Assembly (NCBI GenBank): GCA_032128875.1 | Contig: JAVLKG010000002.1 | Span: 384,001-448,000, forward strand | Direction: 5' to 3' | Origin: Candidatus Melainabacteria bacterium 17Bon1m | GTDB taxonomy: Bacteria > Cyanobacteriota > Vampirovibrionia > Obscuribacterales > Obscuribacteraceae | Length of the DNA: 64,000 bases | Shown here: in pieces, positions 1 to 64,000 of the stretch | Position numbering within the stretch: the stretch's first letter is position 1 | Layout of the letters: each line of letters begins with the position of its first letter | Notes under the pieces: model-generated | The model's input: the letters and a program-made list of their open reading frames with translations, nothing else | Told to the model about the DNA's origin: nothing | Database searches by the model: none | Made by a program: the position numbers and the translations under genes

Positions 1-531
1 AATCGTTTGAACTACGCCACCACTTACAGTGCCAGTCTCGAGTTCTAACTGACTTTCGATTCGATTGGCAACGGTAAACAAAAATGAGATTACGGCTGAT
101 TCTTCGCTTTGAGATTCAGAAAATTCTTCCTGCAGATCAGATAACACAGATGCCAAAAACTCTACCGATATGGCTGCCCAGCATATTTTATCCTCGGTCC
201 AAGCGAGTGCCAATTTCATGTGGTCATACAAGCACCGGTCGATTTGCTTCAGTACGACGCAAGGATTGAAGTTTTGAAATTGCTTGTTGTTTGAAAGAAC
301 ATTCGCAACGCGCTTGAAGCATATTGAGTCGAAAATGTCGGCATCAGTAATTGCAAATGCGAGTGCCGCAAGTTTGAATGACAGTTTTGGTTCAAAGAGT
401 TGCTCATTGTGCGCGCCAAACTCTTTGAAGAACCTTTCACGTTTCATCGCTTTTCGAAGACGTGATTCGGGCTCATCAAAGGAGAGCCAATGTGCAATTG
501 TTCGCTCTTTGTGAAGGGTTCTGTTAAGCAA
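1..531 (-). CDS. hypothetical protein, partial (runs off the left edge)
   Basis: Manual translation: stop-free minus-strand frame from TTG 531 (or ATG 447) to position 1 (LNRTLHKERTIAHWLSFDEPE...GGVVQTI); absent from the ORF track because there is no stop in the window. Confidence 0.6.
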   Translation of the reverse strand, partial: MLNRTLHKERTIAHWLSFDEPESRLRKAMKRERFFKEFGAHNEQLFEPKLSFKLAALAFAITDADIFDSICFKRVANVLSNNKQFQNFNPCVVLKQIDRCLYDHMKLALAWTEDKICWAAISVEFLASVLSDLQEEFSESQSEESAVISFLFTVANRIESQLELETGTVSGGVVQTI

Positions 532-718
532 AACGTCTCAACTGTGAGTTTGATTAGAAACCGCAAATCCCTGGACAGCGCCTGTTTTCGGTAATCCAGG
601 ATGGACTTACGGCAGCATCGTACCATGTTCGCGTTTGTTGTTCGTGTTTACCCCCTTCTTATCGGCTCTTTATTGAATTAGTCTATAAATCTTCCTTCCG
701 CCAAAGGGCATCGGAATA

Positions 719-2107
719 ATGTCTGTCGCCGTAGACGACACAACTGAACAGCGCGCGGATGACGTCATTATCCGTGGTTCGACTTGGGCAGCCATCTGGC
801 ACATGTCCTGGCCGCTCCTTTTGAACATGTGCACTATTTCAATTGCCAGCTTTGCAGATGTTTGGGTCGCCGGGCAACTTGGTTCATCCACGCAGGCTGC
901 AATTGGTATTTGCGGTCAAATCGGGTTTTTCATGATCATGCTGGCGGTTGCACTTTCCGCTGGGACAACCGCTTTGGTCAGTCGTTTTTGGGGTGCCGGA
1001 GACTTCAAGGGGGCAGTTGAAGCTGCCCGTTATTCACTTGTCTTCGCTTTCATTTTCGGCTGTGTGTCCGGCGGCATCGGGCTGCTCGTCGCCCGCCCCC
1101 TGGTTCGGCTCCTGGGTGCCTCCCCAGAGGTTGAAGAACAAGGATGGCAGTATTTGAGGCTCGACTTGCTCAGCCACATTCCGTTTACCGTCCTCTGGGT
1201 GTCGAATTCAATCTTCAGAGCCAAGGGCGACGCCCGCGTGCCTATGATGACCTGGATATTGATGACGACATTGATTTGCTCGCTAGATGTCGGGCTCTGT
1301 CTTGGCCCTATCAAAATGGGTGTTGCAGGAATCGGGCTTTCCTGGCTGATTGCCGGTACTGTAGGAGTGATTTTTTCCACTTTCATTCTTTCCAAATCAG
1401 AATTGAAAGAGTGTCTCTCTTTCAAAGGCAAGTTCGACAAAGCTCAATCAAAGGAGTGGCTCGGCAGGCTCTTGCGTATTGGAATTCCTGCCTGCATTCA
1501 AGACCTTTCCTGGGTGGGTGGCAACTTCCTTCTGCTATTCATTTTGTCCCATACTCAAGATCCGACGTCTGCTCAAGCGGCATGGGGTGTAGGTTTGCGC
1601 GTCGAAGAAATGATCGGTGGCATGCCGATTTATGCACTTTCGATGGCCGTAGGCACGATAGTTGGTCAAAACCTCGGCGCCAAGCAGCCTGACAGAGCAG
1701 TTAGAGCAGGTTGGCAAGTCGCCGCAATGGGCGCTGGCTTTAACCTGCTTGTGGCAATCTTGCTATATACATTTGCTCGCGAAATCGCCGGCATCATGAG
1801 TATTGACGCCAAAGTAATTCATTACACAAGCGATTATTTCCGCTGGGTGGGAATTTGCCAGCCGTTTGTTGCACTGTGGTTGATTCTCTTCGGAGCAATG
1901 CAGGGCGCTGGTTACACGCGCTGGCCAATGATTGCCAGCACATTGGTTCTAACAGTTTTCAGGCTTCCATTAGCCTGGTATCTGAGCGTCAATCTTAATT
2001 GGGGACCAACCGGTACTTGGGCAGCTGTTTCTGTCTCGGTTTTTATTATCGGAGCACTTGCCATCTGGCGCTTCAACACTGGCGTTTGGAAAGAGCAAAA
2101 AGTATAA
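719..2107 (+). CDS. MATE family efflux transporter
   Basis: 462 aa, many hydrophobic segments, MATE motifs (SIFRAKGDARVPM, IVGQNLGAKQ, GAMQGAG). Confidence 0.92.
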   Translation: MSVAVDDTTEQRADDVIIRGSTWAAIWHMSWPLLLNMCTISIASFADVWVAGQLGSSTQAAIGICGQIGFFMIMLAVALSAGTTALVSRFWGAGDFKGAVEAARYSLVFAFIFGCVSGGIGLLVARPLVRLLGASPEVEEQGWQYLRLDLLSHIPFTVLWVSNSIFRAKGDARVPMMTWILMTTLICSLDVGLCLGPIKMGVAGIGLSWLIAGTVGVIFSTFILSKSELKECLSFKGKFDKAQSKEWLGRLLRIGIPACIQDLSWVGGNFLLLFILSHTQDPTSAQAAWGVGLRVEEMIGGMPIYALSMAVGTIVGQNLGAKQPDRAVRAGWQVAAMGAGFNLLVAILLYTFAREIAGIMSIDAKVIHYTSDYFRWVGICQPFVALWLILFGAMQGAGYTRWPMIASTLVLTVFRLPLAWYLSVNLNWGPTGTWAAVSVSVFIIGALAIWRFNTGVWKEQKV

Positions 2108-2118
2108 AGCGTTTGGTT

Positions 2119-2144
2119 GTTCAATTTTGGGATTGAACTTTTTG
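2119..2144 (+). terminator. probable intrinsic terminator after MATE gene
   Basis: gttcaat-tttggg-attgaac hairpin followed by a T run. Confidence 0.5.
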
Positions 2145-2241
2145 CCTCGCCGCTACGTATAGAAATGAAGGCAGGAAAATTCAGAGGGGGTGAGAGACAT
2201 CCCCGCTGAGCATTCTTGCCTGAGCGTGACTAGAGTAGGAG

Positions 2242-2844
2242 GTGTTTATGCTTACAATCCAAAGTCAAGTACAGGCGCTGGAGAACACAACAAATGATGT
2301 TGCTGCAGACGGGTCTATAGTAAATTTTGAAACTCCAGATAAAACAAAGCCCAGGAAGAAAAGCTACAAAAATCGAGTTGCCTACGCATTGCCTCAATTA
2401 AAACTATGCCTCGTCGGCGAGCCGTCCAGAGCTAGAAAGTTGATTGCTATTCAAGCGCCAGAAGATGTAGCCCGTTTTCTCAACCCTCTGAGATATGCGG
2501 CAGAGGAGCATTTTGTCAGTATTCATTTGAACGCCAGACACGAAGTGTTGGGTCTTCATGAGGTTTCGCACGGCTCATTGTCAGCCTCTCTTGTCCACCC
2601 TCGCGAGGTCTTCAAGGCAGCTATACTCGCCAATAGCTATGCAATCATCGTTTGTCACAATCATCCTTCCGGCTCGAAAGTGGTACCAAGCAAGGAAGAC
2701 CTTGAGACAACCGGGCAGCTTTTCAGCGCCGGAAAGCTTCTAGGTGTGACATTGATCGATCACCTTATCGTTGGTCCGGGACTGAAGAAAAATACCGTTT
2801 ACAGCATTAGAGAGCATTATCCCGAGCTTTGGAAGACTTCTTGA
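2242..2844 (+). CDS. RadC-like JAB/MPN domain protein (JAB domain only)
   Basis: EEHF, SLVHPREVFKAAI, HNHPSG..PS.ED...T and DHLI motifs; RBS aggagg; start GTG 2242 or ATG 2248. Confidence 0.9.
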   Translation: MFMLTIQSQVQALENTTNDVAADGSIVNFETPDKTKPRKKSYKNRVAYALPQLKLCLVGEPSRARKLIAIQAPEDVARFLNPLRYAAEEHFVSIHLNARHEVLGLHEVSHGSLSASLVHPREVFKAAILANSYAIIVCHNHPSGSKVVPSKEDLETTGQLFSAGKLLGVTLIDHLIVGPGLKKNTVYSIREHYPELWKTS

Positions 2845-2990
2845 AGCGTTTGGGTACCACAAAGTAAAGCAAAGCAAAACGGCCTAAACCCTTAACCTGA
2901 GTGGGGTTTTAGACGTGAATATGAGAAGCCTCAGGATTCCGAATTGCGGTTGTGATATCGTGAACCTGCGACTTTGGCAGACTGGTACAC

Positions 2991-4217
2991 ATGAATCGCG
3001 CAGAAAAACGAAAATCCATCAAGGTTCAGGTTGGCAATCAGTACATCGGCGGTGACGCCGAAGTGCTTGTGCAGTCAATGACAAATACACCGACCGAAGA
3101 TCCTGAGGCGACTGCAAATCAGGTAAGAGAACTTTATGACGCCGGATCTGAAATAGTTCGCATTACTGTCAATACAAGAGAAGCTGCAAAGCAGGTTCCT
3201 TTCATCGTTTCACGCCTTGAAAAAATGGGTGTGGACGTTCCACTCGTTGGCGACTTCCACTACAACGGTCATATACTTCTGACGGAGTTTCAAGACTGCG
3301 CTCGTTTGCTTGCGAAGTATCGTGTTAATCCCGGCAATGTTGGTCGGGGAGAAAAGCACGACGAAAATTTCAAAGCGATGATCGACTGCGCCATCAAGTA
3401 CGAAAAGCCGGTGCGCATTGGCGTCAATTGGGGCTCACTCGATCAAGACTTGCTCAAGCGCATGATGGACGAGAACGCCGCTCTGAAAGAACCTCAGGAC
3501 GCGCACGAAGTTCTTATCGAAGCCATCGTTGAAAGTGCTGTGCAATCCGCGGCTAAAGCAGTTGAGTATGGTTTGCCGAAAAACCGCATAGTGCTTAGCG
3601 CAAAAGTTTCTGAAGTGCCGGATATGATCGAGGTCTACCGGCGATTGGCTTCGCGCACAGATCTGGCTCTGCACCTTGGACTCACTGAAGCAGGCATGGC
3701 GATGAAAGGTATGGTCGCATCGAGTGCTGCGCTATCGGTTTTGCTATTCGAAGGCATAGGCGATACCATTCGTGTCAGTCTCACGCCCGAGCCCGGCGCT
3801 GACCGCGCCAAAGAAGTGCATGTTTGCCAGCAGATTTTGCAATCTTTGCATATTCGCAGTTTCAAACCACAAGTCACTGCCTGCCCAGGTTGCGGCAGAA
3901 CAACAAGTACTGTCTTTCAAGAATTGGCAAAAGAAATTGAAGAACATCTTTCCAGTAGAAGGAAAGAGTGGCAAGAACTTTATCCTGCTTCGAAAGACTT
4001 GAAGGTCGCCGTTATGGGCTGCATCGTCAACGGACCCGGCGAATCACGCCACGCCGACATCGGCATCTCTTTGCCAGGCACTGGTGAAGAGCCTCGCGCT
4101 CCTGTTTATGTCGACGGTGAGCATAAGACGACGCTTTCCGGTCCCAATCTCGCCAATGATTTCATCAACCTGGTCGATGATTACGTGAAGAAGAGCTTCG
4201 CCAAAACCAACAACTAG
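2991..4217 (+). CDS. ispG: (E)-4-hydroxy-3-methylbut-2-enyl-diphosphate synthase
   Basis: [47 protein letters not shown]. Confidence 0.97.
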
Positions 4218-6277
4218 TGCTTGATGATGACGGTTGGAAGTGTTCGCTGAAGCCGTTCGAAGTCTTCCTTTGTCCACGCGTCGGTGGTTAAACTTAGCTC
4301 TCTGAGTTTTTTGAAACGCTTAAATGAATCAATGCATTTCGGTGATAGGTCGCAGAAGTAGAGAAAAAGGCTTTCGACGTTGGCTGGTAATAATGGGATA
4401 CATTCATCGGTGAATTTTGAACTGCCTCGCACATCGAGAATGCTCAAATCTAAGCAATGAGTTAGTCCGCGGATTGCGCTCGAGTCTACGTCGCAATCGC
4501 GCATTATCAACCTGTGTATTTTTTTTGATTTCCCTAATTCCTCAGTAATCAAATTTACGCCGCGCATGTCCTTCAGTGCGAGTACTTTTAGCTTGCTCAG
4601 AATTTGAGGCTCTGCGACTTCATTACTCTGCAGGTTGATTTTAGACAGCCATAGCTCCTCGAGGTTTGGCAGTGCTTTTAGTCTATTGAAATTTTCAGGA
4701 CGAATCGTTGTGTTGTCCAAAGACAGAGTCGAAATGCTTTTGAGTTTTACAACATAAGGAATCATGTGATCTACGGACAGCAATTTCTTGTCCATGAATG
4801 GCGCTTGGTCTTCCGGAAAATAGAGGTCAAGAAAACTGACTTCGTCTTCTCTAAATCGATTTAGAAATTGAGGATACTCGCGTATTTTATCGACTGGCCG
4901 AAATACAACCGGTTCGAATTTTGGTGGACTCTGGATATCGCCGACAGCCAGCATCGTGGGTAAATTTGCGAATCCAAAAGTGCCAATTGGCTCGGGTGGA
5001 AAATGAAAAACTCTCCTTCCTGTTTTGTCTTTTAATTCGGAAAATTTCGCTGGATTATTTGCGTACTCTGCATAAATGGTGCTGCTGGACTTTTCTATTC
5101 CTTTCTTCGACTCTTCCAAGGTTTGCTCGACACTCTCTTTCAGTCTCTCTTTCGTTTTTCCGCTGAATTCCGGGCGCTTTACGGTAAAAGTGTTTTGATA
5201 GCCCGGAAGAAAATAGCCGATTGCTATTCCTGCACCAAGTATCAAAACTCCTAGCAATCTTGCTTGTTTTCTGTCTAACTTCCAGTCGACTTCATGAATT
5301 GGCGGCGGCAGCGAGTTTATAACTGTACTGCTGGGAATTGAATCGAATGCCGCCAGGTGCGATGTCACTATCTGGGCTGACTGATAACGTTCACTTACGT
5401 TCTTTTCGAGAAGTTTATTGACTATTTGCTCAATTCTCTCGGGAAACTCAATTCCCATCGACGCTTCTTTCAATGTGAGGGGCGCTTCTGATTGATGTTT
5501 CATCATCGTTGACAGAGCTGTGTCTCCTACAAGTGGAGGCGCACCGGTAAGTGCTTCATAGATGACGCAACCCATCGAATACAAATCAGTTCGGTGATCG
5601 ATAGCACTGCCCATGCATTGCTCGGGGCTCATGTATAAAGGGCTGCCGAATATTTCTCCTGTTTTGGTTAGTGTCTGCTGATTGAAGTCGTCTCTTCCAG
5701 TCAACTTCGCAATGCCAAAATCGACGAGCTTAACTATTGAACCCGAGGTGGTTTCATTGCCTGGCTCTTGAAGCATGATATTGCTCGGTTTTATGTCCCG
5801 ATGAATAATTCCTTTGGAGTGAGCGTAGCCCAGCGCAAACCCAACCTGAACGAATATTTTGAGCACTTTCTCCAACGGTAGGCGACCGCGCGTCTTTAAA
5901 AGCTCAGCCAGCGACTGTCCTTGTACGAGATCCATAATGAAATACGGTTGTCCATTTGGAAGCAGACCGGACTCATGCACTTTGACCAAATTAGGATGAT
6001 CGAGACGATTGGTTGCATTGATCTCGTTTTCAAATCGCTTCCATGATGCGTCGTTTGACTGTTGTTTGTTCAGAAATTTAAGAGCATAGAAGCGTTTGGT
6101 TCTAATGTCCTCTACTTTGTAGACGCTACCCATTCCGCCACTTCCAAGCAGCTCAATGAGCTTATAGCGTTCTTGAATGAGGGCGCCATCTTTGACATCA
6201 AGCCATTCAAGATGGGCGGATTCACCCATCCGATGTACTTCTTGGCTTGGTTGCTGAGAATCAGGGGTTTTGCTCAT
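4214..6277 (-). CDS. Hanks-type Ser/Thr kinase with one TM helix and C-terminal LRR domain
   Basis: [49 protein letters not shown]; LxxLxL repeats. Confidence 0.9.
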
Positions 6278-8426
6278 TTGATACTCGCGCTGGTTTTAAC
6301 CGCCCTGTATGTTTTTCTTCTTCTGTAATCGCAAACTCGACTTCCAAATTTTGATTGCTGCTGAGCAGCTTATGAATATCGAAAGAAGAGAAAGATTCTC
6401 TGTCAACAATGAGCAGTCTTAAATTTTTCAGATGCTTAAAGTAGGGGAAAGAAGCGCTCGTAACTTTGCATTTGCTGATGTCTAGCAGCCTTAGAGTGTT
6501 TGGCAGTTTCTTGATTGTTTCATCAGTAATTTTCGTGCCTCTCAATTCCAATTCTGTCAGCATCGGCATTGTTGCAAATGCTTCTGCGTCTTTATCTGTA
6601 ATTGCGCACCTGCTCAGGCACAGATTGCGGATCTCTTTCGAACCTTTCAATCTTTCAATAACTGGGGTGACGCTTTCGTCTGTCACTAGTTTGAAATATT
6701 CGAGTTTTTTGAAGCCTTTGAATTTTGCAATTTCCGCCGCGCTCAGTTTGATGTGAGAAAGGCTCAAGACCTTCAAGTTCGCAAAGGTGTTAACGCATTG
6801 CCAACCTTTTGGACTGACTTCCGTTGCATTCATGTGCAGTTCTTTCAACGTCCGAAGGTGCGTAGCTTGGGAGAGTAAATTGTCGGTGCTTGAATAATCG
6901 ATAGTATCGATATTTATATCGGAGTACTGATTCTTGAGGCTTAGCCATTCAATTTCGTCCTCGCGAAATTTCTTGAAGAGCTTTGGATGAGACTTGAAAA
7001 TCCCATTGGGAGTAAAGGCAAGATGAGCTGATATAGGAAATTCTATGCTTCCTTTTGCCTTTTGAGGTTTGCCATATGTTTCACCGATTACACCAAGAGA
7101 AAAATCAGGGAAGTGGAAGATTCGAATCTTCCTTTTACCGTCGAGCGTTGCAAAATATCCTGCTTCCTTTTCCATCGCAGACAGCCTGGCGTGGCACATT
7201 TTGAAATGAGCAGGGGAGTATTCGTCGACAATGTCGCCGCCTTCATGCTTGATTTGCATATTTGGCGTTGGCGTGCGGGATAAGGCGTTGTCGGCATAAA
7301 GACGAACTTTTGGTATCTCGGGGGCGGGACGCGGTATACGCGTGCCAATGAAGGCCCCGACCAGAAGAATCCCTAGGTAAATTGACAGCAGTTTGAACAC
7401 GTAAAACGGGCGGATTTTTGTTTCGACTTTCGGTTCGACTTTGTCAAATACTGGAAAAGTGGTGTCCAGTCCGGAGTCGAAATTCACCAAATCCGAAGTA
7501 AAGGCTTGTGCTGTTTGATATCTGTCGTGAACTTCTTTCTTGAGCAGTCTGGCGATAATTCTTTCTATCTGCTCCGGATATTCGATACCTAGCGAAGCTT
7601 CTTTGAGTGGCAATGCGTCTTCCGATTGATGCTTCATCATCGTAGATAGTGCGCTGTCTCCCATGAGTGGCGGCGCACCGGTCAATGATTCGTAGAAAAC
7701 ACACCCGAGAGAATAGAGGTCTGAGCGGTGATCGACTCCGGCTCCCATGCACTGCTCTGGGCTCATGTACAGAGGGCTTCCAAATATCTCTCCTGTTTTC
7801 GTCAAGGTCATTTGCGTACAATCGTCTTTGCCTGTGAGTTTTGCAATTCCGAAATCAACAACTTTGACTATGGCACCAATCGTAGTATCGTCTTTGTTTT
7901 TCTCCAGCATTATGTTGCTGGGTTTGATGTCGCGGTGAATAACGCCGTTTGCGTGTGCATAGCTCAAAGCAAATCCGACTTGTATGAAGACTTTTACTGC
8001 TTGGCTTACAGACAATCTGCCTCTGGTCTTTAGAATGTCCGCAAGTGATTCACCTTGCACGAGATCCATTATGAAAAACGGCTGGCCGTCAGGTAAGAGC
8101 CCCCATTCATAAACCTTGATCAGGTTCGGATGGTCGAGCTTGTTTGACGTTTTTGCTTCAATGTCAAAACGCCTCCAGGTTGCTTCATTGGTGTGCTGCT
8201 TGTGCAAAAACTTAAGCGCATAGTTAAGTGCTGTTTCCAGGCTTTCTACCTTATAGACACTGCCCATGCCACCGCGTCCGAGCATTTCGATAACCTTGTA
8301 TCGCTCCAGAATAACGATGCCTGGCGCAAATTCCAAGACAGCAGGTGCTTCGGCGCTCAACGCCAGCGTCGCTTCTTGCGAATTGCTGTTGCCGTTAGGA
8401 TGCTGGTTATGTGCCGGATCTTTCAT
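6261..8426 (-). CDS. Hanks-type Ser/Thr kinase with one TM helix and C-terminal LRR domain
   Basis: Complete kinase motifs; TM LLSIYLGILLVGAFIG; LRRs such as LKELHMNATEVS, LTELELRGTKITD. Confidence 0.9.
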   Translation of the reverse strand: MKDPAHNQHPNGNSNSQEATLALSAEAPAVLEFAPGIVILERYKVIEMLGRGGMGSVYKVESLETALNYALKFLHKQHTNEATWRRFDIEAKTSNKLDHPNLIKVYEWGLLPDGQPFFIMDLVQGESLADILKTRGRLSVSQAVKVFIQVGFALSYAHANGVIHRDIKPSNIMLEKNKDDTTIGAIVKVVDFGIAKLTGKDDCTQMTLTKTGEIFGSPLYMSPEQCMGAGVDHRSDLYSLGCVFYESLTGAPPLMGDSALSTMMKHQSEDALPLKEASLGIEYPEQIERIIARLLKKEVHDRYQTAQAFTSDLVNFDSGLDTTFPVFDKVEPKVETKIRPFYVFKLLSIYLGILLVGAFIGTRIPRPAPEIPKVRLYADNALSRTPTPNMQIKHEGGDIVDEYSPAHFKMCHARLSAMEKEAGYFATLDGKRKIRIFHFPDFSLGVIGETYGKPQKAKGSIEFPISAHLAFTPNGIFKSHPKLFKKFREDEIEWLSLKNQYSDINIDTIDYSSTDNLLSQATHLRTLKELHMNATEVSPKGWQCVNTFANLKVLSLSHIKLSAAEIAKFKGFKKLEYFKLVTDESVTPVIERLKGSKEIRNLCLSRCAITDKDAEAFATMPMLTELELRGTKITDETIKKLPNTLRLLDISKCKVTSASFPYFKHLKNLRLLIVDRESFSSFDIHKLLSSNQNLEVEFAITEEEKHTGRLKPARVSNEQNP

Positions 8427-8436
8427 TTCTCGCCCG

Positions 8437-10536
8437 TCAATTGAGCTGAGAAGAGGCTCTTTTCCAAATTACATTTTTCGGAGCCAGCTTTTTCTCGAAG
8501 TGTTGAACTTGTGCGGGGGTGAATATCTTGTCTGATAAGCGAATTGACAAAAGTTTCGGCATGCTCTTTAGAGTCGGAATGACTTTGGTTGTGACAGGAC
8601 AAGATTCAAGGTCAATATGCAAAAGGTTTTTCAGTCCTTGCAACTTCTTGATTGCCTCGTCGGTTACGAAATGATTATTGGTCAAGTCAAGGCGTTGCAG
8701 CGTTGGCATTTGACCTAGCAAAGAAATGTCGTCGGGTGTTAGCTCACAATTATTGAGTTCGAGAATTTCTATTTGATTTGCTGCTTTGAGTTTTTGCAAA
8801 ACAGAGGTTATACCTGTTATGAAGCCACAATTGAGCTGTTTCAGCTGCGCCAGATTCGACAAGGTCGTGATGTCTTTTCCGGTAAGATTTGTGCCCTTTA
8901 GATTCAGATATTTCAAATTTCGGATCTTCGATATCTGTCGCAAATTGTCTTTGTCACAGGCGCTACTCTCTAAGCCCAGATATTCGAGATTGGTATAACT
9001 TTCAACCGGTTTGAGAATTGCTGCCAGGTTGTTCTGGACGCCCGTCAGCTTGAATCCTCCCAGCTCATCCGGGCGGAATTTCGAAAAAATAATTGGAGAA
9101 GCGGATATTGCTTGATCGAAATCAATATAGAGAGGCTTGAAACTTTCGTATACTTTTACGCCCGTGGCATGTCCACCAACATTCGGCAACATATTGAAGC
9201 TCCAATCTTCGTTATGCAGAACTCCCAAAGTTTCACTTGTTGGAAAACGGAATATTCTCTTCTTTCCATCGTTTAGTAGTGTGGAAAACGGCTTTGAATC
9301 TAGGTTCATTAAGCCATTTTTCACAGACTCTAGATCTACAAGCGGTGAGCCTTCCGCTCTGTCTTTCTCTTTGGATTCCTTTGGTGTTTTTACCGCCGTC
9401 TCTTGAGGTGAAGAGGTTTCACCTCGATAGACATAACCAAGAAAAAAGCCTGCTGCGATCATTGCCACAGAGCAAATTCCCAGAATGATATGATTGTCGT
9501 GTCTTTTGACTGGACTTATTCTTTTCTCTGTCCCTATAAGAGTTTGGCGGGAATCATTCGCAACATTTTCATTGAACGATTGTCCTTGCTCGATAGCGAC
9601 CAGATCTGCAGTAAGCATGTTGGCACTTTGATATCGCTTCGCCGGATCCTTTTCCAAAAGTTTTGAAACAACAAACTCTATGGATTCCGGAAATTCCAGC
9701 CCCAGGGATGCTTGCCTCAGTGTAAGCGGAGCCTCGTTTTGATGCTTCATCATCGTTGACAGAGCATTCTCGCCCACCATCGGCGGTGCTCCTGTCAAAG
9801 ATTCAAACATTACACACCCCATCGAGTAGAGGTCTGACCTGTGATCTACTGCTGTTCCCCTGCACTGTTCAGGGCTCATATACAAGGGGCTTCCAAAAAT
9901 CTCCCCAGTGCGTGTCAGAGTCTGCTGATTATATTCGTCCTGACCGGTGAGCTTTGCTATTCCAAAATCTACGACTTTGACTGTGCCTCCTAGGGAGCCG
10001 GAAGCGTTTTTCACCAGCATGATGTTTGATGGTTTGATATCGCGATGTATCACGCCATTTGCGTGTGCATAGGCAAGGGCAAAACCAACCTGGATAAAGA
10101 TCTTCAGTACTTGTTGAAGGGAGAGGGTTCCGCGCGCTGTAAGCTCCTGCGCAAGCGTCGTTCCATTAACGAGGTCCATTACGAAGTAAGGCTGACCGTC
10201 TGCGAGCAAACCCGAATCGTGAACGCGGATCAGGTTTGGATGGTCGAGTTTGTTGGCCGCGCGCGCCTCGTTTTCAAAACGACGCCAAATTGCGTCGTTG
10301 CCTTGTTTGTGATTCAAACATTTTAAAGCGTAGTAAGTCTCTAGTGCCAAGTGTTTCACCTTGAACACACTGCCCATGCCGCCGGTTCCAAGATGTTCTA
10401 CAACGACAAACTTTTGCATTATGACATTGCCTGGTGCCAACAAAACAGGCGAATCATAAGCGTTGAGCCCTGGTGCTCCGGTAGTTTTATCCTGACCGGC
10501 AAGGTCTTGTGGAGTATGCGGAGTGTTTGGGCTCAT
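8437..10536 (-). CDS. Hanks-type Ser/Thr kinase with one TM helix and C-terminal LRR domain
   Basis: Complete kinase motifs; TM IILGICSVAMIAAGFFLGYVY; LRRs such as LKYLNLKGTNLT, LQRLDLTNNHFVTD. Confidence 0.9.
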   Translation of the reverse strand: MSPNTPHTPQDLAGQDKTTGAPGLNAYDSPVLLAPGNVIMQKFVVVEHLGTGGMGSVFKVKHLALETYYALKCLNHKQGNDAIWRRFENEARAANKLDHPNLIRVHDSGLLADGQPYFVMDLVNGTTLAQELTARGTLSLQQVLKIFIQVGFALAYAHANGVIHRDIKPSNIMLVKNASGSLGGTVKVVDFGIAKLTGQDEYNQQTLTRTGEIFGSPLYMSPEQCRGTAVDHRSDLYSMGCVMFESLTGAPPMVGENALSTMMKHQNEAPLTLRQASLGLEFPESIEFVVSKLLEKDPAKRYQSANMLTADLVAIEQGQSFNENVANDSRQTLIGTEKRISPVKRHDNHIILGICSVAMIAAGFFLGYVYRGETSSPQETAVKTPKESKEKDRAEGSPLVDLESVKNGLMNLDSKPFSTLLNDGKKRIFRFPTSETLGVLHNEDWSFNMLPNVGGHATGVKVYESFKPLYIDFDQAISASPIIFSKFRPDELGGFKLTGVQNNLAAILKPVESYTNLEYLGLESSACDKDNLRQISKIRNLKYLNLKGTNLTGKDITTLSNLAQLKQLNCGFITGITSVLQKLKAANQIEILELNNCELTPDDISLLGQMPTLQRLDLTNNHFVTDEAIKKLQGLKNLLHIDLESCPVTTKVIPTLKSMPKLLSIRLSDKIFTPAQVQHFEKKLAPKNVIWKRASSQLN

Positions 10537-12650
10537 GGAACTGTGAAGGTCTCTAACACGTAATTGAGCTGTACTTGTCCCCCGGATTCCTTTTGAAGTG
10601 GCCGCACTGCTAAATTGGGAATCTCTTCGCGAAGTCTTTTAAGACGTTCTCTCGAGAAATTGAAATTACTGATTACTACTTCTGCTCTAATAGACTTGAT
10701 TTCTTGCAGCGCTTTTTCTGAAATCGGTATGCCTTCCAAATTGAGGTACTTGAGATGCTTTAGTGATGAGAGTGCTTTTAGACCCTCACCAGTCATCTCC
10801 TTATTGAACTTTATGTCGAGGTTTATAAGGTTGTTTAATTTGCTTAGTGCGCTCAAGTCTTTAGGTTTTAGCCCACATCGTTTTAACCGGAGGCTAGAAA
10901 TATTTTTGCTGTTTTTCAGCGCTTCGACTAACTTTGATCCTCCGCTGGCGGAGTTCACGTTTATGCAAGTAAGGTTATTCAAATTTTGCATATGAGCCAA
11001 CTCATCAGCGTCAATTTGGCTGCCGCAGAAAGAAACAAGTTGAAGCTTGGGAAGTCTACCTATCTGCAAGATGTCTTGATTGTCGATCCAGGTGCCGTCA
11101 AGGTCGAGATAGGTCAAATTTTGCTGTTGCGGAAGCACTCGCAGCAGTTCTTTACCGCCGCGGTGCGCATTCTGCAATATCAGAGCGCCGAGTTCGCCAG
11201 GTCTGAATTTTTCCAGCATCTTCGGATAGATGAAGAGTTGCGCTGAGCCCGCAAATGCAAGGGGACCGGCCGGAACTTTCTGTTCGCCTTTTGCATGGGC
11301 GACGAAGACAGGATATTGATCACCTTTTGATCTTCCGATGAGGCCGATGTCGACGTTTGGGAAATTGCACAAAATTTCTTTGCCGCTCGGTTTTGTGAAA
11401 TAGGCTTTTCCTGTATTCATATACGGATCGGCGCCTTTCGGGGAGCCTCCATCCATAATCTCCATGAATTCACCAGGAATGCCAACCGTATTTTCTTCAA
11501 TTGATTTGACTGGAATTGGTGTCTTTGGCGCAGCTGTTTGCGAAGGCAGAGTACTGTTGCCTGTCAGATAACCCAGTGCATACGAGCCTAGAATAATTAG
11601 TGAACAGACGATATTGCGTGTGCTGAATAGTTGGTTTGCGTCTGATGCAAGCTTGCCCTTTTGTGCTGTTGTAAGCAGTGGTTGACGTCGAGATTCATCG
11701 GTCTCATGCAGTGTTTGCTGAATATTGACTAAAGTTGCTGTCAGCAGTTGTGCATTCGAATAACGTTTGTCAGGATCCTTTTCCAACAGCTTCGCCACCA
11801 CTTCTTCGATGGATGTGGGAAACTCAATGCCCATCGAGGCCTCTTTCAAGCTGAGTGGTTTTTCCGATTGATGTTTCATCATCGTAGAAAGTGCGTTCTC
11901 GCCTATCAAAGGAGGCGCACCAGTTAGAGCCTCATAAATTACGCAACCCAAGGAATAAAGATCCGACCTGCGGTCGACAGCAATTCCCATGCATTGCTCT
12001 GGGCTCATGTATAGAGGACTTCCGAATATTTCTCCTGTCCTCGTCAATGTTTGTTGGTTGAGTTCTTCTTCTGCGCTCCATTTAGCGATGCCGAGGTCGA
12101 CCAATTTGACACTCGAGCATAAGCTTCCTGCCGTGTTTTCTATCAGCATGATATTGCTTGGTTTTAAATCACGGTGAATCAAACCGTTTTCGTGTGCATA
12201 CGCAAGTGCAAAACCTACTTGAATGAAAATATTCAAGGTCTGAGCAAGGGAAAGGCGACCTTTCATCTTGAGATGATCGGCAAGAGTCATACCAGGCACA
12301 TATTCCATTACGAGAAACGGCTGGCCGTCAGCTGTAAGACCAGAATCGTGCACCTTGATCAAGTTTGGGTGGTCGAGACGATTAGCCGCTCTAGCTTCGA
12401 TCTCGAAGCGACGTGCGCTTGATTCGCTGGCGTGAGTATCGAGAACTTTTAGAGCATAATCCGTCTGCAAAATGACATGGCGGACGTGATAAACGCTGCC
12501 CATACCGCCGCGTCCCAGTAGACTCAAGACTTGATAGCGATCTTGAATAATCGAATCTGTTTCAAGAGGCGCGCCTGCTTTCGGCTGCGCATGAACAAGT
12601 TCAATTGTTCGGTCGTCAATCCCTGCTTGTCCTGCCTGGCTACTCGTCAT
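10533..12650 (-). CDS. Hanks-type Ser/Thr kinase (DLG variant) with one TM helix and C-terminal LRR domain
   Basis: GRGGMG, HRDLKPSN, DLG instead of DFG; TM IVCSLIILGSYALGYL; LRRs such as LTYLDLDGTWID, LKYLNLEGIPIS. Confidence 0.9.
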   Translation of the reverse strand: MTSSQAGQAGIDDRTIELVHAQPKAGAPLETDSIIQDRYQVLSLLGRGGMGSVYHVRHVILQTDYALKVLDTHASESSARRFEIEARAANRLDHPNLIKVHDSGLTADGQPFLVMEYVPGMTLADHLKMKGRLSLAQTLNIFIQVGFALAYAHENGLIHRDLKPSNIMLIENTAGSLCSSVKLVDLGIAKWSAEEELNQQTLTRTGEIFGSPLYMSPEQCMGIAVDRRSDLYSLGCVIYEALTGAPPLIGENALSTMMKHQSEKPLSLKEASMGIEFPTSIEEVVAKLLEKDPDKRYSNAQLLTATLVNIQQTLHETDESRRQPLLTTAQKGKLASDANQLFSTRNIVCSLIILGSYALGYLTGNSTLPSQTAAPKTPIPVKSIEENTVGIPGEFMEIMDGGSPKGADPYMNTGKAYFTKPSGKEILCNFPNVDIGLIGRSKGDQYPVFVAHAKGEQKVPAGPLAFAGSAQLFIYPKMLEKFRPGELGALILQNAHRGGKELLRVLPQQQNLTYLDLDGTWIDNQDILQIGRLPKLQLVSFCGSQIDADELAHMQNLNNLTCINVNSASGGSKLVEALKNSKNISSLRLKRCGLKPKDLSALSKLNNLINLDIKFNKEMTGEGLKALSSLKHLKYLNLEGIPISEKALQEIKSIRAEVVISNFNFSRERLKRLREEIPNLAVRPLQKESGGQVQLNYVLETFTVP

Positions 12651-12991
12651 CCGGTCCTCGAAAACTCGGTTGCAAATTAGTTGCTGGCGGGTGCCTTGTG
12701 CACGGTTGGCAGCGTCTGAGCTCCAGTATCAGGAGTCAGAACAAGGGACGTACGCGGCCGACAGTATGAGTAACCCTGTGGTTTTATTCCCTAGACAGTG
12801 ACCTTCTAGACAGACTTGGCTCGTATCGCCTCATTTCCCAGTTAAAAACTGGGATTGTCAAGCGATCGCTCGAGATTTTGTGGGATAGAATTAGACAACT
12901 TTCACTATTTGCGCGCGGAAGTCCCATAGCTCAAGGCCTAGTTGCCTTCGGCGGATTTGTCGCGCCTACCTCCCTGGCTAAGGTGATGTTT

Positions 12992-13201
12992 ATGGTTGAC
13001 ACTGGCTTAATTATTAAGTCCGACAGAGAAGGGCAACCTGCGCTCTTTTTCAAGACCGATGCTCGCGAAATCCTTCCACCTCAAACGCACGCAGAGCGCA
13101 TGGAATGGGTTCGTTCATCATTCTCTCGCTTCTACACTCAAATTGAAGAGAATGATTATGCCTATCAAGTCAAGACTGCTGCGGCTTTGACCCGTTTCTA
13201 G
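12992..13201 (+). CDS. small hypothetical protein (about 69 aa)
   Basis: 3' part of track ORF 12878..13201; aaggtg RBS-like sequence before ATG 12992; no recognisable domain. Confidence 0.4.
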   Translation: MVDTGLIIKSDREGQPALFFKTDAREILPPQTHAERMEWVRSSFSRFYTQIEENDYAYQVKTAAALTRF

Positions 13202-13333
13202 AGCCGATCTGATTCATTGCGTCATGTTGCAGCTTAAAGCCAAGCTGCAAGCCATAAAATAGCGTATTTGCTTTGACTGCCATATAATGTTCAATCCGCT
13301 TGCAACTTTGGTTTGCAGGCGAAAGAGGCTTGT

Positions 13334-14701
13334 ATGGCTGGCAATTCAACTTTGGACGAAAAAGCTGCTCGACGTGTTTTCGTCGAAACTTTCGGCTGCC
13401 AAATGAATAAAGCCGACTCGGAAAACATGCTTGGTCTTTTGAGCGAGATTGGCTATGAGCAAACACTCGATTCCAAGCAAGCCGATCTTTTGATTTTAAA
13501 TACATGTGCAATTCGAGAAGGTGCCGAAGATAAGGTCTTCAGTTACCTGGGTGCATGGGGCAAGCAAAAGAGAAAACGCCCTGAATTAATGATTGCCGTG
13601 GGCGGTTGCGTCGCTCAAGAAAAAGGCGGCTCGATTCTCACTCGGATGCCTTACATCGATATTGTTTTTGGCACGCATAATCTCAATCGGCTACCAGACC
13701 TTGTTTTGAAAGCCAGGAATGAGAAAAAGAGCGTTGTAGAAATTGTTCAAGAACTGCCGGAAGATTTGCCCGAATTGCCTGTCATCAGACAAAGTGATTT
13801 TTCCGCATGGGTTTCTGTGATTTATGGTTGTGACTACAACTGCACCTATTGCATCGTGCCTTATGTTCGTGGCCGCGAGAAAAGCAGAACCGCAGAAGCG
13901 ATTGAAAAGGAAATCGAAGAATTGACGGCTGCAGGTTACCTTGAGGTGACTTTGCTCGGACAAAATGTCACCGCTTATGGTCATGACCTCGATCCAAAAA
14001 TTCACTTGGGAGATTTGATCCGGCGCCTGGAAAAATATAAAGATCTGAAGAGAATCCGCTTCCTGACTGGACACCCTCGCGATCTTCAAGACGGCATTAT
14101 CGATGCTGTTTACGAAGTTGAAAGTGCGTGTGAGTATTTCCATATTCCCATTCAAGCCGGAAGCGATCGTACATTGCGTCGCATGGCACGCGGATATCAA
14201 GTCGATTTCTACAAGCGGCTTATAGAGAAGATTCGCAATAAGATGCCAGAAGCTTCAATTACCAGCGATTTGATTGTCGGTTTTCCTGGTGAAACAGAGC
14301 AAGAGTTCATGGATACTGTCAATCTCGTAGAAGAGATTCAGTTCGACTCCTGCAACACCGCAGCGTATTCACCAAGACCCCATACGCATTCTGCTTCATG
14401 GGCTGATCAACTTCCGGAACATGAGAAGTATGAGCGCTTGCGTTTTCTGAATTCTGTCGTCGGTGATGTTTCGCACAAGATCAACAAACGCTACGTAGGA
14501 AGACGCGAAGAAGTTCTCGTTGAGGGCGAAAGCCAGCGTGATGCAACTCGTTTGACGGGTAGAACACGCACGAATAAAGTAGTCAATTTTGAAGGCGATA
14601 AGTCACTGAAAGGAAAGCTTGTCGACGTCGAGATTCAGTCCGCAAATCCATGGGCACTGCGCGGCTCTCTTTGTGCTGCTGCAGTCCATGTAGTTAAGTG
14701 A
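13334..14701 (+). CDS. miaB: tRNA-2-methylthio-N6-dimethylallyladenosine synthase
   Basis: TFGCQMN, NTCAIRE, GCDYNCTYCIVP radical-SAM motif, C-terminal TRAM domain; ATG 13334 preferred. Confidence 0.96.
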   Translation: MAGNSTLDEKAARRVFVETFGCQMNKADSENMLGLLSEIGYEQTLDSKQADLLILNTCAIREGAEDKVFSYLGAWGKQKRKRPELMIAVGGCVAQEKGGSILTRMPYIDIVFGTHNLNRLPDLVLKARNEKKSVVEIVQELPEDLPELPVIRQSDFSAWVSVIYGCDYNCTYCIVPYVRGREKSRTAEAIEKEIEELTAAGYLEVTLLGQNVTAYGHDLDPKIHLGDLIRRLEKYKDLKRIRFLTGHPRDLQDGIIDAVYEVESACEYFHIPIQAGSDRTLRRMARGYQVDFYKRLIEKIRNKMPEASITSDLIVGFPGETEQEFMDTVNLVEEIQFDSCNTAAYSPRPHTHSASWADQLPEHEKYERLRFLNSVVGDVSHKINKRYVGRREEVLVEGESQRDATRLTGRTRTNKVVNFEGDKSLKGKLVDVEIQSANPWALRGSLCAAAVHVVK

Positions 14702-14739
14702 TTTCATTTTAGTAGGAAGGGAGAGTTAGTTTTAAAGCC

Positions 14740-15258
14740 ATGTCTGAGTCAAAATCAACGACAGCCGCTCAACTCAATCATGTAATCCGCGAATTTGTTG
14801 CGGATGACTTGGCGGCACTCAAGAATTGTTTCGTCGAGCTGCAAGAGTTCGAGCGCGAATTGGTAAGTCATCGTCTGCCCGGTGAGGAAATTGCCGACCG
14901 TTATATTCAAGCTTTGCTGCAACGAAAGAAAGATGGTTCTGCCGAAATTTTTGTAGCAGAAGTAGACGGAAAGGCAGTTGGGTTTTTAAGTGTCCTCCTC
15001 AGTGAAAAGCTGGATGCGGACTTGAATGAGCCCATTGAACTTGCTTACTTGTCCGATATCGTCATCTTGAAAGAATTTCGCAAAGGCGGCATCGGCGAAT
15101 CTCTGGTGAAGCGCGCCGAGCAATATGCGGTCGCCAAGAAAGCCATGTACCTTTCGGCCAATGTTTTGGCAAACAATAAAGGTGGCCGTGCCCTTTATGG
15201 CAAAGCTGGATTCAACGAGTATGAGCTTCTCATGCTTAAGAAATTGCCGACGCCGTAG
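14740..15258 (+). CDS. GNAT family N-acetyltransferase
   Basis: IVILKEFRKGGIG acetyl-CoA motif; N..GRALY.KAGF. Confidence 0.88.
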   Translation: MSESKSTTAAQLNHVIREFVADDLAALKNCFVELQEFERELVSHRLPGEEIADRYIQALLQRKKDGSAEIFVAEVDGKAVGFLSVLLSEKLDADLNEPIELAYLSDIVILKEFRKGGIGESLVKRAEQYAVAKKAMYLSANVLANNKGGRALYGKAGFNEYELLMLKKLPTP

Positions 15259-15262
15259 AAAT

Positions 15263-15943
15263 TTAGATTCTCAGAAGTCGGAAATATTCCTGCAAGTCCA
15301 TTCTGGAAATGCCTGCGTTTTCCGGCGCCCAGTGCTCGTCATAAGCTTTTGAAATTGCCTCGATGTTTCGCAGCAGAAAAATGAGGAAAGACTTTTCGCG
15401 CCATCCGGTTAATTCGTCTGTTGCTGCATTTTGCAACTCCTGGCGGCTGAGAAACCCGTCGCCGTCTTGATCCATGCTGTCAAAAGTTTTTAAGGCATAT
15501 TCGTGGATATCTTGAAACGTTTGACTCAGGTTGATCCCGCCTGACGGAATCGGTACTTTTTTCCAGGCATCTGCGCGCGGTGCCGCCTCACAGGTGCCAT
15601 CCTCGCGTACTTCGATTTGTTCGAAATACTCTTGCAAATCAACTCGCGAGATACCGCGCTTTTCCACTGCCCATTCTTCTTCGTAAGCAGCGCAGATGTC
15701 CTCGATGCGGCGAATGAGAAACAGTAAAAATGACTTTTCTCGCCATCCGGCGGTCGGATCTGTAAATGCATTGGATAGCTCAGTTTGGGTAACGAAACCG
15801 TCGCCATCAAGGTCGAGGCTGTCGTACGCTCCATAAGCGAACACTTTTATGTCGTTGAGTGAAGTCTTGATACAGATACCGTCCTGGGATCTCAGCCAGG
15901 CTGTCTGTGATTGCTCGGCTTGTTGCTGCGATGTGCCTGTCAC
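15263..15943 (-). CDS. EF-hand protein made of two tandem ~80-aa repeats
   Basis: DLDGDGFVTQTE and DQDGDGFLSRQE loops; GWREKSFL.FL and GISR.DLQEYF each present twice. Confidence 0.8.
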   Translation of the reverse strand: MTGTSQQQAEQSQTAWLRSQDGICIKTSLNDIKVFAYGAYDSLDLDGDGFVTQTELSNAFTDPTAGWREKSFLLFLIRRIEDICAAYEEEWAVEKRGISRVDLQEYFEQIEVREDGTCEAAPRADAWKKVPIPSGGINLSQTFQDIHEYALKTFDSMDQDGDGFLSRQELQNAATDELTGWREKSFLIFLLRNIEAISKAYDEHWAPENAGISRMDLQEYFRLLRI

Positions 15944-16077
15944 TAGCTGACCCTCAATAAACGCTCAGGTGTTCTTCTATTATCGGTACTTGCCCGTTAG
16001 CAAGGCCTGATAAACAGCTCGTAAACCCGCGTCCTGCGCTCGCTGTATCCCCATAAAGGGTTATAATAGCGGTCGTT

Positions 16078-17124
16078 ATGCAAGACCAGGCACCTGTTAA
16101 GACGGCAATTAATGCCGAGGAAATTAAGTCCGCTTCCACTTTGTTGAAGGCGGGGCAGCTTGTCGCATTTCCTACAGAGACCGTCTATGGGCTTGGCTGC
16201 GATGCCGCCAATGTAGAGGCTCTGGCCAGGCTCTATCGTGTTAAAGGACGACCAGGCACCCACCCTGTGATTGTTCACCTGGCTTCAGTAGAGCAGCTCA
16301 AAGATTGGGCACAAACAGTTCCGGCCGAAGCTCTGGCATTGGCGAAGAAGTTTTGGCCAGGGCCTATGACTCTCATTTTGAAGAAATCGGATAAAGTGCT
16401 GCCCGAGGTGAGCGGAGGCCAAGACACTGTTGGTCTTAGAATCCCTTCTCATCCCGTGGCGCTTGCTCTCTTGAAGGAATTCAAATCCGGGATTGCCGCC
16501 CCTTCTGCTAATAGACACGGCAGAATCAGCCCCACCACAGCCGCACATGTGAAGTCTGAGCTCGGAGATCTCGTCGCTAAAGTGCTTGATGGCGGAAATT
16601 GTACGGTCGGAATTGAGTCGACAATCGTTGATCTTTCCAGTGACAAACCACGCATTTTAAGACCTGGAATGATCACGCTCGAGGCCATTGAAGCTGCCCT
16701 GAACGAAGCTAAGCAGAAAGAGAAAAAATCCAGCTCAAAGAAGAGACCAGCGACTGAATCAAAGTCTTCTACTGCTTCGGAAAATACTGTTATTCCTCGA
16801 GCTCCTGGTTCTATGTCCAGTCATTACGCGCCAACAACTGGATTGAAACTGTTTGCTCATCATAATCTTCCACGCGCTATCGCTACATCTGAAAGCCTCT
16901 CTATGAAGATTTCCGTGATGGCATTTTCAGCTCCCATCGTCTCTTCCTGTGTAATTACATGGAAGCAGCTGTCTGAAGATCCTAACGAATGCGCCCGCCA
17001 GCTTTATGCATACATGCGGGAGTTGGATACCTCTGGTGCCGACTACATTGTCGTAGAGGAGCCGCCGGAGCTGCCTGAATGGATGGGGATTTTGGACCGC
17101 TTGCGCAGAGCTGCTAACGGATAG
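16078..17124 (+). CDS. tsaC: L-threonylcarbamoyladenylate synthase (Sua5 type)
   Basis: VAFPTETVYGLG, KGRP, WPGP, APSAN, GIESTIVD, C-terminal SUA5 domain (HYAP, ILDRLRRAA). Confidence 0.95.
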   Translation: MQDQAPVKTAINAEEIKSASTLLKAGQLVAFPTETVYGLGCDAANVEALARLYRVKGRPGTHPVIVHLASVEQLKDWAQTVPAEALALAKKFWPGPMTLILKKSDKVLPEVSGGQDTVGLRIPSHPVALALLKEFKSGIAAPSANRHGRISPTTAAHVKSELGDLVAKVLDGGNCTVGIESTIVDLSSDKPRILRPGMITLEAIEAALNEAKQKEKKSSSKKRPATESKSSTASENTVIPRAPGSMSSHYAPTTGLKLFAHHNLPRAIATSESLSMKISVMAFSAPIVSSCVITWKQLSEDPNECARQLYAYMRELDTSGADYIVVEEPPELPEWMGILDRLRRAANG

Positions 17125-17172
17125 ATATTTGCATTTGGTTATCGAACAACGCGAGGTTTTACAGAGAGTCCG

Positions 17173-18177
17173 ATGGCAGATATAGACAAGAAACTGGAAG
17201 GCAACGTCGAAGGCGACTTTTTTGTTGATTCGACTTGCCAGAACATGGATATCTGTCGGCAGATAGCTCCGGAAAACTTCACTTACTGGCAAGATTATGC
17301 AGTTGTGAGCAAACAGCCAGAGGGTGCAAAAGAAACAAAGCAGGCACTGCAGGCGGTGCTTTGTTGTCCTTATGGCTCAATCGGGACGAGTAATAAAACC
17401 GGACTCGCTGACGCAATGCAAGATTTCCCGATTCAGATCGAGAATGAAGTTTATTTTTGCGGATTCAATTCGCCCAAGACTTCCGGTGGCAACAGTTATT
17501 TCATACAACACAAAGGGGGCAATTGGCTTGTCACCGCTCCTAAGTTTCAAGCACAGCTAGTGAAGAAGCTGGAGAATATGGGCGGTGTAGCATATATCTT
17601 TCTGTCCCATCGAGACGATGCCGGCGATGCTGAAAAATTTGCTCAGCACTTCAAGGCAAAACGAATTATCCACAGGCATGAATTAGAAGCTCAGCCGCAC
17701 GCTGAGGAGGTTTTGAACGAGACAGAGACATACGATTTTCAGCCTGAATTCACTGTTGTTCCATCTCCTGGCCATACAGAAGGTCACATGATGTTGATCT
17801 ATAAGAACAAATATTTGTTCTCCGGAGATTCTCTTTATTACGATCGCAAAGAAACAAGGCTGGAAATTTGGAATCCGCTCTGGACCTGGTATTCATTTGA
17901 AGAGCAGATCATGTCTATGGAGAAGCTCTTGAATCGTGAATTCGAATGGCTTTTACCGGCCCACGGTCAGCGTGTCCATCTGGATAAGTCTCAAATGAAA
18001 CAGCAACTCCAGGATGCAATTGACCGAGCCTGGCAATTACCGGACCCGGAAGCTGCGAGTTCACTGCGCGTTCAGATATTAGAGCAGTACGCTGATGAGC
18101 TGCGCACCGGAAAACAACCCGAATATGCCAAACTCATTCAAGCCAAGGCAGATTGGCTGAGAACACTCATCAAATAG
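17173..18177 (+). CDS. MBL-fold metallo-hydrolase with N-terminal ferredoxin-like domain
   Basis: FFVDSTCQNMDICRQIAP...CCPYGSIG; SHRDD, PGHTEG, FSGD, PAHG. Confidence 0.85.
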   Translation: MADIDKKLEGNVEGDFFVDSTCQNMDICRQIAPENFTYWQDYAVVSKQPEGAKETKQALQAVLCCPYGSIGTSNKTGLADAMQDFPIQIENEVYFCGFNSPKTSGGNSYFIQHKGGNWLVTAPKFQAQLVKKLENMGGVAYIFLSHRDDAGDAEKFAQHFKAKRIIHRHELEAQPHAEEVLNETETYDFQPEFTVVPSPGHTEGHMMLIYKNKYLFSGDSLYYDRKETRLEIWNPLWTWYSFEEQIMSMEKLLNREFEWLLPAHGQRVHLDKSQMKQQLQDAIDRAWQLPDPEAASSLRVQILEQYADELRTGKQPEYAKLIQAKADWLRTLIK

Positions 18178-18198
18178 ATGAAGCAGTAGAATGGATGT

Positions 18199-18519
18199 AT
18201 GAGTGAGAAACAAGAAGCTAATACATCATCCGATTCCAGCATGGAAGAAAGTTCTTCTTTCGAGCCTGTTACAGCCGCAGACCCGGCAGTACAATCTGGA
18301 AGCGCCGTTGTCGCTGCAGGAGCAAATGCGGTATCGAAGTTTCCCCTCACCGACAAGACCGATAAGGTAAAACCACCTCTAACACTGGAAGAGAAAAGGA
18401 AGGTATGGATCCGCCGCATCATAGGTGCGATTTTGTTCTTTTCGATTTTAGGATGTTTGGCTCTGCTTGCAGCGGCGCAAGCAGTCACGTTCTTGTTCAA
18501 AACGATCCTTAGCCCTTAG
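18199..18519 (+). CDS. small membrane protein
   Basis: Ser/acidic N-terminus and C-terminal hydrophobic helix; follows the MBL gene on the same strand. Confidence 0.6.
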   Translation: MSEKQEANTSSDSSMEESSSFEPVTAADPAVQSGSAVVAAGANAVSKFPLTDKTDKVKPPLTLEEKRKVWIRRIIGAILFFSILGCLALLAAAQAVTFLFKTILSP

Positions 18520-18548
18520 ATTCTTAGGCTTCATTTGCTTTTATATCG

Positions 18549-20111
18549 TTAGCTGTTGATCGCGTTAGTTTCCAGAGCGACCGGGCATTTGCCGGTGGCG
18601 CCCATTCTTCGCACCAGCATAACCGCGAGTTCTTCCATTGCTTTATCGGAAGGGTCGAATGTGCACATATAAGTTGCGGCTCTTGAAACAGCCAGGCAGT
18701 CGTAGGGAATATCAGCGGCAATGCCGATGAAATTGGACGTGCTGTGCTCCAGCGCTTTTGCAAGTTCTAATTGACCGCGGTTTAAGCCGGCGCGGAAAGT
18801 GACCAGCACAACGTTCTTTTCTTTGGCTTGTATCAATAGCTTTTCAATCTCGGCCTTATCCGGATCGACCGTATATCTGATTTCTTCAAGCGCCGGTTTC
18901 ATTCCGTTGAATTTCAATTGCTCCTGAAGAAACTTTCCGAGCGGCAGCGGATAGCGTGGATGGTTTGGAACGATAACTGTAACGGGGTTTTCTGTGATGT
19001 TCTGAAACTCGCCTTGCAACAGCGTTATCGCGCTTTGGTAAATTGAGGAAATGCGAGCATTGTCGTCCTCCAGCCAACCTTTCAATTGGGCAACTCGAGA
19101 CTTTGGATCAATGCTAGGTTTTTCGTTGTTCGCAAAAAGCTTTTCGATGCGCTCATTTGCCTGGCGAATTCTTTCCTCTTTCAATCGACCTGAACGAACT
19201 GCGTCGATAATATGCTGATGTGCATTTTTCAATTCGGCTGCCGACGAGCAAAGCAGCAAGACGTCGCAGCCGGCTTCTACAGCTAATAGAGCCGATTCTG
19301 CTAAGCCGTATTTATTGGTAATTGCTTTCATCATCATGTCGTCAGTGAAAATTAGACCGTCAAAGCCGAGCTCTTTTCGCAGTACATCTTGCAAAAGTTT
19401 AGAGGACAGCGTAGCTGGCAAAGGCTCCTTTTCATAAGCTGTCAGCCAAACGTGGCCAGCTAGAAGAGCAGGGGCCAGCTGCGCGCAATTCTTGAATGGT
19501 TTCAATTCCAATTCTTGTACTGATTGTTTGGCACGGTCAATCACCGCCAGCTCCGAATGCGAGTCTTGACCGGTATCTCCGTGACCTGGATAGTGTTTTA
19601 TGACCGGAATTACACCTTCCTGCATAAACGCTTCCAGCATTGCTTTGGCAAAGCGTGAAACGGTTGCTGTATCGCAAGAGAAGGCGCGAGTGCCAATAAT
19701 GGGATTGAGCGGATTACTTGCTACATCGACTACCGGCGAAAGCACGCAGTTGACTCCGAGTGCTCGCAACTGTTTACCGTTGACTACGGCGGCTGTCTCA
19801 GCATATTTTTCATTGTCGGTTGCAGCCAGCGCCATAAGAGAAGGCAGTGGTGACAAAACATCGTCAAAGCGCTGGACCGCGCCACCTTCTTGGTCTACAC
19901 AAATGATTGGATTGAAGATAGAACTGCGGGAAATTTTTGCTACGAGTTCTGACAACTGAGTCAAATTCTCTACGTTGTCTTTGAAAATGCAGATACCACC
20001 CGCGGTGCCGTCTTTGAGGAGTTGTTCGTACTCACCATCCAAAGTCTTAGCGGGAAGTCGCCCGACAAGCATCCGTCCTACAGCTTTTTCAAGACTTTCG
20101 TCGGCGGGCAC
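18549..20111 (-). CDS. nagZ: beta-N-acetylhexosaminidase (GH3)
   Basis: VDQEGG.VQR, KHYPGHGDT..DSH, FTDDM.M. Confidence 0.88.
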   Translation of the reverse strand: MPADESLEKAVGRMLVGRLPAKTLDGEYEQLLKDGTAGGICIFKDNVENLTQLSELVAKISRSSIFNPIICVDQEGGAVQRFDDVLSPLPSLMALAATDNEKYAETAAVVNGKQLRALGVNCVLSPVVDVASNPLNPIIGTRAFSCDTATVSRFAKAMLEAFMQEGVIPVIKHYPGHGDTGQDSHSELAVIDRAKQSVQELELKPFKNCAQLAPALLAGHVWLTAYEKEPLPATLSSKLLQDVLRKELGFDGLIFTDDMMMKAITNKYGLAESALLAVEAGCDVLLLCSSAAELKNAHQHIIDAVRSGRLKEERIRQANERIEKLFANNEKPSIDPKSRVAQLKGWLEDDNARISSIYQSAITLLQGEFQNITENPVTVIVPNHPRYPLPLGKFLQEQLKFNGMKPALEEIRYTVDPDKAEIEKLLIQAKEKNVVLVTFRAGLNRGQLELAKALEHSTSNFIGIAADIPYDCLAVSRAATYMCTFDPSDKAMEELAVMLVRRMGATGKCPVALETNAINS

Positions 20112-20118
20112 TTTTTGT

Positions 20119-21105
20119 TTATACCGTACTGATCAGTTGGTAGACTTCCACCGGTTTTTGCCGGCCTTTTACAGAGAATTGATTGACGTAATTGAACTGG
20201 AAGCGCTCACGTGCCAGGTCGTGAGTTACACCATCGACCCAAATTTCGCCTGCGTGGTCGCTGGTAATCAGCTTTTCTAATCGAAAGACGATATTGGCTG
20301 TGTCGCCAGTGATAGCTTGTCCGGCTCCTGATTGACCGAGCGTACCGGCTGCGACTGGTCCGGTCGCCAGGGCTATATCGACAACGAGCGGATGCTTTTT
20401 GAAGGGCCAAAAATTCGTGTCTTTTGCCAATCTGGCAGTGATAGTACGCATTTGCAAAGCTGTAAGACAGGCTTGGTAGGCTTGTAGCGCCGCGCCTTCT
20501 TTCGAATCGTCGCCGCTCCAGTAAGCCATGATCGCATCTCCGGCGATTTTTTCGAGCTGTCCGTAATGTCTGTGTATTTCTTCGTTTAGTGCGTCAAAAA
20601 CCATTTTCTGAGCGCGCATGACGAGATCTGGCTCGGAAGCATAGGTTTCCATGAGCCCGCTGAAATCGACAATGTCGCCAACCAGAATTGTGGCGTTGAT
20701 TAAGTGAATGCGGAATTGAGTTTTGTCTTGCTCATCTCTGTCCTCATCCATCTCTCTGGCAGCGTTGAAAGGTGGACTGACAAGCAGGTCGTACTGAGCA
20801 ATTTTGACTTTGTCGCCGCTATGCAGAATGTATTCTTTGCCCGGTGTAAGACGCGTGCCGTTCAGCGAGGTGCCATTAGTCGAGCCGTTGTCAACTAGCG
20901 TCCAGCCTTCCTGTGTGCAACGGATTTCGGCGTGCTGACCGGAAACTTCCGGAAATGGCAAAACCAATCGGCGTTTGTCGCCGGCGCCAGGTTTTCGACC
21001 TATCGAAAGGACCTCGCCTTCAACAAGGTCTAGCGACCAGCCGTCCGGTGATTCTGGCAGCACCGTAATGGAGCCGGAAGTCGAATTTTTCCCAACTGAA
21101 GACAA
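20119..21105 (-). CDS. FHA domain plus class III nucleotide cyclase
   Basis: FHA: IGR, VSGQHA, STNGT; cyclase: GDIVDFS, KIAGDAIM, GDTAN..FRLE, VKGR. Confidence 0.9.
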   Translation of the reverse strand: MSSVGKNSTSGSITVLPESPDGWSLDLVEGEVLSIGRKPGAGDKRRLVLPFPEVSGQHAEIRCTQEGWTLVDNGSTNGTSLNGTRLTPGKEYILHSGDKVKIAQYDLLVSPPFNAAREMDEDRDEQDKTQFRIHLINATILVGDIVDFSGLMETYASEPDLVMRAQKMVFDALNEEIHRHYGQLEKIAGDAIMAYWSGDDSKEGAALQAYQACLTALQMRTITARLAKDTNFWPFKKHPLVVDIALATGPVAAGTLGQSGAGQAITGDTANIVFRLEKLITSDHAGEIWVDGVTHDLARERFQFNYVNQFSVKGRQKPVEVYQLISTV

Positions 21106-21188
21106 TTCCGCGGAAACCCTTTTAGATAGCCAAGTAGATAGCTAAAGGCTCTATAAATACGTTGTTTATTATAACGATGGTCAAGTTG

Positions 21189-21220
21189 TTCTAACCGTCT
21201 CAAATGAGAGACGGCTAGAA
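21189..21220 (-). terminator. hairpin downstream of metK
   Basis: ttctaaccgtctc-aaatga-gagacggctagaa inverted repeat. Confidence 0.45.
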
Positions 21221-21248
21221 TTCTCAATACTTGATTTCACCCGGCCGC

Positions 21249-22508
<1,260 letters not shown>

Positions 22509-22527
22509 GGCTGTATCTCCTTTGGAT

Positions 22528-22618
22528 ATGGCAGTGAAGGTATTTCGAGCCGCTCTAAAATGCAGAGCCTGGCTCAATGCCGGGCAACGGCGCCCGTCTG
22601 CTTCACCAGCCGTGCCAT
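22528..22618 (-). promoter_or_regulatory. structured 5' leader of metK, candidate riboswitch or cis-regulatory RNA
   Basis: Nested stems AUGGCA/UGCCAU, GGUGAAG/CUUCACU, CGGGCG/UGCCCG, UUGAGCC/GGCUCGA, GCUCU/AGAGC ending 4 nt before the SD. Confidence 0.5.
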
Positions 22619-22893
22619 GTTTTTTCTCAAAGCGGGCAAATAAAGCCGTTCTTGAGAACAAGGCAACTGTCATGCTAGCACCTTTCCATATCTGTACTAG
22701 AGAAAGGAATTAAAGATGCCGCAAAGATGAAGACGATGACTGGCCGGCTGTCGTTCCAGGCAGCTCAAGTCTTAACGTAGGTGTAGCAAATCTGAGCGAG
22801 AACGGCAAAGCATGCCAGATCTGTTGGATAGCAGTGATACCATATAAGGGCCTTGGCGAAACCCCCTATAGAACGTAGATATATCCAACCCCC

Positions 22894-22921
22894 GGAACAC
22901 GTTTGTTCGCCAGCGCGTCAA
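22894..22921 (+). promoter_or_regulatory. ECF-type promoter upstream of the SigG-like gene, probably autoregulatory
   Basis: GGAAC-N17-CGTCAA matches the general ECF -35 AAC / -10 CGT(C) pattern. Confidence 0.6.
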
Positions 22922-22948
22922 TGCAATCAATCGTCGAGAGGAGTCGCC

Positions 22949-23575
22949 ATGGCGACAGGCTACAGCCAAAAAAGCGATAGAGACCTTGTACTGGCTTGCC
23001 AGAGGCGTGAGCCCGCGGCATTCGAGGAGCTGGTCAAGCGTCACCAACGCACTGTTTATGCCCTTCTTTACCAATTGGCACCCGATTGGACAGATACGGC
23101 AGATCTTGCCCAAGAAGTGTTTATCAGGGTTTGGAGAAATATCAACAACCTGAGAAATCCATCTTCGTTTCGCTCGTGGCTGACACAGATTGTCACCAAC
23201 ATCTTCTATGACGAGTTGCGTAAGCGTCCTCGTAAGTTGCCAACCGTATCTATGGATGAAGGCATTGACGACGAGGAGGGAAGTGACGGCGCAACCCGCG
23301 ATATTGCCGACACATCCGCCCTCCCCGATGAAAATGTTCTAAGCAAAGAAGTCAACGAAGTCATCCGCGCGGCCATGATGCAACTCCCGGAACAGTTTCG
23401 GACGAGTATCGTCTTAAGGGAAGTGGAGGGTCTCAGTTACGAGGAAATTGCGGTTCTAACAAAGACAGAGATGGGAACCGTAAAGTCGCGAATCGCGAGA
23501 GCCAGATTAAAGCTGCAAGAGATGCTTAAACCGTATCTCGAGAACAGCAACTCGCAAGCTGAAATATCGGGGTGA
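22949..23575 (+). CDS. ECF sigma factor, similar to cyanobacterial SigG
   Basis: DTADLAQEVF, FRSWLTQIVTN..YDELRKR, LSYEEIA...GTVKSRIARAR; RBS gaggag before ATG 22949. Confidence 0.92.
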   Translation: MATGYSQKSDRDLVLACQRREPAAFEELVKRHQRTVYALLYQLAPDWTDTADLAQEVFIRVWRNINNLRNPSSFRSWLTQIVTNIFYDELRKRPRKLPTVSMDEGIDDEEGSDGATRDIADTSALPDENVLSKEVNEVIRAAMMQLPEQFRTSIVLREVEGLSYEEIAVLTKTEMGTVKSRIARARLKLQEMLKPYLENSNSQAEISG

Positions 23576-24486
23576 TCGGGGTAATGGTCGAGTCTTGTGA
23601 AAAGTACAGAATGGAGTTGTCGGCGCTGTTAGACGAACAGCTTGACAAACAGCTCAAGACCGAAGTGGAGGGGCACCTTTCCGGCTGTAATGATTGCAGT
23701 CAGGAATTGGACACACTGAAGTCTCTATGCCAATTGATGTCCAATCAATTCGAGCCGGATAATCTGGAAATGCCAGATCTCTGGGCGAAGATGAAAGACC
23801 AGGTGCCGACTGTGTGCCAGGTGATGGACGAAGATTTATCGGCGTATTTGGACGGCGAATTGCCGGCACCGGCTCAAGAAGGTGTCAATGTACATCTAAA
23901 GGAATGTCCGGACTGCCTCGCCAAATTCAAAACGCTCAATACAACCAATCAATTTATTTCGAAGGGATTGGAATTACCGACGGACCATAAAGTAGATCTG
24001 TGGCCGGCGGTTAAGTCGAGACTAAATGAAGACTGTGCTCTTATTCATACGGAGCTGTCTCCATATATCGATCAGGAAGTCGCAACTTTGCGACATCGCG
24101 CCATCACCACGCACCTTACTGATTGTCAGGGGTGCAGAGATGAGTTCAACAGATTATCTAGTGTTGGCGATGCGATAAGAGAACACTATAAGCCGGATAT
24201 CCCGGAAGATTTTGATCTCTGGCCTGGTATCAAGTCTCAACTGCAAGTGGTGCCTTTCACACCGAGGGCTAACAACAATCAGCAGAAGAGCAAGCCTGGT
24301 ATGCGTCGTGCATATTGGATGAGCGCCGCAGCTGCAGTGGTTTTGGGTATCATTGGTTTTGGTAGTTTTTGGCTAATGTCTCCATCAACTTCTTCAATAA
24401 AGACTGTCAGTGCAGAAGACTACTTGATAGAATCGGCACTGACAGAACCAGCCGGCAGTGCTGAGGCGGTCCTCTATGAGTACTAA
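23572..24486 (+). CDS. membrane-anchored anti-sigma factor with three tandem zf-HC2/ZAS domains
   Basis: HLSGCNDC, HLKECPDC, HLTDCQGC, each followed by DLW; C-terminal TM; GTGA overlap with the sigma gene. Confidence 0.87.
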   Translation: MIGVMVESCEKYRMELSALLDEQLDKQLKTEVEGHLSGCNDCSQELDTLKSLCQLMSNQFEPDNLEMPDLWAKMKDQVPTVCQVMDEDLSAYLDGELPAPAQEGVNVHLKECPDCLAKFKTLNTTNQFISKGLELPTDHKVDLWPAVKSRLNEDCALIHTELSPYIDQEVATLRHRAITTHLTDCQGCRDEFNRLSSVGDAIREHYKPDIPEDFDLWPGIKSQLQVVPFTPRANNNQQKSKPGMRRAYWMSAAAAVVLGIIGFGSFWLMSPSTSSIKTVSAEDYLIESALTEPAGSAEAVLYEY

Positions 24487-24520
24487 GATGGGTATTGAGG
24501 TGGGTGGTCAGAACCGGTCT

Positions 24521-25018
24521 ATGTACAAAGTCGCAAAGAAAGTAGTTTTGGTGATCGGCATCCAATCTGCATTGGTCTTGCCTGCATTCGCAGACGAGAG
24601 CTGCTGTGTTGATTGGAGCAAGCTAAATCTTTCACCACAACAAACGCAGCAAGTGCAGCAACTGGAAACCCAGTGGCAGCAAGACTATAGTCAAATCAAA
24701 CCGGCTATTGCGGACGAGCAGCGCAAACTTCAGCGTTTACTCGAATCGCATAATGCTGATCCTGTTGAACTGATGGCAGTACAGCAGTCTTTGACTCGTA
24801 AAAAAGAACAGCTCAATCAAGCTGCAACCGCAAATTATTTGCGCAAAAGACAGGTGTTGAACGAAAATCAACAACATCAGTTGGAGCAAATGATTCGGCA
24901 GCGCATCATCGCCAAGCAAAAGGAAATGCATCCTAATATGCAAAGCAATGATATGCCGGGACGTCTGCAAAACTTGATGCAACGCGTATTGCAAACTAAT
25001 CCACCGGATAAGCCCTAA
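24521..25018 (+). CDS. Spy/CpxP (LTXXQ) family periplasmic protein
   Basis: Signal peptide (LVLPAFA), LNLSPQQ and VLNENQ motifs, Gln-rich helices. Confidence 0.75.
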   Translation: MYKVAKKVVLVIGIQSALVLPAFADESCCVDWSKLNLSPQQTQQVQQLETQWQQDYSQIKPAIADEQRKLQRLLESHNADPVELMAVQQSLTRKKEQLNQAATANYLRKRQVLNENQQHQLEQMIRQRIIAKQKEMHPNMQSNDMPGRLQNLMQRVLQTNPPDKP

Positions 25019-25051
25019 TTTTCAGGGACCAAACCGGCATAGAGGCGCTCA

Positions 25052-25077
25052 CTGAGCGCCTTTTTTTGTGCGTAAAA
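25052..25077 (+). terminator. intrinsic terminator of the sigma/anti-sigma/Spy operon
   Basis: aggcgctc-act-gagcgcct followed by a T run. Confidence 0.8.
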
Positions 25078-25378
25078 ACGCCAGATGGAAGTTTTCCTTT
25101 GGTATCGAATGTGGTGTCGCCTGTCTGAGAGTTATTTCCCCAGTCCTCCAACCATGGGACCAAAATCTCCCAGGTACACTCATTGTTTGCACTTTCATTG
25201 AAGAGTAATAAGAACCATTTCGACACAAGAATTGAATTATGGGGAAGAACAACCGCTAGCTCATGGCTCAGTTTCTTAAAAAGGTTAAGGTTTAGCCTTT
25301 GACGTTTCATAAGTAGAGCCAGTCAGGCTAGCCGGATGGTAGCCTAGGGGTCTTTGCTGTTAAAAGGAGACTGAAAAG

Positions 25379-27145
25379 GTGATTTCCGAAAGGCTGGCAA
25401 GCCTTGTTGAGCGTGCGATTGACAGGGCTACAAAAGATGGAAAGTTGGGACCGCTCACGGGCTGTCCGATTCCGGTTTTGGTCGAGCGTCCGCGCCTTCC
25501 AGAGCATGGCGACCTCGCTGTCGGAACTGCACTTAAGCTTGCCGGACAGGCAAAAATGCCACCTATTAAGATTGCTGAGATTATTGCCGAGTACATAGAA
25601 AAGGATGAGGAAGCCGGCAAGCACAACATAGAGCGTTTGGCAGTCGCTCCTCCTGGATTTATCAATTTCCATCTTTCCACGGGCTGGCTGGAAGCCGCTT
25701 TGAGCAATATTCATGTAAAGGGCGAACAGTTCGGCGCGCTGAATATCGGCGAAGGGAAAAAAGTCCTGGTTGAGTATGTTTCCGCCAACCCTACAGGCGA
25801 TCTCCACATAGGTCATGGTCGTGGAGCAGTTTATGGCAGCTGTTTGTCTAATCTTTTTGCGTTTGTAGGTTTTTCTGTAGAACAAGAGTTTTACGTAAAT
25901 GATGCCGGGGTTCAGATTTCTCAGCTTGGAGAATGCGCTTGGGCTCTTTATCAGAGGCTCCAAGGGCGCGATGTACCTTATCCGGAAGAAGGCTATCCGG
26001 AAAATTCTTTGATGCATTTCCTCGAGCCTATCGTAAAAGAGTACGGCGATAAGTATTTGAGTTGCGACAGCGAAGAAGGGCCAAAGAAGCTTGGTGAAAT
26101 AACCAAAATGACCATCATGGAGTCGCAAAGAAAGCTCTTGTCGCGACTGCACGTCAACTTCAATACTTGGTTTTCAGAAACTTCGCTGCATACATCTGAT
26201 GCTGTTTCGTCCGTGCTTAAAGAGTTCGAGAAGAAGCAGAAGAGTTATGAGTCGGAAGGCGCACTGTGGCTCAAAGCTAAGGAGCTTGGTGATGAAAGAG
26301 ACAGGGTCTTGCGCAAAAGCACAGGTGCAACAACTTATCTGGCTAATGATGCTGCTTATCACCTGGACAAATTCAATCGCGGTTTCGATCAGCTCATAAA
26401 CATTTGGGGCGCAGACCATCACGGTCAAGTGCCGGGTCTGAAAGCTGTTGTAAAAGCGCTTGATCTGGACGCCGACAAGCTCGAGATTATTCTTACCCAG
26501 ATCGTCAATTTGAGCCGTGAAGGGCAGATGGTGAGGATGTCGAAACGCGCAGGCACTGTCGTCACCCTGGAAGAAGTTATGGATGAGGTCGGTGTCGATG
26601 CGACTCGCTATTATCTGGCTGAGTCCAATCCGCAAAATCCTATCAATTTTGATTTGGAGTTGGCTAAGCGCACATCCAGAGAGAATCCGGCGTTTTATAT
26701 TCAGTATGCACATGCACGCTGTTGTGCAATTTTACGGCGTGCAACTGAGGAGCAAGTCAATCAAGAGTCTGGTGTGACCGAGAAGCCTGTTCTTACACAA
26801 GAACAGTTAGAAGCGTACAAAGTCGATTATAAAAATAGCCCGCAAGCGTTTAGAGCCGCCTTTGAGCCTGGACATGAGGTCTACCAGCACCAGAAGGCGC
26901 TGGTGCAAAAACTAGACTCATTTCCAGATGAGGTGAAAGAAGCAGCGCTTTCGCGACTACCCGGCAGATTGGCTCGATATGCATACGATGTGGCCAATGA
27001 TTTGCAAAAGTTCTACGAAGTATCGCGCGTTATCACTGATGATTTATCGGTCACGAAAGCCAGGCTGGGACTGATTCTTGCAACTAAGCAGGTGCTGGCG
27101 AATGCGCTCAAAATAATTGGTGTGTCGGCGCCGGAGCGCATGTGA
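25379..27145 (+). CDS. argS: arginine--tRNA ligase
   Basis: EYVSANPTGDLHIGH, WGADHHG, RMSKRAG, YIQYAHAR, C-terminal APERM. Confidence 0.97.
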   Translation: MISERLASLVERAIDRATKDGKLGPLTGCPIPVLVERPRLPEHGDLAVGTALKLAGQAKMPPIKIAEIIAEYIEKDEEAGKHNIERLAVAPPGFINFHLSTGWLEAALSNIHVKGEQFGALNIGEGKKVLVEYVSANPTGDLHIGHGRGAVYGSCLSNLFAFVGFSVEQEFYVNDAGVQISQLGECAWALYQRLQGRDVPYPEEGYPENSLMHFLEPIVKEYGDKYLSCDSEEGPKKLGEITKMTIMESQRKLLSRLHVNFNTWFSETSLHTSDAVSSVLKEFEKKQKSYESEGALWLKAKELGDERDRVLRKSTGATTYLANDAAYHLDKFNRGFDQLINIWGADHHGQVPGLKAVVKALDLDADKLEIILTQIVNLSREGQMVRMSKRAGTVVTLEEVMDEVGVDATRYYLAESNPQNPINFDLELAKRTSRENPAFYIQYAHARCCAILRRATEEQVNQESGVTEKPVLTQEQLEAYKVDYKNSPQAFRAAFEPGHEVYQHQKALVQKLDSFPDEVKEAALSRLPGRLARYAYDVANDLQKFYEVSRVITDDLSVTKARLGLILATKQVLANALKIIGVSAPERM

Positions 27146-27327
27146 TCTCGGTTAATACCAGTCACTAATAAAATCAGCGGATCTATGGACGCATTAATTC
27201 ACTTCTGAGGCGGGCACAAAAGCCCGTCAAATGCTTCCGTGTACGGCAGTCGGGTGCTAGGCTAGAAATAGGACATACCATCACGCTTATTTGGGATCCG
27301 GCATAGCCGTATTAGCTTAGGGGACTT

Positions 27328-27948
27328 TTGATGGACATGGAAGATAAGTTCAGCCTGGAGCTGACTCAAGAAGAAGGGGTTCTTCTTCTGACCAGTGCTA
27401 GGCTTTTGGATAAGCTAGTTGCGGGCGTCACAATTCATTCAAAAGATCGAGATGAGCTCATCAAAGACATAATAGAGAAGCTGGCGCAAAAGGTTGCACC
27501 GGCTCTTTCTGTAATGTCTGACGAGCTTGCCGATGCCATAGTGGACTCTGTTCTCGGGTGTGATGGCGAAGATGATCTCGATTTTGATTTAGCTCTTATT
27601 GAGAGCGAGATGAATGCAGAGCAGCTTGATCTGCAGGTAATGAATTTCCCTATGTATGCGACTGACGAGACTTTGCCGAAATTAGAAAAGGCGCTTGTCG
27701 ATCATAGAATGGTGAAGGCTGAATACTATAGTTTTGCCAGAGAGTCCGTAGACAGAATTACCCTCAACCCGTTGACCATCTTAAAGGAAGAAGGGCTCTG
27801 GCGGGTGATCGCATACTGTCACGAGCGCAAAGAAGTTTTGCTTTTCCGCGTTGACAGAATAAAGCAATTGAAAGAAACGGCACAGCATTTTGAAACTCCA
27901 AAGGACTTCTCACAGCGAAAAGCTCAGCGCTACGCCACATACTGCTGA
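27328..27948 (+). CDS. WYL domain protein without a recognisable HTH
   Basis: C-terminal WRVIAYCHERKEVLLFRVDRI; acidic helical N-terminus. Confidence 0.75.
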   Translation: MMDMEDKFSLELTQEEGVLLLTSARLLDKLVAGVTIHSKDRDELIKDIIEKLAQKVAPALSVMSDELADAIVDSVLGCDGEDDLDFDLALIESEMNAEQLDLQVMNFPMYATDETLPKLEKALVDHRMVKAEYYSFARESVDRITLNPLTILKEEGLWRVIAYCHERKEVLLFRVDRIKQLKETAQHFETPKDFSQRKAQRYATYC

Positions 27949-28062
27949 ACCTATTAATTGCTCTATTGGTTTACTGGTTCATTGATTTATTGAAATTTTG
28001 AATTAGTCATTTCAAGCTGATAAACTCTGAACCTTCGGAGCGTTGTTTGAAACGGGTTTATC

Positions 28063-28560
28063 ATGACTTTCGCCAGCAGAATAAAAGAAACGAGCGGCAA
28101 GATTGCCGTCGGCAGTGACCATGCCGGTTTTGTCTTGAAAGAGAAAATCAAGAAATTACTGACAGGAAAGTCAATTGATTTCATTGATTTCGGGACATTT
28201 TCTCAGGACTCCTGTGACTATCCTGACTACGCACGGAAAGCCGCGAATGCTGTCGTCTCAGGCGAAGCAATTTGCGGAATACTTTGCTGTGGTTCGGGAG
28301 TGGGAATTTCAATCGTCGCCAACAAAGTGAGAGGCATACGGGCTGCACTGTTGCACGAGCCTGAAACCGCAGCACTCTGCAGGCAGCATAACGACGCCAA
28401 CATACTCTGTATGGCCGGTCGCACCATGAATGAAGCGCTTCTGGAACCTACTCTTGAAGCTTTTCTGAACACTGAATTCGAAGGCGGGCGTCACGCTCGG
28501 CGCGTCGATAAGATCGAAGAGCCGCGTAAAGGTGAACAAGCCGGTAGTTGGTCGAAATAG
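28063..28560 (+). CDS. rpiB: ribose-5-phosphate isomerase B
   Basis: GSDHAG, CGSGVG, ANKVRGIRAA, HNDAN, FEGGRHARR. Confidence 0.96.
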   Translation: MTFASRIKETSGKIAVGSDHAGFVLKEKIKKLLTGKSIDFIDFGTFSQDSCDYPDYARKAANAVVSGEAICGILCCGSGVGISIVANKVRGIRAALLHEPETAALCRQHNDANILCMAGRTMNEALLEPTLEAFLNTEFEGGRHARRVDKIEEPRKGEQAGSWSK

Positions 28561-28573
28561 AACAGATTACGAA

Positions 28574-28602
28574 TTAAGAGGCGCAGAGTATGCGCCTCTT
28601 AA
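28574..28602. terminator. hairpin between convergent genes
   Basis: ttaagaggcgca-gagta-tgcgcctcttaa, perfect 12-bp stem. Confidence 0.7.
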
Positions 28603-28636
28603 GGTTTTAACGACGCTTGCAGCGCCAAGGTTTCAA

Positions 28637-29152
28637 TTACTTCTTGCGGCTTTTTCCTGAACCAGTGGCTACGAGCTGTTTTTCACGGTCTCTTTCCGTT
28701 GCCATCTCTCGGCGCCAGACAGCAAATGCACGTGGAATCAGATTGCCTTGATTGTCGTAGGCTGGTCCGATCAACGCTGTGTCAGGCATTCTGGACAGCC
28801 ATTCTCTTTCAAAACGACTTAGAACTGACGTGAATCCTACGTCCCCCAGAGCTTCCGCAATAGGAATGCAATTGCTTCTGCCCTCGCTGGTATTCAGGAG
28901 AAGAGCTATGCATGAGGCTCTGCGTGATCTTTCCGTGGGTTCTTGATAGGAAAGATCCATATTATATGAATTGCCAACCAGCAAGTAACTCTTGCCCGGC
29001 CATGCGTCGGTCTTCTTGTACGGTGTCACATCAATATGATTGAGCAATTGCGTATAACGCTCTCTCGCTCTGGCTTCTTCGCGTTCGTCATTTTCGTCTG
29101 CAATACGCGTCAACTTCACCAGAAGACGATTTGAATCTTCCTTCGATGGCAT
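28637..29152 (-). CDS. hypothetical protein
   Basis: 171-aa ORF filling the gap, with a ggaga RBS upstream; no domain recognised. Confidence 0.65.
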   Translation of the reverse strand: MPSKEDSNRLLVKLTRIADENDEREEARARERYTQLLNHIDVTPYKKTDAWPGKSYLLVGNSYNMDLSYQEPTERSRRASCIALLLNTSEGRSNCIPIAEALGDVGFTSVLSRFEREWLSRMPDTALIGPAYDNQGNLIPRAFAVWRREMATERDREKQLVATGSGKSRKK

Positions 29153-29342
29153 AGAAGAGTTCTCCGAAATCTTTATTCAGTCACTCAATATTCATGCACC
29201 TTCAAGTGCGTGACTAAACTTCAAAAAAACAATTTGGAACGCAATTAAGATGAATTCTCAAACCCATGTAAATTCAAATATCTTGATGATATCTCTGTGG
29301 CATAATCACTAGGACTGATTTTGGAGATTGCTGGATCTAGCA

Positions 29343-30449
29343 ATGCGAATAGTAGTTGCACCGTGTGCATACAAAGGTACGTTCTCGCCGACGATGGTGG
29401 CGCGGGCGATGGCAGAGGGAGTCAGGCACGCGGTACCCGATGCCGTAATTGAAATGATTCCGATAGCTGACGGCGGCGATGGAACCATCGAAGCGCTCTA
29501 CGCGGGAGCGGGTGGAAAAGTCGAGGAGATGCCGGTCAAGGGAGCACTCGGCGAGCCGGCAACGGCTGTTTGGCTGTCGTTGCCGGACTTGGCTGTAATT
29601 GAATTAGCGAGCGCCTGCGGTATAGCAAAGCTGACAGGCAGAACCTTAAAGCCCCTGGAAGCAAACACTTACGGACTCGGGCAAATAATCAGAGCTGTAG
29701 TAGAACTGCATCGCTACAAAAGGATCGTTATCGCTGTTGGCGGCAGTGCCTCCACAGATGGTGGCGCAGGTGCGCTCACTGCATGTGGTGCTAGATTTTT
29801 TGACGCTCAAGGTAATGAGATCGCTCTAGGTGGCGGTAATTTAGGAAAGATTGCTCGTGCCGATGTTGCTCATCTGAAAGACTGGGTGCGGGATGTGCGC
29901 TTAGAAGTGGCGACCGATGTGCACAATCCTTTGACCGGTCCTGATGGCGCGGCGAGAATTTTTGCACCGCAAAAAGGAGCTATAGATTCGGATATTGAAT
30001 TGCTTGAAAGCAACTTGATTCACTTCGCCGAAGTGCTGGGAGCGGCCACGGGCAATGCTGATTCGAGAGCTCCTGGAACCGGGGCGGCAGGCGGCACAGC
30101 GTTTGGTTTAGCAACCGCTCTTGATGCAAAAATTGTCTCTGGCTTTGCGTTTGTGAAAGAGGTTTTGAACCTCGAGAGCAAACTAGAGAAAGCTGATTTG
30201 ATTATCACCGGTGAAGGCAAGCTAGATGGGCAGACTATTTCCGGTAAGGCGATCGGGGAGCTGCTCAAGCTATCAAAGTCGCTGCGACACCCTTTAGTTG
30301 CCGTGCCTGCTATCGTTGCAAGAGACACAGACGGACTAAACGGTTTTAAGGCGATCGTTGCGGCCTCGCATGACGACAAGCTTGCCTCCTTCGATGACAT
30401 CGCTCGTGCGACTGCTGAAGCTGTCCGTCAATGCAAACAACCCGGTTGA
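29343..30449 (+). CDS. glycerate kinase (GlxK/GarK family)
   Basis: APCAYKG, PIADGGDGT, GGSASTDGGAG, APQKGA, GAAGG, TGEG.LD.QT..GK. Confidence 0.93.
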   Translation: MRIVVAPCAYKGTFSPTMVARAMAEGVRHAVPDAVIEMIPIADGGDGTIEALYAGAGGKVEEMPVKGALGEPATAVWLSLPDLAVIELASACGIAKLTGRTLKPLEANTYGLGQIIRAVVELHRYKRIVIAVGGSASTDGGAGALTACGARFFDAQGNEIALGGGNLGKIARADVAHLKDWVRDVRLEVATDVHNPLTGPDGAARIFAPQKGAIDSDIELLESNLIHFAEVLGAATGNADSRAPGTGAAGGTAFGLATALDAKIVSGFAFVKEVLNLESKLEKADLIITGEGKLDGQTISGKAIGELLKLSKSLRHPLVAVPAIVARDTDGLNGFKAIVAASHDDKLASFDDIARATAEAVRQCKQPG

Positions 30450-30467
30450 TTCTTTTTCAAGACTTGC

Positions 30468-32996
30468 TTACTTAGCCTTTCTGAACATATCAACGATGTC
30501 TGTCGGAACCATAGTCGACGACACTACAGCGTTCTTGTCTGCCGGTAAATTAGCGGCTGGCAATGGTTGATAGTTCGAAGGAGCCTGTGCTTGGTAGGCA
30601 GCCGGTTGAATTTGGCTTTGCAGATTTGCCTGAGGCATGCCTTGCGGTGCTCCGGCTTGTGGCTGAACCATCGGTTGTTCTTGCATTTGCGGCATCTCTT
30701 GAACGTGTTGAACATTTTGGACTGGTGCGGCTTGCGCTTCCATTCCGTTGCCGCCTGCCAGTGCTTGCTGTGCGTCACCGGTAGGCACTTGAGTTGCCGA
30801 TTGAAGTGTTTGTTGACCGGCTGCTTGCGCGGTCTGACTGCCAGCACCAGCTGCGCCTTGAGCCAAGGTGTCTGCGCCATCCATGCCTGGAATGGTCAGT
30901 TCCTGACCAGGCAAGATCAGTCTCGGATTGTCGCCGATAATTGAAGCATTTGCTTGATACAGCTCGTTCCATCTGCTGCCGTCGCCGAGCAAATCTTGTG
31001 AAATCTGCCAGAGGCTGTCGCCGGATTTCACTACATAGTTGCTTGCGCCGTGGGCTGCAACATCTTGTCCCGGCAGGTTGATAGTTGTGCCCGGACGGAT
31101 GAGATCAGGATTGCTGCCCAAGATGTCTTTATTTGCATTGAAGATGTCTTGCCATTTCATCGCATCACCGAGTTGATCCTTGGCGATGTTCCAGAGGCAG
31201 TCTCCAGCGCGAATGGTGTAAGTCGACGGTGCGGCGGGCGCTCCCACTGCTTGATCGCCTGTAAGACCGGTTGCATCTTGCGGCTGTGCTTGATTGACTG
31301 CATCTTGCGGAGCCTGTTGAGACATGCTTGATGAATCGGTTTGACTGATTTTGTTGTCAGCGATTTGCTGCGGTTTGAAATCTTGAACTGGCTTGGCCAC
31401 CGGTTTTGCAATTTGATGGCTGACAGCCGGCTTGTGATATTCGACGCCAGGAAGGCTGCGGTGCGAGATACCGTCGGCTCCGTGTCCGGCGTGTGCTCCA
31501 CCAGCTTTCAATTGGTGACCTTGGTGATCCATTACAGGTTTTGCAGACTGAGCCGCATGACCAGCGTTTGACGTGGCGTTTGCTGCAGGATGTGCTGATT
31601 TGGCGCTGTCCTTCAGCGAGTCGAAAGTCAGTTGCTTAGCTTTGAGTCCTTCCATTTTGATGGACGGTTTGGCCACGCTTTGCGGAGTATTCCATTGCGA
31701 AGCGGCATCGCTTGCCGACTGAACACCTTTGTCCATGCCGCCCAGAGTCGGTCGGAAACTTTCTGAGTTGTTGTTGTATGCAAGAAGATTGTTGTTGGAT
31801 GCAGTTGAATCCATAGAAGATTGGGCGGCATCCAGGGATGACGCATCTGTGCCGGTGCCCTGACCCATTCTGTAGCTGACATTATTGTCTGCGCTCGGCA
31901 TAGAAACATCGCGCATACTGCCCGATGCACTCAGTCCGTTTCCAGACGAACCCATTCCATATGATTGATTACCGACATTCAAGGAAGAAGGCAGATTGTT
32001 GGACAACGGTACGGATTGAGAAAGATTATGACTGCCTGCGCCATTAGCGAGAGTAGGCTGCGAGTTGGTCGGCATGAAATTCGATTTTGCCGAAGCCAGA
32101 CCTGACGAAGCTTGCAATTTGTCGGAGAAAAGTCTTTGTGTTCCGCCCAGGTGCGATGCTAACTTTCCGTCGGACAATTGTGGTCCGGAAAGCATTTCGC
32201 CGTAGGCGCCGCCTTCTTGTCCTGAGAATTTGGAGCTCCACTCGAATTGTGGTTTGTTGAGATCGAGACCGCCGGCGACATTCAGCTTGTTGACGGCAAA
32301 ATGTTCAGGCGAAACATTCAAATGCGGCGCGCTGGCAAATTTGCTCGTCAGGGAATCGAATCCCATGTTGCCCATAAAATTATGTGCGCCCATTCCTCCC
32401 ATGGTCTGGAAGATCGGCGCGTTTTGCGGCAAGAAAGATAGATTGATTGCTGAGTGTTCCAATCCGGGCATTCCAGGCATGTTGGACATGCCGACTTTCA
32501 TTTGCGATCCCAGAGAACCTAAATGAGCGAAGAGTGTGTGATCAAACAAGCCAGCCAGTGGCGAGCTTCCTAAGAAGAATTGACCCAGGGCTTCGAAGAA
32601 AGAATTCATCAAGCCCATGGCGCCTGGCATACGCATGATCAATTGAATGATTGGCGAGATTGGCTCATTGGCACCGGCCAGAGCTGCAACCATCGGTGTT
32701 GCATCCATAGGAGGCGGAGCCATTGCCGCTAAGGCTTGTGCTTCCATGCCGGTTGGAGCAGGAACTGCACCTGTAAATTCAATGCCTGAAGGAAGCGCTG
32801 CGGCAGTTGTTGCATCCATAGGCGGATGGAACGAAACCTGCATTCTGCTCAAATCAACTTGTCCCAGACCGCTGCCCATTCCGGCTTCAGCGCCAGCACT
32901 GAGGCTGCCTTTCAAAAGCTCGTGTCCGGCTGCTCCGGCGAGATCGCCGCCGCCTGCTGGACTTGAGAATGATTGTGGTCGGAAGTTGAGTGACAT
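30468..32996 (-). CDS. low-complexity protein with two LysM domains
   Basis: YTIRAGDCLWNIAK...NPDLIRPG and YVVKSGDSLWQIS...NPRLILPG; remainder rich in A/G/S/M/Q. Confidence 0.85.
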   Translation of the reverse strand: MSLNFRPQSFSSPAGGGDLAGAAGHELLKGSLSAGAEAGMGSGLGQVDLSRMQVSFHPPMDATTAAALPSGIEFTGAVPAPTGMEAQALAAMAPPPMDATPMVAALAGANEPISPIIQLIMRMPGAMGLMNSFFEALGQFFLGSSPLAGLFDHTLFAHLGSLGSQMKVGMSNMPGMPGLEHSAINLSFLPQNAPIFQTMGGMGAHNFMGNMGFDSLTSKFASAPHLNVSPEHFAVNKLNVAGGLDLNKPQFEWSSKFSGQEGGAYGEMLSGPQLSDGKLASHLGGTQRLFSDKLQASSGLASAKSNFMPTNSQPTLANGAGSHNLSQSVPLSNNLPSSLNVGNQSYGMGSSGNGLSASGSMRDVSMPSADNNVSYRMGQGTGTDASSLDAAQSSMDSTASNNNLLAYNNNSESFRPTLGGMDKGVQSASDAASQWNTPQSVAKPSIKMEGLKAKQLTFDSLKDSAKSAHPAANATSNAGHAAQSAKPVMDHQGHQLKAGGAHAGHGADGISHRSLPGVEYHKPAVSHQIAKPVAKPVQDFKPQQIADNKISQTDSSSMSQQAPQDAVNQAQPQDATGLTGDQAVGAPAAPSTYTIRAGDCLWNIAKDQLGDAMKWQDIFNANKDILGSNPDLIRPGTTINLPGQDVAAHGASNYVVKSGDSLWQISQDLLGDGSRWNELYQANASIIGDNPRLILPGQELTIPGMDGADTLAQGAAGAGSQTAQAAGQQTLQSATQVPTGDAQQALAGGNGMEAQAAPVQNVQHVQEMPQMQEQPMVQPQAGAPQGMPQANLQSQIQPAAYQAQAPSNYQPLPAANLPADKNAVVSSTMVPTDIVDMFRKAK

Positions 32997-33266
32997 TTGT
33001 ACTGCTCTTCGTAAGCTGGCTCAAATGTACAACTGGGTGGGGGGGCAAGTAAATACGCTTTGTGGGAAGGCTCCCACCTCTAGCCGATTTTCGTGGTGGA
33101 ATTACGAAAGAATTTTTCAATTGGCTGTCCAAAATGTCATTTTCAGCACGCAATGCCGGTCCGATCTCATATGAGTGTTCAAGCGGTTAAAATCATGCGT
33201 ACAGAAACACGCAAATTACTGCGGTTTTAACTGATTTTGTTCAACAGGCAGGGCAGGGAGATTGAC

Positions 33267-34682
33267 ATGAAAATGACCAAGAGTGCGCGTTTGTATATAC
33301 ACGGGGCAAACCGCTTGTCTAACGCATCAATCGCCTTGCTCGGCTCATTACTTGTCTCTGGCGCATTCTCGGGCGTTTCGGCGCTGGCCGCGGACCCCAC
33401 GGATAAGCGATTTGCCACTCTTAAACCCGCTGACTCTGCAACAGCAGGTGCGGCACCGGCAGTTCCTGTCGTACCGGTCGTCAGCCCCGCTTTACAGCAA
33501 GCGTTGGCAGCATATAGCCAAAGCCCTGACCAGGCGGGCTTCGACCGCATGGTCAATGTTATGAAAGATGCCCTTTGCCTGCCTCCACTGCGCGATGCAG
33601 ATGCTTCGGTTGTGATTAAAAACCACCCTCAACTGGCTGATCTCGGCGCCCGTGCCATTGATGCCGGCGGAGCCAAAGTTTGGGCGTTCAATAAGTGCCC
33701 ATTTGCGCAGACCTGCATTATCTTGACCGGACACCCCGGTAGTCCTGCTGGCCCAGCAAAGCCAGCTATTCCAGCTGCCTATCGCGCACAGTTGCTTTCT
33801 ATGCCGCCAAACATCTCCATTTGGAGCGCAAAAATCGTCACAAAATCCAATCCAGCGCCGGTGAAAGTCGTCAAAGTCGGCAAGGGGCGCAACGCCAAAC
33901 TTGTGAAGCAAGCGGCTCCGGCAGCACCAGTAGCTGCTGTTCAAGGCGCCCCCGGTGCTCCCAAATACCTGGTAATCGCCGGCAATGACCGTTCTACCGG
34001 ATTAATCACTTTGTATGGACTGAGACCGACGGATGCCGGTTGGATAGCTGCTCCAGATCTTTTCACATCTGTGCCTCCCTTCCTGCTCTCGAGCGTGCAG
34101 GGGAAGGCTTCTTTCTCAGGCTCGGATATTGTTCTGGCAATCGCGTCCAATAAGCCGCCGGTTGAAAAAGCTGCAGCCGGCAAAGCGACTGGTCCTGCTT
34201 CAGGAAGCTACAAAATTGTTCTCAAATTTGTAAACAGCAAATATTTGCTCGAGGGTAAGGCGCCGGACGAGGGCCCAGCAATGGTGATTCACCAGTTTCT
34301 CCAAGCCGTTAAAGACGGCAAGCAAGACGTCGCTAAAGCCTGGTTGGCGGACGACCATCTGGCTTCCATTCCCAAATATTTGGGTCTCTACGGCAAGACC
34401 GATCAGGTCTACAAGCTTGTGGCTATGTCCAACCCTATGGGCGGCGGTTCGCGTTTCCGAGTAGTAACCTTTGGAAAAGACGATCTCATCCTTGACGTTG
34501 GGACCATTAGGAAGACTCTTTACGGCAAACCAGCTTCTTATGTAGCTATTAAAGCTCTATTTGTAGCCCCGCCGGATCCGTTCGCGAAAAAGCTTGTCGG
34601 GGTAACGCCGAATTTTGAGCGAATTGGCGACCCTGCACCTTCTTCAGATGCTGCGACCAATAAAATTGAGCAAAAACAATAA
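33267..34682 (+). CDS. secreted hypothetical protein
   Basis: N-terminal signal peptide (..GVSALA); Ala/Pro/Lys-rich linkers; RBS gggag. Confidence 0.75.
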   Translation: MKMTKSARLYIHGANRLSNASIALLGSLLVSGAFSGVSALAADPTDKRFATLKPADSATAGAAPAVPVVPVVSPALQQALAAYSQSPDQAGFDRMVNVMKDALCLPPLRDADASVVIKNHPQLADLGARAIDAGGAKVWAFNKCPFAQTCIILTGHPGSPAGPAKPAIPAAYRAQLLSMPPNISIWSAKIVTKSNPAPVKVVKVGKGRNAKLVKQAAPAAPVAAVQGAPGAPKYLVIAGNDRSTGLITLYGLRPTDAGWIAAPDLFTSVPPFLLSSVQGKASFSGSDIVLAIASNKPPVEKAAAGKATGPASGSYKIVLKFVNSKYLLEGKAPDEGPAMVIHQFLQAVKDGKQDVAKAWLADDHLASIPKYLGLYGKTDQVYKLVAMSNPMGGGSRFRVVTFGKDDLILDVGTIRKTLYGKPASYVAIKALFVAPPDPFAKKLVGVTPNFERIGDPAPSSDAATNKIEQKQ

Positions 34683-34775
34683 AAGAAGAGTCTTACTTAG
34701 TAAGAGATCTTGAAAAAAGAGCTGTCATTATGGGCATATAAAGGCTGAACTGCCTGATTGCAATAGGTCATCTCC

Positions 34776-36695
34776 GTGTCGTCATCGTCCGACACTCCAT
34801 TTCAAACCCTTCCTTCTCGTGATGATCAACCATCTGACGAGAAGACTTACTTTGCGCCCTCACTTTCGTTTTTAACCTATTCCTATCGCGAGACTCTCTT
34901 TGCGGAATTCGAGAGGCTGGTGGAAGCAGCAAAGCAGTTCGACGGTTTGATCATCGACCTGATGCAAACTGGTTTTTCTGTGCCTCTTGATGAATTGGTC
35001 AAGTTCAGCCTCTATGCAAAACGGTTGTTGAAACCGCAGGGCGTTTTGCTCTTCGTCAAAGCTGACGGAGCGATTACTCTGACCAAAGATGACCCGGGCG
35101 GCGGTTTGACGTTTAACGTATACGACAGCCCCTTCGGCATTTTTGCGCGGCACCCCATGCTGGCTGATTATGTTTGCGCCACTGTGTCAGGTATCGACAG
35201 GCGACGTCTGCGCGGTGGCGGAAGCACTTTGGCGAACCACATTCTCTACACTTCGACACCTGTTCTCACCGACGCAGGCCGCAAAGCAAAGGAGGGATTC
35301 AATCTTCCGGCGCCGCAAAGCTGGGTTTTGCAAATGATCGACGATTACTCGTCTGTCGAGGCAATTACTCGTACTCTCGAAGAACGCCATCATTTGCCGG
35401 CTGACGAGACCCTGCGCATGCTTCAGGAATTGGAAGCGGAAGACATTATCTTTCCGGTTTTCTCGCGCATTCAGTTTCTCTCCAATTGCTACCACAACAG
35501 AAAACCTTTCAGGCTCGGGCGTTACATGGTTGCAGCCGGTATTCTCAGTGAGTCTCAATTGCAAGAACTTCTGGAAAGACAAGAAGAAGAGGGCTGGGGC
35601 AAAGGGCAGAAGACATTCCTCGGGCTGCTTGCTGTTCGGCTTGGTTTCTTAAATACGCGCGAATTGGAAGTTTTGCTCGACGACCAATACCTTTACGGTG
35701 GCTATCACAAGAAGGCCGACTCTGAAGGTCAATCCGGTCGCAACGTAGAGACCATGCGGGATTCGATGATTGGTTCACTGGGCGCGATCGAGGCGCACGG
35801 TTTGCTTCAATCTTTGTCGACTGCTCAAAAGACGGGCTTGCTCACTGTGGAGAACCGAGACAAGGCGCTCGTTGTTTCATTTACCAACGGCAAACCGATT
35901 GCCGCCAAAATGAACCGTTTGAAGGGCATAGAAGCCATTACAGAGTTTGTTACTAGTTGGACTGAGGGTATTTTCGTATTCCGCGACAAAGGCACCTCAC
36001 AGGAGCTCGAGGAGACCTGCGAGCTGAATCGATCTTTGGACAGGATGCTGCTCGATTCAATGCTTTACAAAGACCAAGTCAATCAAATTCTGGCTCAATT
36101 GCCGACAGGGCGAAACACCATTCTCGAGCGGGTTTGGAATTTCGAGACTCTCTGGAACAAGCTGTCCACCAAGCCTTTGAAATATCTCGATGAGAGTACT
36201 GTCACCGATCGCGACAAGCAGGCGATTCAGCAGCTTGCTAATTTGATCGATGGACTCTCGACTCTCGATGAGGTGATAAAGTCGTTCGACATGTGGCCCG
36301 GTTATGCCATCATCAAGTCGGTTCACCTGCTTATTGAGCAGCGTCTGGTGAATGTGCAGCAAGCCAGCCTTTTCCGTCCTCTTTCAGTCTTCCAGCGCAT
36401 TGTCAGTGAGTTGCAAAAAACTATCGGCAGAGACGACAACAAAGCGCTCTTGCAGGCCAGTCTGCATTATGTTCATGGTGATTCCCCTGCAGCATCCCGT
36501 TTCCACATCGATCACGAGGGACGGGTGAGCGTCAACCTTGCTCAGGTCAAAACCTCGGGTACGCCGGTGTCCGCAGTTTTACTCGAACTTCGTCGCTGGA
36601 TGGAGGCGTACCTTGCGTACTGCAGGCGCCAGATCGATCCGCATATTGTCGACAATGCGGTCGCCAAGATAGTCAACGGCCAGCCGCCGCAGTAA
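34776..36695 (+). CDS. MshEN-motif plus DUF4388 (PatA-N-like) domain protein
   Basis: RLGRYMVAAGILSESQLQELLERQ...FLGLLAVRLGFL tandem motif; GSL...LLQSL...KTGLL.V...F.NG.P..A...W.EG.FVF. Confidence 0.75.
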   Translation: MSSSSDTPFQTLPSRDDQPSDEKTYFAPSLSFLTYSYRETLFAEFERLVEAAKQFDGLIIDLMQTGFSVPLDELVKFSLYAKRLLKPQGVLLFVKADGAITLTKDDPGGGLTFNVYDSPFGIFARHPMLADYVCATVSGIDRRRLRGGGSTLANHILYTSTPVLTDAGRKAKEGFNLPAPQSWVLQMIDDYSSVEAITRTLEERHHLPADETLRMLQELEAEDIIFPVFSRIQFLSNCYHNRKPFRLGRYMVAAGILSESQLQELLERQEEEGWGKGQKTFLGLLAVRLGFLNTRELEVLLDDQYLYGGYHKKADSEGQSGRNVETMRDSMIGSLGAIEAHGLLQSLSTAQKTGLLTVENRDKALVVSFTNGKPIAAKMNRLKGIEAITEFVTSWTEGIFVFRDKGTSQELEETCELNRSLDRMLLDSMLYKDQVNQILAQLPTGRNTILERVWNFETLWNKLSTKPLKYLDESTVTDRDKQAIQQLANLIDGLSTLDEVIKSFDMWPGYAIIKSVHLLIEQRLVNVQQASLFRPLSVFQRIVSELQKTIGRDDNKALLQASLHYVHGDSPAASRFHIDHEGRVSVNLAQVKTSGTPVSAVLLELRRWMEAYLAYCRRQIDPHIVDNAVAKIVNGQPPQ

Positions 36696-36776
36696 AACGT
36701 TTCAAAGCCCCATCTAGGCTTTTAGAAACAGTACAATAACGCTCTTGTTTCAAGAAGAACCAAAGAGGAAGTCCTC

Positions 36777-38366
36777 GTGAAGTACAAATTGGAATCGGCT
36801 TCGCTTTCGCAATGCCAGAGCGATTTGGTTTGTGTATTTGTTTATTCAAATGAAAGTATTGCCGACGTTTTGAAAGATGTCGATCCTGCTTTTGGTCGCA
36901 AGCTTAAGCCTTTTGTGGACATGGTCTCCACGCATGCGACTGAGGATGGTTTCAAAGGAAAAGCCAATCAAGTGCTTGTACTTCCGACATTCGGAAATCT
37001 GACAGCCAGAAGAATTTGTTTTCTTGGAGTTGGAGAAGGCAAAGATTTCACCAATGCCAATGCCAGGAAAGCCGCGGCTACACTTGTAAGACGTTTGCCC
37101 GGTGAAAGCTTTCAAGGCGAGATATCGATTTATTTCCGCCATGGTGCAGCAGGCAAAACTACAGCTAAAAAAACTGCGGTAAAACGTCAAGCAAAAACTT
37201 CCGCCGCTTCGAAATCCGCAGAGCATGGGGATGATGCAGAGATCGCTCAAGCGATTGTCGAAGGTATTCACCTGGCGTCTTACTCTTTCAAAAAGTATAA
37301 GTCGAGCAAAAATGGCGACAATAAGAAAGAAAAAACAGCCCAGACCCTCGGCTTCAGTGGTCTGTCACTGTCTGCAAAAGCGCTCGCAGATGTTTGTGCG
37401 AAGGGAGAATCGATCGCCGAATCTACCAACTTCGCACGCCGCCTAATTGCCGAGCCACCGTGCTTTATGACACCCAGTCGGCTGGCTGACGAAGCTCGTG
37501 CCGTCGGAAAGGAATTCGGTCTCACTGTCAAAGTTTTTGATGCCAAAGAAATCGAGAAGATGTCTATGGGCTCTTTTCTTGGTGTCGCCCGTGGTGCCAA
37601 AGAACCGCCTAAATTCATTGTCATTTCTTATGATGTTCCGAAAGCAAAACGAAAAGTTGCTATTGTCGGCAAAGGCATAACCTTTGATTCAGGCGGGCTT
37701 TCGCTCAAGCCGGCCCAGAGCATGGAACATATGAAATATGACATGTCTGGTGCTGCCGCCGTCATCGCGACAATGCGTGTAGTCGGTAAATTCAAACCGA
37801 ATTTTTCCGTAATGGCAGTGGTCGCCGCTACAGAAAACATGCCTGGAGACAATGCTTTGCACCCGGGCGATGTGATCAAGGCAATGAACGGCAAAACCAT
37901 TGAAGTAAACAACACTGACGCTGAAGGTCGGTTGATTCTCGCCGATGCCCTTACTTACGCTGTTAAGCAAGGTGCCGACGAGTTGATTGATATTGCTACT
38001 TTGACAGGCGCAGTAGTTACGGCCTTGGGTCGTGTCGCAGCCGGAATCATGGGTTCTGATCAGAATCTGGTCAACCAGCTCATTGAAAGTGGTGCGCGCG
38101 GTGGAGAAAAACTCTGGCAATTGCCGCTTTATGATGAATATCAGGAAAGCTTGAAGAGTGATATCGCTGATTTGAAAAACGCAGGTGCTCGCGGCGAGGC
38201 TGGAACGGCCAGCGCCGCTATGTTCCTCAAAGAGTTCACTGGAGGCAAGTCATGGGCGCATTTAGATATTGCCGGTCCAGGCTGGCTGGATCGAGATAGA
38301 GAAGAATGCAACAAAGGCGGCACCGGATTTGGTGTACGCACTCTTTGCCGATATTTGATCGGATAG
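36777..38366 (+). CDS. pepA: leucyl aminopeptidase (M17)
   Basis: GKGITFDSGG, MKYDMSGAA, NTDAEGRL, ATLTGA, HLDIAG. Confidence 0.96.
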   Translation: MKYKLESASLSQCQSDLVCVFVYSNESIADVLKDVDPAFGRKLKPFVDMVSTHATEDGFKGKANQVLVLPTFGNLTARRICFLGVGEGKDFTNANARKAAATLVRRLPGESFQGEISIYFRHGAAGKTTAKKTAVKRQAKTSAASKSAEHGDDAEIAQAIVEGIHLASYSFKKYKSSKNGDNKKEKTAQTLGFSGLSLSAKALADVCAKGESIAESTNFARRLIAEPPCFMTPSRLADEARAVGKEFGLTVKVFDAKEIEKMSMGSFLGVARGAKEPPKFIVISYDVPKAKRKVAIVGKGITFDSGGLSLKPAQSMEHMKYDMSGAAAVIATMRVVGKFKPNFSVMAVVAATENMPGDNALHPGDVIKAMNGKTIEVNNTDAEGRLILADALTYAVKQGADELIDIATLTGAVVTALGRVAAGIMGSDQNLVNQLIESGARGGEKLWQLPLYDEYQESLKSDIADLKNAGARGEAGTASAAMFLKEFTGGKSWAHLDIAGPGWLDRDREECNKGGTGFGVRTLCRYLIG

Positions 38367-38375
38367 CTGATTTAG

Positions 38376-41300
38376 CTAGGTAGAAACAACCTGCGTGATG
38401 CTGCGCATTAGCGGTATGAGCGCATCGGTGTCACGTCCGTCGCTAAGGGTCACCAGAAGTCCTCCGCCAAAATCTGCGATTACCAGGAAGCCGCGCGGTG
38501 TGCGAGCGACGACCTGATGGACGCGATTGTGGCCGATCTTCTTAATTGCAGTTTCTGTATTCATGTACACGGCAAGCGCCCAGATGCCGATGGAATCGGC
38601 TTCTATGTCCTGTGGCATAGTGTTGGCGATGAGCAAACCGTCATGCCCGATGATGATCGATCCGACAACATCAGGCGTGCCACCGATGTGGTGAAGTAGT
38701 CCTTGAATTTCGGAAGCGGCTTCCAAAGTAAGGATCTTCATCTTGGTGTCGGAAAGATCCGAAGCAGTCAATTTGCCAATCTTTTCCAGGTCTTTTTGGT
38801 CAAGCAAGAATTTGCCTATCGATGCAATTCTTCCGCTGCCGGTATCGCCGCCCTGATCTGGCTTGGCATCCAACCTTCCCAAACCTTCGATTTTGGGAGG
38901 AGGAACCGCCGCACCCATTGGATCTTGAACGGCAACGTCGCTCAGTGCTTGAACCGCTGCGGCTACATTCACTCTTTGCTGACCTGCGTTTACTTGCGTA
39001 TCTTGATCTTGAACTCCGAGATTGTCGGAGAAGATCTGATTCATCATGTTGTCGTCGACGCTAAAGAGACCAGCCTGAGCCTGAGGTGCTTGCGGCGGTG
39101 GTGCTCCAAACGGTGCGGGAGCCTGAGCCGGGGCGCCAAACGGTGCCGGTGCCGGAGCGCCAAATGGCGCTGGAGCCGGAGCGCCAAATGGCGCTGGAGC
39201 TTGCTGAGCTTGAGGCATTTGCGGCGGCTGCGGTGCTTGAGCTGGTGCTCCGAATGGAGCGCCAAAAGGTGCAGGAGCGGCAGCTTGCTGAGGAACACCG
39301 AAAGGCTGAGGCGGCGCAGCTTGACCAAATTGATCAAGTGCCTGAGGCGGCGCTCCGAAAGGAGCTGGAGCTGCTTGTTGTGGTGGCACTCCGAACGGCT
39401 GTTGTGCAAATGGCGCGGACGGTGCCTGTTGTTGCATGGGTTGTTGCATTTGCTGCTGCTGCTGCATCTGTTGCTGCATGTCTTGCTGCATTTGAGGTTG
39501 CATCTGCTGTTGCATTTGAGCTTGTGCAGGCATTTGCTGTTCGCCGGTTCCACCAACAGGCTTAGCCATTTCTTGTACTCCAAGGTTTTTGGAGAACAAG
39601 TCGTCCATGGCAGTATCGTCTAAATTGAAAAGTCCGTTCGATTTGTTTTCCGGTGCCGCCGGTGCTGCGGCAAAAGGCGCCGGTGCTGCGGCGACAGGAG
39701 CTTGACCGTTCGGCGGTATAGCCGCCGGGAAGCCGCCTGATGCACTGGGCTGTCCCCAGCCTGTAGCCGGAGGACCACCGGATGCGGTGGCAACGTTTTT
39801 CGACATTACAGGAACGATTTTCGGTTGACCCGCTCCACCAGTTGCCGGTTGCGGCATGGCAAAGGGATTGGCAGGAGCCGGTGCAGCAGGTGCACCAAAT
39901 GGCGCTGGCGGCGCCGATGCTGCTGGAGCAAATGGTTGTGGTGCAGCTTCCGGCTGTCCGAACGGAGCAGGCGGTGGTGCGCCAAAAGGTTGGACCGGTT
40001 CTGGAGTTTGCGCCGCAAATGGCATCGGAGCCGGTGCCGGCGTAGCAAACGGCTGAGGTGCTTCAGGCGCGCCAAATGGAGCCGGCGGCGGTGCGCCGAA
40101 TGGAGCAGGTGGTGCACCAAATGGAGCAGGTGCGCTTGGTGTCGCAAACGGCATAGGAGCTTCTTGAGCCGGTGCACCAAACGGTGCCGGTGGTGGTGCA
40201 GGCGCTGCAAAAGGTTGCGGCTCCGGTGCTTGCTGAGCAAATGCTGGTGCTTGCGGCTCCGGCATTGCAGGCGCAAAGGGCTGAGGATTAGAGTCTTGTC
40301 CAGGCACCGGAGGCGGGTTGAAGGGCTGACCCCATGGGTTGGCTACCGGCTCGGGAGGTGCAATCGGCAGCGACTTCATGATCGCCGGTTGTGGCGGACC
40401 TTCTTGCTTCGGCACTGCTGCCTGCGGTGAGCTTTCATTGATGCCAAGGTGCTCTGAGAATATTTTTTCGATTTCGTTATCGTCGACATTGAATAATGCG
40501 CCGCCGATTCCTGCTGCCGGTGCTTGCGGTGGTGCAGGCATTGCAGGCTGCGGAACTGGTTGTCCAGGAACAAATGCTGGTGGATTGATATTCAATCGCG
40601 AAGGCGAGCCACCTGACTGTGGCATTGCCGGTTCTGGCGGAACTCCAAATGGTTGAGCGAAAGGCTGAGGAGGAGCTGCATCAGCTTGAGGCTGTCTGTG
40701 CAATTGATCTTGTGCTTCCACGACCGGCAAATCCCAACTTGATGCTGTGATGCCTTGGTCAGCTGGAGAACCAAACGGATTTGGTGGTGCCGGCGGTGCC
40801 ATTGGTGCTGGAGCCGGTGCTGCTTGCGGAGCAGGAGGCGGCGAGCCCCAAGGTGTCGGAGCTGCTGGCTGCGGTGAAAGCGGCTCACCGACAGGTTGCG
40901 CTGTAGTTGGGGTCAGTTGCTGGGTGCGTTCTTGAATAGGAACATCCCAGCGCGGAGGGGGCGGCGAAAGTTCAGGAGCTTGCTGTTGCGAGCGATCTTG
41001 AATTGGGGTATCCCAACGATTGTCGCCTGTTGCTTTTGCTGCCGGAGCTGCCATCGGAGAGGGCATTGGCGGTGCTGCTGGTGCTGCCGCCATCGCTTCT
41101 TGCTTCATGCGCTCCTGAATTGGCATATCCCAGCGAGACTCTTCAGAGTTTTGTCCTGGAGCCGCTTGTCCTTCAGCAAGAACATTGGACAGCCTATCCA
41201 TAATTGAATCTTTTGGTATGCCTGTGCCGGCCACACCAGCTGGTGCGCTGGGCATAGCAGGGGCTTGCGGAGCCGCGCCCGCGCCAAATCCACCCGGTGC

Positions 41301-43664
41301 CGAAGCGCCCGGCAGAGGAGGAGCTGCACCAGGAACTGGTACTCCCCACGGATTGTTTGCTGGAGCTGGCGCAGGAGCTGCTTGCTCCTGTGCTCGATTT
41401 TGAATTGGTTGATCCCAGCGATTTGCATCGGCCGCCGGTTGCGCACCTCTGTCCTGAATGGGTGTATCCCAGCGGTTTTGTGCTCCACCGGGCGGCGGAG
41501 GTGGTGGCATCTGCGGTGCGGCTGCTCCCGGTGCCGGTGTTGCGCCCCAACCTTTGGGAGTTGCAGGAGCATTGGAAACAAGTGCGTCAGAACCCGGTGT
41601 GAATGCTCTCCACGTGCCGGTTTCAATTTGTTCTGCGTCTACAGACCAAGCATTGCCTGGCTTGGGAGCTGCCGCCGGAGCCTGAGCTGGTGCGGGTGCT
41701 GGTTGAGCCGGTTCTGGTTCGGGCGTTCTTGCTTGTTCTGCGCCCCAAGCGTTTCCGCCACCAGGCTGACCCCAGCCGCCTCCCGGCTGTCCGCCGGCAG
41801 GTGCACCCCAACTGTCGTTCGGTTTTTGAGCTATCTGACCCCAGCTGCTGCCGGAACTTCCTTGATTTCCCCAGGCGCCGGCCGCTGCTGGTGCAGCTTC
41901 GGCAGTAGGCGCTGCCGCTGCAGGCGCTGAAACTGCGGCATTGGCACCGGAATTTGGATCGTTTCCGGGCGGGTTGCCCCAGGCTTGTGGTTGCGCAGGT
42001 GGTGTTGCCCAACTATCCGGAACTGCGTTTTGACTTCCGCTTGGCGCGCCTTGTCCCCAGCCATTTGCGTTTCCGCCCCATGCTGAGTTTGCACTGCCGG
42101 CCTGTCCGCCTGCTTCAACTGCTGGTGCACCCCATGGATTACTGTCCGGTGCTTTTGCGGCAGGTGCAGCCTGAGACGGTGCGGGCGCAGCGGTTTCAGG
42201 AGTAGGAGGTGAACTCCATCCGCCCGGATTGCCACCACTCCAACTGTCTGCACCACTTGGGGGCGCACCCCATGCGCCGGGAGCAGCCGGTGCGGGTGCG
42301 GGCGCTGCGGCTTGTGGAGACTGTAACGGCTTATTCCAGGGCTGGTCGGGAGAGTCCATATTGGGCATTCCACCCGGCATTCCGAAATTCGGCGCCTGTG
42401 TCGGCGGTGCAAATTGATTGGAAGCAGCGGCCTCGTCGGGATCATCCCAGGCGCCACCTTGTGGCGGTGGTCCCCAATCGCCTTCCTGACCATTCGCCCC
42501 TTTAGGAGCCTCATTGCCCCAGTTCGGATCGCCCCATGCGCCCGCCCCTGTAACGCCTTGACCAGGCGCTTTCAGTCCGGGCATGGGTGGCTGTCCACCT
42601 GCAGGACCACCGGGGACTCCGCCACCAGGCGGTCCACCCCAATTAGAAGCTTCTTGTGTTGGGCTTGTTGGCTTGCCCCAATTACCGGCAAGGTTTGCTC
42701 CACCTTCGCCCATTGCATTTGGTGCCGGCATTGGTGGTGGCATTTGCGGCATTCCAGGCATAGGCATGGATTGCGACGAAGACATTGGCGCGCCCATTCC
42801 AGGAGGCGTCAAACTGGGATTTGATTGACCGGGCAAACCGGTCGGACCATTAAGCTGCTGGCGATTTGGCAAGCCTGGCGGCTTCATCCAATTAGGCTCT
42901 TCTTCCTGCTGGCGACCACTGCCTTCCGGACCGAGTTCGTCCTCGACGCTTATCGGTTCGTGCTCGCCGGTTGCTCTTTGCGATTCGGCGATCTTCCTTC
43001 TTATAGATTCTGCAAGTGTCAGCGGCTGATCATCTGTAAGTTGATTCGGTCCGGCCATGCCGAACTTTTCACCGAGCGATCTTGTAGTCGACTGAGCTTC
43101 ACGGCTGTCCATAATAGGCTCGGACATGCCTTTGGCGATTGCTTTGAGTCGAGTTGCCGTACCGGAGTGATCTTCAGGCGGCCGGCCTTTTGCTTGCGGC
43201 GGCGCCATTTGAGGAGGAATTGAATTGGAGTCTTCAAACTGAGTGATCGGCTGATTCATCGGCTGCGAGCGATGCGGATATCGGCTGCCGCCGGCAGGCT
43301 CCATGTCCATATCCATTCCTGGAGGCATGGTGTCTTTCTTGCCTCGACCACCCTTCTGCTCTTTTTCAGCTTTAGGCGCTTTTTCTTTGCCCTTGAACAT
43401 ATTGCCGAACATCGCGAAGGGTGAGGCTTTCTGTTCCGGCAAATCTTCCAGAATTGCGCGGGCGAGCATCTCTGGCTGAGGCGGCGTCAAGTCATCAGGT
43501 AACTGAACATCATCGGCAGCAAGGAGAACTTGTTGAATTTGGTGATGAAATTTAGCGCACGATTCGCACGTTTCCAAGTGAGCAGACAGCATACGCTCGT
43601 CCTGCGCCTGCAGATCCATGTCGAATCGTTGTTGAATTAAGTGTCGGAATCGACTGCAATTCAT
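38376..43664 (-). CDS. giant protein: N-terminal zf-HC2/ZAS anti-sigma domain, Pro/Gly/Ala/Gln-rich repeat region, C-terminal Roadblock/LC7 (MglB-like) domain
   Basis: MNC...HLETCESC at the N-terminus; VVGSIIIGHDGLLIA...GLLVTL at the C-terminus; no TM seen; 27 nt downstream of an ECF sigma gene. Confidence 0.82.
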   Translation of the reverse strand: MNCSRFRHLIQQRFDMDLQAQDERMLSAHLETCESCAKFHHQIQQVLLAADDVQLPDDLTPPQPEMLARAILEDLPEQKASPFAMFGNMFKGKEKAPKAEKEQKGGRGKKDTMPPGMDMDMEPAGGSRYPHRSQPMNQPITQFEDSNSIPPQMAPPQAKGRPPEDHSGTATRLKAIAKGMSEPIMDSREAQSTTRSLGEKFGMAGPNQLTDDQPLTLAESIRRKIAESQRATGEHEPISVEDELGPEGSGRQQEEEPNWMKPPGLPNRQQLNGPTGLPGQSNPSLTPPGMGAPMSSSQSMPMPGMPQMPPPMPAPNAMGEGGANLAGNWGKPTSPTQEASNWGGPPGGGVPGGPAGGQPPMPGLKAPGQGVTGAGAWGDPNWGNEAPKGANGQEGDWGPPPQGGAWDDPDEAAASNQFAPPTQAPNFGMPGGMPNMDSPDQPWNKPLQSPQAAAPAPAPAAPGAWGAPPSGADSWSGGNPGGWSSPPTPETAAPAPSQAAPAAKAPDSNPWGAPAVEAGGQAGSANSAWGGNANGWGQGAPSGSQNAVPDSWATPPAQPQAWGNPPGNDPNSGANAAVSAPAAAAPTAEAAPAAAGAWGNQGSSGSSWGQIAQKPNDSWGAPAGGQPGGGWGQPGGGNAWGAEQARTPEPEPAQPAPAPAQAPAAAPKPGNAWSVDAEQIETGTWRAFTPGSDALVSNAPATPKGWGATPAPGAAAPQMPPPPPPGGAQNRWDTPIQDRGAQPAADANRWDQPIQNRAQEQAAPAPAPANNPWGVPVPGAAPPLPGASAPGGFGAGAAPQAPAMPSAPAGVAGTGIPKDSIMDRLSNVLAEGQAAPGQNSEESRWDMPIQERMKQEAMAAAPAAPPMPSPMAAPAAKATGDNRWDTPIQDRSQQQAPELSPPPPRWDVPIQERTQQLTPTTAQPVGEPLSPQPAAPTPWGSPPPAPQAAPAPAPMAPPAPPNPFGSPADQGITASSWDLPVVEAQDQLHRQPQADAAPPQPFAQPFGVPPEPAMPQSGGSPSRLNINPPAFVPGQPVPQPAMPAPPQAPAAGIGGALFNVDDNEIEKIFSEHLGINESSPQAAVPKQEGPPQPAIMKSLPIAPPEPVANPWGQPFNPPPVPGQDSNPQPFAPAMPEPQAPAFAQQAPEPQPFAAPAPPPAPFGAPAQEAPMPFATPSAPAPFGAPPAPFGAPPPAPFGAPEAPQPFATPAPAPMPFAAQTPEPVQPFGAPPPAPFGQPEAAPQPFAPAASAPPAPFGAPAAPAPANPFAMPQPATGGAGQPKIVPVMSKNVATASGGPPATGWGQPSASGGFPAAIPPNGQAPVAAAPAPFAAAPAAPENKSNGLFNLDDTAMDDLFSKNLGVQEMAKPVGGTGEQQMPAQAQMQQQMQPQMQQDMQQQMQQQQQMQQPMQQQAPSAPFAQQPFGVPPQQAAPAPFGAPPQALDQFGQAAPPQPFGVPQQAAAPAPFGAPFGAPAQAPQPPQMPQAQQAPAPFGAPAPAPFGAPAPAPFGAPAQAPAPFGAPPPQAPQAQAGLFSVDDNMMNQIFSDNLGVQDQDTQVNAGQQRVNVAAAVQALSDVAVQDPMGAAVPPPKIEGLGRLDAKPDQGGDTGSGRIASIGKFLLDQKDLEKIGKLTASDLSDTKMKILTLEAASEIQGLLHHIGGTPDVVGSIIIGHDGLLIANTMPQDIEADSIGIWALAVYMNTETAIKKIGHNRVHQVVARTPRGFLVIADFGGGLLVTLSDGRDTDALIPLMRSITQVVST

Positions 43665-43691
43665 TATCAGTTACCGCGCTCTCTAAAAGAA

Positions 43692-44264
43692 CTATCCCCT
43701 GCCAAGGCATTTAACTATTTGCACTCGTGCTCTATAGAGCCACGCCTGAATGGTTTCTTTCGGCTGGTGCAAAACCGAACCCATTTGTTCATACGTAAGA
43801 TCGAGTTGGTGGCGCAGCATGAAAACCTTTTGCTGCTCCTCGGACAATGTGCTCAGGCAACGTCGTACCCTTTGCGTTCCGAGAATGACCGTCGTTTCCC
43901 AGTCCATATTGCCAGATCCATCGGAAGCCGGGTCTGTACGAGCACCAGGTGGCAACGGACCAGTGTATTGCGAGTGATACTCGGCGCAAGCGTCAACGAT
44001 AAAATTTGACACCCAGTACCAGAGAGGCATATTCACCTTCTTTGGGTCCGTGTGTTTCAGCGATGCAAAAGCATTGCGGAAAGCCATTATGGTTAGTTGA
44101 GTCGCTGTTTCTGGATTGCCTGTTGCCATGTAAGCGATGGCGTAAAAACGTTCTTGGTGATTCCAGACGAAATCGTTGCGCTGCTCTTTGTTGCCTTTCT
44201 TCAATTCGAAGAGGACTCCGGCAGCCGCTTGGTTGAAATTATTCCGAGAGGGAAGGATAGGCAT
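43692..44264 (-). CDS. divergent ECF-type sigma factor
   Basis: Region 4 LSEEQQKVFMLRHQLDLTYEQMG...TIQAWLYRAR; region 2 recognisable (FYAIAYMATGNPETA) but degenerate. Confidence 0.78.
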   Translation of the reverse strand: MPILPSRNNFNQAAAGVLFELKKGNKEQRNDFVWNHQERFYAIAYMATGNPETATQLTIMAFRNAFASLKHTDPKKVNMPLWYWVSNFIVDACAEYHSQYTGPLPPGARTDPASDGSGNMDWETTVILGTQRVRRCLSTLSEEQQKVFMLRHQLDLTYEQMGSVLHQPKETIQAWLYRARVQIVKCLGRG

Positions 44265-44623
44265 CTTTTTCTATGACAAGACCGCTGAAAATGCGAATAC
44301 TGAAACAATAGCCAACAAAATGTCTGTAGCGGGACGTCAGGAGGGTTTTTCTTGATCGCAACACGCGGCCGCGAATACTCCCAACCAGCAACTCTATGAC
44401 CCAAAAAAAGGGCGAGCTGCCGACCGCCAAGTAGCCACTTTTCCAGTTTACCTGATTCGGGCGGGACTCAGGAAGGATTTTGTGGGATAACTGGTGGGCT
44501 CAAAAACGCTTACGGACTGAAAAAACCTCCGTTGACAGGCGATAACGACTCATACCGCTAACATATGATGTACCACGTTACGCGCGTTAGTATCTTCATT
44601 CTGATAATTAGGAAGCTTGCTCG

Positions 44624-45499
44624 ATGCCATTACCGGAAACGCATACTATTGAAATCAAGGTTCGCAACGCCGCTGCCTATACTTTGAACAATGTTGTTGC
44701 GACAGCAAGAAGCTGTTCGCCACAGGATTTGAAGATTGCTGCAGCGAATGTGGACTTGGTTGACGAGTCCGGTAAAGTGCCGCCAGAAGTGACCGATTTC
44801 GTAAATTATGTTATGACAGATCTCTTCACACTTTTGCACCGAAGTGGGCTTTACAACAGGCAAAGAGCCTTCTGGGAATCAATTGCTCGCGCCGTCAAGA
44901 TTACTGTCCATCCGGTCACACAAGGCTTTTTCAAGAAAGAAGCCTTGCCAATGTACGATGTGCATTTTGAGGATGCCTCAGGTGGCACCACGCTCTTAGC
45001 ATTTGTCGTTCTGAATCACGCTCAGTGGAACGTGCCTAAGTACGCTACTGCGTATTTCAAAGAATTGATGCACAGGGCTCAGCAAGCAGACAAAAAGAGA
45101 CCGGTCATGAAATCCATTATGGTCGTCGCGCCCAAACCGTTTTCAGAAGAGCTTTATAAATACGTAGATAAAATTTTGGGCGGACCAAATCTCGATCCGG
45201 TCTCGAGATTCGAATCGGTTTTGCAATCGCCATTAACTGTCCACCTGAACTTGTTTGAGTATGGTGTGTCGGCAGGCGATGCTCAAACAAGAGATAACTC
45301 GCAGATGGAGCCTGCAGGGCAAGATTCTGATGAAGAGGAAAACTCTGTCAAATCGCCTTCATATGATCCTGCTGAAATTGACGACCCCAATGTAATTGGC
45401 GATGAAAGCCTTCTTCATCCGGAAGATATGAAAGTTCGGCCAGGCCGATTCATCTTCAAGATGATTCTGCCGGATGTTGAGAAGGCGCGTAAGAAATAA
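44624..45499 (+). CDS. hypothetical protein
   Basis: 291-aa ORF divergent from the ECF gene; acidic C-terminal segment. Confidence 0.7.
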   Translation: MPLPETHTIEIKVRNAAAYTLNNVVATARSCSPQDLKIAAANVDLVDESGKVPPEVTDFVNYVMTDLFTLLHRSGLYNRQRAFWESIARAVKITVHPVTQGFFKKEALPMYDVHFEDASGGTTLLAFVVLNHAQWNVPKYATAYFKELMHRAQQADKKRPVMKSIMVVAPKPFSEELYKYVDKILGGPNLDPVSRFESVLQSPLTVHLNLFEYGVSAGDAQTRDNSQMEPAGQDSDEEENSVKSPSYDPAEIDDPNVIGDESLLHPEDMKVRPGRFIFKMILPDVEKARKK

Positions 45500-45521
45500 A
45501 TCCTCTCTTTTTTCAAAGAGT

Positions 45522-47090
45522 TTATAGAGGAATATTTCCGTGTTTTCTCTTCGGTCTTTCAATGCGCTTGTTTTTCTGCACTTCCAAGGCGGCATGCAGA
45601 TATCGTCTCGTTTCTGACGGCATGATCACATCGTCTACATAGCCAAGCTCTGCAGCTACATAAGGATTGGCAAATCGTTCTCTGTACTCTGCAACGAGCT
45701 CTTTGTGTTTGGCAGGTGCATCGTTTTTGAGCTTGTCCAATTCTTTTCTGTACAAAAGATTGACCGCTCCATCAGCCCCCATAACTGCAATTTCCGCTGT
45801 GGGCCAGGCGAAATTGAAATCACCGCCTACGTTTTTCGAGCCCATTACGTCGAATGCACCGCCATATGCTTTGCGAGTGATTACGGTGAGTTTGGGAACA
45901 GTTGCTTCGCAGTACGCGTAAAGCAGCTTGGCTCCATGCCTGATAATGCCATGATGCTCTTGAGTGCGACCAGGCAAATAACCCGGCACATCGACAAAAG
46001 TAATTAATGGAATGTTGAATGCATCGAGGAAACGCACGAATCGAGCGCCTTTGATTGATGCATTGATGTCCAGCGTTCCTGCTAACTTCTTTGGCTGGTT
46101 GGCGACAATTCCTACTGTTTCACCATGCAGTCGGGCGAAGCCTGTGATTAAGTTAGTAGCGTAAAGTGGCGCTATTTCAAAGAAATCGCCATTATCGAAG
46201 ATGTTGGTGATTACGTCGTGCATGTCATATGGCTTGGCAGGATCATGTGGCACAACGCTGTCGAGAGAAATCATGTTTGCTGGTTCGGCATCCTGACCGG
46301 GTTCTACAAAGGGCGGCGGTTCAAGATTGTTGAGCGGCAAATAGGAGAGCAGTTTTCTCACCATCCAGAAAGATTCTTCTTCGTCCTCTGCCAGCAGTTG
46401 TGCAACACCGCTTTTCTCGTTGTGCACGCGTGCTCCACCCAGTTCGTCAAAGGTGACATCTTCACCAGTGACGGTGCGCACGATTTCAGGACCGGTGATA
46501 AACATATAGCTGGCTTTGTCTACCATGATAGTGAAGTCCGTGACGGCTGGGCTGTAAACCGCGCCGCCTGCGCAGGGTCCGTAAATCACAGAAATCTGTG
46601 GAATCACTCCTGAAGAATTGACGTTTCGATAAAAGATATCTGCGTAGCCCGCCAGTGAAGCTACACCCTCTTGAATGCGCGCTCCGCCGCTTTCGTTCAG
46701 ACCGATGACTGGGCAACCTGCTTGCTTGGCCAGGTCCATCACTTTACAGACTTTGCGGGCGAAGACTTCACCGAGCGCGCCACCAAGGAAGGTGGCATCA
46801 TGCGCGAAAATGTAGACTGGGCGCCCATCGATTTTTCCTTGCCCGGTGACAACGCCATCGCCCACGACCTTCTTTTCATCGAGCCCAAAGTGGTCGCAGT
46901 GGTGGACTGCATAGCGATCTAGTTCGATGAAGGAGCTTTCGTCAAGCAAGCTGGCGATGCGCTCTCTTGCATGCATGGTGCCTTTGTCGTGACGTTTTTT
47001 CAAAGTCGCTTCGCTGACGGCAACTGCTTCTGCGCGTTTTTCAATCAGGCGCTCGTTGGGCGTTTTTGCTGTTTTGCTCTTCGTTTCCAT
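45522..47090 (-). CDS. acyl-CoA carboxylase carboxyltransferase (PccB/MmdA-like)
   Basis: SGGARIQEG, GPCAGGAVYSPA, DVPGYLPG, RKAYGGA, KHGNIPL; start 47090 or 47141. Confidence 0.93.
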   Translation of the reverse strand: METKSKTAKTPNERLIEKRAEAVAVSEATLKKRHDKGTMHARERIASLLDESSFIELDRYAVHHCDHFGLDEKKVVGDGVVTGQGKIDGRPVYIFAHDATFLGGALGEVFARKVCKVMDLAKQAGCPVIGLNESGGARIQEGVASLAGYADIFYRNVNSSGVIPQISVIYGPCAGGAVYSPAVTDFTIMVDKASYMFITGPEIVRTVTGEDVTFDELGGARVHNEKSGVAQLLAEDEEESFWMVRKLLSYLPLNNLEPPPFVEPGQDAEPANMISLDSVVPHDPAKPYDMHDVITNIFDNGDFFEIAPLYATNLITGFARLHGETVGIVANQPKKLAGTLDINASIKGARFVRFLDAFNIPLITFVDVPGYLPGRTQEHHGIIRHGAKLLYAYCEATVPKLTVITRKAYGGAFDVMGSKNVGGDFNFAWPTAEIAVMGADGAVNLLYRKELDKLKNDAPAKHKELVAEYRERFANPYVAAELGYVDDVIMPSETRRYLHAALEVQKNKRIERPKRKHGNIPL

Positions 47091-47127
47091 TGTCTTTGCC
47101 GTCCGTTTTAGTGATTTTGAAATGTCG

Positions 47128-48519
47128 TCATTTAACCACACTCATAGTGGTGTAGAGAAGGAACTGATGAACGATAGTTAGATAGATGGTCATTGTGCAA
47201 ACGTCCAGAATGCTTGTGATGAAGGGACCGCTGGCGTGTGCCGGGTCGATGCCCAACTTTTGAAAGACCATGGGCATGAGTGTTCCAATCAATACTCCGC
47301 AGGTCATTGTGACAAACAGCGAGCATCCGACAACGAATCCGAGAGCCGGATTGACGCTGTGAAACATCAAGCTCATCAGTGTCGTAGCGATGCCGCAAAG
47401 TATGCCAAGTAGCATTCCGACGCGGGCTTCGTGGAAAACGTGTTTGATGATCACTCGCCAGGCGAGTTTTTCCATGCCGGTTCCGCGCAAAGTAATACAA
47501 GTGCTCTGTGTGGCAACCGAGCCTGTGACGCCAGAAAGCAGTGGCATAAAAGAAGCTGCCGCGACAGTTTCCTTGATCACGCTGTCAAAATGAGTAATTA
47601 CAGAAACCGAACCAGCCTCAATTCCAAGTGTAATCAAAAGCCACGGCAAGCGTGCACCGACGGCGCGACGAACGCTCAAACTCAGCTGTTCGCCCAGGTC
47701 TCCTGCTTCGCCTGTGATACCGGACGCTTGAAACAAGTCTTCTGTCGACTCTTCCCACAATACGTCGATGACATCATCGGCGGTGATAATCCCTCTGAGT
47801 TTGCCCGATTCATCGACGACGGGCAAAGTCAGTAAGTCGTATCGGCTTAGTTTTTCGGCTGCTTCTTCTTGGTCGGTGGTGGTCAAAACTTTGATGACAT
47901 TGTCGTCCATCAAGCTTTCGACCAGCGCCTCAGGAGGCGCCATCAGCAGTTCTTTCAAGGTTACGCAACCGGCAAGCTTTTCTTCTTCAGAAACGACATA
48001 GACGTCGTAAATGTCGTCTTCCAGCTCTGCGTATGTTTCTCTCAAGTATGAGATTGCCTGATCAGCAGTCAATTTCCCTTCTACCGCCAGATAGTCGGTA
48101 GACATGATCCCCCCTGCCGAATCTTCCTCGAAGCCCATCAGCTCTTGGATGTCTTCTTTGGCTTCTGTGTCCGTCATCTGGTTGATGATTTGTTGGACCT
48201 TTTCTTTGGGCAGTTCTGCCAGCAAGTCGGCCGCATCGTCAGGACTCATTCTGGTGATGATCGGAACGACGCCGATATCGCCAAGATCCTTAAGCAGATT
48301 TCCTTGGGTCTCAGGCTCCAGTTCTGCCAGCACAGCCGAGGCATTGTCCAGGTCCAAAAGGCGGAAGCACGAAAGTCTATGACTGTTGTCCAGATCGGTC
48401 AGCCATTCAGCAATGTCGGCTGGATGCTCCTCATTGAGAAGCATCCTAAGTTTTTGGCGCTGACCGTCATCGACCAGAGCGCTTAGTTCTTCCGGCGCCA
48501 GACGCGCTTTCTCGCTCAT
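47128..48519 (-). CDS. mgtE: magnesium transporter MgtE
   Basis: HPADIA N-domain, CBS pair, RLPWL, IDPA.ASGPFITSILD. Confidence 0.95.
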   Translation of the reverse strand: MSEKARLAPEELSALVDDGQRQKLRMLLNEEHPADIAEWLTDLDNSHRLSCFRLLDLDNASAVLAELEPETQGNLLKDLGDIGVVPIITRMSPDDAADLLAELPKEKVQQIINQMTDTEAKEDIQELMGFEEDSAGGIMSTDYLAVEGKLTADQAISYLRETYAELEDDIYDVYVVSEEEKLAGCVTLKELLMAPPEALVESLMDDNVIKVLTTTDQEEAAEKLSRYDLLTLPVVDESGKLRGIITADDVIDVLWEESTEDLFQASGITGEAGDLGEQLSLSVRRAVGARLPWLLITLGIEAGSVSVITHFDSVIKETVAAASFMPLLSGVTGSVATQSTCITLRGTGMEKLAWRVIIKHVFHEARVGMLLGILCGIATTLMSLMFHSVNPALGFVVGCSLFVTMTCGVLIGTLMPMVFQKLGIDPAHASGPFITSILDVCTMTIYLTIVHQFLLYTTMSVVK

Positions 48520-48708
48520 GCTCTTCCAGTTGAATCTTGGGTGAGACTTATCGAGTAGCAAAACTCGCGGATGCGATTGCATCCACCAATAACCCTATCA
48601 AGATGAGAGCTAAGGTTTAAGACAAGCCTTCTAAGCTGGGCGCAAGAATATTACCCGCCTTAGCAAAAAGCGGCTTTTGCAGTCATTTTCTCTCTGAGCT
48701 TTTGTTTA

Positions 48709-49677
48709 TCAATCTTCAAGATAGCCGGCCAACTTAGAAGACCAGGCAGGTTGCCGCAGTTTTCTAAATGCTTTGTGCTCAATCTGACGAACGCGCTCGC
48801 GGGTGATATTGAAAAGGCGGCCGACTTCTTCCAAAGTTCTTTGTCTGCCGTCTTCCAGACCGTAACGCAGATGCATGATGTCCCGCTCGCGCGGTGTCAA
48901 TTGGCTGAGCATGCGGTTCAAGTCCTGGCGCATCAATTCTTCTTCTGTTGTCATGTCCGGACGCGAAGTGATGTTGTCTTCGATCAAGTCGCCCAGATAG
49001 GTCTCTTCATCTCTATTGAGCGGCATTTCCATGGAGACTGGTTCTCTATCCGCCTGGATGATTTCCGTGATCTTATTTACGGACAATTCCATGGCACTGG
49101 ACAATTCCGACTCTGTGGGCTTGCGGCCCAGTTCTTGAGAAAGTCGGGCAGAGGTTTTCTTCAATTTGTTGATTGATTCGACCATGTGCACCGGCACTCT
49201 GATGGTTCTTGATTTATCAGCCAGACCGCGGCTGATTGCTTGCCTGATCCACCAGGTGGCATAAGTGCTGAATTTGAAACCTTTGGTGTGATCGAATTTC
49301 TCGGCAGCTCTGATGAGCCCGAGATTACCTTCCTGAATTAAGTCTTGGAACGGCAGACCACGATTTACATATTTTTTTGCGATGGAAATTACAAGACGCA
49401 AGTTGGCTTGAATGAGCTTCTTCTTGGCGTCCAAATCGCCGGCGGCAATGCGTCTGGCAAGCTCGATTTCCTCATCGGGCTTGATCATTTTTACGCGACC
49501 GATTTCACGAAGATAGAGTCTTACAGAGTCTTCAGTAAATCCATCAGGACCTGTCGGCTCCTTCTCTTCCGGCTCCTCTTCCTGTGCAGCAACGGCTGCC
49601 GGCCCTTGCTGAGCATCATCCTCTTCAAAGGCTTCTTGCCAATCGTCAGCTACTTCATCGCGAACTTTAGACGCCAA
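48709..49677 (-). CDS. RpoD/SigA-family (group 1/2) sigma factor, probably group 2
   Basis: [55 protein letters not shown]; no long region 1.1. Confidence 0.92.
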
Positions 49678-50138
49678 TCTCGTGAACTCCTACTGGTAAA
49701 AACTTGCGAGTGAACTCGGCAAACGCCACACACTGGATATTTACCCAATCTACTTGTAAATCTCGCGGTCTGCCTACTTCTTTAGCAGTCAAGAGGTAGA
49801 TTAACTTTTGTAAATTTGGACGAAGTCGTTGTTAGATTCTGCATTCTGGCAGAGAAGCGTCACACAGTTAGCGGATTTGTCGCTGGTTCGCCTGATGGCC
49901 AGCCGCTTGCATAAGTTTGCCCTTATATACAAATGTTATACGGGCGGGCGAGGCTGCCCTAACCAGGCACTTTCAGTAGCTGCAAGTAGCTTGAAAACTT
50001 TTCTATGCAGATTCTAAAGGCAGAAATCTTTGGAAAGCATTGAGCCCTGCTCCCCGACCTATATAGTCGTGCTATATTCACTTTTCGCCCATTCTTATCA
50101 AAGTGGGCAGTTATGCCTGGAAAGGCCGGAGAAACAAC

Positions 50139-50252
50139 ATGACCAAGAAATACAACGCTCGCGAAAAGAAGCAACGCCGTTTGGCCAAAGAGCGCCGTAA
50201 AAAAGAACGCATTAAAGAAGTAATCGCCAAGGCTGCCGAAAGGAAGAGCTAG
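50139..50252 (+). CDS. 37-aa highly basic small protein
   Basis: MTKKYNAREKKQRRLAKERRKKERIKEVIAKAAERKS*; GGAG RBS; stop 1 nt before the trpS start; below the ORF-track cutoff. Confidence 0.6.
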   Translation: MTKKYNAREKKQRRLAKERRKKERIKEVIAKAAERKS

Positions 50253-50253
50253 A

Positions 50254-51315
50254 TTGGCTTCTACCAAGCGCATAATGTCCGGCATGCGTCCTACTGGGCG
50301 CTTGCACCTCGGACACTACTTTGGGGCGCTACTTAACTGGGTCGATTTTCAGAGTCGCTACGAGTCGTACTATTCAATCGTCGACTGGCATGCTCTAACT
50401 ACCAAGTATCAAGACAGCGCCTCCGTTCCTGCCAATGTCTTCGAGATTACTCTCGATTGGCTGGCTGTCGGCATCGATCCTGAGCAAGCGACGATTTACG
50501 TGCAATCTGCCATCCCGGAGATTGCTGAAATTCATTTATTGCTTTCAATGATCACCCCCCACAATTGGGTGGAGCGGGAGCCGACCTTGAAAGACATGGT
50601 TCGGATGCTGGCTCAAGACGAATCGGAAGCGCGAGAAAAGGCCACTTACGGCTTGCTCGGATATCCGGTTTTGATGTCTGCAGACATTTTGACATTTAAG
50701 GGAGAACTAGTCCCTGTCGGCAAAGATCAAGAGTCGCATTTGGAGTTTGCGCGCGACGTTGCTCGTCGATTCAATAACACTTACGGCGCTGACTTCTTCC
50801 CAGAGCCGAAGCCTGAGTTCACTGTAACGCCACTGCTTAAGGGCATGGACGGTATGAAAATGGGCAAGTCTTATGGCAATGACATCAAAATTGCTGATAC
50901 CGCCGATGAAACCATAAAAAGAGTAAGAACTATGGTGACGGATCGCACGCGTATCGCCAAAGCCGACCCCGGACATACTGATTTGTGCGAAGTTCCTTGG
51001 CCCTGGTACAAGGCACTTGCGAATGAAGAGCTCCGCGCCACCGTCAAAGACGAGTGCGAGAATGCAAAAATAGGTTGTGTAGATTGCAAGAAGCGCCTCG
51101 GTGGGCTGATTAACGATCGCTTTGCAGAGTTCCGAGAAAAACGCGCGAACCTTGCAAATGATCCCGAAAGAGTCTTTAAAATTATCGATTTCGGTAATAC
51201 AAAGGCGAGAAAAGTGGCATCTGAAACGCTTTCTCAAATGCGCGAAGTAATGGGAATGATCGATTGGAATGACAGCCAGAAGACTTGGTCCAAACTGATG
51301 AAGACTAAGGTCTAA
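50254..51315 (+). CDS. trpS: tryptophan--tRNA ligase
   Basis: SGMRPTGRLHLGH, YPVLMSADIL, VPVGKDQ, KMGKS. Confidence 0.96.
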   Translation: MASTKRIMSGMRPTGRLHLGHYFGALLNWVDFQSRYESYYSIVDWHALTTKYQDSASVPANVFEITLDWLAVGIDPEQATIYVQSAIPEIAEIHLLLSMITPHNWVEREPTLKDMVRMLAQDESEAREKATYGLLGYPVLMSADILTFKGELVPVGKDQESHLEFARDVARRFNNTYGADFFPEPKPEFTVTPLLKGMDGMKMGKSYGNDIKIADTADETIKRVRTMVTDRTRIAKADPGHTDLCEVPWPWYKALANEELRATVKDECENAKIGCVDCKKRLGGLINDRFAEFREKRANLANDPERVFKIIDFGNTKARKVASETLSQMREVMGMIDWNDSQKTWSKLMKTKV

Positions 51316-51362
51316 ATTTTGCCTCGAGGGCAATCTCTTGTATGACTCACTGGATTCAATAA

Positions 51363-52871
51363 TTGATGAGTCTATTGAAAGACAGGATGCCAGTGTTCGG
51401 AGGTTCGACAAATAACTTGTCGCAAACACCGACGGTATGGAAAGAACGATTGGATACGCTCTCGCTTTTGCAGGGGCTTTGGCTGGTTTTCGTTTCGGTC
51501 TGGATACCGATTTCCATCAGCGCTGTTTGGATTGGCATAATTGTCGGTGCAGTTTTTTGGACTGCGACAAGCGCGATTGCATTGAAGATTGTTCTTGACG
51601 ATATGCCTAAAGATGGCAGTGTCAAGCCATTTTCTTATGTCGGGAAAAAACTCATGGCAATTATCGGCCTGGATGATTTGCCTTTCTTTGTTTCGATGGG
51701 CCTCTTCACTTTAGTGATTGTCTTTGCTGCATTTTGTGTGCCACTACTTGATGGAAAAACTTTCGGTGATGGGATGCGCGTTGCCACTCGAACTCTTGTT
51801 TCTCTAAAAGCCCTAATCATTTATCCGTGGGTATATCAGGTTCTTCGTCGTTGTCCTTCCGTAAAAGCCGCTGCCGTCTCAGCGCTATTACTCGTCAGCT
51901 CATTGTCTTGCTTGTATGCTCCCGTCGAGCCATATGTGAAATCGTTTCTTCGCAATATCACGGACAATCCACCGAGCGACCCATTCCTTCTGTTTCTCCA
52001 CCATATGACGGATGGTTTCGTCAGATGGGTGACAGGATCTCGCGTCGATTTTTTGCAAGGCACCGGTTTTCTCGAGCAACCGATGGCATTTGCAGGACAA
52101 ATGCAAACCGTGATGATGATGGCTCTGGCTCTCCTTCTTTGTAATGGCTACAAGAGTTTGCCTGGCATCTTCGGCAAGAAGTCTACAGCTATTGCAATCA
52201 CCATTTGTATTGCTGTGGGAATCATTTTCGGCGCCGAACGCAGCGCCTGGCTCGGTGTTTTTATTGGTGTAATCGTGGTTTGTGCAAGCGTTTCCAGAAA
52301 AACTGTGATTGCTTCTCTCATAAGCTTGTTCGTTATCGGCGGATTGTCTTATCTCGCCGTACCGATCGTAAAGAATCGAGTCGACGTCCTTCTCAATGGA
52401 AAAGATCCAAGCGTAGCTGCTCGTTTCGCTATCTGGGATTCCACTATTGATAGGTTCAAGCAAAAACCGATATTCGGCAGTTCACTGATTCGCTTCGGCG
52501 TCATTCACGCAAAAGGTGCAATGCCCGACAAAGGATACTTTGATCATGCTCACAGCAATTACCTGCACATGCTGGCCGCCACAGGGGTAGTGGGATTTGC
52601 GGCGTACATGTATTTGCTCTTTTCGATTTTTTCCACAACCGCAAAATTGTCCAGGGCGAAAACAACTGATGGCCTTTGCCAGGCAGATGTAGAAAAATTG
52701 AAATTCGAGCGCTCGATTGCCATAGGCTTGCTGGCTGCAAGCGCCTCTCTTGCCGTGTCTGGACTGTTCGAATTCAATTTCGGTACAGGACACGTGCGAC
52801 TGACTTACTTCTACTGGCTGGCTTTTCTCAGCCTGAGCAACTGCAGAGCAATGTCAGAAGAAAGAATTTAA
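51363..52871 (+). CDS. O-antigen ligase (Wzy_C) family membrane protein
   Basis: Multi-TM; RSAWLG, R..IW, HAHSNYL...A.TG.VG. Confidence 0.85.
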   Translation: MMSLLKDRMPVFGGSTNNLSQTPTVWKERLDTLSLLQGLWLVFVSVWIPISISAVWIGIIVGAVFWTATSAIALKIVLDDMPKDGSVKPFSYVGKKLMAIIGLDDLPFFVSMGLFTLVIVFAAFCVPLLDGKTFGDGMRVATRTLVSLKALIIYPWVYQVLRRCPSVKAAAVSALLLVSSLSCLYAPVEPYVKSFLRNITDNPPSDPFLLFLHHMTDGFVRWVTGSRVDFLQGTGFLEQPMAFAGQMQTVMMMALALLLCNGYKSLPGIFGKKSTAIAITICIAVGIIFGAERSAWLGVFIGVIVVCASVSRKTVIASLISLFVIGGLSYLAVPIVKNRVDVLLNGKDPSVAARFAIWDSTIDRFKQKPIFGSSLIRFGVIHAKGAMPDKGYFDHAHSNYLHMLAATGVVGFAAYMYLLFSIFSTTAKLSRAKTTDGLCQADVEKLKFERSIAIGLLAASASLAVSGLFEFNFGTGHVRLTYFYWLAFLSLSNCRAMSEERI

Positions 52872-52892
52872 TTGCTAGTCCTGTGGCAATTT

Positions 52893-53159
52893 TTAGTCTA
52901 TACGCAACCACGAAAAGCTCGGTGCGCCAACCATATAAGAACCATCTTGCATGGAAACCATGGTGAAGCCCGGATTGCGCTTTACTTTGATGCCGGAAGC
53001 ATATTCGACAAACACGATCTCACCTTCAGCGTCAGTATTGATTGTTGTTCCGTCGGGCATTGATTGCTCTTTGGCTATGCCGCTGTCCGGGCGCAATTGC
53101 TTGTACTTGGGAGCAGCGAATGTATTTAGAGAGGCGACAGAATTTATCATGCGCAACAC
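52893..53159 (-). CDS. small hypothetical protein
   Basis: 88-aa ORF in the gap, AGGA RBS upstream, beta-hairpin-like PDG/QDG turns. Confidence 0.5.
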   Translation of the reverse strand: MLRMINSVASLNTFAAPKYKQLRPDSGIAKEQSMPDGTTINTDAEGEIVFVEYASGIKVKRNPGFTMVSMQDGSYMVGAPSFSWLRID

Positions 53160-53371
53160 CGAATCCTATGTGCCAAAGGAGAGGAGCGAATAAGTTGTGA
53201 ATGGCGTTTGGGTACTTTCAGATTAGGGACAATTTGTGACAGTACTATTACAAAATCGCCTTCAAAATAAATTTTGTCGATTTTCTTTCAAAAAGTTTTG
53301 AAATCCAGCCCGAAAAGTCGGAAATTGTCGAATCTCGTCGACTGGCTCGTTTCTTCAGGTTTTCCGATTGC

Positions 53372-54781
53372 CTATACAGTGGTTTGCAGCCAGGCTCTGG
53401 ACTGATATCGCCAGGCAGTCAGTATTCCCATGACGGCAACAGAGAGGGTCATAGACAGCCAGGCGCCATCCGGGCCCATATTCATATTGATGGCGAAGAA
53501 GTAAGCCACAGGCAAGCGTATCGCCCAGTTCGCAATATAGGAAATGATCATCGGGGTTTTGGTGTCGCCCGCACCTTGAAGTGCAGAACTGAGCACCATC
53601 GCCAGAGCAAGAAAGGGTCCGCCATAAGCGTTGTACCGAATGTACGAAGCAGTGATTGCAGCAGTGGCGCGATCTCGAGTCATGATGGCGGATAAGTGTT
53701 CCGAAAAAATGACCAGGAGCGCGCAACTGGTCAGCATCATGCCCAAGCCGATATAAGTGACGTGCCAACCCGCTCTAAAAGCGCGTTCTTCTTGTTTTGC
53801 TCCCAGGTTTTGTCCCACTATCGATGCCACCGCCAAACTGAGCGCCATAAGAGGCATGAAGACCAGCCCTTCAACTCTAATTCCGATCGTCCAGGCCGCC
53901 AGTGCTTCTGTCGGTTTTTCCAGACATCTCAATATAAAGAAGATAACGAATGTCGATAATCCCCATCCCAATCGCTGTAACGCGGCTGGTATGCCGATTT
54001 TTACGATGCGTTGGAGAACAGAAGGAATAAAAGGAAACATGTAGGACGTGCATCCTTTTAAAGGCGAACGCAGAAGAAAGCTGATGGCCACACACGCTCC
54101 GACGCTAGTGCCGATCACGCCCGACCAAGCGACGCCCGCGACTCCCAGACCGGCAACCGGCCAGCTGTGCAAGACGGTCAGGTAATCACCGGCAATATTC
54201 ACTGCCGTTGAGACCAGCATTATGATGAGCGTCGTGCGCGAATCACCTATGGCACGGAAAGCCGAATTGATGATGTTGAGCAAACTGAATGGAATCAAGT
54301 AGAGACAATATATAGATAGATATTGAGCGCCGATGTCCGCGACTTCAGGAGAGCGGCTGAATAATCCGACAATCTTGTGGGCGCCGAGTTTAGCCATGAT
54401 AAGGAGCGCTAGCCCGGTGAGAATAGCGAACACTAAAGACTGACCGGTCGCTCTGGCTGCCTCTTCTTGATCTTTGGCTCCGGTGGCGCGCGAAACCAGC
54501 GCCTGCGTGCCAACTCCTGTGGACATGATGAAAATCATGAGAATGAAGAGCACTTGCTCTGAGACGCCGACTGCCGCCTGAGCCGAGCTTCCCAGGTATC
54601 CTGCCACGTGCATATCGGCAAGACCGACAAGGGAACTGGAAATTGTGGTTACCATCAATGGCCAGGACATCGACCAGATTGCCTTCATAAGGCTTCCAGT
54701 CGCCAAATTCGCCGTCAGAGTGGTCTTTTCTTCAGGCTTGCTTTCCTTTTCCTTCCGCTCCGCATCGTCTAAAGCGGTCAT
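53372..54781 (-). CDS. MATE family efflux transporter, paralog of 719..2107
   Basis: AIWSMSWPL, FRAIGD, IVGQNLGAKQ, LQGAGDT. Confidence 0.92.
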   Translation of the reverse strand: MTALDDAERKEKESKPEEKTTLTANLATGSLMKAIWSMSWPLMVTTISSSLVGLADMHVAGYLGSSAQAAVGVSEQVLFILMIFIMSTGVGTQALVSRATGAKDQEEAARATGQSLVFAILTGLALLIMAKLGAHKIVGLFSRSPEVADIGAQYLSIYCLYLIPFSLLNIINSAFRAIGDSRTTLIIMLVSTAVNIAGDYLTVLHSWPVAGLGVAGVAWSGVIGTSVGACVAISFLLRSPLKGCTSYMFPFIPSVLQRIVKIGIPAALQRLGWGLSTFVIFFILRCLEKPTEALAAWTIGIRVEGLVFMPLMALSLAVASIVGQNLGAKQEERAFRAGWHVTYIGLGMMLTSCALLVIFSEHLSAIMTRDRATAAITASYIRYNAYGGPFLALAMVLSSALQGAGDTKTPMIISYIANWAIRLPVAYFFAINMNMGPDGAWLSMTLSVAVMGILTAWRYQSRAWLQTTV

Positions 54782-54866
54782 TTGGGGGTTTCCTCGACGC
54801 CAAATTGGTTACCTGCTATATTCTTCCAGATTCAAGACCCGGCAAGTGGCTGAGGAGATAAGGCTT

Positions 54867-55478
54867 ATGAAACTGCGCAGCAGCGTTTACGGTTGGAAAT
54901 CCGTTTGGATGGAGTTTGCCGACGAGCATCAAGGCTCATTTGACGACGGTCAAAAGGTTTTCGTAATGCGTGTTCCGGTGCCGGGCAAGCCATGGAATAT
55001 CACCTTTCACATGCATGAAAAGGGTGTCGGTGGTGCTGTAAGCGACAACAGTTCTGCTTTTCTTCCGTTTAAAGCGAAAGGAGCATTCAGCTTCGATCTT
55101 CATAATCGTAGTCTGGTTGGTGATGCGAGCAAAGTATTCGGCGCTCAGGACATCGAAATCGGCGAAGATGAATTTGATCGCGAATACATAATAAAAGGAT
55201 CTGACGAAAATCTCGTCAAACGAATTTTCGCCAGTGCGCGCATTCAAGAGCTTATTAAGTTGCAGCCGCACATCAAACTATTTATTCAGGATGAGCCGAA
55301 AGAATTGGCTGAACATGGCAGTGTGCCTCCTGGCATCCATGTGCTCGCATTCAAAGACAAAGCGGCAATCAATAGCTATGAGCGCTTGTCGCTGGTATAC
55401 GACTTGATGTTGGCTGTGTTGGAAGAAATGCTTGCCTGTGACGTTGCATCGCCGCAGGATCCCAGCTTTGACATCTAG
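54867..55478 (+). CDS. hypothetical protein (possibly DUF3137-like)
   Basis: RBS gaggag before ATG 54867; FGAQDIEIG..EFD..YIIKG motif. Confidence 0.65.
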   Translation: MKLRSSVYGWKSVWMEFADEHQGSFDDGQKVFVMRVPVPGKPWNITFHMHEKGVGGAVSDNSSAFLPFKAKGAFSFDLHNRSLVGDASKVFGAQDIEIGEDEFDREYIIKGSDENLVKRIFASARIQELIKLQPHIKLFIQDEPKELAEHGSVPPGIHVLAFKDKAAINSYERLSLVYDLMLAVLEEMLACDVASPQDPSFDI

Positions 55479-55792
55479 GCTTTTTGCTTAAAGTCTACTT
55501 TGTATATTCTTCAGGCATCACCTGGAAAGGTGATGTCGCCTTGATTTCACGTGAAATATGATCATTTTCACGGGTTATTTCACAAGATTCTCACAACCAC
55601 TGGGAAGAATAAAAGCAGAGCGATATTCGCTCAAAGGATCTGGAGGCCTACCCAGAACCGGCAAATTTTGCACCACTGCGTTTATGAGGGTGAACCTTAC
55701 TAAATTCAGTACTATTTCAGTCCTAAATCAGGGTTCTAGACTAGTGGTCAAAATCGGATGCTGGGGGAAACATCGAAAGGGAGCTTTGACTT

Positions 55793-56140
55793 ATGACCGA
55801 AATTGATGACAATGACACATCCGACTCGGTCCGTCTTGCCGAGCTTTTGACAGAAGCTGGCTATATAAGCCAGAAAGATATCGATGAGGCGATGCAGATC
55901 GGGAAAGAAACCGGCATGCGTGTTGGGCGCGTGCTCATAGTGTCCGGCTGGCTATCAGAAAACCAATTGGTGGCCGCAGTGAAGGCGCAAACTCTTGTGA
56001 ATAACGGCAAAATCAGCCGTGGCGCGGCGGTTAGGGCCTTGAAAATTGCAGACGAGAAAGAGCTCTCTTTCGACAGTGCTCTTCAGAAAATGACCGCAAC
56101 CAGACTGCAGGCCCTGGTTAAGGTAGATACCCGTTCTTGA
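55793..56140 (+). CDS. stand-alone MshEN-like (putative c-di-GMP-binding) protein
   Basis: RLAELLTEAGYIS..DIDEAM and RVGRVLIVSGWLSENQL..A..AQ tandem motifs. Confidence 0.7.
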   Translation: MTEIDDNDTSDSVRLAELLTEAGYISQKDIDEAMQIGKETGMRVGRVLIVSGWLSENQLVAAVKAQTLVNNGKISRGAAVRALKIADEKELSFDSALQKMTATRLQALVKVDTRS

Positions 56141-56167
56141 GCGGGATTTAGAACGATTTTCGGCGAT

Positions 56168-56208
56168 CAAAAGCGCTTCGTGAGGCTAAATTTCACGAAG
56201 CGTTTTTT
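56168..56208. terminator. bidirectional terminator
   Basis: aaaagcgcttcgtga...tcacgaagcgtttttt between convergent genes. Confidence 0.75.
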
Positions 56209-56274
56209 CTTTTTGCATGTATAAAAACCGGCACCATATACGGTGACTATAACTTTCCGCGTCAATGAATTGGC

Positions 56275-56916
56275 CTAACGAAGCTCTGGATCTGTAATGC
56301 TCATCGACTCTTTGCTGAGCGGCTTGCGTGCACCGGTATGTACAGCACGCTCGGTGCCTTTCACGACCCCGCTCACCATGCCTGTTGCTACTCCGTATGG
56401 AACAGAAAGTGCGGCACCGAACAAGCGTGCGGTCAGGTCAGGTCTTCTTCCGTCCCAGGTCAAATCCTGCGAGACCTGAGCATTCATGCGCTTTGTCTCA
56501 CTGGCCATTGTTTTGGCGGCTCTATAAGGAACGCCGACCATAATCCCGCACATGACGCCTGCAGCTTTTTTGGGGGCTGATATGGCGTTCGAAAGACCTC
56601 CTGCGCTCTTGGGATTTTCGTCCGGAACGTCCCTGGCACTATCAGAATCTTTGGACGCAATTTGTTTTTTCTCTTGCGATCCTCTTCTGAAAAGCGAGAG
56701 CTTGCCGGTTTTCTTGGGCAACACTTCTTCGTTGTCTTGGATTTCCATCCTTATGGGGCGCGGCGGCTCCGCTTGTACTTTGGGTTTTGCGCTCGCCGGT
56801 TCTTCGTCGAATAAGACATCATCTAGCGCTGTGGCCGGTCCTGCTGCGAAGAGCGATACTAGCGCCGCCAGAATGAGCGACTGATTCGTCAGGCAAGTGG
56901 CTGGTCTAATGCGCAT
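56275..56916 (-). CDS. secreted or membrane hypothetical protein
   Basis: Signal-like LILAALVSLFAAGPATA; Gly-rich hydrophobic C-terminal segments. Confidence 0.65.
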   Translation of the reverse strand: MRIRPATCLTNQSLILAALVSLFAAGPATALDDVLFDEEPASAKPKVQAEPPRPIRMEIQDNEEVLPKKTGKLSLFRRGSQEKKQIASKDSDSARDVPDENPKSAGGLSNAISAPKKAAGVMCGIMVGVPYRAAKTMASETKRMNAQVSQDLTWDGRRPDLTARLFGAALSVPYGVATGMVSGVVKGTERAVHTGARKPLSKESMSITDPELR

Positions 56917-57032
56917 GATTTTCCAAAGGGGCGTATGAAAGCGAAGGCTATTCGGCAAATTATAGCCGCTTCCTTGCAACCGCTATTGTAATAGCTTTTA
57001 ACTAATCAACCGGGCAGTGATTCCCGGGCTTG

Positions 57033-58673
57033 TCAGGAGATTGAAGCTTTGACTTTCTTTCCGAAGTGGTCGGTCAGTCTTCTCAGTGTTGGAGAAATGT
57101 CGTCTTCGGAGATTCTCGCGTCAATTAGATATAGAGAATCGCTGTTGTTCGCATCTTTCAATGCTTGTTTGAACTCTTCGGGTGTTTGCGCTGTCACGCC
57201 TTTACCGCCAAGTGCTTTGGCTAAAAGAGCGTAATCCCATCTCTGCAAATCATAGTAGTCGCGCTTTTGATCGATGAATCGAAGCATTGCGTAGCTGGCA
57301 TTATTGAAGAGGATAACAATCGGATTGATTCCAAGTTTGATGGCAGTGCTGATTTCCATACCGGTCATTTGGAAACCACCATCACCGACGAGGATGATGG
57401 AGCGGCGCTTAGGATTGGCAATCTGTGCCCCAATGCCGGCTGGAACACCGAAGCCCATGCTGGAATAGTATCCAGGGGCAATGAAGATGTCTGTCTTCAA
57501 GCTCATGCCCGCATACAAGCAGTCTCCAACGTCAGAAACCACGGCAAACTTCTCGCTCATCATGTCGTTTAGCTGATTGATCATGTGAGCAACCGTGAGA
57601 TTTTTGTCTCCGTTTTTCGGCTCGATCAATTCCGGCTCAATGGAAGGCAGGCTGAATCTGAGAGTCGGCTTCACTTTGGATGTCGTAAGGTCGATCAATT
57701 GATCGATGAGCGATCTGAGATTGACGCCGTTATAAGTGTGATGTCCTGCTGTTACTTCATGTGCTGTGCACTGGATGAGAGCCTTGGCAGGCAGTTTTGC
57801 TGTGTATCCGGCAGTTTCCATTTCCGTAAGGACTGTCCCCAGCGAAAGAATCAAGTCGGCTGACTCCACGTATTCTTTTACTTTGGGATTGCCGAATTGT
57901 CCGAAATAGTTTCCGGCAAAGCACGGGTGAGACTCTGGGAATGAGGCTTTTCCAAGTATTGATGTAACAACTGGAATGTTCAGAGCCTCGGCAAGTGCCA
58001 CCACTTTGTCTTTCAGGTTGAAGCGTCTGACTTCGACACCAACAAAAAGAACCGGTTGCTGTGCCTCTTTTAGACGGTCGATGATTTCGTGAACTGCTTC
58101 TTCGAGCGCAGCAGAAGGCGCTTCCATTGCACTCGGTGCGCTTTCTTGAATGTCCAGCTCGTAATTGACCATGTCCCGTGGAATTTCGATGTATCCGGGG
58201 CGGGAGTATTTTGTGGTGGTTTCAAAAACCCTATCGATTTCGTCTTGGGCTGTAGCCGGGTTGGCAAGCAGAGCCTGTGATTCAGTCACTTCTTTGAAGA
58301 CATTGAACTGGGTGTCGAAGTTCTTGACGCAGTGGTGGAGCTGCGGCTTTTGGCTTCTGTAGCGGGTTTCGGGGCTGCCTGAAATAATGAGCAGCGGTGA
58401 TTCTTCGGCGTAAGCGAGACCGACAGAGTTGATCATATTTAAGCCGCCGGCACCGTAGGTAACAAGACCTACGCCCAGACCTTTCAAGCGAGCATAGGCA
58501 TCTGCTGCATAGCCAACCGAAGGCTCGTGCGTCATGACCACTGTTTTTAGCTTGGTCTTTTCCTGGGCTGCATAAAGCGGCAGAATGAAATCACCTGGAA
58601 TGCCAAACGTCGTGTCGACGCCAGAATCCTTGATGCGGTCGAAAAGATACTCTGCCAGTTTGCGTTTTGTCAT
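57033..58673 (-). CDS. TPP-dependent alpha-keto acid decarboxylase (PDC/IPDC family)
   Basis: FGIPGDF, HEPSVGYAADAYAR, LHH, GDGGFQMTG...NN TPP motif. Confidence 0.92.
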   Translation of the reverse strand: MTKRKLAEYLFDRIKDSGVDTTFGIPGDFILPLYAAQEKTKLKTVVMTHEPSVGYAADAYARLKGLGVGLVTYGAGGLNMINSVGLAYAEESPLLIISGSPETRYRSQKPQLHHCVKNFDTQFNVFKEVTESQALLANPATAQDEIDRVFETTTKYSRPGYIEIPRDMVNYELDIQESAPSAMEAPSAALEEAVHEIIDRLKEAQQPVLFVGVEVRRFNLKDKVVALAEALNIPVVTSILGKASFPESHPCFAGNYFGQFGNPKVKEYVESADLILSLGTVLTEMETAGYTAKLPAKALIQCTAHEVTAGHHTYNGVNLRSLIDQLIDLTTSKVKPTLRFSLPSIEPELIEPKNGDKNLTVAHMINQLNDMMSEKFAVVSDVGDCLYAGMSLKTDIFIAPGYYSSMGFGVPAGIGAQIANPKRRSIILVGDGGFQMTGMEISTAIKLGINPIVILFNNASYAMLRFIDQKRDYYDLQRWDYALLAKALGGKGVTAQTPEEFKQALKDANNSDSLYLIDARISEDDISPTLRRLTDHFGKKVKASIS

Positions 58674-58858
58674 GACATCCACCGTGGCTGCTTTCGAAAG
58701 CGTGATGCTTTCATGCGGCAGCAAATCTAGTAACAGGCGGAATTGTAGCGCGATGAGACTGCAGAAGCCTGCTTTCAATCATTTCTTCTTCATTTCCTAT
58801 TTGTAATTTGAATGACTGCGATTTGGGATAATCAGGAAGTACTAAATTTGGATACGCG

Positions 58859-59332
58859 ATGAAACCGGCACCGAAAACTCAGTTTGTCTTTGAAGAAAAG
58901 GAAGTCTTCAAAAGGCATTGGTTCAAGCACTTTTCTCGCATTTGCATTTCGCTCATCATCGTGGCGTTGAACGTATGCATGGTGATGAGCAGCGTCGATC
59001 GCATGCTGCATGGCGGAAGCATGCCCATCCATATGGAGTTGCTTAGTTTCTTGTTTTTGGCATTCATCGACATAACCATGTTCGTTCCGATGGTTTTAGA
59101 AGCCAATGAAGTGATCGCCACTCCCAGCCATCTGACACTAAAACTTCTCTATTTCAAGAAAACGCTGGCATGGAGCCAGATCAGCGAGTTCAAAACGTGG
59201 AATTTCCTGGTTTATGCAGGCGTAAAGTCCGGCAGATGTTTTTATTTGATTAACAGGCGAGAGATAAAAGGTTTTGACAAACTGGCGAAGATCATTGCGG
59301 AGCGCGTTCCTTTGATAGAAAAGAAGGAGTAA
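58859..59332 (+). CDS. membrane protein with two TM helices and a PH-like C-terminal domain
   Basis: Two hydrophobic helices followed by KTLAWSQISEF-type motif. Confidence 0.6.
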   Translation: MKPAPKTQFVFEEKEVFKRHWFKHFSRICISLIIVALNVCMVMSSVDRMLHGGSMPIHMELLSFLFLAFIDITMFVPMVLEANEVIATPSHLTLKLLYFKKTLAWSQISEFKTWNFLVYAGVKSGRCFYLINRREIKGFDKLAKIIAERVPLIEKKE

Positions 59333-59393
59333 AACGCTCCTTATATACTGTACGCTGGCCTCTAGGCAGTCTCACCAGCGATTGGAAACGGTA

Positions 59394-59816
59394 ATGGCAC
59401 AGAAGAAGATACGCGTTTTAATTGGCAAACCCGGCTTAGATGGGCACGATCGTGGTGCGAAAGTAGTCGCCCGGGCTCTTAGAGATGCCGGGATGGAAGT
59501 CGTCTACACCGGTTTGCATCGCTCGCCTGAAGAGATTGTCGAAACGGCGATTCAGGAAGACGTTGATGCTATCGGGCTGAGCGTACTCTCCGGAGCGCAC
59601 ATGACGCTATTGCCTCGTGTAGTTGAACTGCTCAAGCAGCAGAAAGTCGATGACATTCTAGTTTTCGGCGGTGGAGTTATACCGGAGGAGGATAGGCAAC
59701 TGCTTCTTTCTCAAGGCATTAAAGAGGTATTCGTGCCCGGTAACGCTACCCAGCGAACTATTGAGTTTTTAAAAGAGCATTTTGCTGAGCGCAACGGCGC
59801 TCACAAGGTTTCTTAA
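59394..59816 (+). CDS. cobalamin-binding small subunit of a methylmalonyl-CoA mutase family enzyme
   Basis: KPGLDGHDRGAK, SVLSGAH, GGVIP. Confidence 0.93.
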   Translation: MAQKKIRVLIGKPGLDGHDRGAKVVARALRDAGMEVVYTGLHRSPEEIVETAIQEDVDAIGLSVLSGAHMTLLPRVVELLKQQKVDDILVFGGGVIPEEDRQLLLSQGIKEVFVPGNATQRTIEFLKEHFAERNGAHKVS

Positions 59817-59991
59817 ATAAATCCTAATTACATCCTGTCTATTATCTTGCTCCACCCGGGTATACCTACTTAGGAGCAGACATGCTTCATTAATTATTCG
59901 GTTTTTTGATAAAAATTGCTGAATTATCTCTTGAAGACCGTGTTATACTCCTACAACGTGAGCACTCCCTATATTTGGAGAGTTCGATTAG

Positions 59992-60222
59992 ATGAGACCA
60001 GACGAGAGCAGCAAATTCAACGAAGAAAAGCGCGTTGATTTCGACAATGCAACCACCAGCTGGGAGTCCAGACTGTTGTTTGCAGCGAGATTAATGTTCA
60101 AGCCTACTTCTGAAGCTGAATTGAGAGCAGATTGCGCCAGTGCGCAACGCAACGATTTTGTTGTGTTGAATGCCACACGCGGTTTGACTCGCGACCAAGC
60201 AATGGAAGACGCGTACGCTTAA
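59992..60222 (+). CDS. small hypothetical protein (76 aa)
   Basis: Extended -10 TGtTATACT at 59941-59949, ggag RBS, downstream hairpin at 60251-60266. Confidence 0.5.
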   Translation: MRPDESSKFNEEKRVDFDNATTSWESRLLFAARLMFKPTSEAELRADCASAQRNDFVVLNATRGLTRDQAMEDAYA

Positions 60223-60359
60223 TTAGTCGAATTTGAACATATTGTCAAAAGGGTTCGAAAGAGCCCATTTTGTGTTGCGTGGATTCTTTTTAGAAACGCT
60301 TTTACCTACTGGTACAATGAAAGGCAGTTGGTTGCTGGGTTCTTACTAGTAGGGATTGA

Positions 60360-60800
60360 ATGTCCCAGAAGACAGTCAATTATAGGAAGGGCGACGTCGT
60401 CCTGGTGTCGTTTCCGTACACCACGGATGAGGGTACGACTCAGACTAAGCGCCGTCCGGCGGTCTTAATCTCCAACGACTACAACAATTCAAGACTTGAT
60501 GATGTGCTTCTGGTTCCATTGACCAGCAACACCACCAGAGCTGCTCGCGAGCCTACCCAAGTCGTAGTAATGATGAACACTCCGGAAGGACAAGCCGGAG
60601 GGCTTCGACTGGACAGTGTTATCGACTGCACAGTTATAGCTACCATTCCAAAGACATTGCTGGTAAACAAGATTGGCGCTTTTCCTCAGGAAACCATGGA
60701 AAGAGTCGACCAATGCTTGATGATTGCAATGGCAATCGGTCGCCCAATCTACAAGGAAAAGCCAGGCGGTCCGGACGAAGACATTCCGGAAAGCGCCTAG
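60360..60800 (+). CDS. PemK/MazF family endoribonuclease
   Basis: KGDVVLVSFP...K.RPAVLIS..YN......VPLTS. Confidence 0.9.
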   Translation: MSQKTVNYRKGDVVLVSFPYTTDEGTTQTKRRPAVLISNDYNNSRLDDVLLVPLTSNTTRAAREPTQVVVMMNTPEGQAGGLRLDSVIDCTVIATIPKTLLVNKIGAFPQETMERVDQCLMIAMAIGRPIYKEKPGGPDEDIPESA

Positions 60801-60837
60801 CCCGATTGCCATGGCAATCGGGCGTCCGATCTACTAA
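60800..60837 (+). repeat. degenerate copy of the mazF 3' segment (60723-60752), overlapping a perfect 24-bp palindrome
   Basis: att gcc atg gca atc ggg cgt ccg atc tac taa versus att gca atg gca atc ggt cgc cca atc tac; gcccgattgccatggcaatcgggc (60800-60823) is self-complementary. Confidence 0.8.
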
Positions 60838-60876
60838 GTAAGAAGCCGCCGGGCACTAAAGGAGAACTCCAGAATC

Positions 60877-60909
60877 AAGGTCGAACCATGCGAATGTGTT
60901 CGCCTTTTT
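60877..60909 (+). terminator. probable terminator after mazF
   Basis: aaggtcgaac...gttcgcct followed by a T run. Confidence 0.55.
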
Positions 60910-60910
60910 G

Positions 60911-60938
60911 TTGACAGCCATACTTTTGTATGTATAAT
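60911..60938 (+). promoter_or_regulatory. consensus sigma70-type promoter
   Basis: TTGACA-N16-TATAAT, both hexamers exact. Confidence 0.75.
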
Positions 60939-60944
60939 GCATAT

Positions 60945-61101
60945 ATGGGATTTTGCAGCGCCCTGGTGCGTGACCGCCTGAAGAGGGCTAACGGTCCTTA
61001 GCCAATTCAGTTCGCTGGTCCAGTGCGGATCCTATGCGCGAGTGTCACCCGGGGCCCTCGCGCAAACCAAATTGCAGTCTTGCGCGCTTTTGCGTGCAAG
61101 T
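60945..61101 (+). ncRNA. candidate structured small RNA of unknown family
   Basis: Follows the consensus promoter; stems GCCCUGG/CCGGGGC, GUGAC/GUCAC, CUGAA/UUCAG, GGCUAA/UUAGCC; ends at hairpin cttgcgcgc-tttt-gcgtgcaag; next gene is convergent. Confidence 0.5.
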
Positions 61102-61128
61102 ATTCGCACTGGAAACTTCACAGCCGGT

Positions 61129-61914
61129 TCAGGCTGTCGTGATTGTCACCTTTTCGCCGCTGCTGACGTTAAGCAGCGCTTGCGCGCTTGCTTCTTTTGC
61201 CGCGATTTCCAAATAGCCGTGGCTGCCGCAAAGCACTTGAGCGTCGCCATCATCTATGGTGTCATAGCTGCCGGCCGCCAATTTCAACGATCGGCTGCCG
61301 ATGCGTATTTCCTTTATTTGAGGTTTTGTTTCTGCACAAACATTCGTGATGAGATTTCCATACCGGTCAATATAGACAATCGTGCCTTCAATCTCACCAG
61401 CTTCGACTTTTGGCTCCAGTCCTTCAATTACTGTAAGCGTGCTTTTGTCTACTTCTACAGCAAGATCTCTCAGGGCTATGCCGCTCAACAAACGTGCCGC
61501 AACCGGTGCAAAAACATCGCGGGCATGAAAAGTTTTGGAAACAGAATTGAGAAAGAATTGCGGTTTTTCCAGTGCATAAGCCTTTTTAGCTCCGGCAATA
61601 AAAGGCGTAGTCAAACCATTATCCGGCGCAAGGATAATGCAATCAGGCAATTCAAGCGCGATTCGTCTCTGTTTTGTACCGACGCGCGGGTCAATGACGG
61701 CGATATGAATGGTGCCTGCCTTGAAATACGGCACGCTTATTTTTAGCGACCAGGCGCCGGCAAGAATATCGAATGGCGGAATCTCATGATTGAGATCCAC
61801 TATTTGAGCTTGCGGAAAACGGCTCAGGATGATGCCTTTCACCACACCCACGTACGGATCTTTAAGACCGAAGTCAGTTGTAAGAGTTACGATTCTGGAA
61901 GCATCATCAGTCAT
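61129..61914 (-). CDS. SAM hydroxide/halide adenosyltransferase family (DUF62)
   Basis: LTTDFG..DPYVG, VIDP.VG, APDNG, TFHARDVFAP, IDRYGN. Confidence 0.92.
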   Translation of the reverse strand: MTDDASRIVTLTTDFGLKDPYVGVVKGIILSRFPQAQIVDLNHEIPPFDILAGAWSLKISVPYFKAGTIHIAVIDPRVGTKQRRIALELPDCIILAPDNGLTTPFIAGAKKAYALEKPQFFLNSVSKTFHARDVFAPVAARLLSGIALRDLAVEVDKSTLTVIEGLEPKVEAGEIEGTIVYIDRYGNLITNVCAETKPQIKEIRIGSRSLKLAAGSYDTIDDGDAQVLCGSHGYLEIAAKEASAQALLNVSSGEKVTITTA

Positions 61915-62297
61915 TAGTGCGCAATCACAGTGGCAGTCGCGAACTCGTGCTCATGGCTAACCGAAACTTCGAATTTAGTGAGATTCTGTCGGGCTGCCAC
62001 TTCTAAAGCTCTACCGTGCAACTTGAGAGTGGGCTTGCCGGAACGTTCGCGGACAATTTCTACTTCTTTCCAGCCGACACCGTACCAGCCTGTTCCAAGG
62101 GCTTTTACTGTTGCTTCCTTAGCTGCAAAGCGACCCGCCAAGCGCTGAAACATGTGATGCCGGGCACTATTCACATGTTGTTCTTCGGCTTCGGTCAGAA
62201 TGCGTTTTAGTAATTTATTCCCAAAACGCTCATAGGAGGCGCGAATCCGACTGACAGAACAAATGTCGGTGCCGATCTTGATGTTAAGGTCAGCCAT
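61914..62297 (-). CDS. acpS: holo-ACP synthase
   Basis: IGTDI, LAGRFAAKEA..KALGTG, SVSH. Confidence 0.95.
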   Translation of the reverse strand: MADLNIKIGTDICSVSRIRASYERFGNKLLKRILTEAEEQHVNSARHHMFQRLAGRFAAKEATVKALGTGWYGVGWKEVEIVRERSGKPTLKLHGRALEVAARQNLTKFEVSVSHEHEFATATVIAH

Positions 62298-62323
62298 GTT
62301 ATTCTCCTTGCCCGTCTAGCTCT

Positions 62324-62902
62324 CTACGAACGGCTTTCTTTGTCGCCACGCGTCCCATAAAGGTAGACGATTTCTGGTTTCGAAAGTGATTCATGCAATT
62401 GTGTGACCGTCTTTTTCAAGGTCGGATGCTGGAAGTCAGGTGCGATTTCCAGAAGCGGCACCAGCGCATACGCCCGGAATGGAACATTTGGATGAGGCAC
62501 CCGTAGTTCTTCTTCCTCGACGATTGTGTTTCCGAAAAAGAGAATATCCAAATCGATGACTCGTCTGCGTTTTTCGCCAGGCACGCAGTCTTTCAAGGTC
62601 TCTTCTTTTCCGTGCATGATGGCCAGACGTTTTTCGATATCAAGAACAGCGTCCAGAAGCGCTTTGCAGGAGAGCGTCGTTTCTACTGAAGCTACCGCGT
62701 TGACGAACCACTTGTCGTATTCAACACCAATCGGCTCGGTTTCATAAAGGCTCGAGCACTCAAGAACCTTGATTCCGCTGACGTCTTTCAGCATTTGCAT
62801 TGACTGCTGCACGAAGCCAAGACGGTCTCCCTCGTTAGAGCCCAGACCAATGAAAGCCTGCGTACGCTTCGGATTGCCCCGAAATTTCAGTTTGTCGGAC
62901 AC
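62324..62902 (-). CDS. folK: 6-hydroxymethyl-7,8-dihydropterin pyrophosphokinase
   Basis: IGLGSN.GDR, SSLYETEP, R.IDLDIL, PHP. Confidence 0.93.
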   Translation of the reverse strand: MSDKLKFRGNPKRTQAFIGLGSNEGDRLGFVQQSMQMLKDVSGIKVLECSSLYETEPIGVEYDKWFVNAVASVETTLSCKALLDAVLDIEKRLAIMHGKEETLKDCVPGEKRRRVIDLDILFFGNTIVEEEELRVPHPNVPFRAYALVPLLEIAPDFQHPTLKKTVTQLHESLSKPEIVYLYGTRGDKESRS

Positions 62903-63109
62903 CTTTGAGACCTCAGTATGCTTTGTTTAAAGCGCACACATTATATACAAAAGGCGCGGTGAGTGTAGAATCTCATAAAAAAAGAGGGCGTTTTCAATAT
63001 GCGCATTGCCTGAATTCCAGGTGCCACGCGGATATAATAAGCGCCAGGTAAAACAAGTCAGGTGAATCGGCCGTTTGTGCTGGTGTGCACAAAGGTCGAA
63101 GGAGAAAAA

Positions 63110-63757
63110 ATGAACATTCCTCCCGATCGCAAGAAGATTTTTCAAGCCATTGAAGATAGCCCGGTGGCTTACAATCCAACCGTCATCGAAACGACGGCGC
63201 GAGGCGAGCGCTCGTTCGATATTTTTTCTCGACTTTTAAGAGAGCGGATCATCTTCCTGGGACAGGGCGTCGATGACGTTGTCGCCTCAATTATCGTGGC
63301 TCAGTTGCTGCTTCTGGAAGGTGAAGATCCGGAAAAAGACATTCGTCTCTACATCAACTGTCCAGGTGGAAGCATCACTTCCGGCTTTGCAATTTACGAC
63401 ACTATGATGCACATCAGAAGCGACGTGTCGACAATCTGCTTGGGTCAAGCCGCCGCGATGGGAGCCTTCCTTCTGTCATCCGGAGCCAAAGGGAAGCGGC
63501 TTGCATTGCCGCATTCGCGTGTTCTAATGCGTCAGCCGATGGGCGGAGCGGAAGGACAAGCTTCAGATATTGAAATTCAAGCAAAAGAAATTCTGCGCAA
63601 GAAGAAATTGCTTGTAGAGCTGTTCGCGAAGAATACTGGACAAAGCCAGAAGCAAATCGAGAAAGATAACGACCGCGACAACATCATGACTCCTGAGGAA
63701 GCCAAAGAATATGGCATCATCGATGAAGTTGTAGCGCGTGAGATGGTCACGACATAA
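63110..63757 (+). CDS. ClpP-family subunit, predicted non-catalytic (ClpR-like)
   Basis: [36 protein letters not shown] (Ser to Ala) and VLMRQP (His to Arg). Confidence 0.88.
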
Positions 63758-63774
63758 GGTTCAACAAACTCGAA

Positions 63775-63978
63775 TTACTTCTTACTGTCGTTCTCTGTGG
63801 CTTCAGGTGGGACCGGCTCGCCTGGCGCAAACTCTGTTTTACGTCCGCCGCCATCTGAGTAGAGTTCTTCTTTTCGCTTATCTTCTGCAGTTTGTTGAGC
63901 ATCGCTCGATTGTTCCAAACTTTCCTTTTCTGCGTGGCAATTTGCATCTTCATTGCATGGTCTTTCGCCGTTGCTCAT
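63775..63978 (-). CDS. small acidic hypothetical protein
   Basis: 67 aa with a GAGGAG RBS. Confidence 0.5.
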   Translation of the reverse strand: MSNGERPCNEDANCHAEKESLEQSSDAQQTAEDKRKEELYSDGGGRKTEFAPGEPVPPEATENDSKK

Positions 63979-64000
63979 GTCAGTCTCCTCGTATGCTTCC

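Follow-up and report, generated by a model that had tools for sequence, protein, structure and literature searches.

In a Melainabacteria genome of the order Obscuribacterales, we identified a two-gene unit that pairs an ECF-type sigma factor with a giant soluble anti-sigma protein ending in a Roadblock/LC7 domain (the window, i.e., the whole stretch of DNA that was analysed, spans 64,000 nucleotides). We regard it as very likely that the two genes encode a sigma factor and its cognate anti-sigma of the soluble ZAS kind. The sequence-only reading that preceded this analysis had not recognised the architecture, and within the part of the full-text literature covered by our search we likewise met no description of a zf-HC2-type anti-sigma domain joined to a long intrinsically disordered region (IDR) and a Roadblock domain; as far as that search went, the pair is a real, undescribed variant of sigma/anti-sigma pairs. 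As a whole, the locus is best explained as a sigma/anti-sigma switch with the Roadblock domain and the IDR as its input side, a reading to which we assign a probability of roughly 0.5. The locus is organised as follows:

44624-45499, plus strand: divergent conserved gene (P0077, 291 aa), with homologues at other loci
44265-44623, minus strand: shared intergenic region and sigma leader, from an alignment of 20 upstream regions
44559-44577, minus strand: conserved element CGTGGTACATC(A)TATGTTA in the sigma leader
44424-44456, minus strand: conserved element ATCAGGTAAACTGG...GGC.NCTTGGCGG in the sigma leader, then a hairpin showing covariation between genera
43692-44264, minus strand: ECF-type sigma gene (P0002, 190 aa), from its ORF and domain and profile matches
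43665-43691, minus strand: 27-nt spacer from the sigma stop codon to the anti-sigma ATG, read from the sequence
38376-43664, minus strand: anti-sigma/IDR/Roadblock gene (P0001, 1762 aa), an uninterrupted ORF

The sigma stop codon occupies 43692-43694 and the large ORF starts with an ATG at 43664, which confirms the coordinates, strand and 27-nt gap originally reported. A sequence scan of the spacer (43665-43691) revealed no terminator-like or promoter-like site; the two genes are probably carried on one transcript, and the spacer measures 5-83 nt in all 45 orthologous pairs. The sigma leader had no Rfam match, and a terminator-like hairpin lies at 44411-44428 in the host genome. A homologue of the divergent gene was found divergently upstream of the sigma gene in 48 of 61 loci. 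Its product matched no Pfam or NCBIfam family, and its structural model, though confident (pLDDT 85, pTM 0.83), gave no clear match in a structure search; it is possibly part of the sigma/anti-sigma unit.

Profile comparisons strongly support the assignment of the 190-aa protein as an ECF-type sigma factor. The sigma70-ECF model TIGR02937 matched residues 28-187 with 49.1 bits (cut-off 42.9), and Pfam Sigma70_r4_2, representing the -35-binding region 4, scored 45.1 bits (cut-off 25.7, E 7.8e-12); Sigma70_r2, representing the core- and -10-binding region 2, did not match even at E<=1. A profile built from 17 orthologues aligned with AlgU (6in7_B, 1e-8), RpoE (1or7_A, 8e-8) and SigW (5wuq_A, 5e-6), with alignments spanning residues about 15-187. 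At 190 aa and without other domain matches, the protein fits a sigma factor with regions 2 and 4 only (about 170-220 aa), lacking regions 1.1 and 3. All NCBIfam equivalog and subfamily models scored far under their cut-offs, and a search for a regulon or sigma-dependent promoter found none. Nor did any evidence of transcription emerge.

The N-terminus of the large protein carries the following features:

43425-43664, minus strand: anti-sigma domain, residues 1-80, four predicted helices, class I/ZAS type (RsiW profile match, zf-HC2, complex model)
43656-43658, minus strand: codon of Cys3, candidate fourth zinc ligand (co-variation with Cys33/Cys36 in alignment A2)
43557-43580, minus strand: HLETCESC motif (His29-x3-Cys33-x2-Cys36), residues 29-36, from the sequence
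43335-43424, minus strand: residues 81-110, a short aromatic/hydrophobic stretch and then a Lys-rich run (A2, hydropathy)

Sequence comparison strongly supports a zinc-type (ZAS, RsiW-like) anti-sigma domain in the first ~80 residues, with predicted zinc ligands. A profile of 17 anti-sigma orthologues matched the RsiW chain 5wuq_C over residues 1-79 (E 1.5e-5). Pfam zf-HC2, the family that the sequence-only reading had named for this end, reached 22.0 bits on the isolated N-terminal 95 residues, 0.2 under the cut-off of 22.2; NCBIfam antisigmaE scored 19.8 on the protein against a cut-off of 50. The HxxxCxxC motif noted earlier is present as HLETCESC, with Cys3 upstream of it. All four ligands (Cys3, His29, Cys33 and Cys36) occur in 13 of the 17 rows of A2, and the remaining four rows, which lack Cys3, also lack Cys33; this co-variation argues for a functional metal site where the ligands are present. 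Across the wider set of orthologues, HxxxCxxC was found in 28 of 46. Since the 18 without it still keep the sigma gene, the conserved motifs and the Roadblock domain, the zinc site does not appear to be the conserved input.

This distribution bears directly on a redox switch of the RsrA kind, in which the four ligands would hold zinc and thiol oxidation would free the sigma factor, leaving the IDR and the Roadblock domain to serve for dimerisation or placement only. Such a switch would draw on the complete, co-varying ligand set seen here and in most aligned genera, and on an anti-sigma that is soluble, as RsrA is. However, with the motif lost in 18 of 46 orthologues that retain the rest of the unit, redox sensing cannot be the conserved mechanism; moreover, the closest solved relative, RsiW, binds zinc and is not known to be a redox sensor, and about 1680 further conserved residues would be left unexplained. 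We consider this alternative unlikely.

As the sequence-only reading held, the protein has no transmembrane (TM) helix: its best 19-residue Kyte-Doolittle window scores 1.32 and falls within the strands of the Roadblock domain. Residues 81-110 are not a TM helix by hydropathy, and the same position is more hydrophobic in some members of the family, such as P0071 (KD19 1.65) and P0194 (1.85). Phe90 is near-invariant in A2, and the stretch is possibly a peripheral membrane-binding or docking motif. Because the anti-sigma lacks a membrane span, the classical release by intramembrane proteolysis does not apply.

We modelled the sigma factor together with the anti-sigma domain and obtained an ipSAE of 0.78 (0.79, 0.78 and 0.78 across runs) versus 0.01 for the best control, a result that may reflect resemblance to the solved SigW/RsiW complex and is not proof that the present copy binds. 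For comparison, 58 of 80 solved complexes attain that mark, against 2 of 110 mismatched pairs. Contacts agreed between runs to at least 84%, with a partner pLDDT of at least 80. They fall on sigma residues 29-70 and 113-187, and in the prediction the anti-sigma domain grips sigma regions 2 and 4, which would keep the sigma factor off RNA polymerase; the interface residues are conserved, judging from A2 and the complex model together. The pairing proposed from the letters is thus backed by domain and profile matches and, as a prediction, by the complex model.

The same pairing holds among relatives. The sigma gene lies directly upstream, on the same strand, in all 45 complete orthologues, and the pairing is therefore not an assembly artefact. 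Within the order, it was detected in 103 of 107 genomes and a strong anti-sigma match in 94 of 107; all four sigma-less genomes (G422, G432, G455 and G456) also lack the strong anti-sigma match. Adjacency in 45 of 45 loci, joint absence in these four genomes and a conserved, high-confidence interface together indicate a working pair.

The composition of the large gene could still raise the suspicion of a misassembled fusion of two genes or of an ORF called in non-coding, GC-rich repeat DNA. The region is repeat-rich and oddly composed, with a GC content of about 0.60 compared with about 0.49 on either side, and the protein varies from 1656 to 1762 aa between strains of one genus. Nevertheless, the same unbroken architecture recurs in 45 independent assemblies, some with contigs of millions of bases, and an independent DNA run covering all 30 bins of 38000-45600 piecewise listed no differences. 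In-frame motifs are conserved across genera, and tandem arrays at the DNA level are short only. We thus rejected this explanation, whose probability is negligible, and with it the assembly error against which the sequence-only reading had cautioned. Overall, orthologues measure about 1400-1870 aa (1418-1773 aa among the 45 complete loci).

Between its two ends, the protein contains a series of motif zones:

42993-43094, minus strand: QSTTRSLG (residues 191-198) and LTLAESIRRK (residues 215-224) in the charged N-proximal IDR (orthologue motif counts)
41325-42890, minus strand: Trp-rich zone, residues 259-780 (composition, motif counts)
41601-41624, minus strand: conserved motif ETGTWRAF, residues 681-688, in the Trp-rich zone
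40932-41471, minus strand: five (R)WDxPIQ(D/E)R repeats, residues 732-911 (motif search)
41187-41204, minus strand: IMDRLS motif within the WDxPIQ repeat zone
39030-40787, minus strand: Phe-rich zone, residues 960-1545, with 18 FG[AVQS]P repeats and a Q/M run
40458-40496, 39594-39632 and 39030-39068, minus strand: three LFxxDDxxxxx(I/L)F-SxxLG motifs in the Phe-rich zone

Residues 96-1590 are dominated by Pro (20.9%), Ala (18.5%), Gly (10.8%) and Gln (10.0%). The original description of about 1500 aa of low-complexity sequence is accurate for composition but undersells the ordered zones of conserved short motifs. The protein has 20 WG dipeptides, almost all within the Trp-rich zone, and W-dipeptide motifs number 29-62 per protein in all 46 orthologues. 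At least one copy of the WDxPI-type and of the LFxxDD-type motif was likewise found in every one of the 46, the LTLAESIRRK type in 45 and the QSTTRSLG type in 31; the LFxxDD-type motif is also the repeat unit (MFDxGGLDSALDDLFGD) of TM-anchored relatives described below. The composition fits a stickers-and-spacers IDR, in which aromatic stickers would be set in a Pro/Ala/Gly/Gln background.

The far end of the protein is its best conserved part:

38379-38933, minus strand: conserved C-terminal module, residues 1578-1762, comprising PPPKIEGLGRLD, a GRIASIGKFLLDQKDLEKIGKL helix and the Roadblock/LC7 domain
38451-38696, minus strand: Roadblock/LC7 domain, residues 1657-1738 (Pfam Robl_LC7)

The Roadblock/LC7 domain recognised in the first reading was recovered by Pfam (Robl_LC7, PF03259; 27.9 bits, cut-off 23) and has a true Roadblock fold. 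In the AlphaFold model of the module, block-mean pLDDT is 80 for model residues 71-80 and 88-94 for 81-180, and the elements H70-84, E89-96, E101-104, H112-132, E140-144, E149-155, E158-164 and H169-183 form an alpha-beta-alpha sandwich. Its best Foldseek match was 9jue_F (E 3.2e-8, TMt 0.81), and 108 PDB chains matched at E<=0.001; the matches listed were all of Roadblock fold (Roadblock, MglB, p14/MP1, Ragulator and dynein Roadblock light chain). The sequence profile of the module (A3) retrieved nine PDB chains, including archaeal Roadblock proteins (7f8m_A, 1e-9), CvnB5 (1.4e-5) and dynein Roadblock light chains, and no MglB chain at E<=0.01; MglB was seen by fold only, in Foldseek. Judged by these profiles, the domain is nearer to archaeal Roadblock proteins and CvnB5 than to MglB.

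Across genera, the C-terminal 185 residues are 61-73% identical, versus 44-65% for the anti-sigma domain. This identity, together with motifs kept in 45-46 of 46 orthologues, argues that the Roadblock/IDR end is functional, and we lean slightly towards input through this end rather than through the zinc site. The same conservation weighs on the idea of a proteolytic timer, in which cytoplasmic proteases (Clp, Lon, FtsH) would degrade the IDR under stress and thereby free the sigma factor, with the Roadblock domain merely dimerising. A long IDR without a membrane span would suit such a timer, and soluble anti-sigmas are known protease substrates; however, a degradation tag needs neither ~1500 residues with conserved ordered motif zones nor a C-terminal module whose conservation exceeds that of the sigma-binding domain. 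A pure timer therefore seems unlikely, whereas proteolysis as the final step of the Roadblock/IDR-input switch may be compatible with this evidence.

Beyond the pair itself, the Roadblock module is part of a broader family whose N-terminal anchors are exchanged, being an anti-sigma domain in one form and a TM helix in the other. Its profile retrieved 183 cluster representatives at E<=1e-30, and in the 150 listed the module is almost always at the extreme C-terminus; among these best 150 of 183, we classed 45 as TM-anchored and 40 as anti-sigma-like. At 11 of 12 such loci in five other families, including Sericytochromatia, the gene for the TM form with LFxxDD-type repeats is immediately followed by one for a PilB-type ATPase; no Roadblock gene adjoins pilB in the host genome. 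In eight genomes of four genera, the anti-sigma gene is directly followed by one or two small genes that carry the same Roadblock module, and the host genome encodes a stand-alone Roadblock protein of 122 aa.

This family could also suggest that the protein is mainly a structural scaffold, building a Roadblock-based or condensate-like assembly as its TM relatives beside pilB might, with an N-terminus that brings in the sigma factor as one client or is a relic. The exchange of N-terminal anchors would agree with such a role, as would the aromatic stickers and a paralogue in the host genome (C6:265240-267345) that has an anti-sigma-like domain without ligands and no adjacent sigma gene. Against it stand the invariant sigma adjacency, the joint absences, and the conserved interface residues with their high-confidence model, which make a mainly structural role decidedly unlikely.

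The sequence-only reading had further proposed that the sigma factor may be tethered to a GTPase/polarity or condensate hub. Two MglA-type GTPases in the host genome, which match solved MglA at E 6e-66, and the placement of the module upstream of pilB in sister lineages speak for a GTPase/polarity link; the profile's lack of an MglB chain and the position of the mglA genes (C3:548718-549314 and C3:550168-550797) on a different contig from the anti-sigma gene (C2) speak against it. MglA is present in 103 of the 107 genomes of the order, including two that lack the sigma pair (G432 and G456). Elsewhere in the phylum, a sample of 400 genomes contained 41 with both the module and MglA, 2 with the module only (both short stand-alone forms), 4 with MglA only and 353 with neither, a co-occurrence that is a clade-level pattern among related genomes and not a set of independent events. 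MglA or type IV pili as the partner system of the pair is a tentative assignment, less likely than not.

Under the preferred switch model, the anti-sigma domain would hold the sigma factor off RNA polymerase and the rest of the protein would be the input side: a long disordered tether with ordered zones of docking motifs (WG, RWDxPIQ, FGAP, LFxxDD...LF) and, at its end, a Roadblock domain that would form dimers. Through this end the sigma-loaded protein could be placed into a Roadblock-based assembly tied to the MglA GTPase or the type IV pilus apparatus. Were that assembly to change, through partner exchange at the Roadblock domain or the motifs or through turnover of the tether, the sigma factor would be freed. 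The logic would resemble that of FlgM/sigma-28, with the state of a surface machine reported to transcription by a disordered anti-sigma, and the mechanism suggested by the sequence-only reading, in which localisation would control sigma release, is a plausible proposal.

A more specific and rather doubtful version is that this multivalent, membrane-free scaffold stores the sigma factor as part of a Roadblock-based assembly located at the type IV pilus/MglA polarity apparatus, possibly in a condensate of Trp and Phe stickers, until exchange of Roadblock or LFxxDD partners (MglA-GTP, stand-alone Roadblock proteins or PilB) frees it. Were this storage model true, pilus activity, surface contact or polarity would be read directly as transcription, and the system would parallel the FlgM checkpoint within the cytoplasm, with the TM anchor of an ancestral pilB-linked scaffold swapped for an anti-sigma domain.

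Among alternative sigma factors, the ECF group is the largest, and only a handful of ways are known in which its members are released, namely membrane proteolysis, redox, partner switching, phosphorylation and C-terminal extensions. A soluble giant anti-sigma that is best conserved in its far-end Roadblock domain, and that occurs in nearly every sampled genome of the order, points to a further input route via a small-GTPase-type platform domain. The analysis also exposes a wider IDR-Roadblock family tied to pilB in non-photosynthetic relatives of Cyanobacteria, whose members would illustrate how conserved short linear motifs organise long disordered proteins in bacteria. Should the tie to MglA or pili prove true, motility and polarity control would be joined to transcription in a little-studied lineage.

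Among known systems, SigW/RsiW of Bacillus subtilis (5wuq) is similar in encoding a zinc-type class I anti-sigma just downstream of an ECF sigma factor. Each of the two 5wuq chains ranks first or close to first among the solved structures that match the corresponding profile, and the ligand pattern Cys3...His-x3-Cys-x2-Cys matches the RsiW alignment. RsiW, however, is a single-pass membrane protein of about 200 aa freed by site-1/site-2 proteolysis, whereas the present anti-sigma lacks a TM helix and has about 1680 further residues, with Roadblock at the end. SigR/RsrA of Streptomyces coelicolor shares a soluble ZAS anti-sigma; RsrA is a thiol-disulfide sensor of about 105 aa with no further domains known, and unlike in RsrA, the Cys ligands of the present family are dispensable in 18 of 46 species. 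FlgM/sigma-28 is the nearest analogue in logic, since there, too, a disordered anti-sigma links transcription to how far a surface machine has progressed. FlgM has a length of about 100 aa and is removed by export, whereas the present protein has no sequence relation to it and no indicated export route.

On the Roadblock side, MglB of Myxococcus and Thermus (6izw, 6hjm, 3t12) has the same fold (Foldseek 6izw_C, E 1.1e-6, TMt 0.79), and MglA orthologues are encoded in the host genome. MglB is a stand-alone Roadblock GAP of MglA, about 130-160 aa long and usually encoded beside mglA; the present domain instead ends a giant protein away from mglA, and its profile finds no MglB at the threshold above. 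Accessory Roadblock proteins of the MglC/RomY type from the Myxococcus polarity module, as portrayed in the portion of the literature covered by our search, are adaptors that pair with other Roadblock proteins and are not GAPs, a behaviour that would fit the small Roadblock genes downstream of the anti-sigma gene in some genera; to our knowledge, and within that portion, they have no sigma link and no IDR of the present kind. A further comparison is with the TM-anchored IDR-Roadblock proteins of Sericytochromatia and related families, undescribed as far as our literature search went. They share a homologous C-terminal module (25-27% identity in A3, 30-34% over the tblastn match) and LF/MFDxxxLDxxLDDLF-type repeats in a Pro/Ala-rich tether, but have no sigma neighbour, carry a TM helix in place of the anti-sigma domain and are encoded directly upstream of pilB.

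The sigma gene and the gene for its large partner lie in tandem on one strand:

43692-44264, minus strand: ECF-type sigma ORF (P0002), 190 aa
38376-43664, minus strand: large anti-sigma ORF (P0001), 1762 aa, beginning 27 nt after the sigma ORF

Sequence evidence identifies P0002 as an ECF-type sigma factor with a divergent region 2. Its residues 28-187 score 49.1 bits against TIGR02937 (cut-off 42.9), Sigma70_r4_2 matches at E 7.8e-12, and a profile of 17 orthologous sigmas matches the solved AlgU, RpoE and SigW over nearly the full length; the Pfam region-2 model gives no match even at E<=1. The coordinates and the TIGR02937 score thus bear out the sequence-only reading of an ECF gene 27 nt upstream of the large ORF. 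We found no promoter-like or terminator-like site in the 27-nt gap.

The pair is conserved among relatives, which belong to the Obscuribacterales / Melainabacteria. A word-indexed search recovered 74 proteins of 969-3084 aa with a C-terminus of the P0001 type, and we collected 61 genome loci via the C-terminal module (residues 1578-1762, including the Roadblock/LC7 domain). A complete large ORF (1418-1773 aa) was present in 45 of these loci, and each of the 45 is preceded, on the same strand and at a distance of 5-83 nt, by a sigma orthologue. Four further loci carry the sigma and an ORF interrupted by masked bases, by a break in frame or by the end of a contig; the remaining 12 start inside the large gene. 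Across 107 genomes of the order (cut-offs: sigma E<=1e-30, module E<=1e-5, strong orthologue E<=1e-50), the module was detected in 107, the sigma in 103, as a single copy in all but one, and a strong anti-sigma orthologue in 94. The four sigma-less genomes (G422, G432, G455 and G456; 77-98% complete) all belong to the 13 in which a strong anti-sigma match is missing. Among 400 sampled genomes of the phylum from outside the order, only 5 gave sigma matches, and these were weak (E 1e-11 to 1e-13, 24-32% identity).

An assembly error that fused two genes had been raised as a possible source of the large ORF. Every one of the 30 bins of 38000-45600 is covered by a DNA run that comes from a different study, with no differences listed, and this independent coverage, together with the 45 intact pairs, excludes a misassembled fusion for practical purposes. 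Three RNA-Seq-labelled runs (X2-X4), probably from the source sample, yielded contigs 96-112 kb long that have the same sequence as the window over 38000-45600; these look like genomic DNA, and the runs are therefore not usable as expression evidence.

Residues 1-80 of P0001 place Cys3, His29, Cys33 and Cys36 within a four-helix pattern. A profile of 17 P0001 orthologues matches the cytoplasmic domain of Bacillus RsiW (5wuq_C) at E 1.5e-5 over residues 1-79, and the Cys...His-x3-Cys-x2-Cys pattern is common to both proteins. NCBIfam antisigmaE scores 19.8 against a cut-off of 50, and zf-HC2 scores 22.0 bits on the isolated domain against a cut-off of 22.2. The proposed N-terminal ZAS domain is carried by its HxxxCxxC ligands and the RsiW profile, with zf-HC2 falling 0.2 bits short. 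Across an alignment of 17 genera the four candidate ligands co-vary: all are present in 13, and the four rows that lack Cys3 all lack Cys33, three of them Cys36 as well. This bears on a redox switch, one of three rivals to the mechanism proposed below; because the zinc site is lost in 18 of 46 orthologues, it is probably not the conserved sensor.

As the sequence-only reading had suggested, we modelled the complex of sigma with residues 1-95, each supplied as an alignment; three controls were run alongside. The pair reached an ipSAE of 0.78 (0.79/0.78/0.78) against 0.01 for the best control, with contact agreement of at least 84% between runs and partner pLDDT of at least 80; of 80 solved complexes 58 attain the ipSAE mark, as do 2 of 110 mismatched pairs. 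Predicted contacts involve sigma residues 29-70 and 113-187 and would clamp regions 2 and 4 in the canonical way. Since like complexes have already been solved, the result speaks for likeness rather than for binding.

The hydropathy of P0001 stays below 1.6 in every 19-residue window (highest value 1.32, within the Roadblock strands), which rules out a transmembrane (TM) helix after the anti-sigma domain and agrees with the initial reading of a soluble protein. As P0001 has no membrane span, release of the sigma should not proceed via intramembrane proteolysis; a second rival is a proteolytic timer. Pro, Ala, Gly and Gln make up 60% of residues 96-1590. The disordered middle region (IDR) is not featureless, and carries these elements, listed from its N-terminal to its C-terminal end:

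residues 81-110: short aromatic stretch, then a Lys-rich run
charged part: carries QSTTRSLG and LTLAESIRRK
Trp-rich zone: ETGTWRAF motif and nearly all 20 WG dipeptides of the protein
repeats: five of the type (R)WDxPIQ(D/E)R
Phe-rich zone: 18 FG[AVQS]P repeats, a Q/M run and three LFxxDDxxxxx(I/L)FSxxLG motifs

Using our own regular expressions on 46 orthologues (that of the window and those of 45 loci), we found the LTLAESIRRK type in 45, the WDxPI and LFxxDD types each in all 46, and Trp dipeptide motifs in all 46, at 29-62 per orthologue. F[GA] dipeptides number 28-38 in the window's genus versus 3-20 elsewhere, so that FG-richness is strongest there. The description of some 1500 aa as low-complexity therefore holds for composition and needs amending for the conserved short motifs. 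A simple DNA tandem-repeat origin was rejected, as only six short arrays are seen at the DNA level. Among close strains of one genus, P0001 ranges from 1656 to 1762 aa at 93-99% C-terminal identity; the IDR therefore gains and loses repeat units quickly.

The best-conserved part of P0001 is its last 185 residues (61-73% identity across genera versus 44-65% for the anti-sigma domain), which score 27.9 against Pfam Robl_LC7 (cut-off 23). An AlphaFold model of this module has a mean pLDDT of 73, with block means of 80 for model residues 71-80 and 88-94 for 81-180, and predicts a less confident helix followed by the Roadblock sandwich. Its top Foldseek match is the Asgard Roadblock chain 9jue_F (E 3.2e-8, TMt 0.81); MglB (6izw_C) follows at 1.1e-6, and a Streptomyces Roadblock domain, p14/MP1 and Ragulator were also matched. 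At the level of sequence profiles, archaeal Roadblock proteins and CvnB5 come closest among solved chains, with no MglB chain at E<=0.01. We therefore assign the module to the Roadblock superfamily, not demonstrably to MglB; of the “Roadblock/MglB” end first proposed, the Roadblock half is retained, with Robl_LC7 above its cut-off. A conservon (CvnA-D) context was also considered and dropped, PF03029 having no above-cut-off match in the genome.

To place the module in a wider family, we searched its profile against 1.84 billion cluster representatives, obtaining 1216 matches at E<=0.001, of which 358 remain at E<=1e-10 and 183 at E<=1e-30. In the 150 representatives listed, the module sits almost always at the extreme C-terminus, behind N-termini that are anti-sigma-like in 40 (24 with HxxxCxxC), contain a hydrophobic segment in 45, and are of other kinds in 36; the last 29 entries are short or fragmentary. 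Elsewhere in the phylum, other families carry the module in 370-730-aa proteins with a TM helix, and these TM-type relatives have six to eight MFDxGGLDSALDDLFGD repeats in a Pro/Ala-rich tether. At 11 of 12 loci from five families, the Sericytochromatia being one, the TM-type gene lies directly upstream of a PilB-type ATPase gene on the same strand (loci considered: L019-L029 and L099-L110; L115-L124 are named Sericytochromatia / Blackallbacteria). These ATPases have T2SSE and MshEN domains, with TIGR02538 as best model. In literature accessible to full-text search, we found no description of such a TM helix, repeats and Roadblock gene upstream of pilB. The source genome's own pilB, on contig C1, has no module-type neighbour. 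This genome holds three further Roadblock genes:

C3:631791-632159: stand-alone Roadblock gene, 122 aa
C9:167657-170035, minus strand: TM-type paralogue (locus L017), 792 aa, N-terminal TM helices
C6:265240-267345, minus strand: orphan paralogue (locus L098), about 660-700 aa

The C9 paralogue combines a Pro/Glu/Lys-rich tether and a long (PEPK)n run with two LF...D...IF motifs and the same extended module. The N-terminus of the C6 paralogue shares 33% identity with the anti-sigma domain (E 2e-10) and has none of the ligands. No sigma gene adjoins the C6 paralogue; its IDR motifs are shorter, and its extended Roadblock module is again of the same kind. C6-like proteins form a separate group among the database representatives. 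Together, the pilB-linked TM-type relatives and the orphan paralogue may indicate that the anti-sigma/IDR/Roadblock form arose by exchange of the N-terminal anchor.

The source genome also encodes two adjacent MglA GTPase-type genes:

C3:548718-549314: first MglA gene
C3:550168-550797: second MglA gene

Their products match the solved Thermus and Myxococcus MglA at E 6e-66 and 1e-63. The paralogues are 64% identical and separated by about 850 nt; neither has an mglB neighbour, and the stand-alone Roadblock gene is about 80 kb off. Among 400 other genomes of the phylum, 41 have module and MglA, 2 the module only (short stand-alone forms, E about 1e-5), 4 MglA only and 353 neither; both are absent from the large gut-type family f2 (0/169). 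Within the order, 103 of 107 genomes carry MglA, as do all 39 of high quality. MglA is also kept in genomes without the sigma pair. As these genomes are kin, the co-occurrence is a lineage pattern and not a test. In eight genomes from four genera (G404, G405, G407, G408, G409, G419, G471 and G484), the anti-sigma gene is immediately followed on its own strand by one or two small genes (127-283 aa) with the same module, an arrangement that suggests Roadblock-Roadblock partners; the window's genus has none.

The surroundings of the pair include a divergent gene and conserved intergenic DNA:

44624-45499, plus strand: P0077, 291 aa, no known family, divergent from the sigma gene
44559-44577 and 44424-44456: two elements within 44265-44623, nearly invariant across genera
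44411-44428: terminator-like hairpin with T-run in the source genome
34776-36695, plus strand: DUF4388 (PATAN-like) protein, 639 aa, convergent, two genes downstream

A P0077 homologue occupies the divergent position at 48 of 61 loci (25-95% identity), with invariant residues that include an H-x2-GL(Y)NRQ block. Its AlphaFold model (pLDDT 85, pTM 0.83) gave nothing in Foldseek at E<=0.001 and no usable match in Protein Atlas; in VIA-align the best Z was 6.5, with several restriction-endonuclease-like folds at Z 5-6, too low to mean much. P0077 might act as a target, or belong to the unit as its third member. The flanks of the two elements cannot be aligned between genera, and a further hairpin that follows them shows compensatory changes between genera. 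A search of Rfam at gathering scores found nothing in the window, and a relaxed search of 44200-44700 (E<=5) was equally empty. Genome-wide, the element patterns had few matches, judged chance-level by a rough estimate only, and no extra copies; element 1 in its long form was seen nowhere but at its own site. A regulon search with these elements defined no sigma-dependent promoter, and in our reading their AAC / CGT-like spacing would be unlike that of usual ECF promoters. The neighbours PepA, carboxyltransferase, MgtE and a group-1/2 sigma were set aside as clues, being housekeeping genes, and their synteny looks like general collinearity. The DUF4388 gene, found downstream at 42 of 61 loci, is unusually conserved (66-99% identity versus 49-97% for the intervening PepA gene), and its product has a weak MshE-type c-di-GMP-binding motif.

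Taken together, it is well supported that the sigma should be sequestered by a cytoplasmic zinc-type anti-sigma domain. The input side would be formed by the conserved Roadblock end and the motif zones, which may anchor the protein, with its bound sigma, in a Roadblock-based assembly connected with MglA and type IV pili. The sigma could then be released by an exchange of partners, or by turnover, at that assembly. In a third rival, P0001 would be mainly a structural hub. This account, the redox switch and the proteolytic timer are each compatible with parts of the proposed mechanism.

In literature accessible to full-text search, we found no anti-sigma with a Roadblock domain and nothing on ECF sigmas of Melainabacteria; supplementary ECF classification tables might list the group. 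Within that scope no description of the architecture was found, in line with the sequence-only reading, which did not recognise it from characterised ECF groups. The sigma-binding end is an ordinary class I / ZAS member, closest to RsiW, and the far end has an ordinary Roadblock fold. What is new, as far as these searches show, is the joining of a ZAS end, a Roadblock end and a motif-organised IDR in one soluble protein of 1400-1870 aa.
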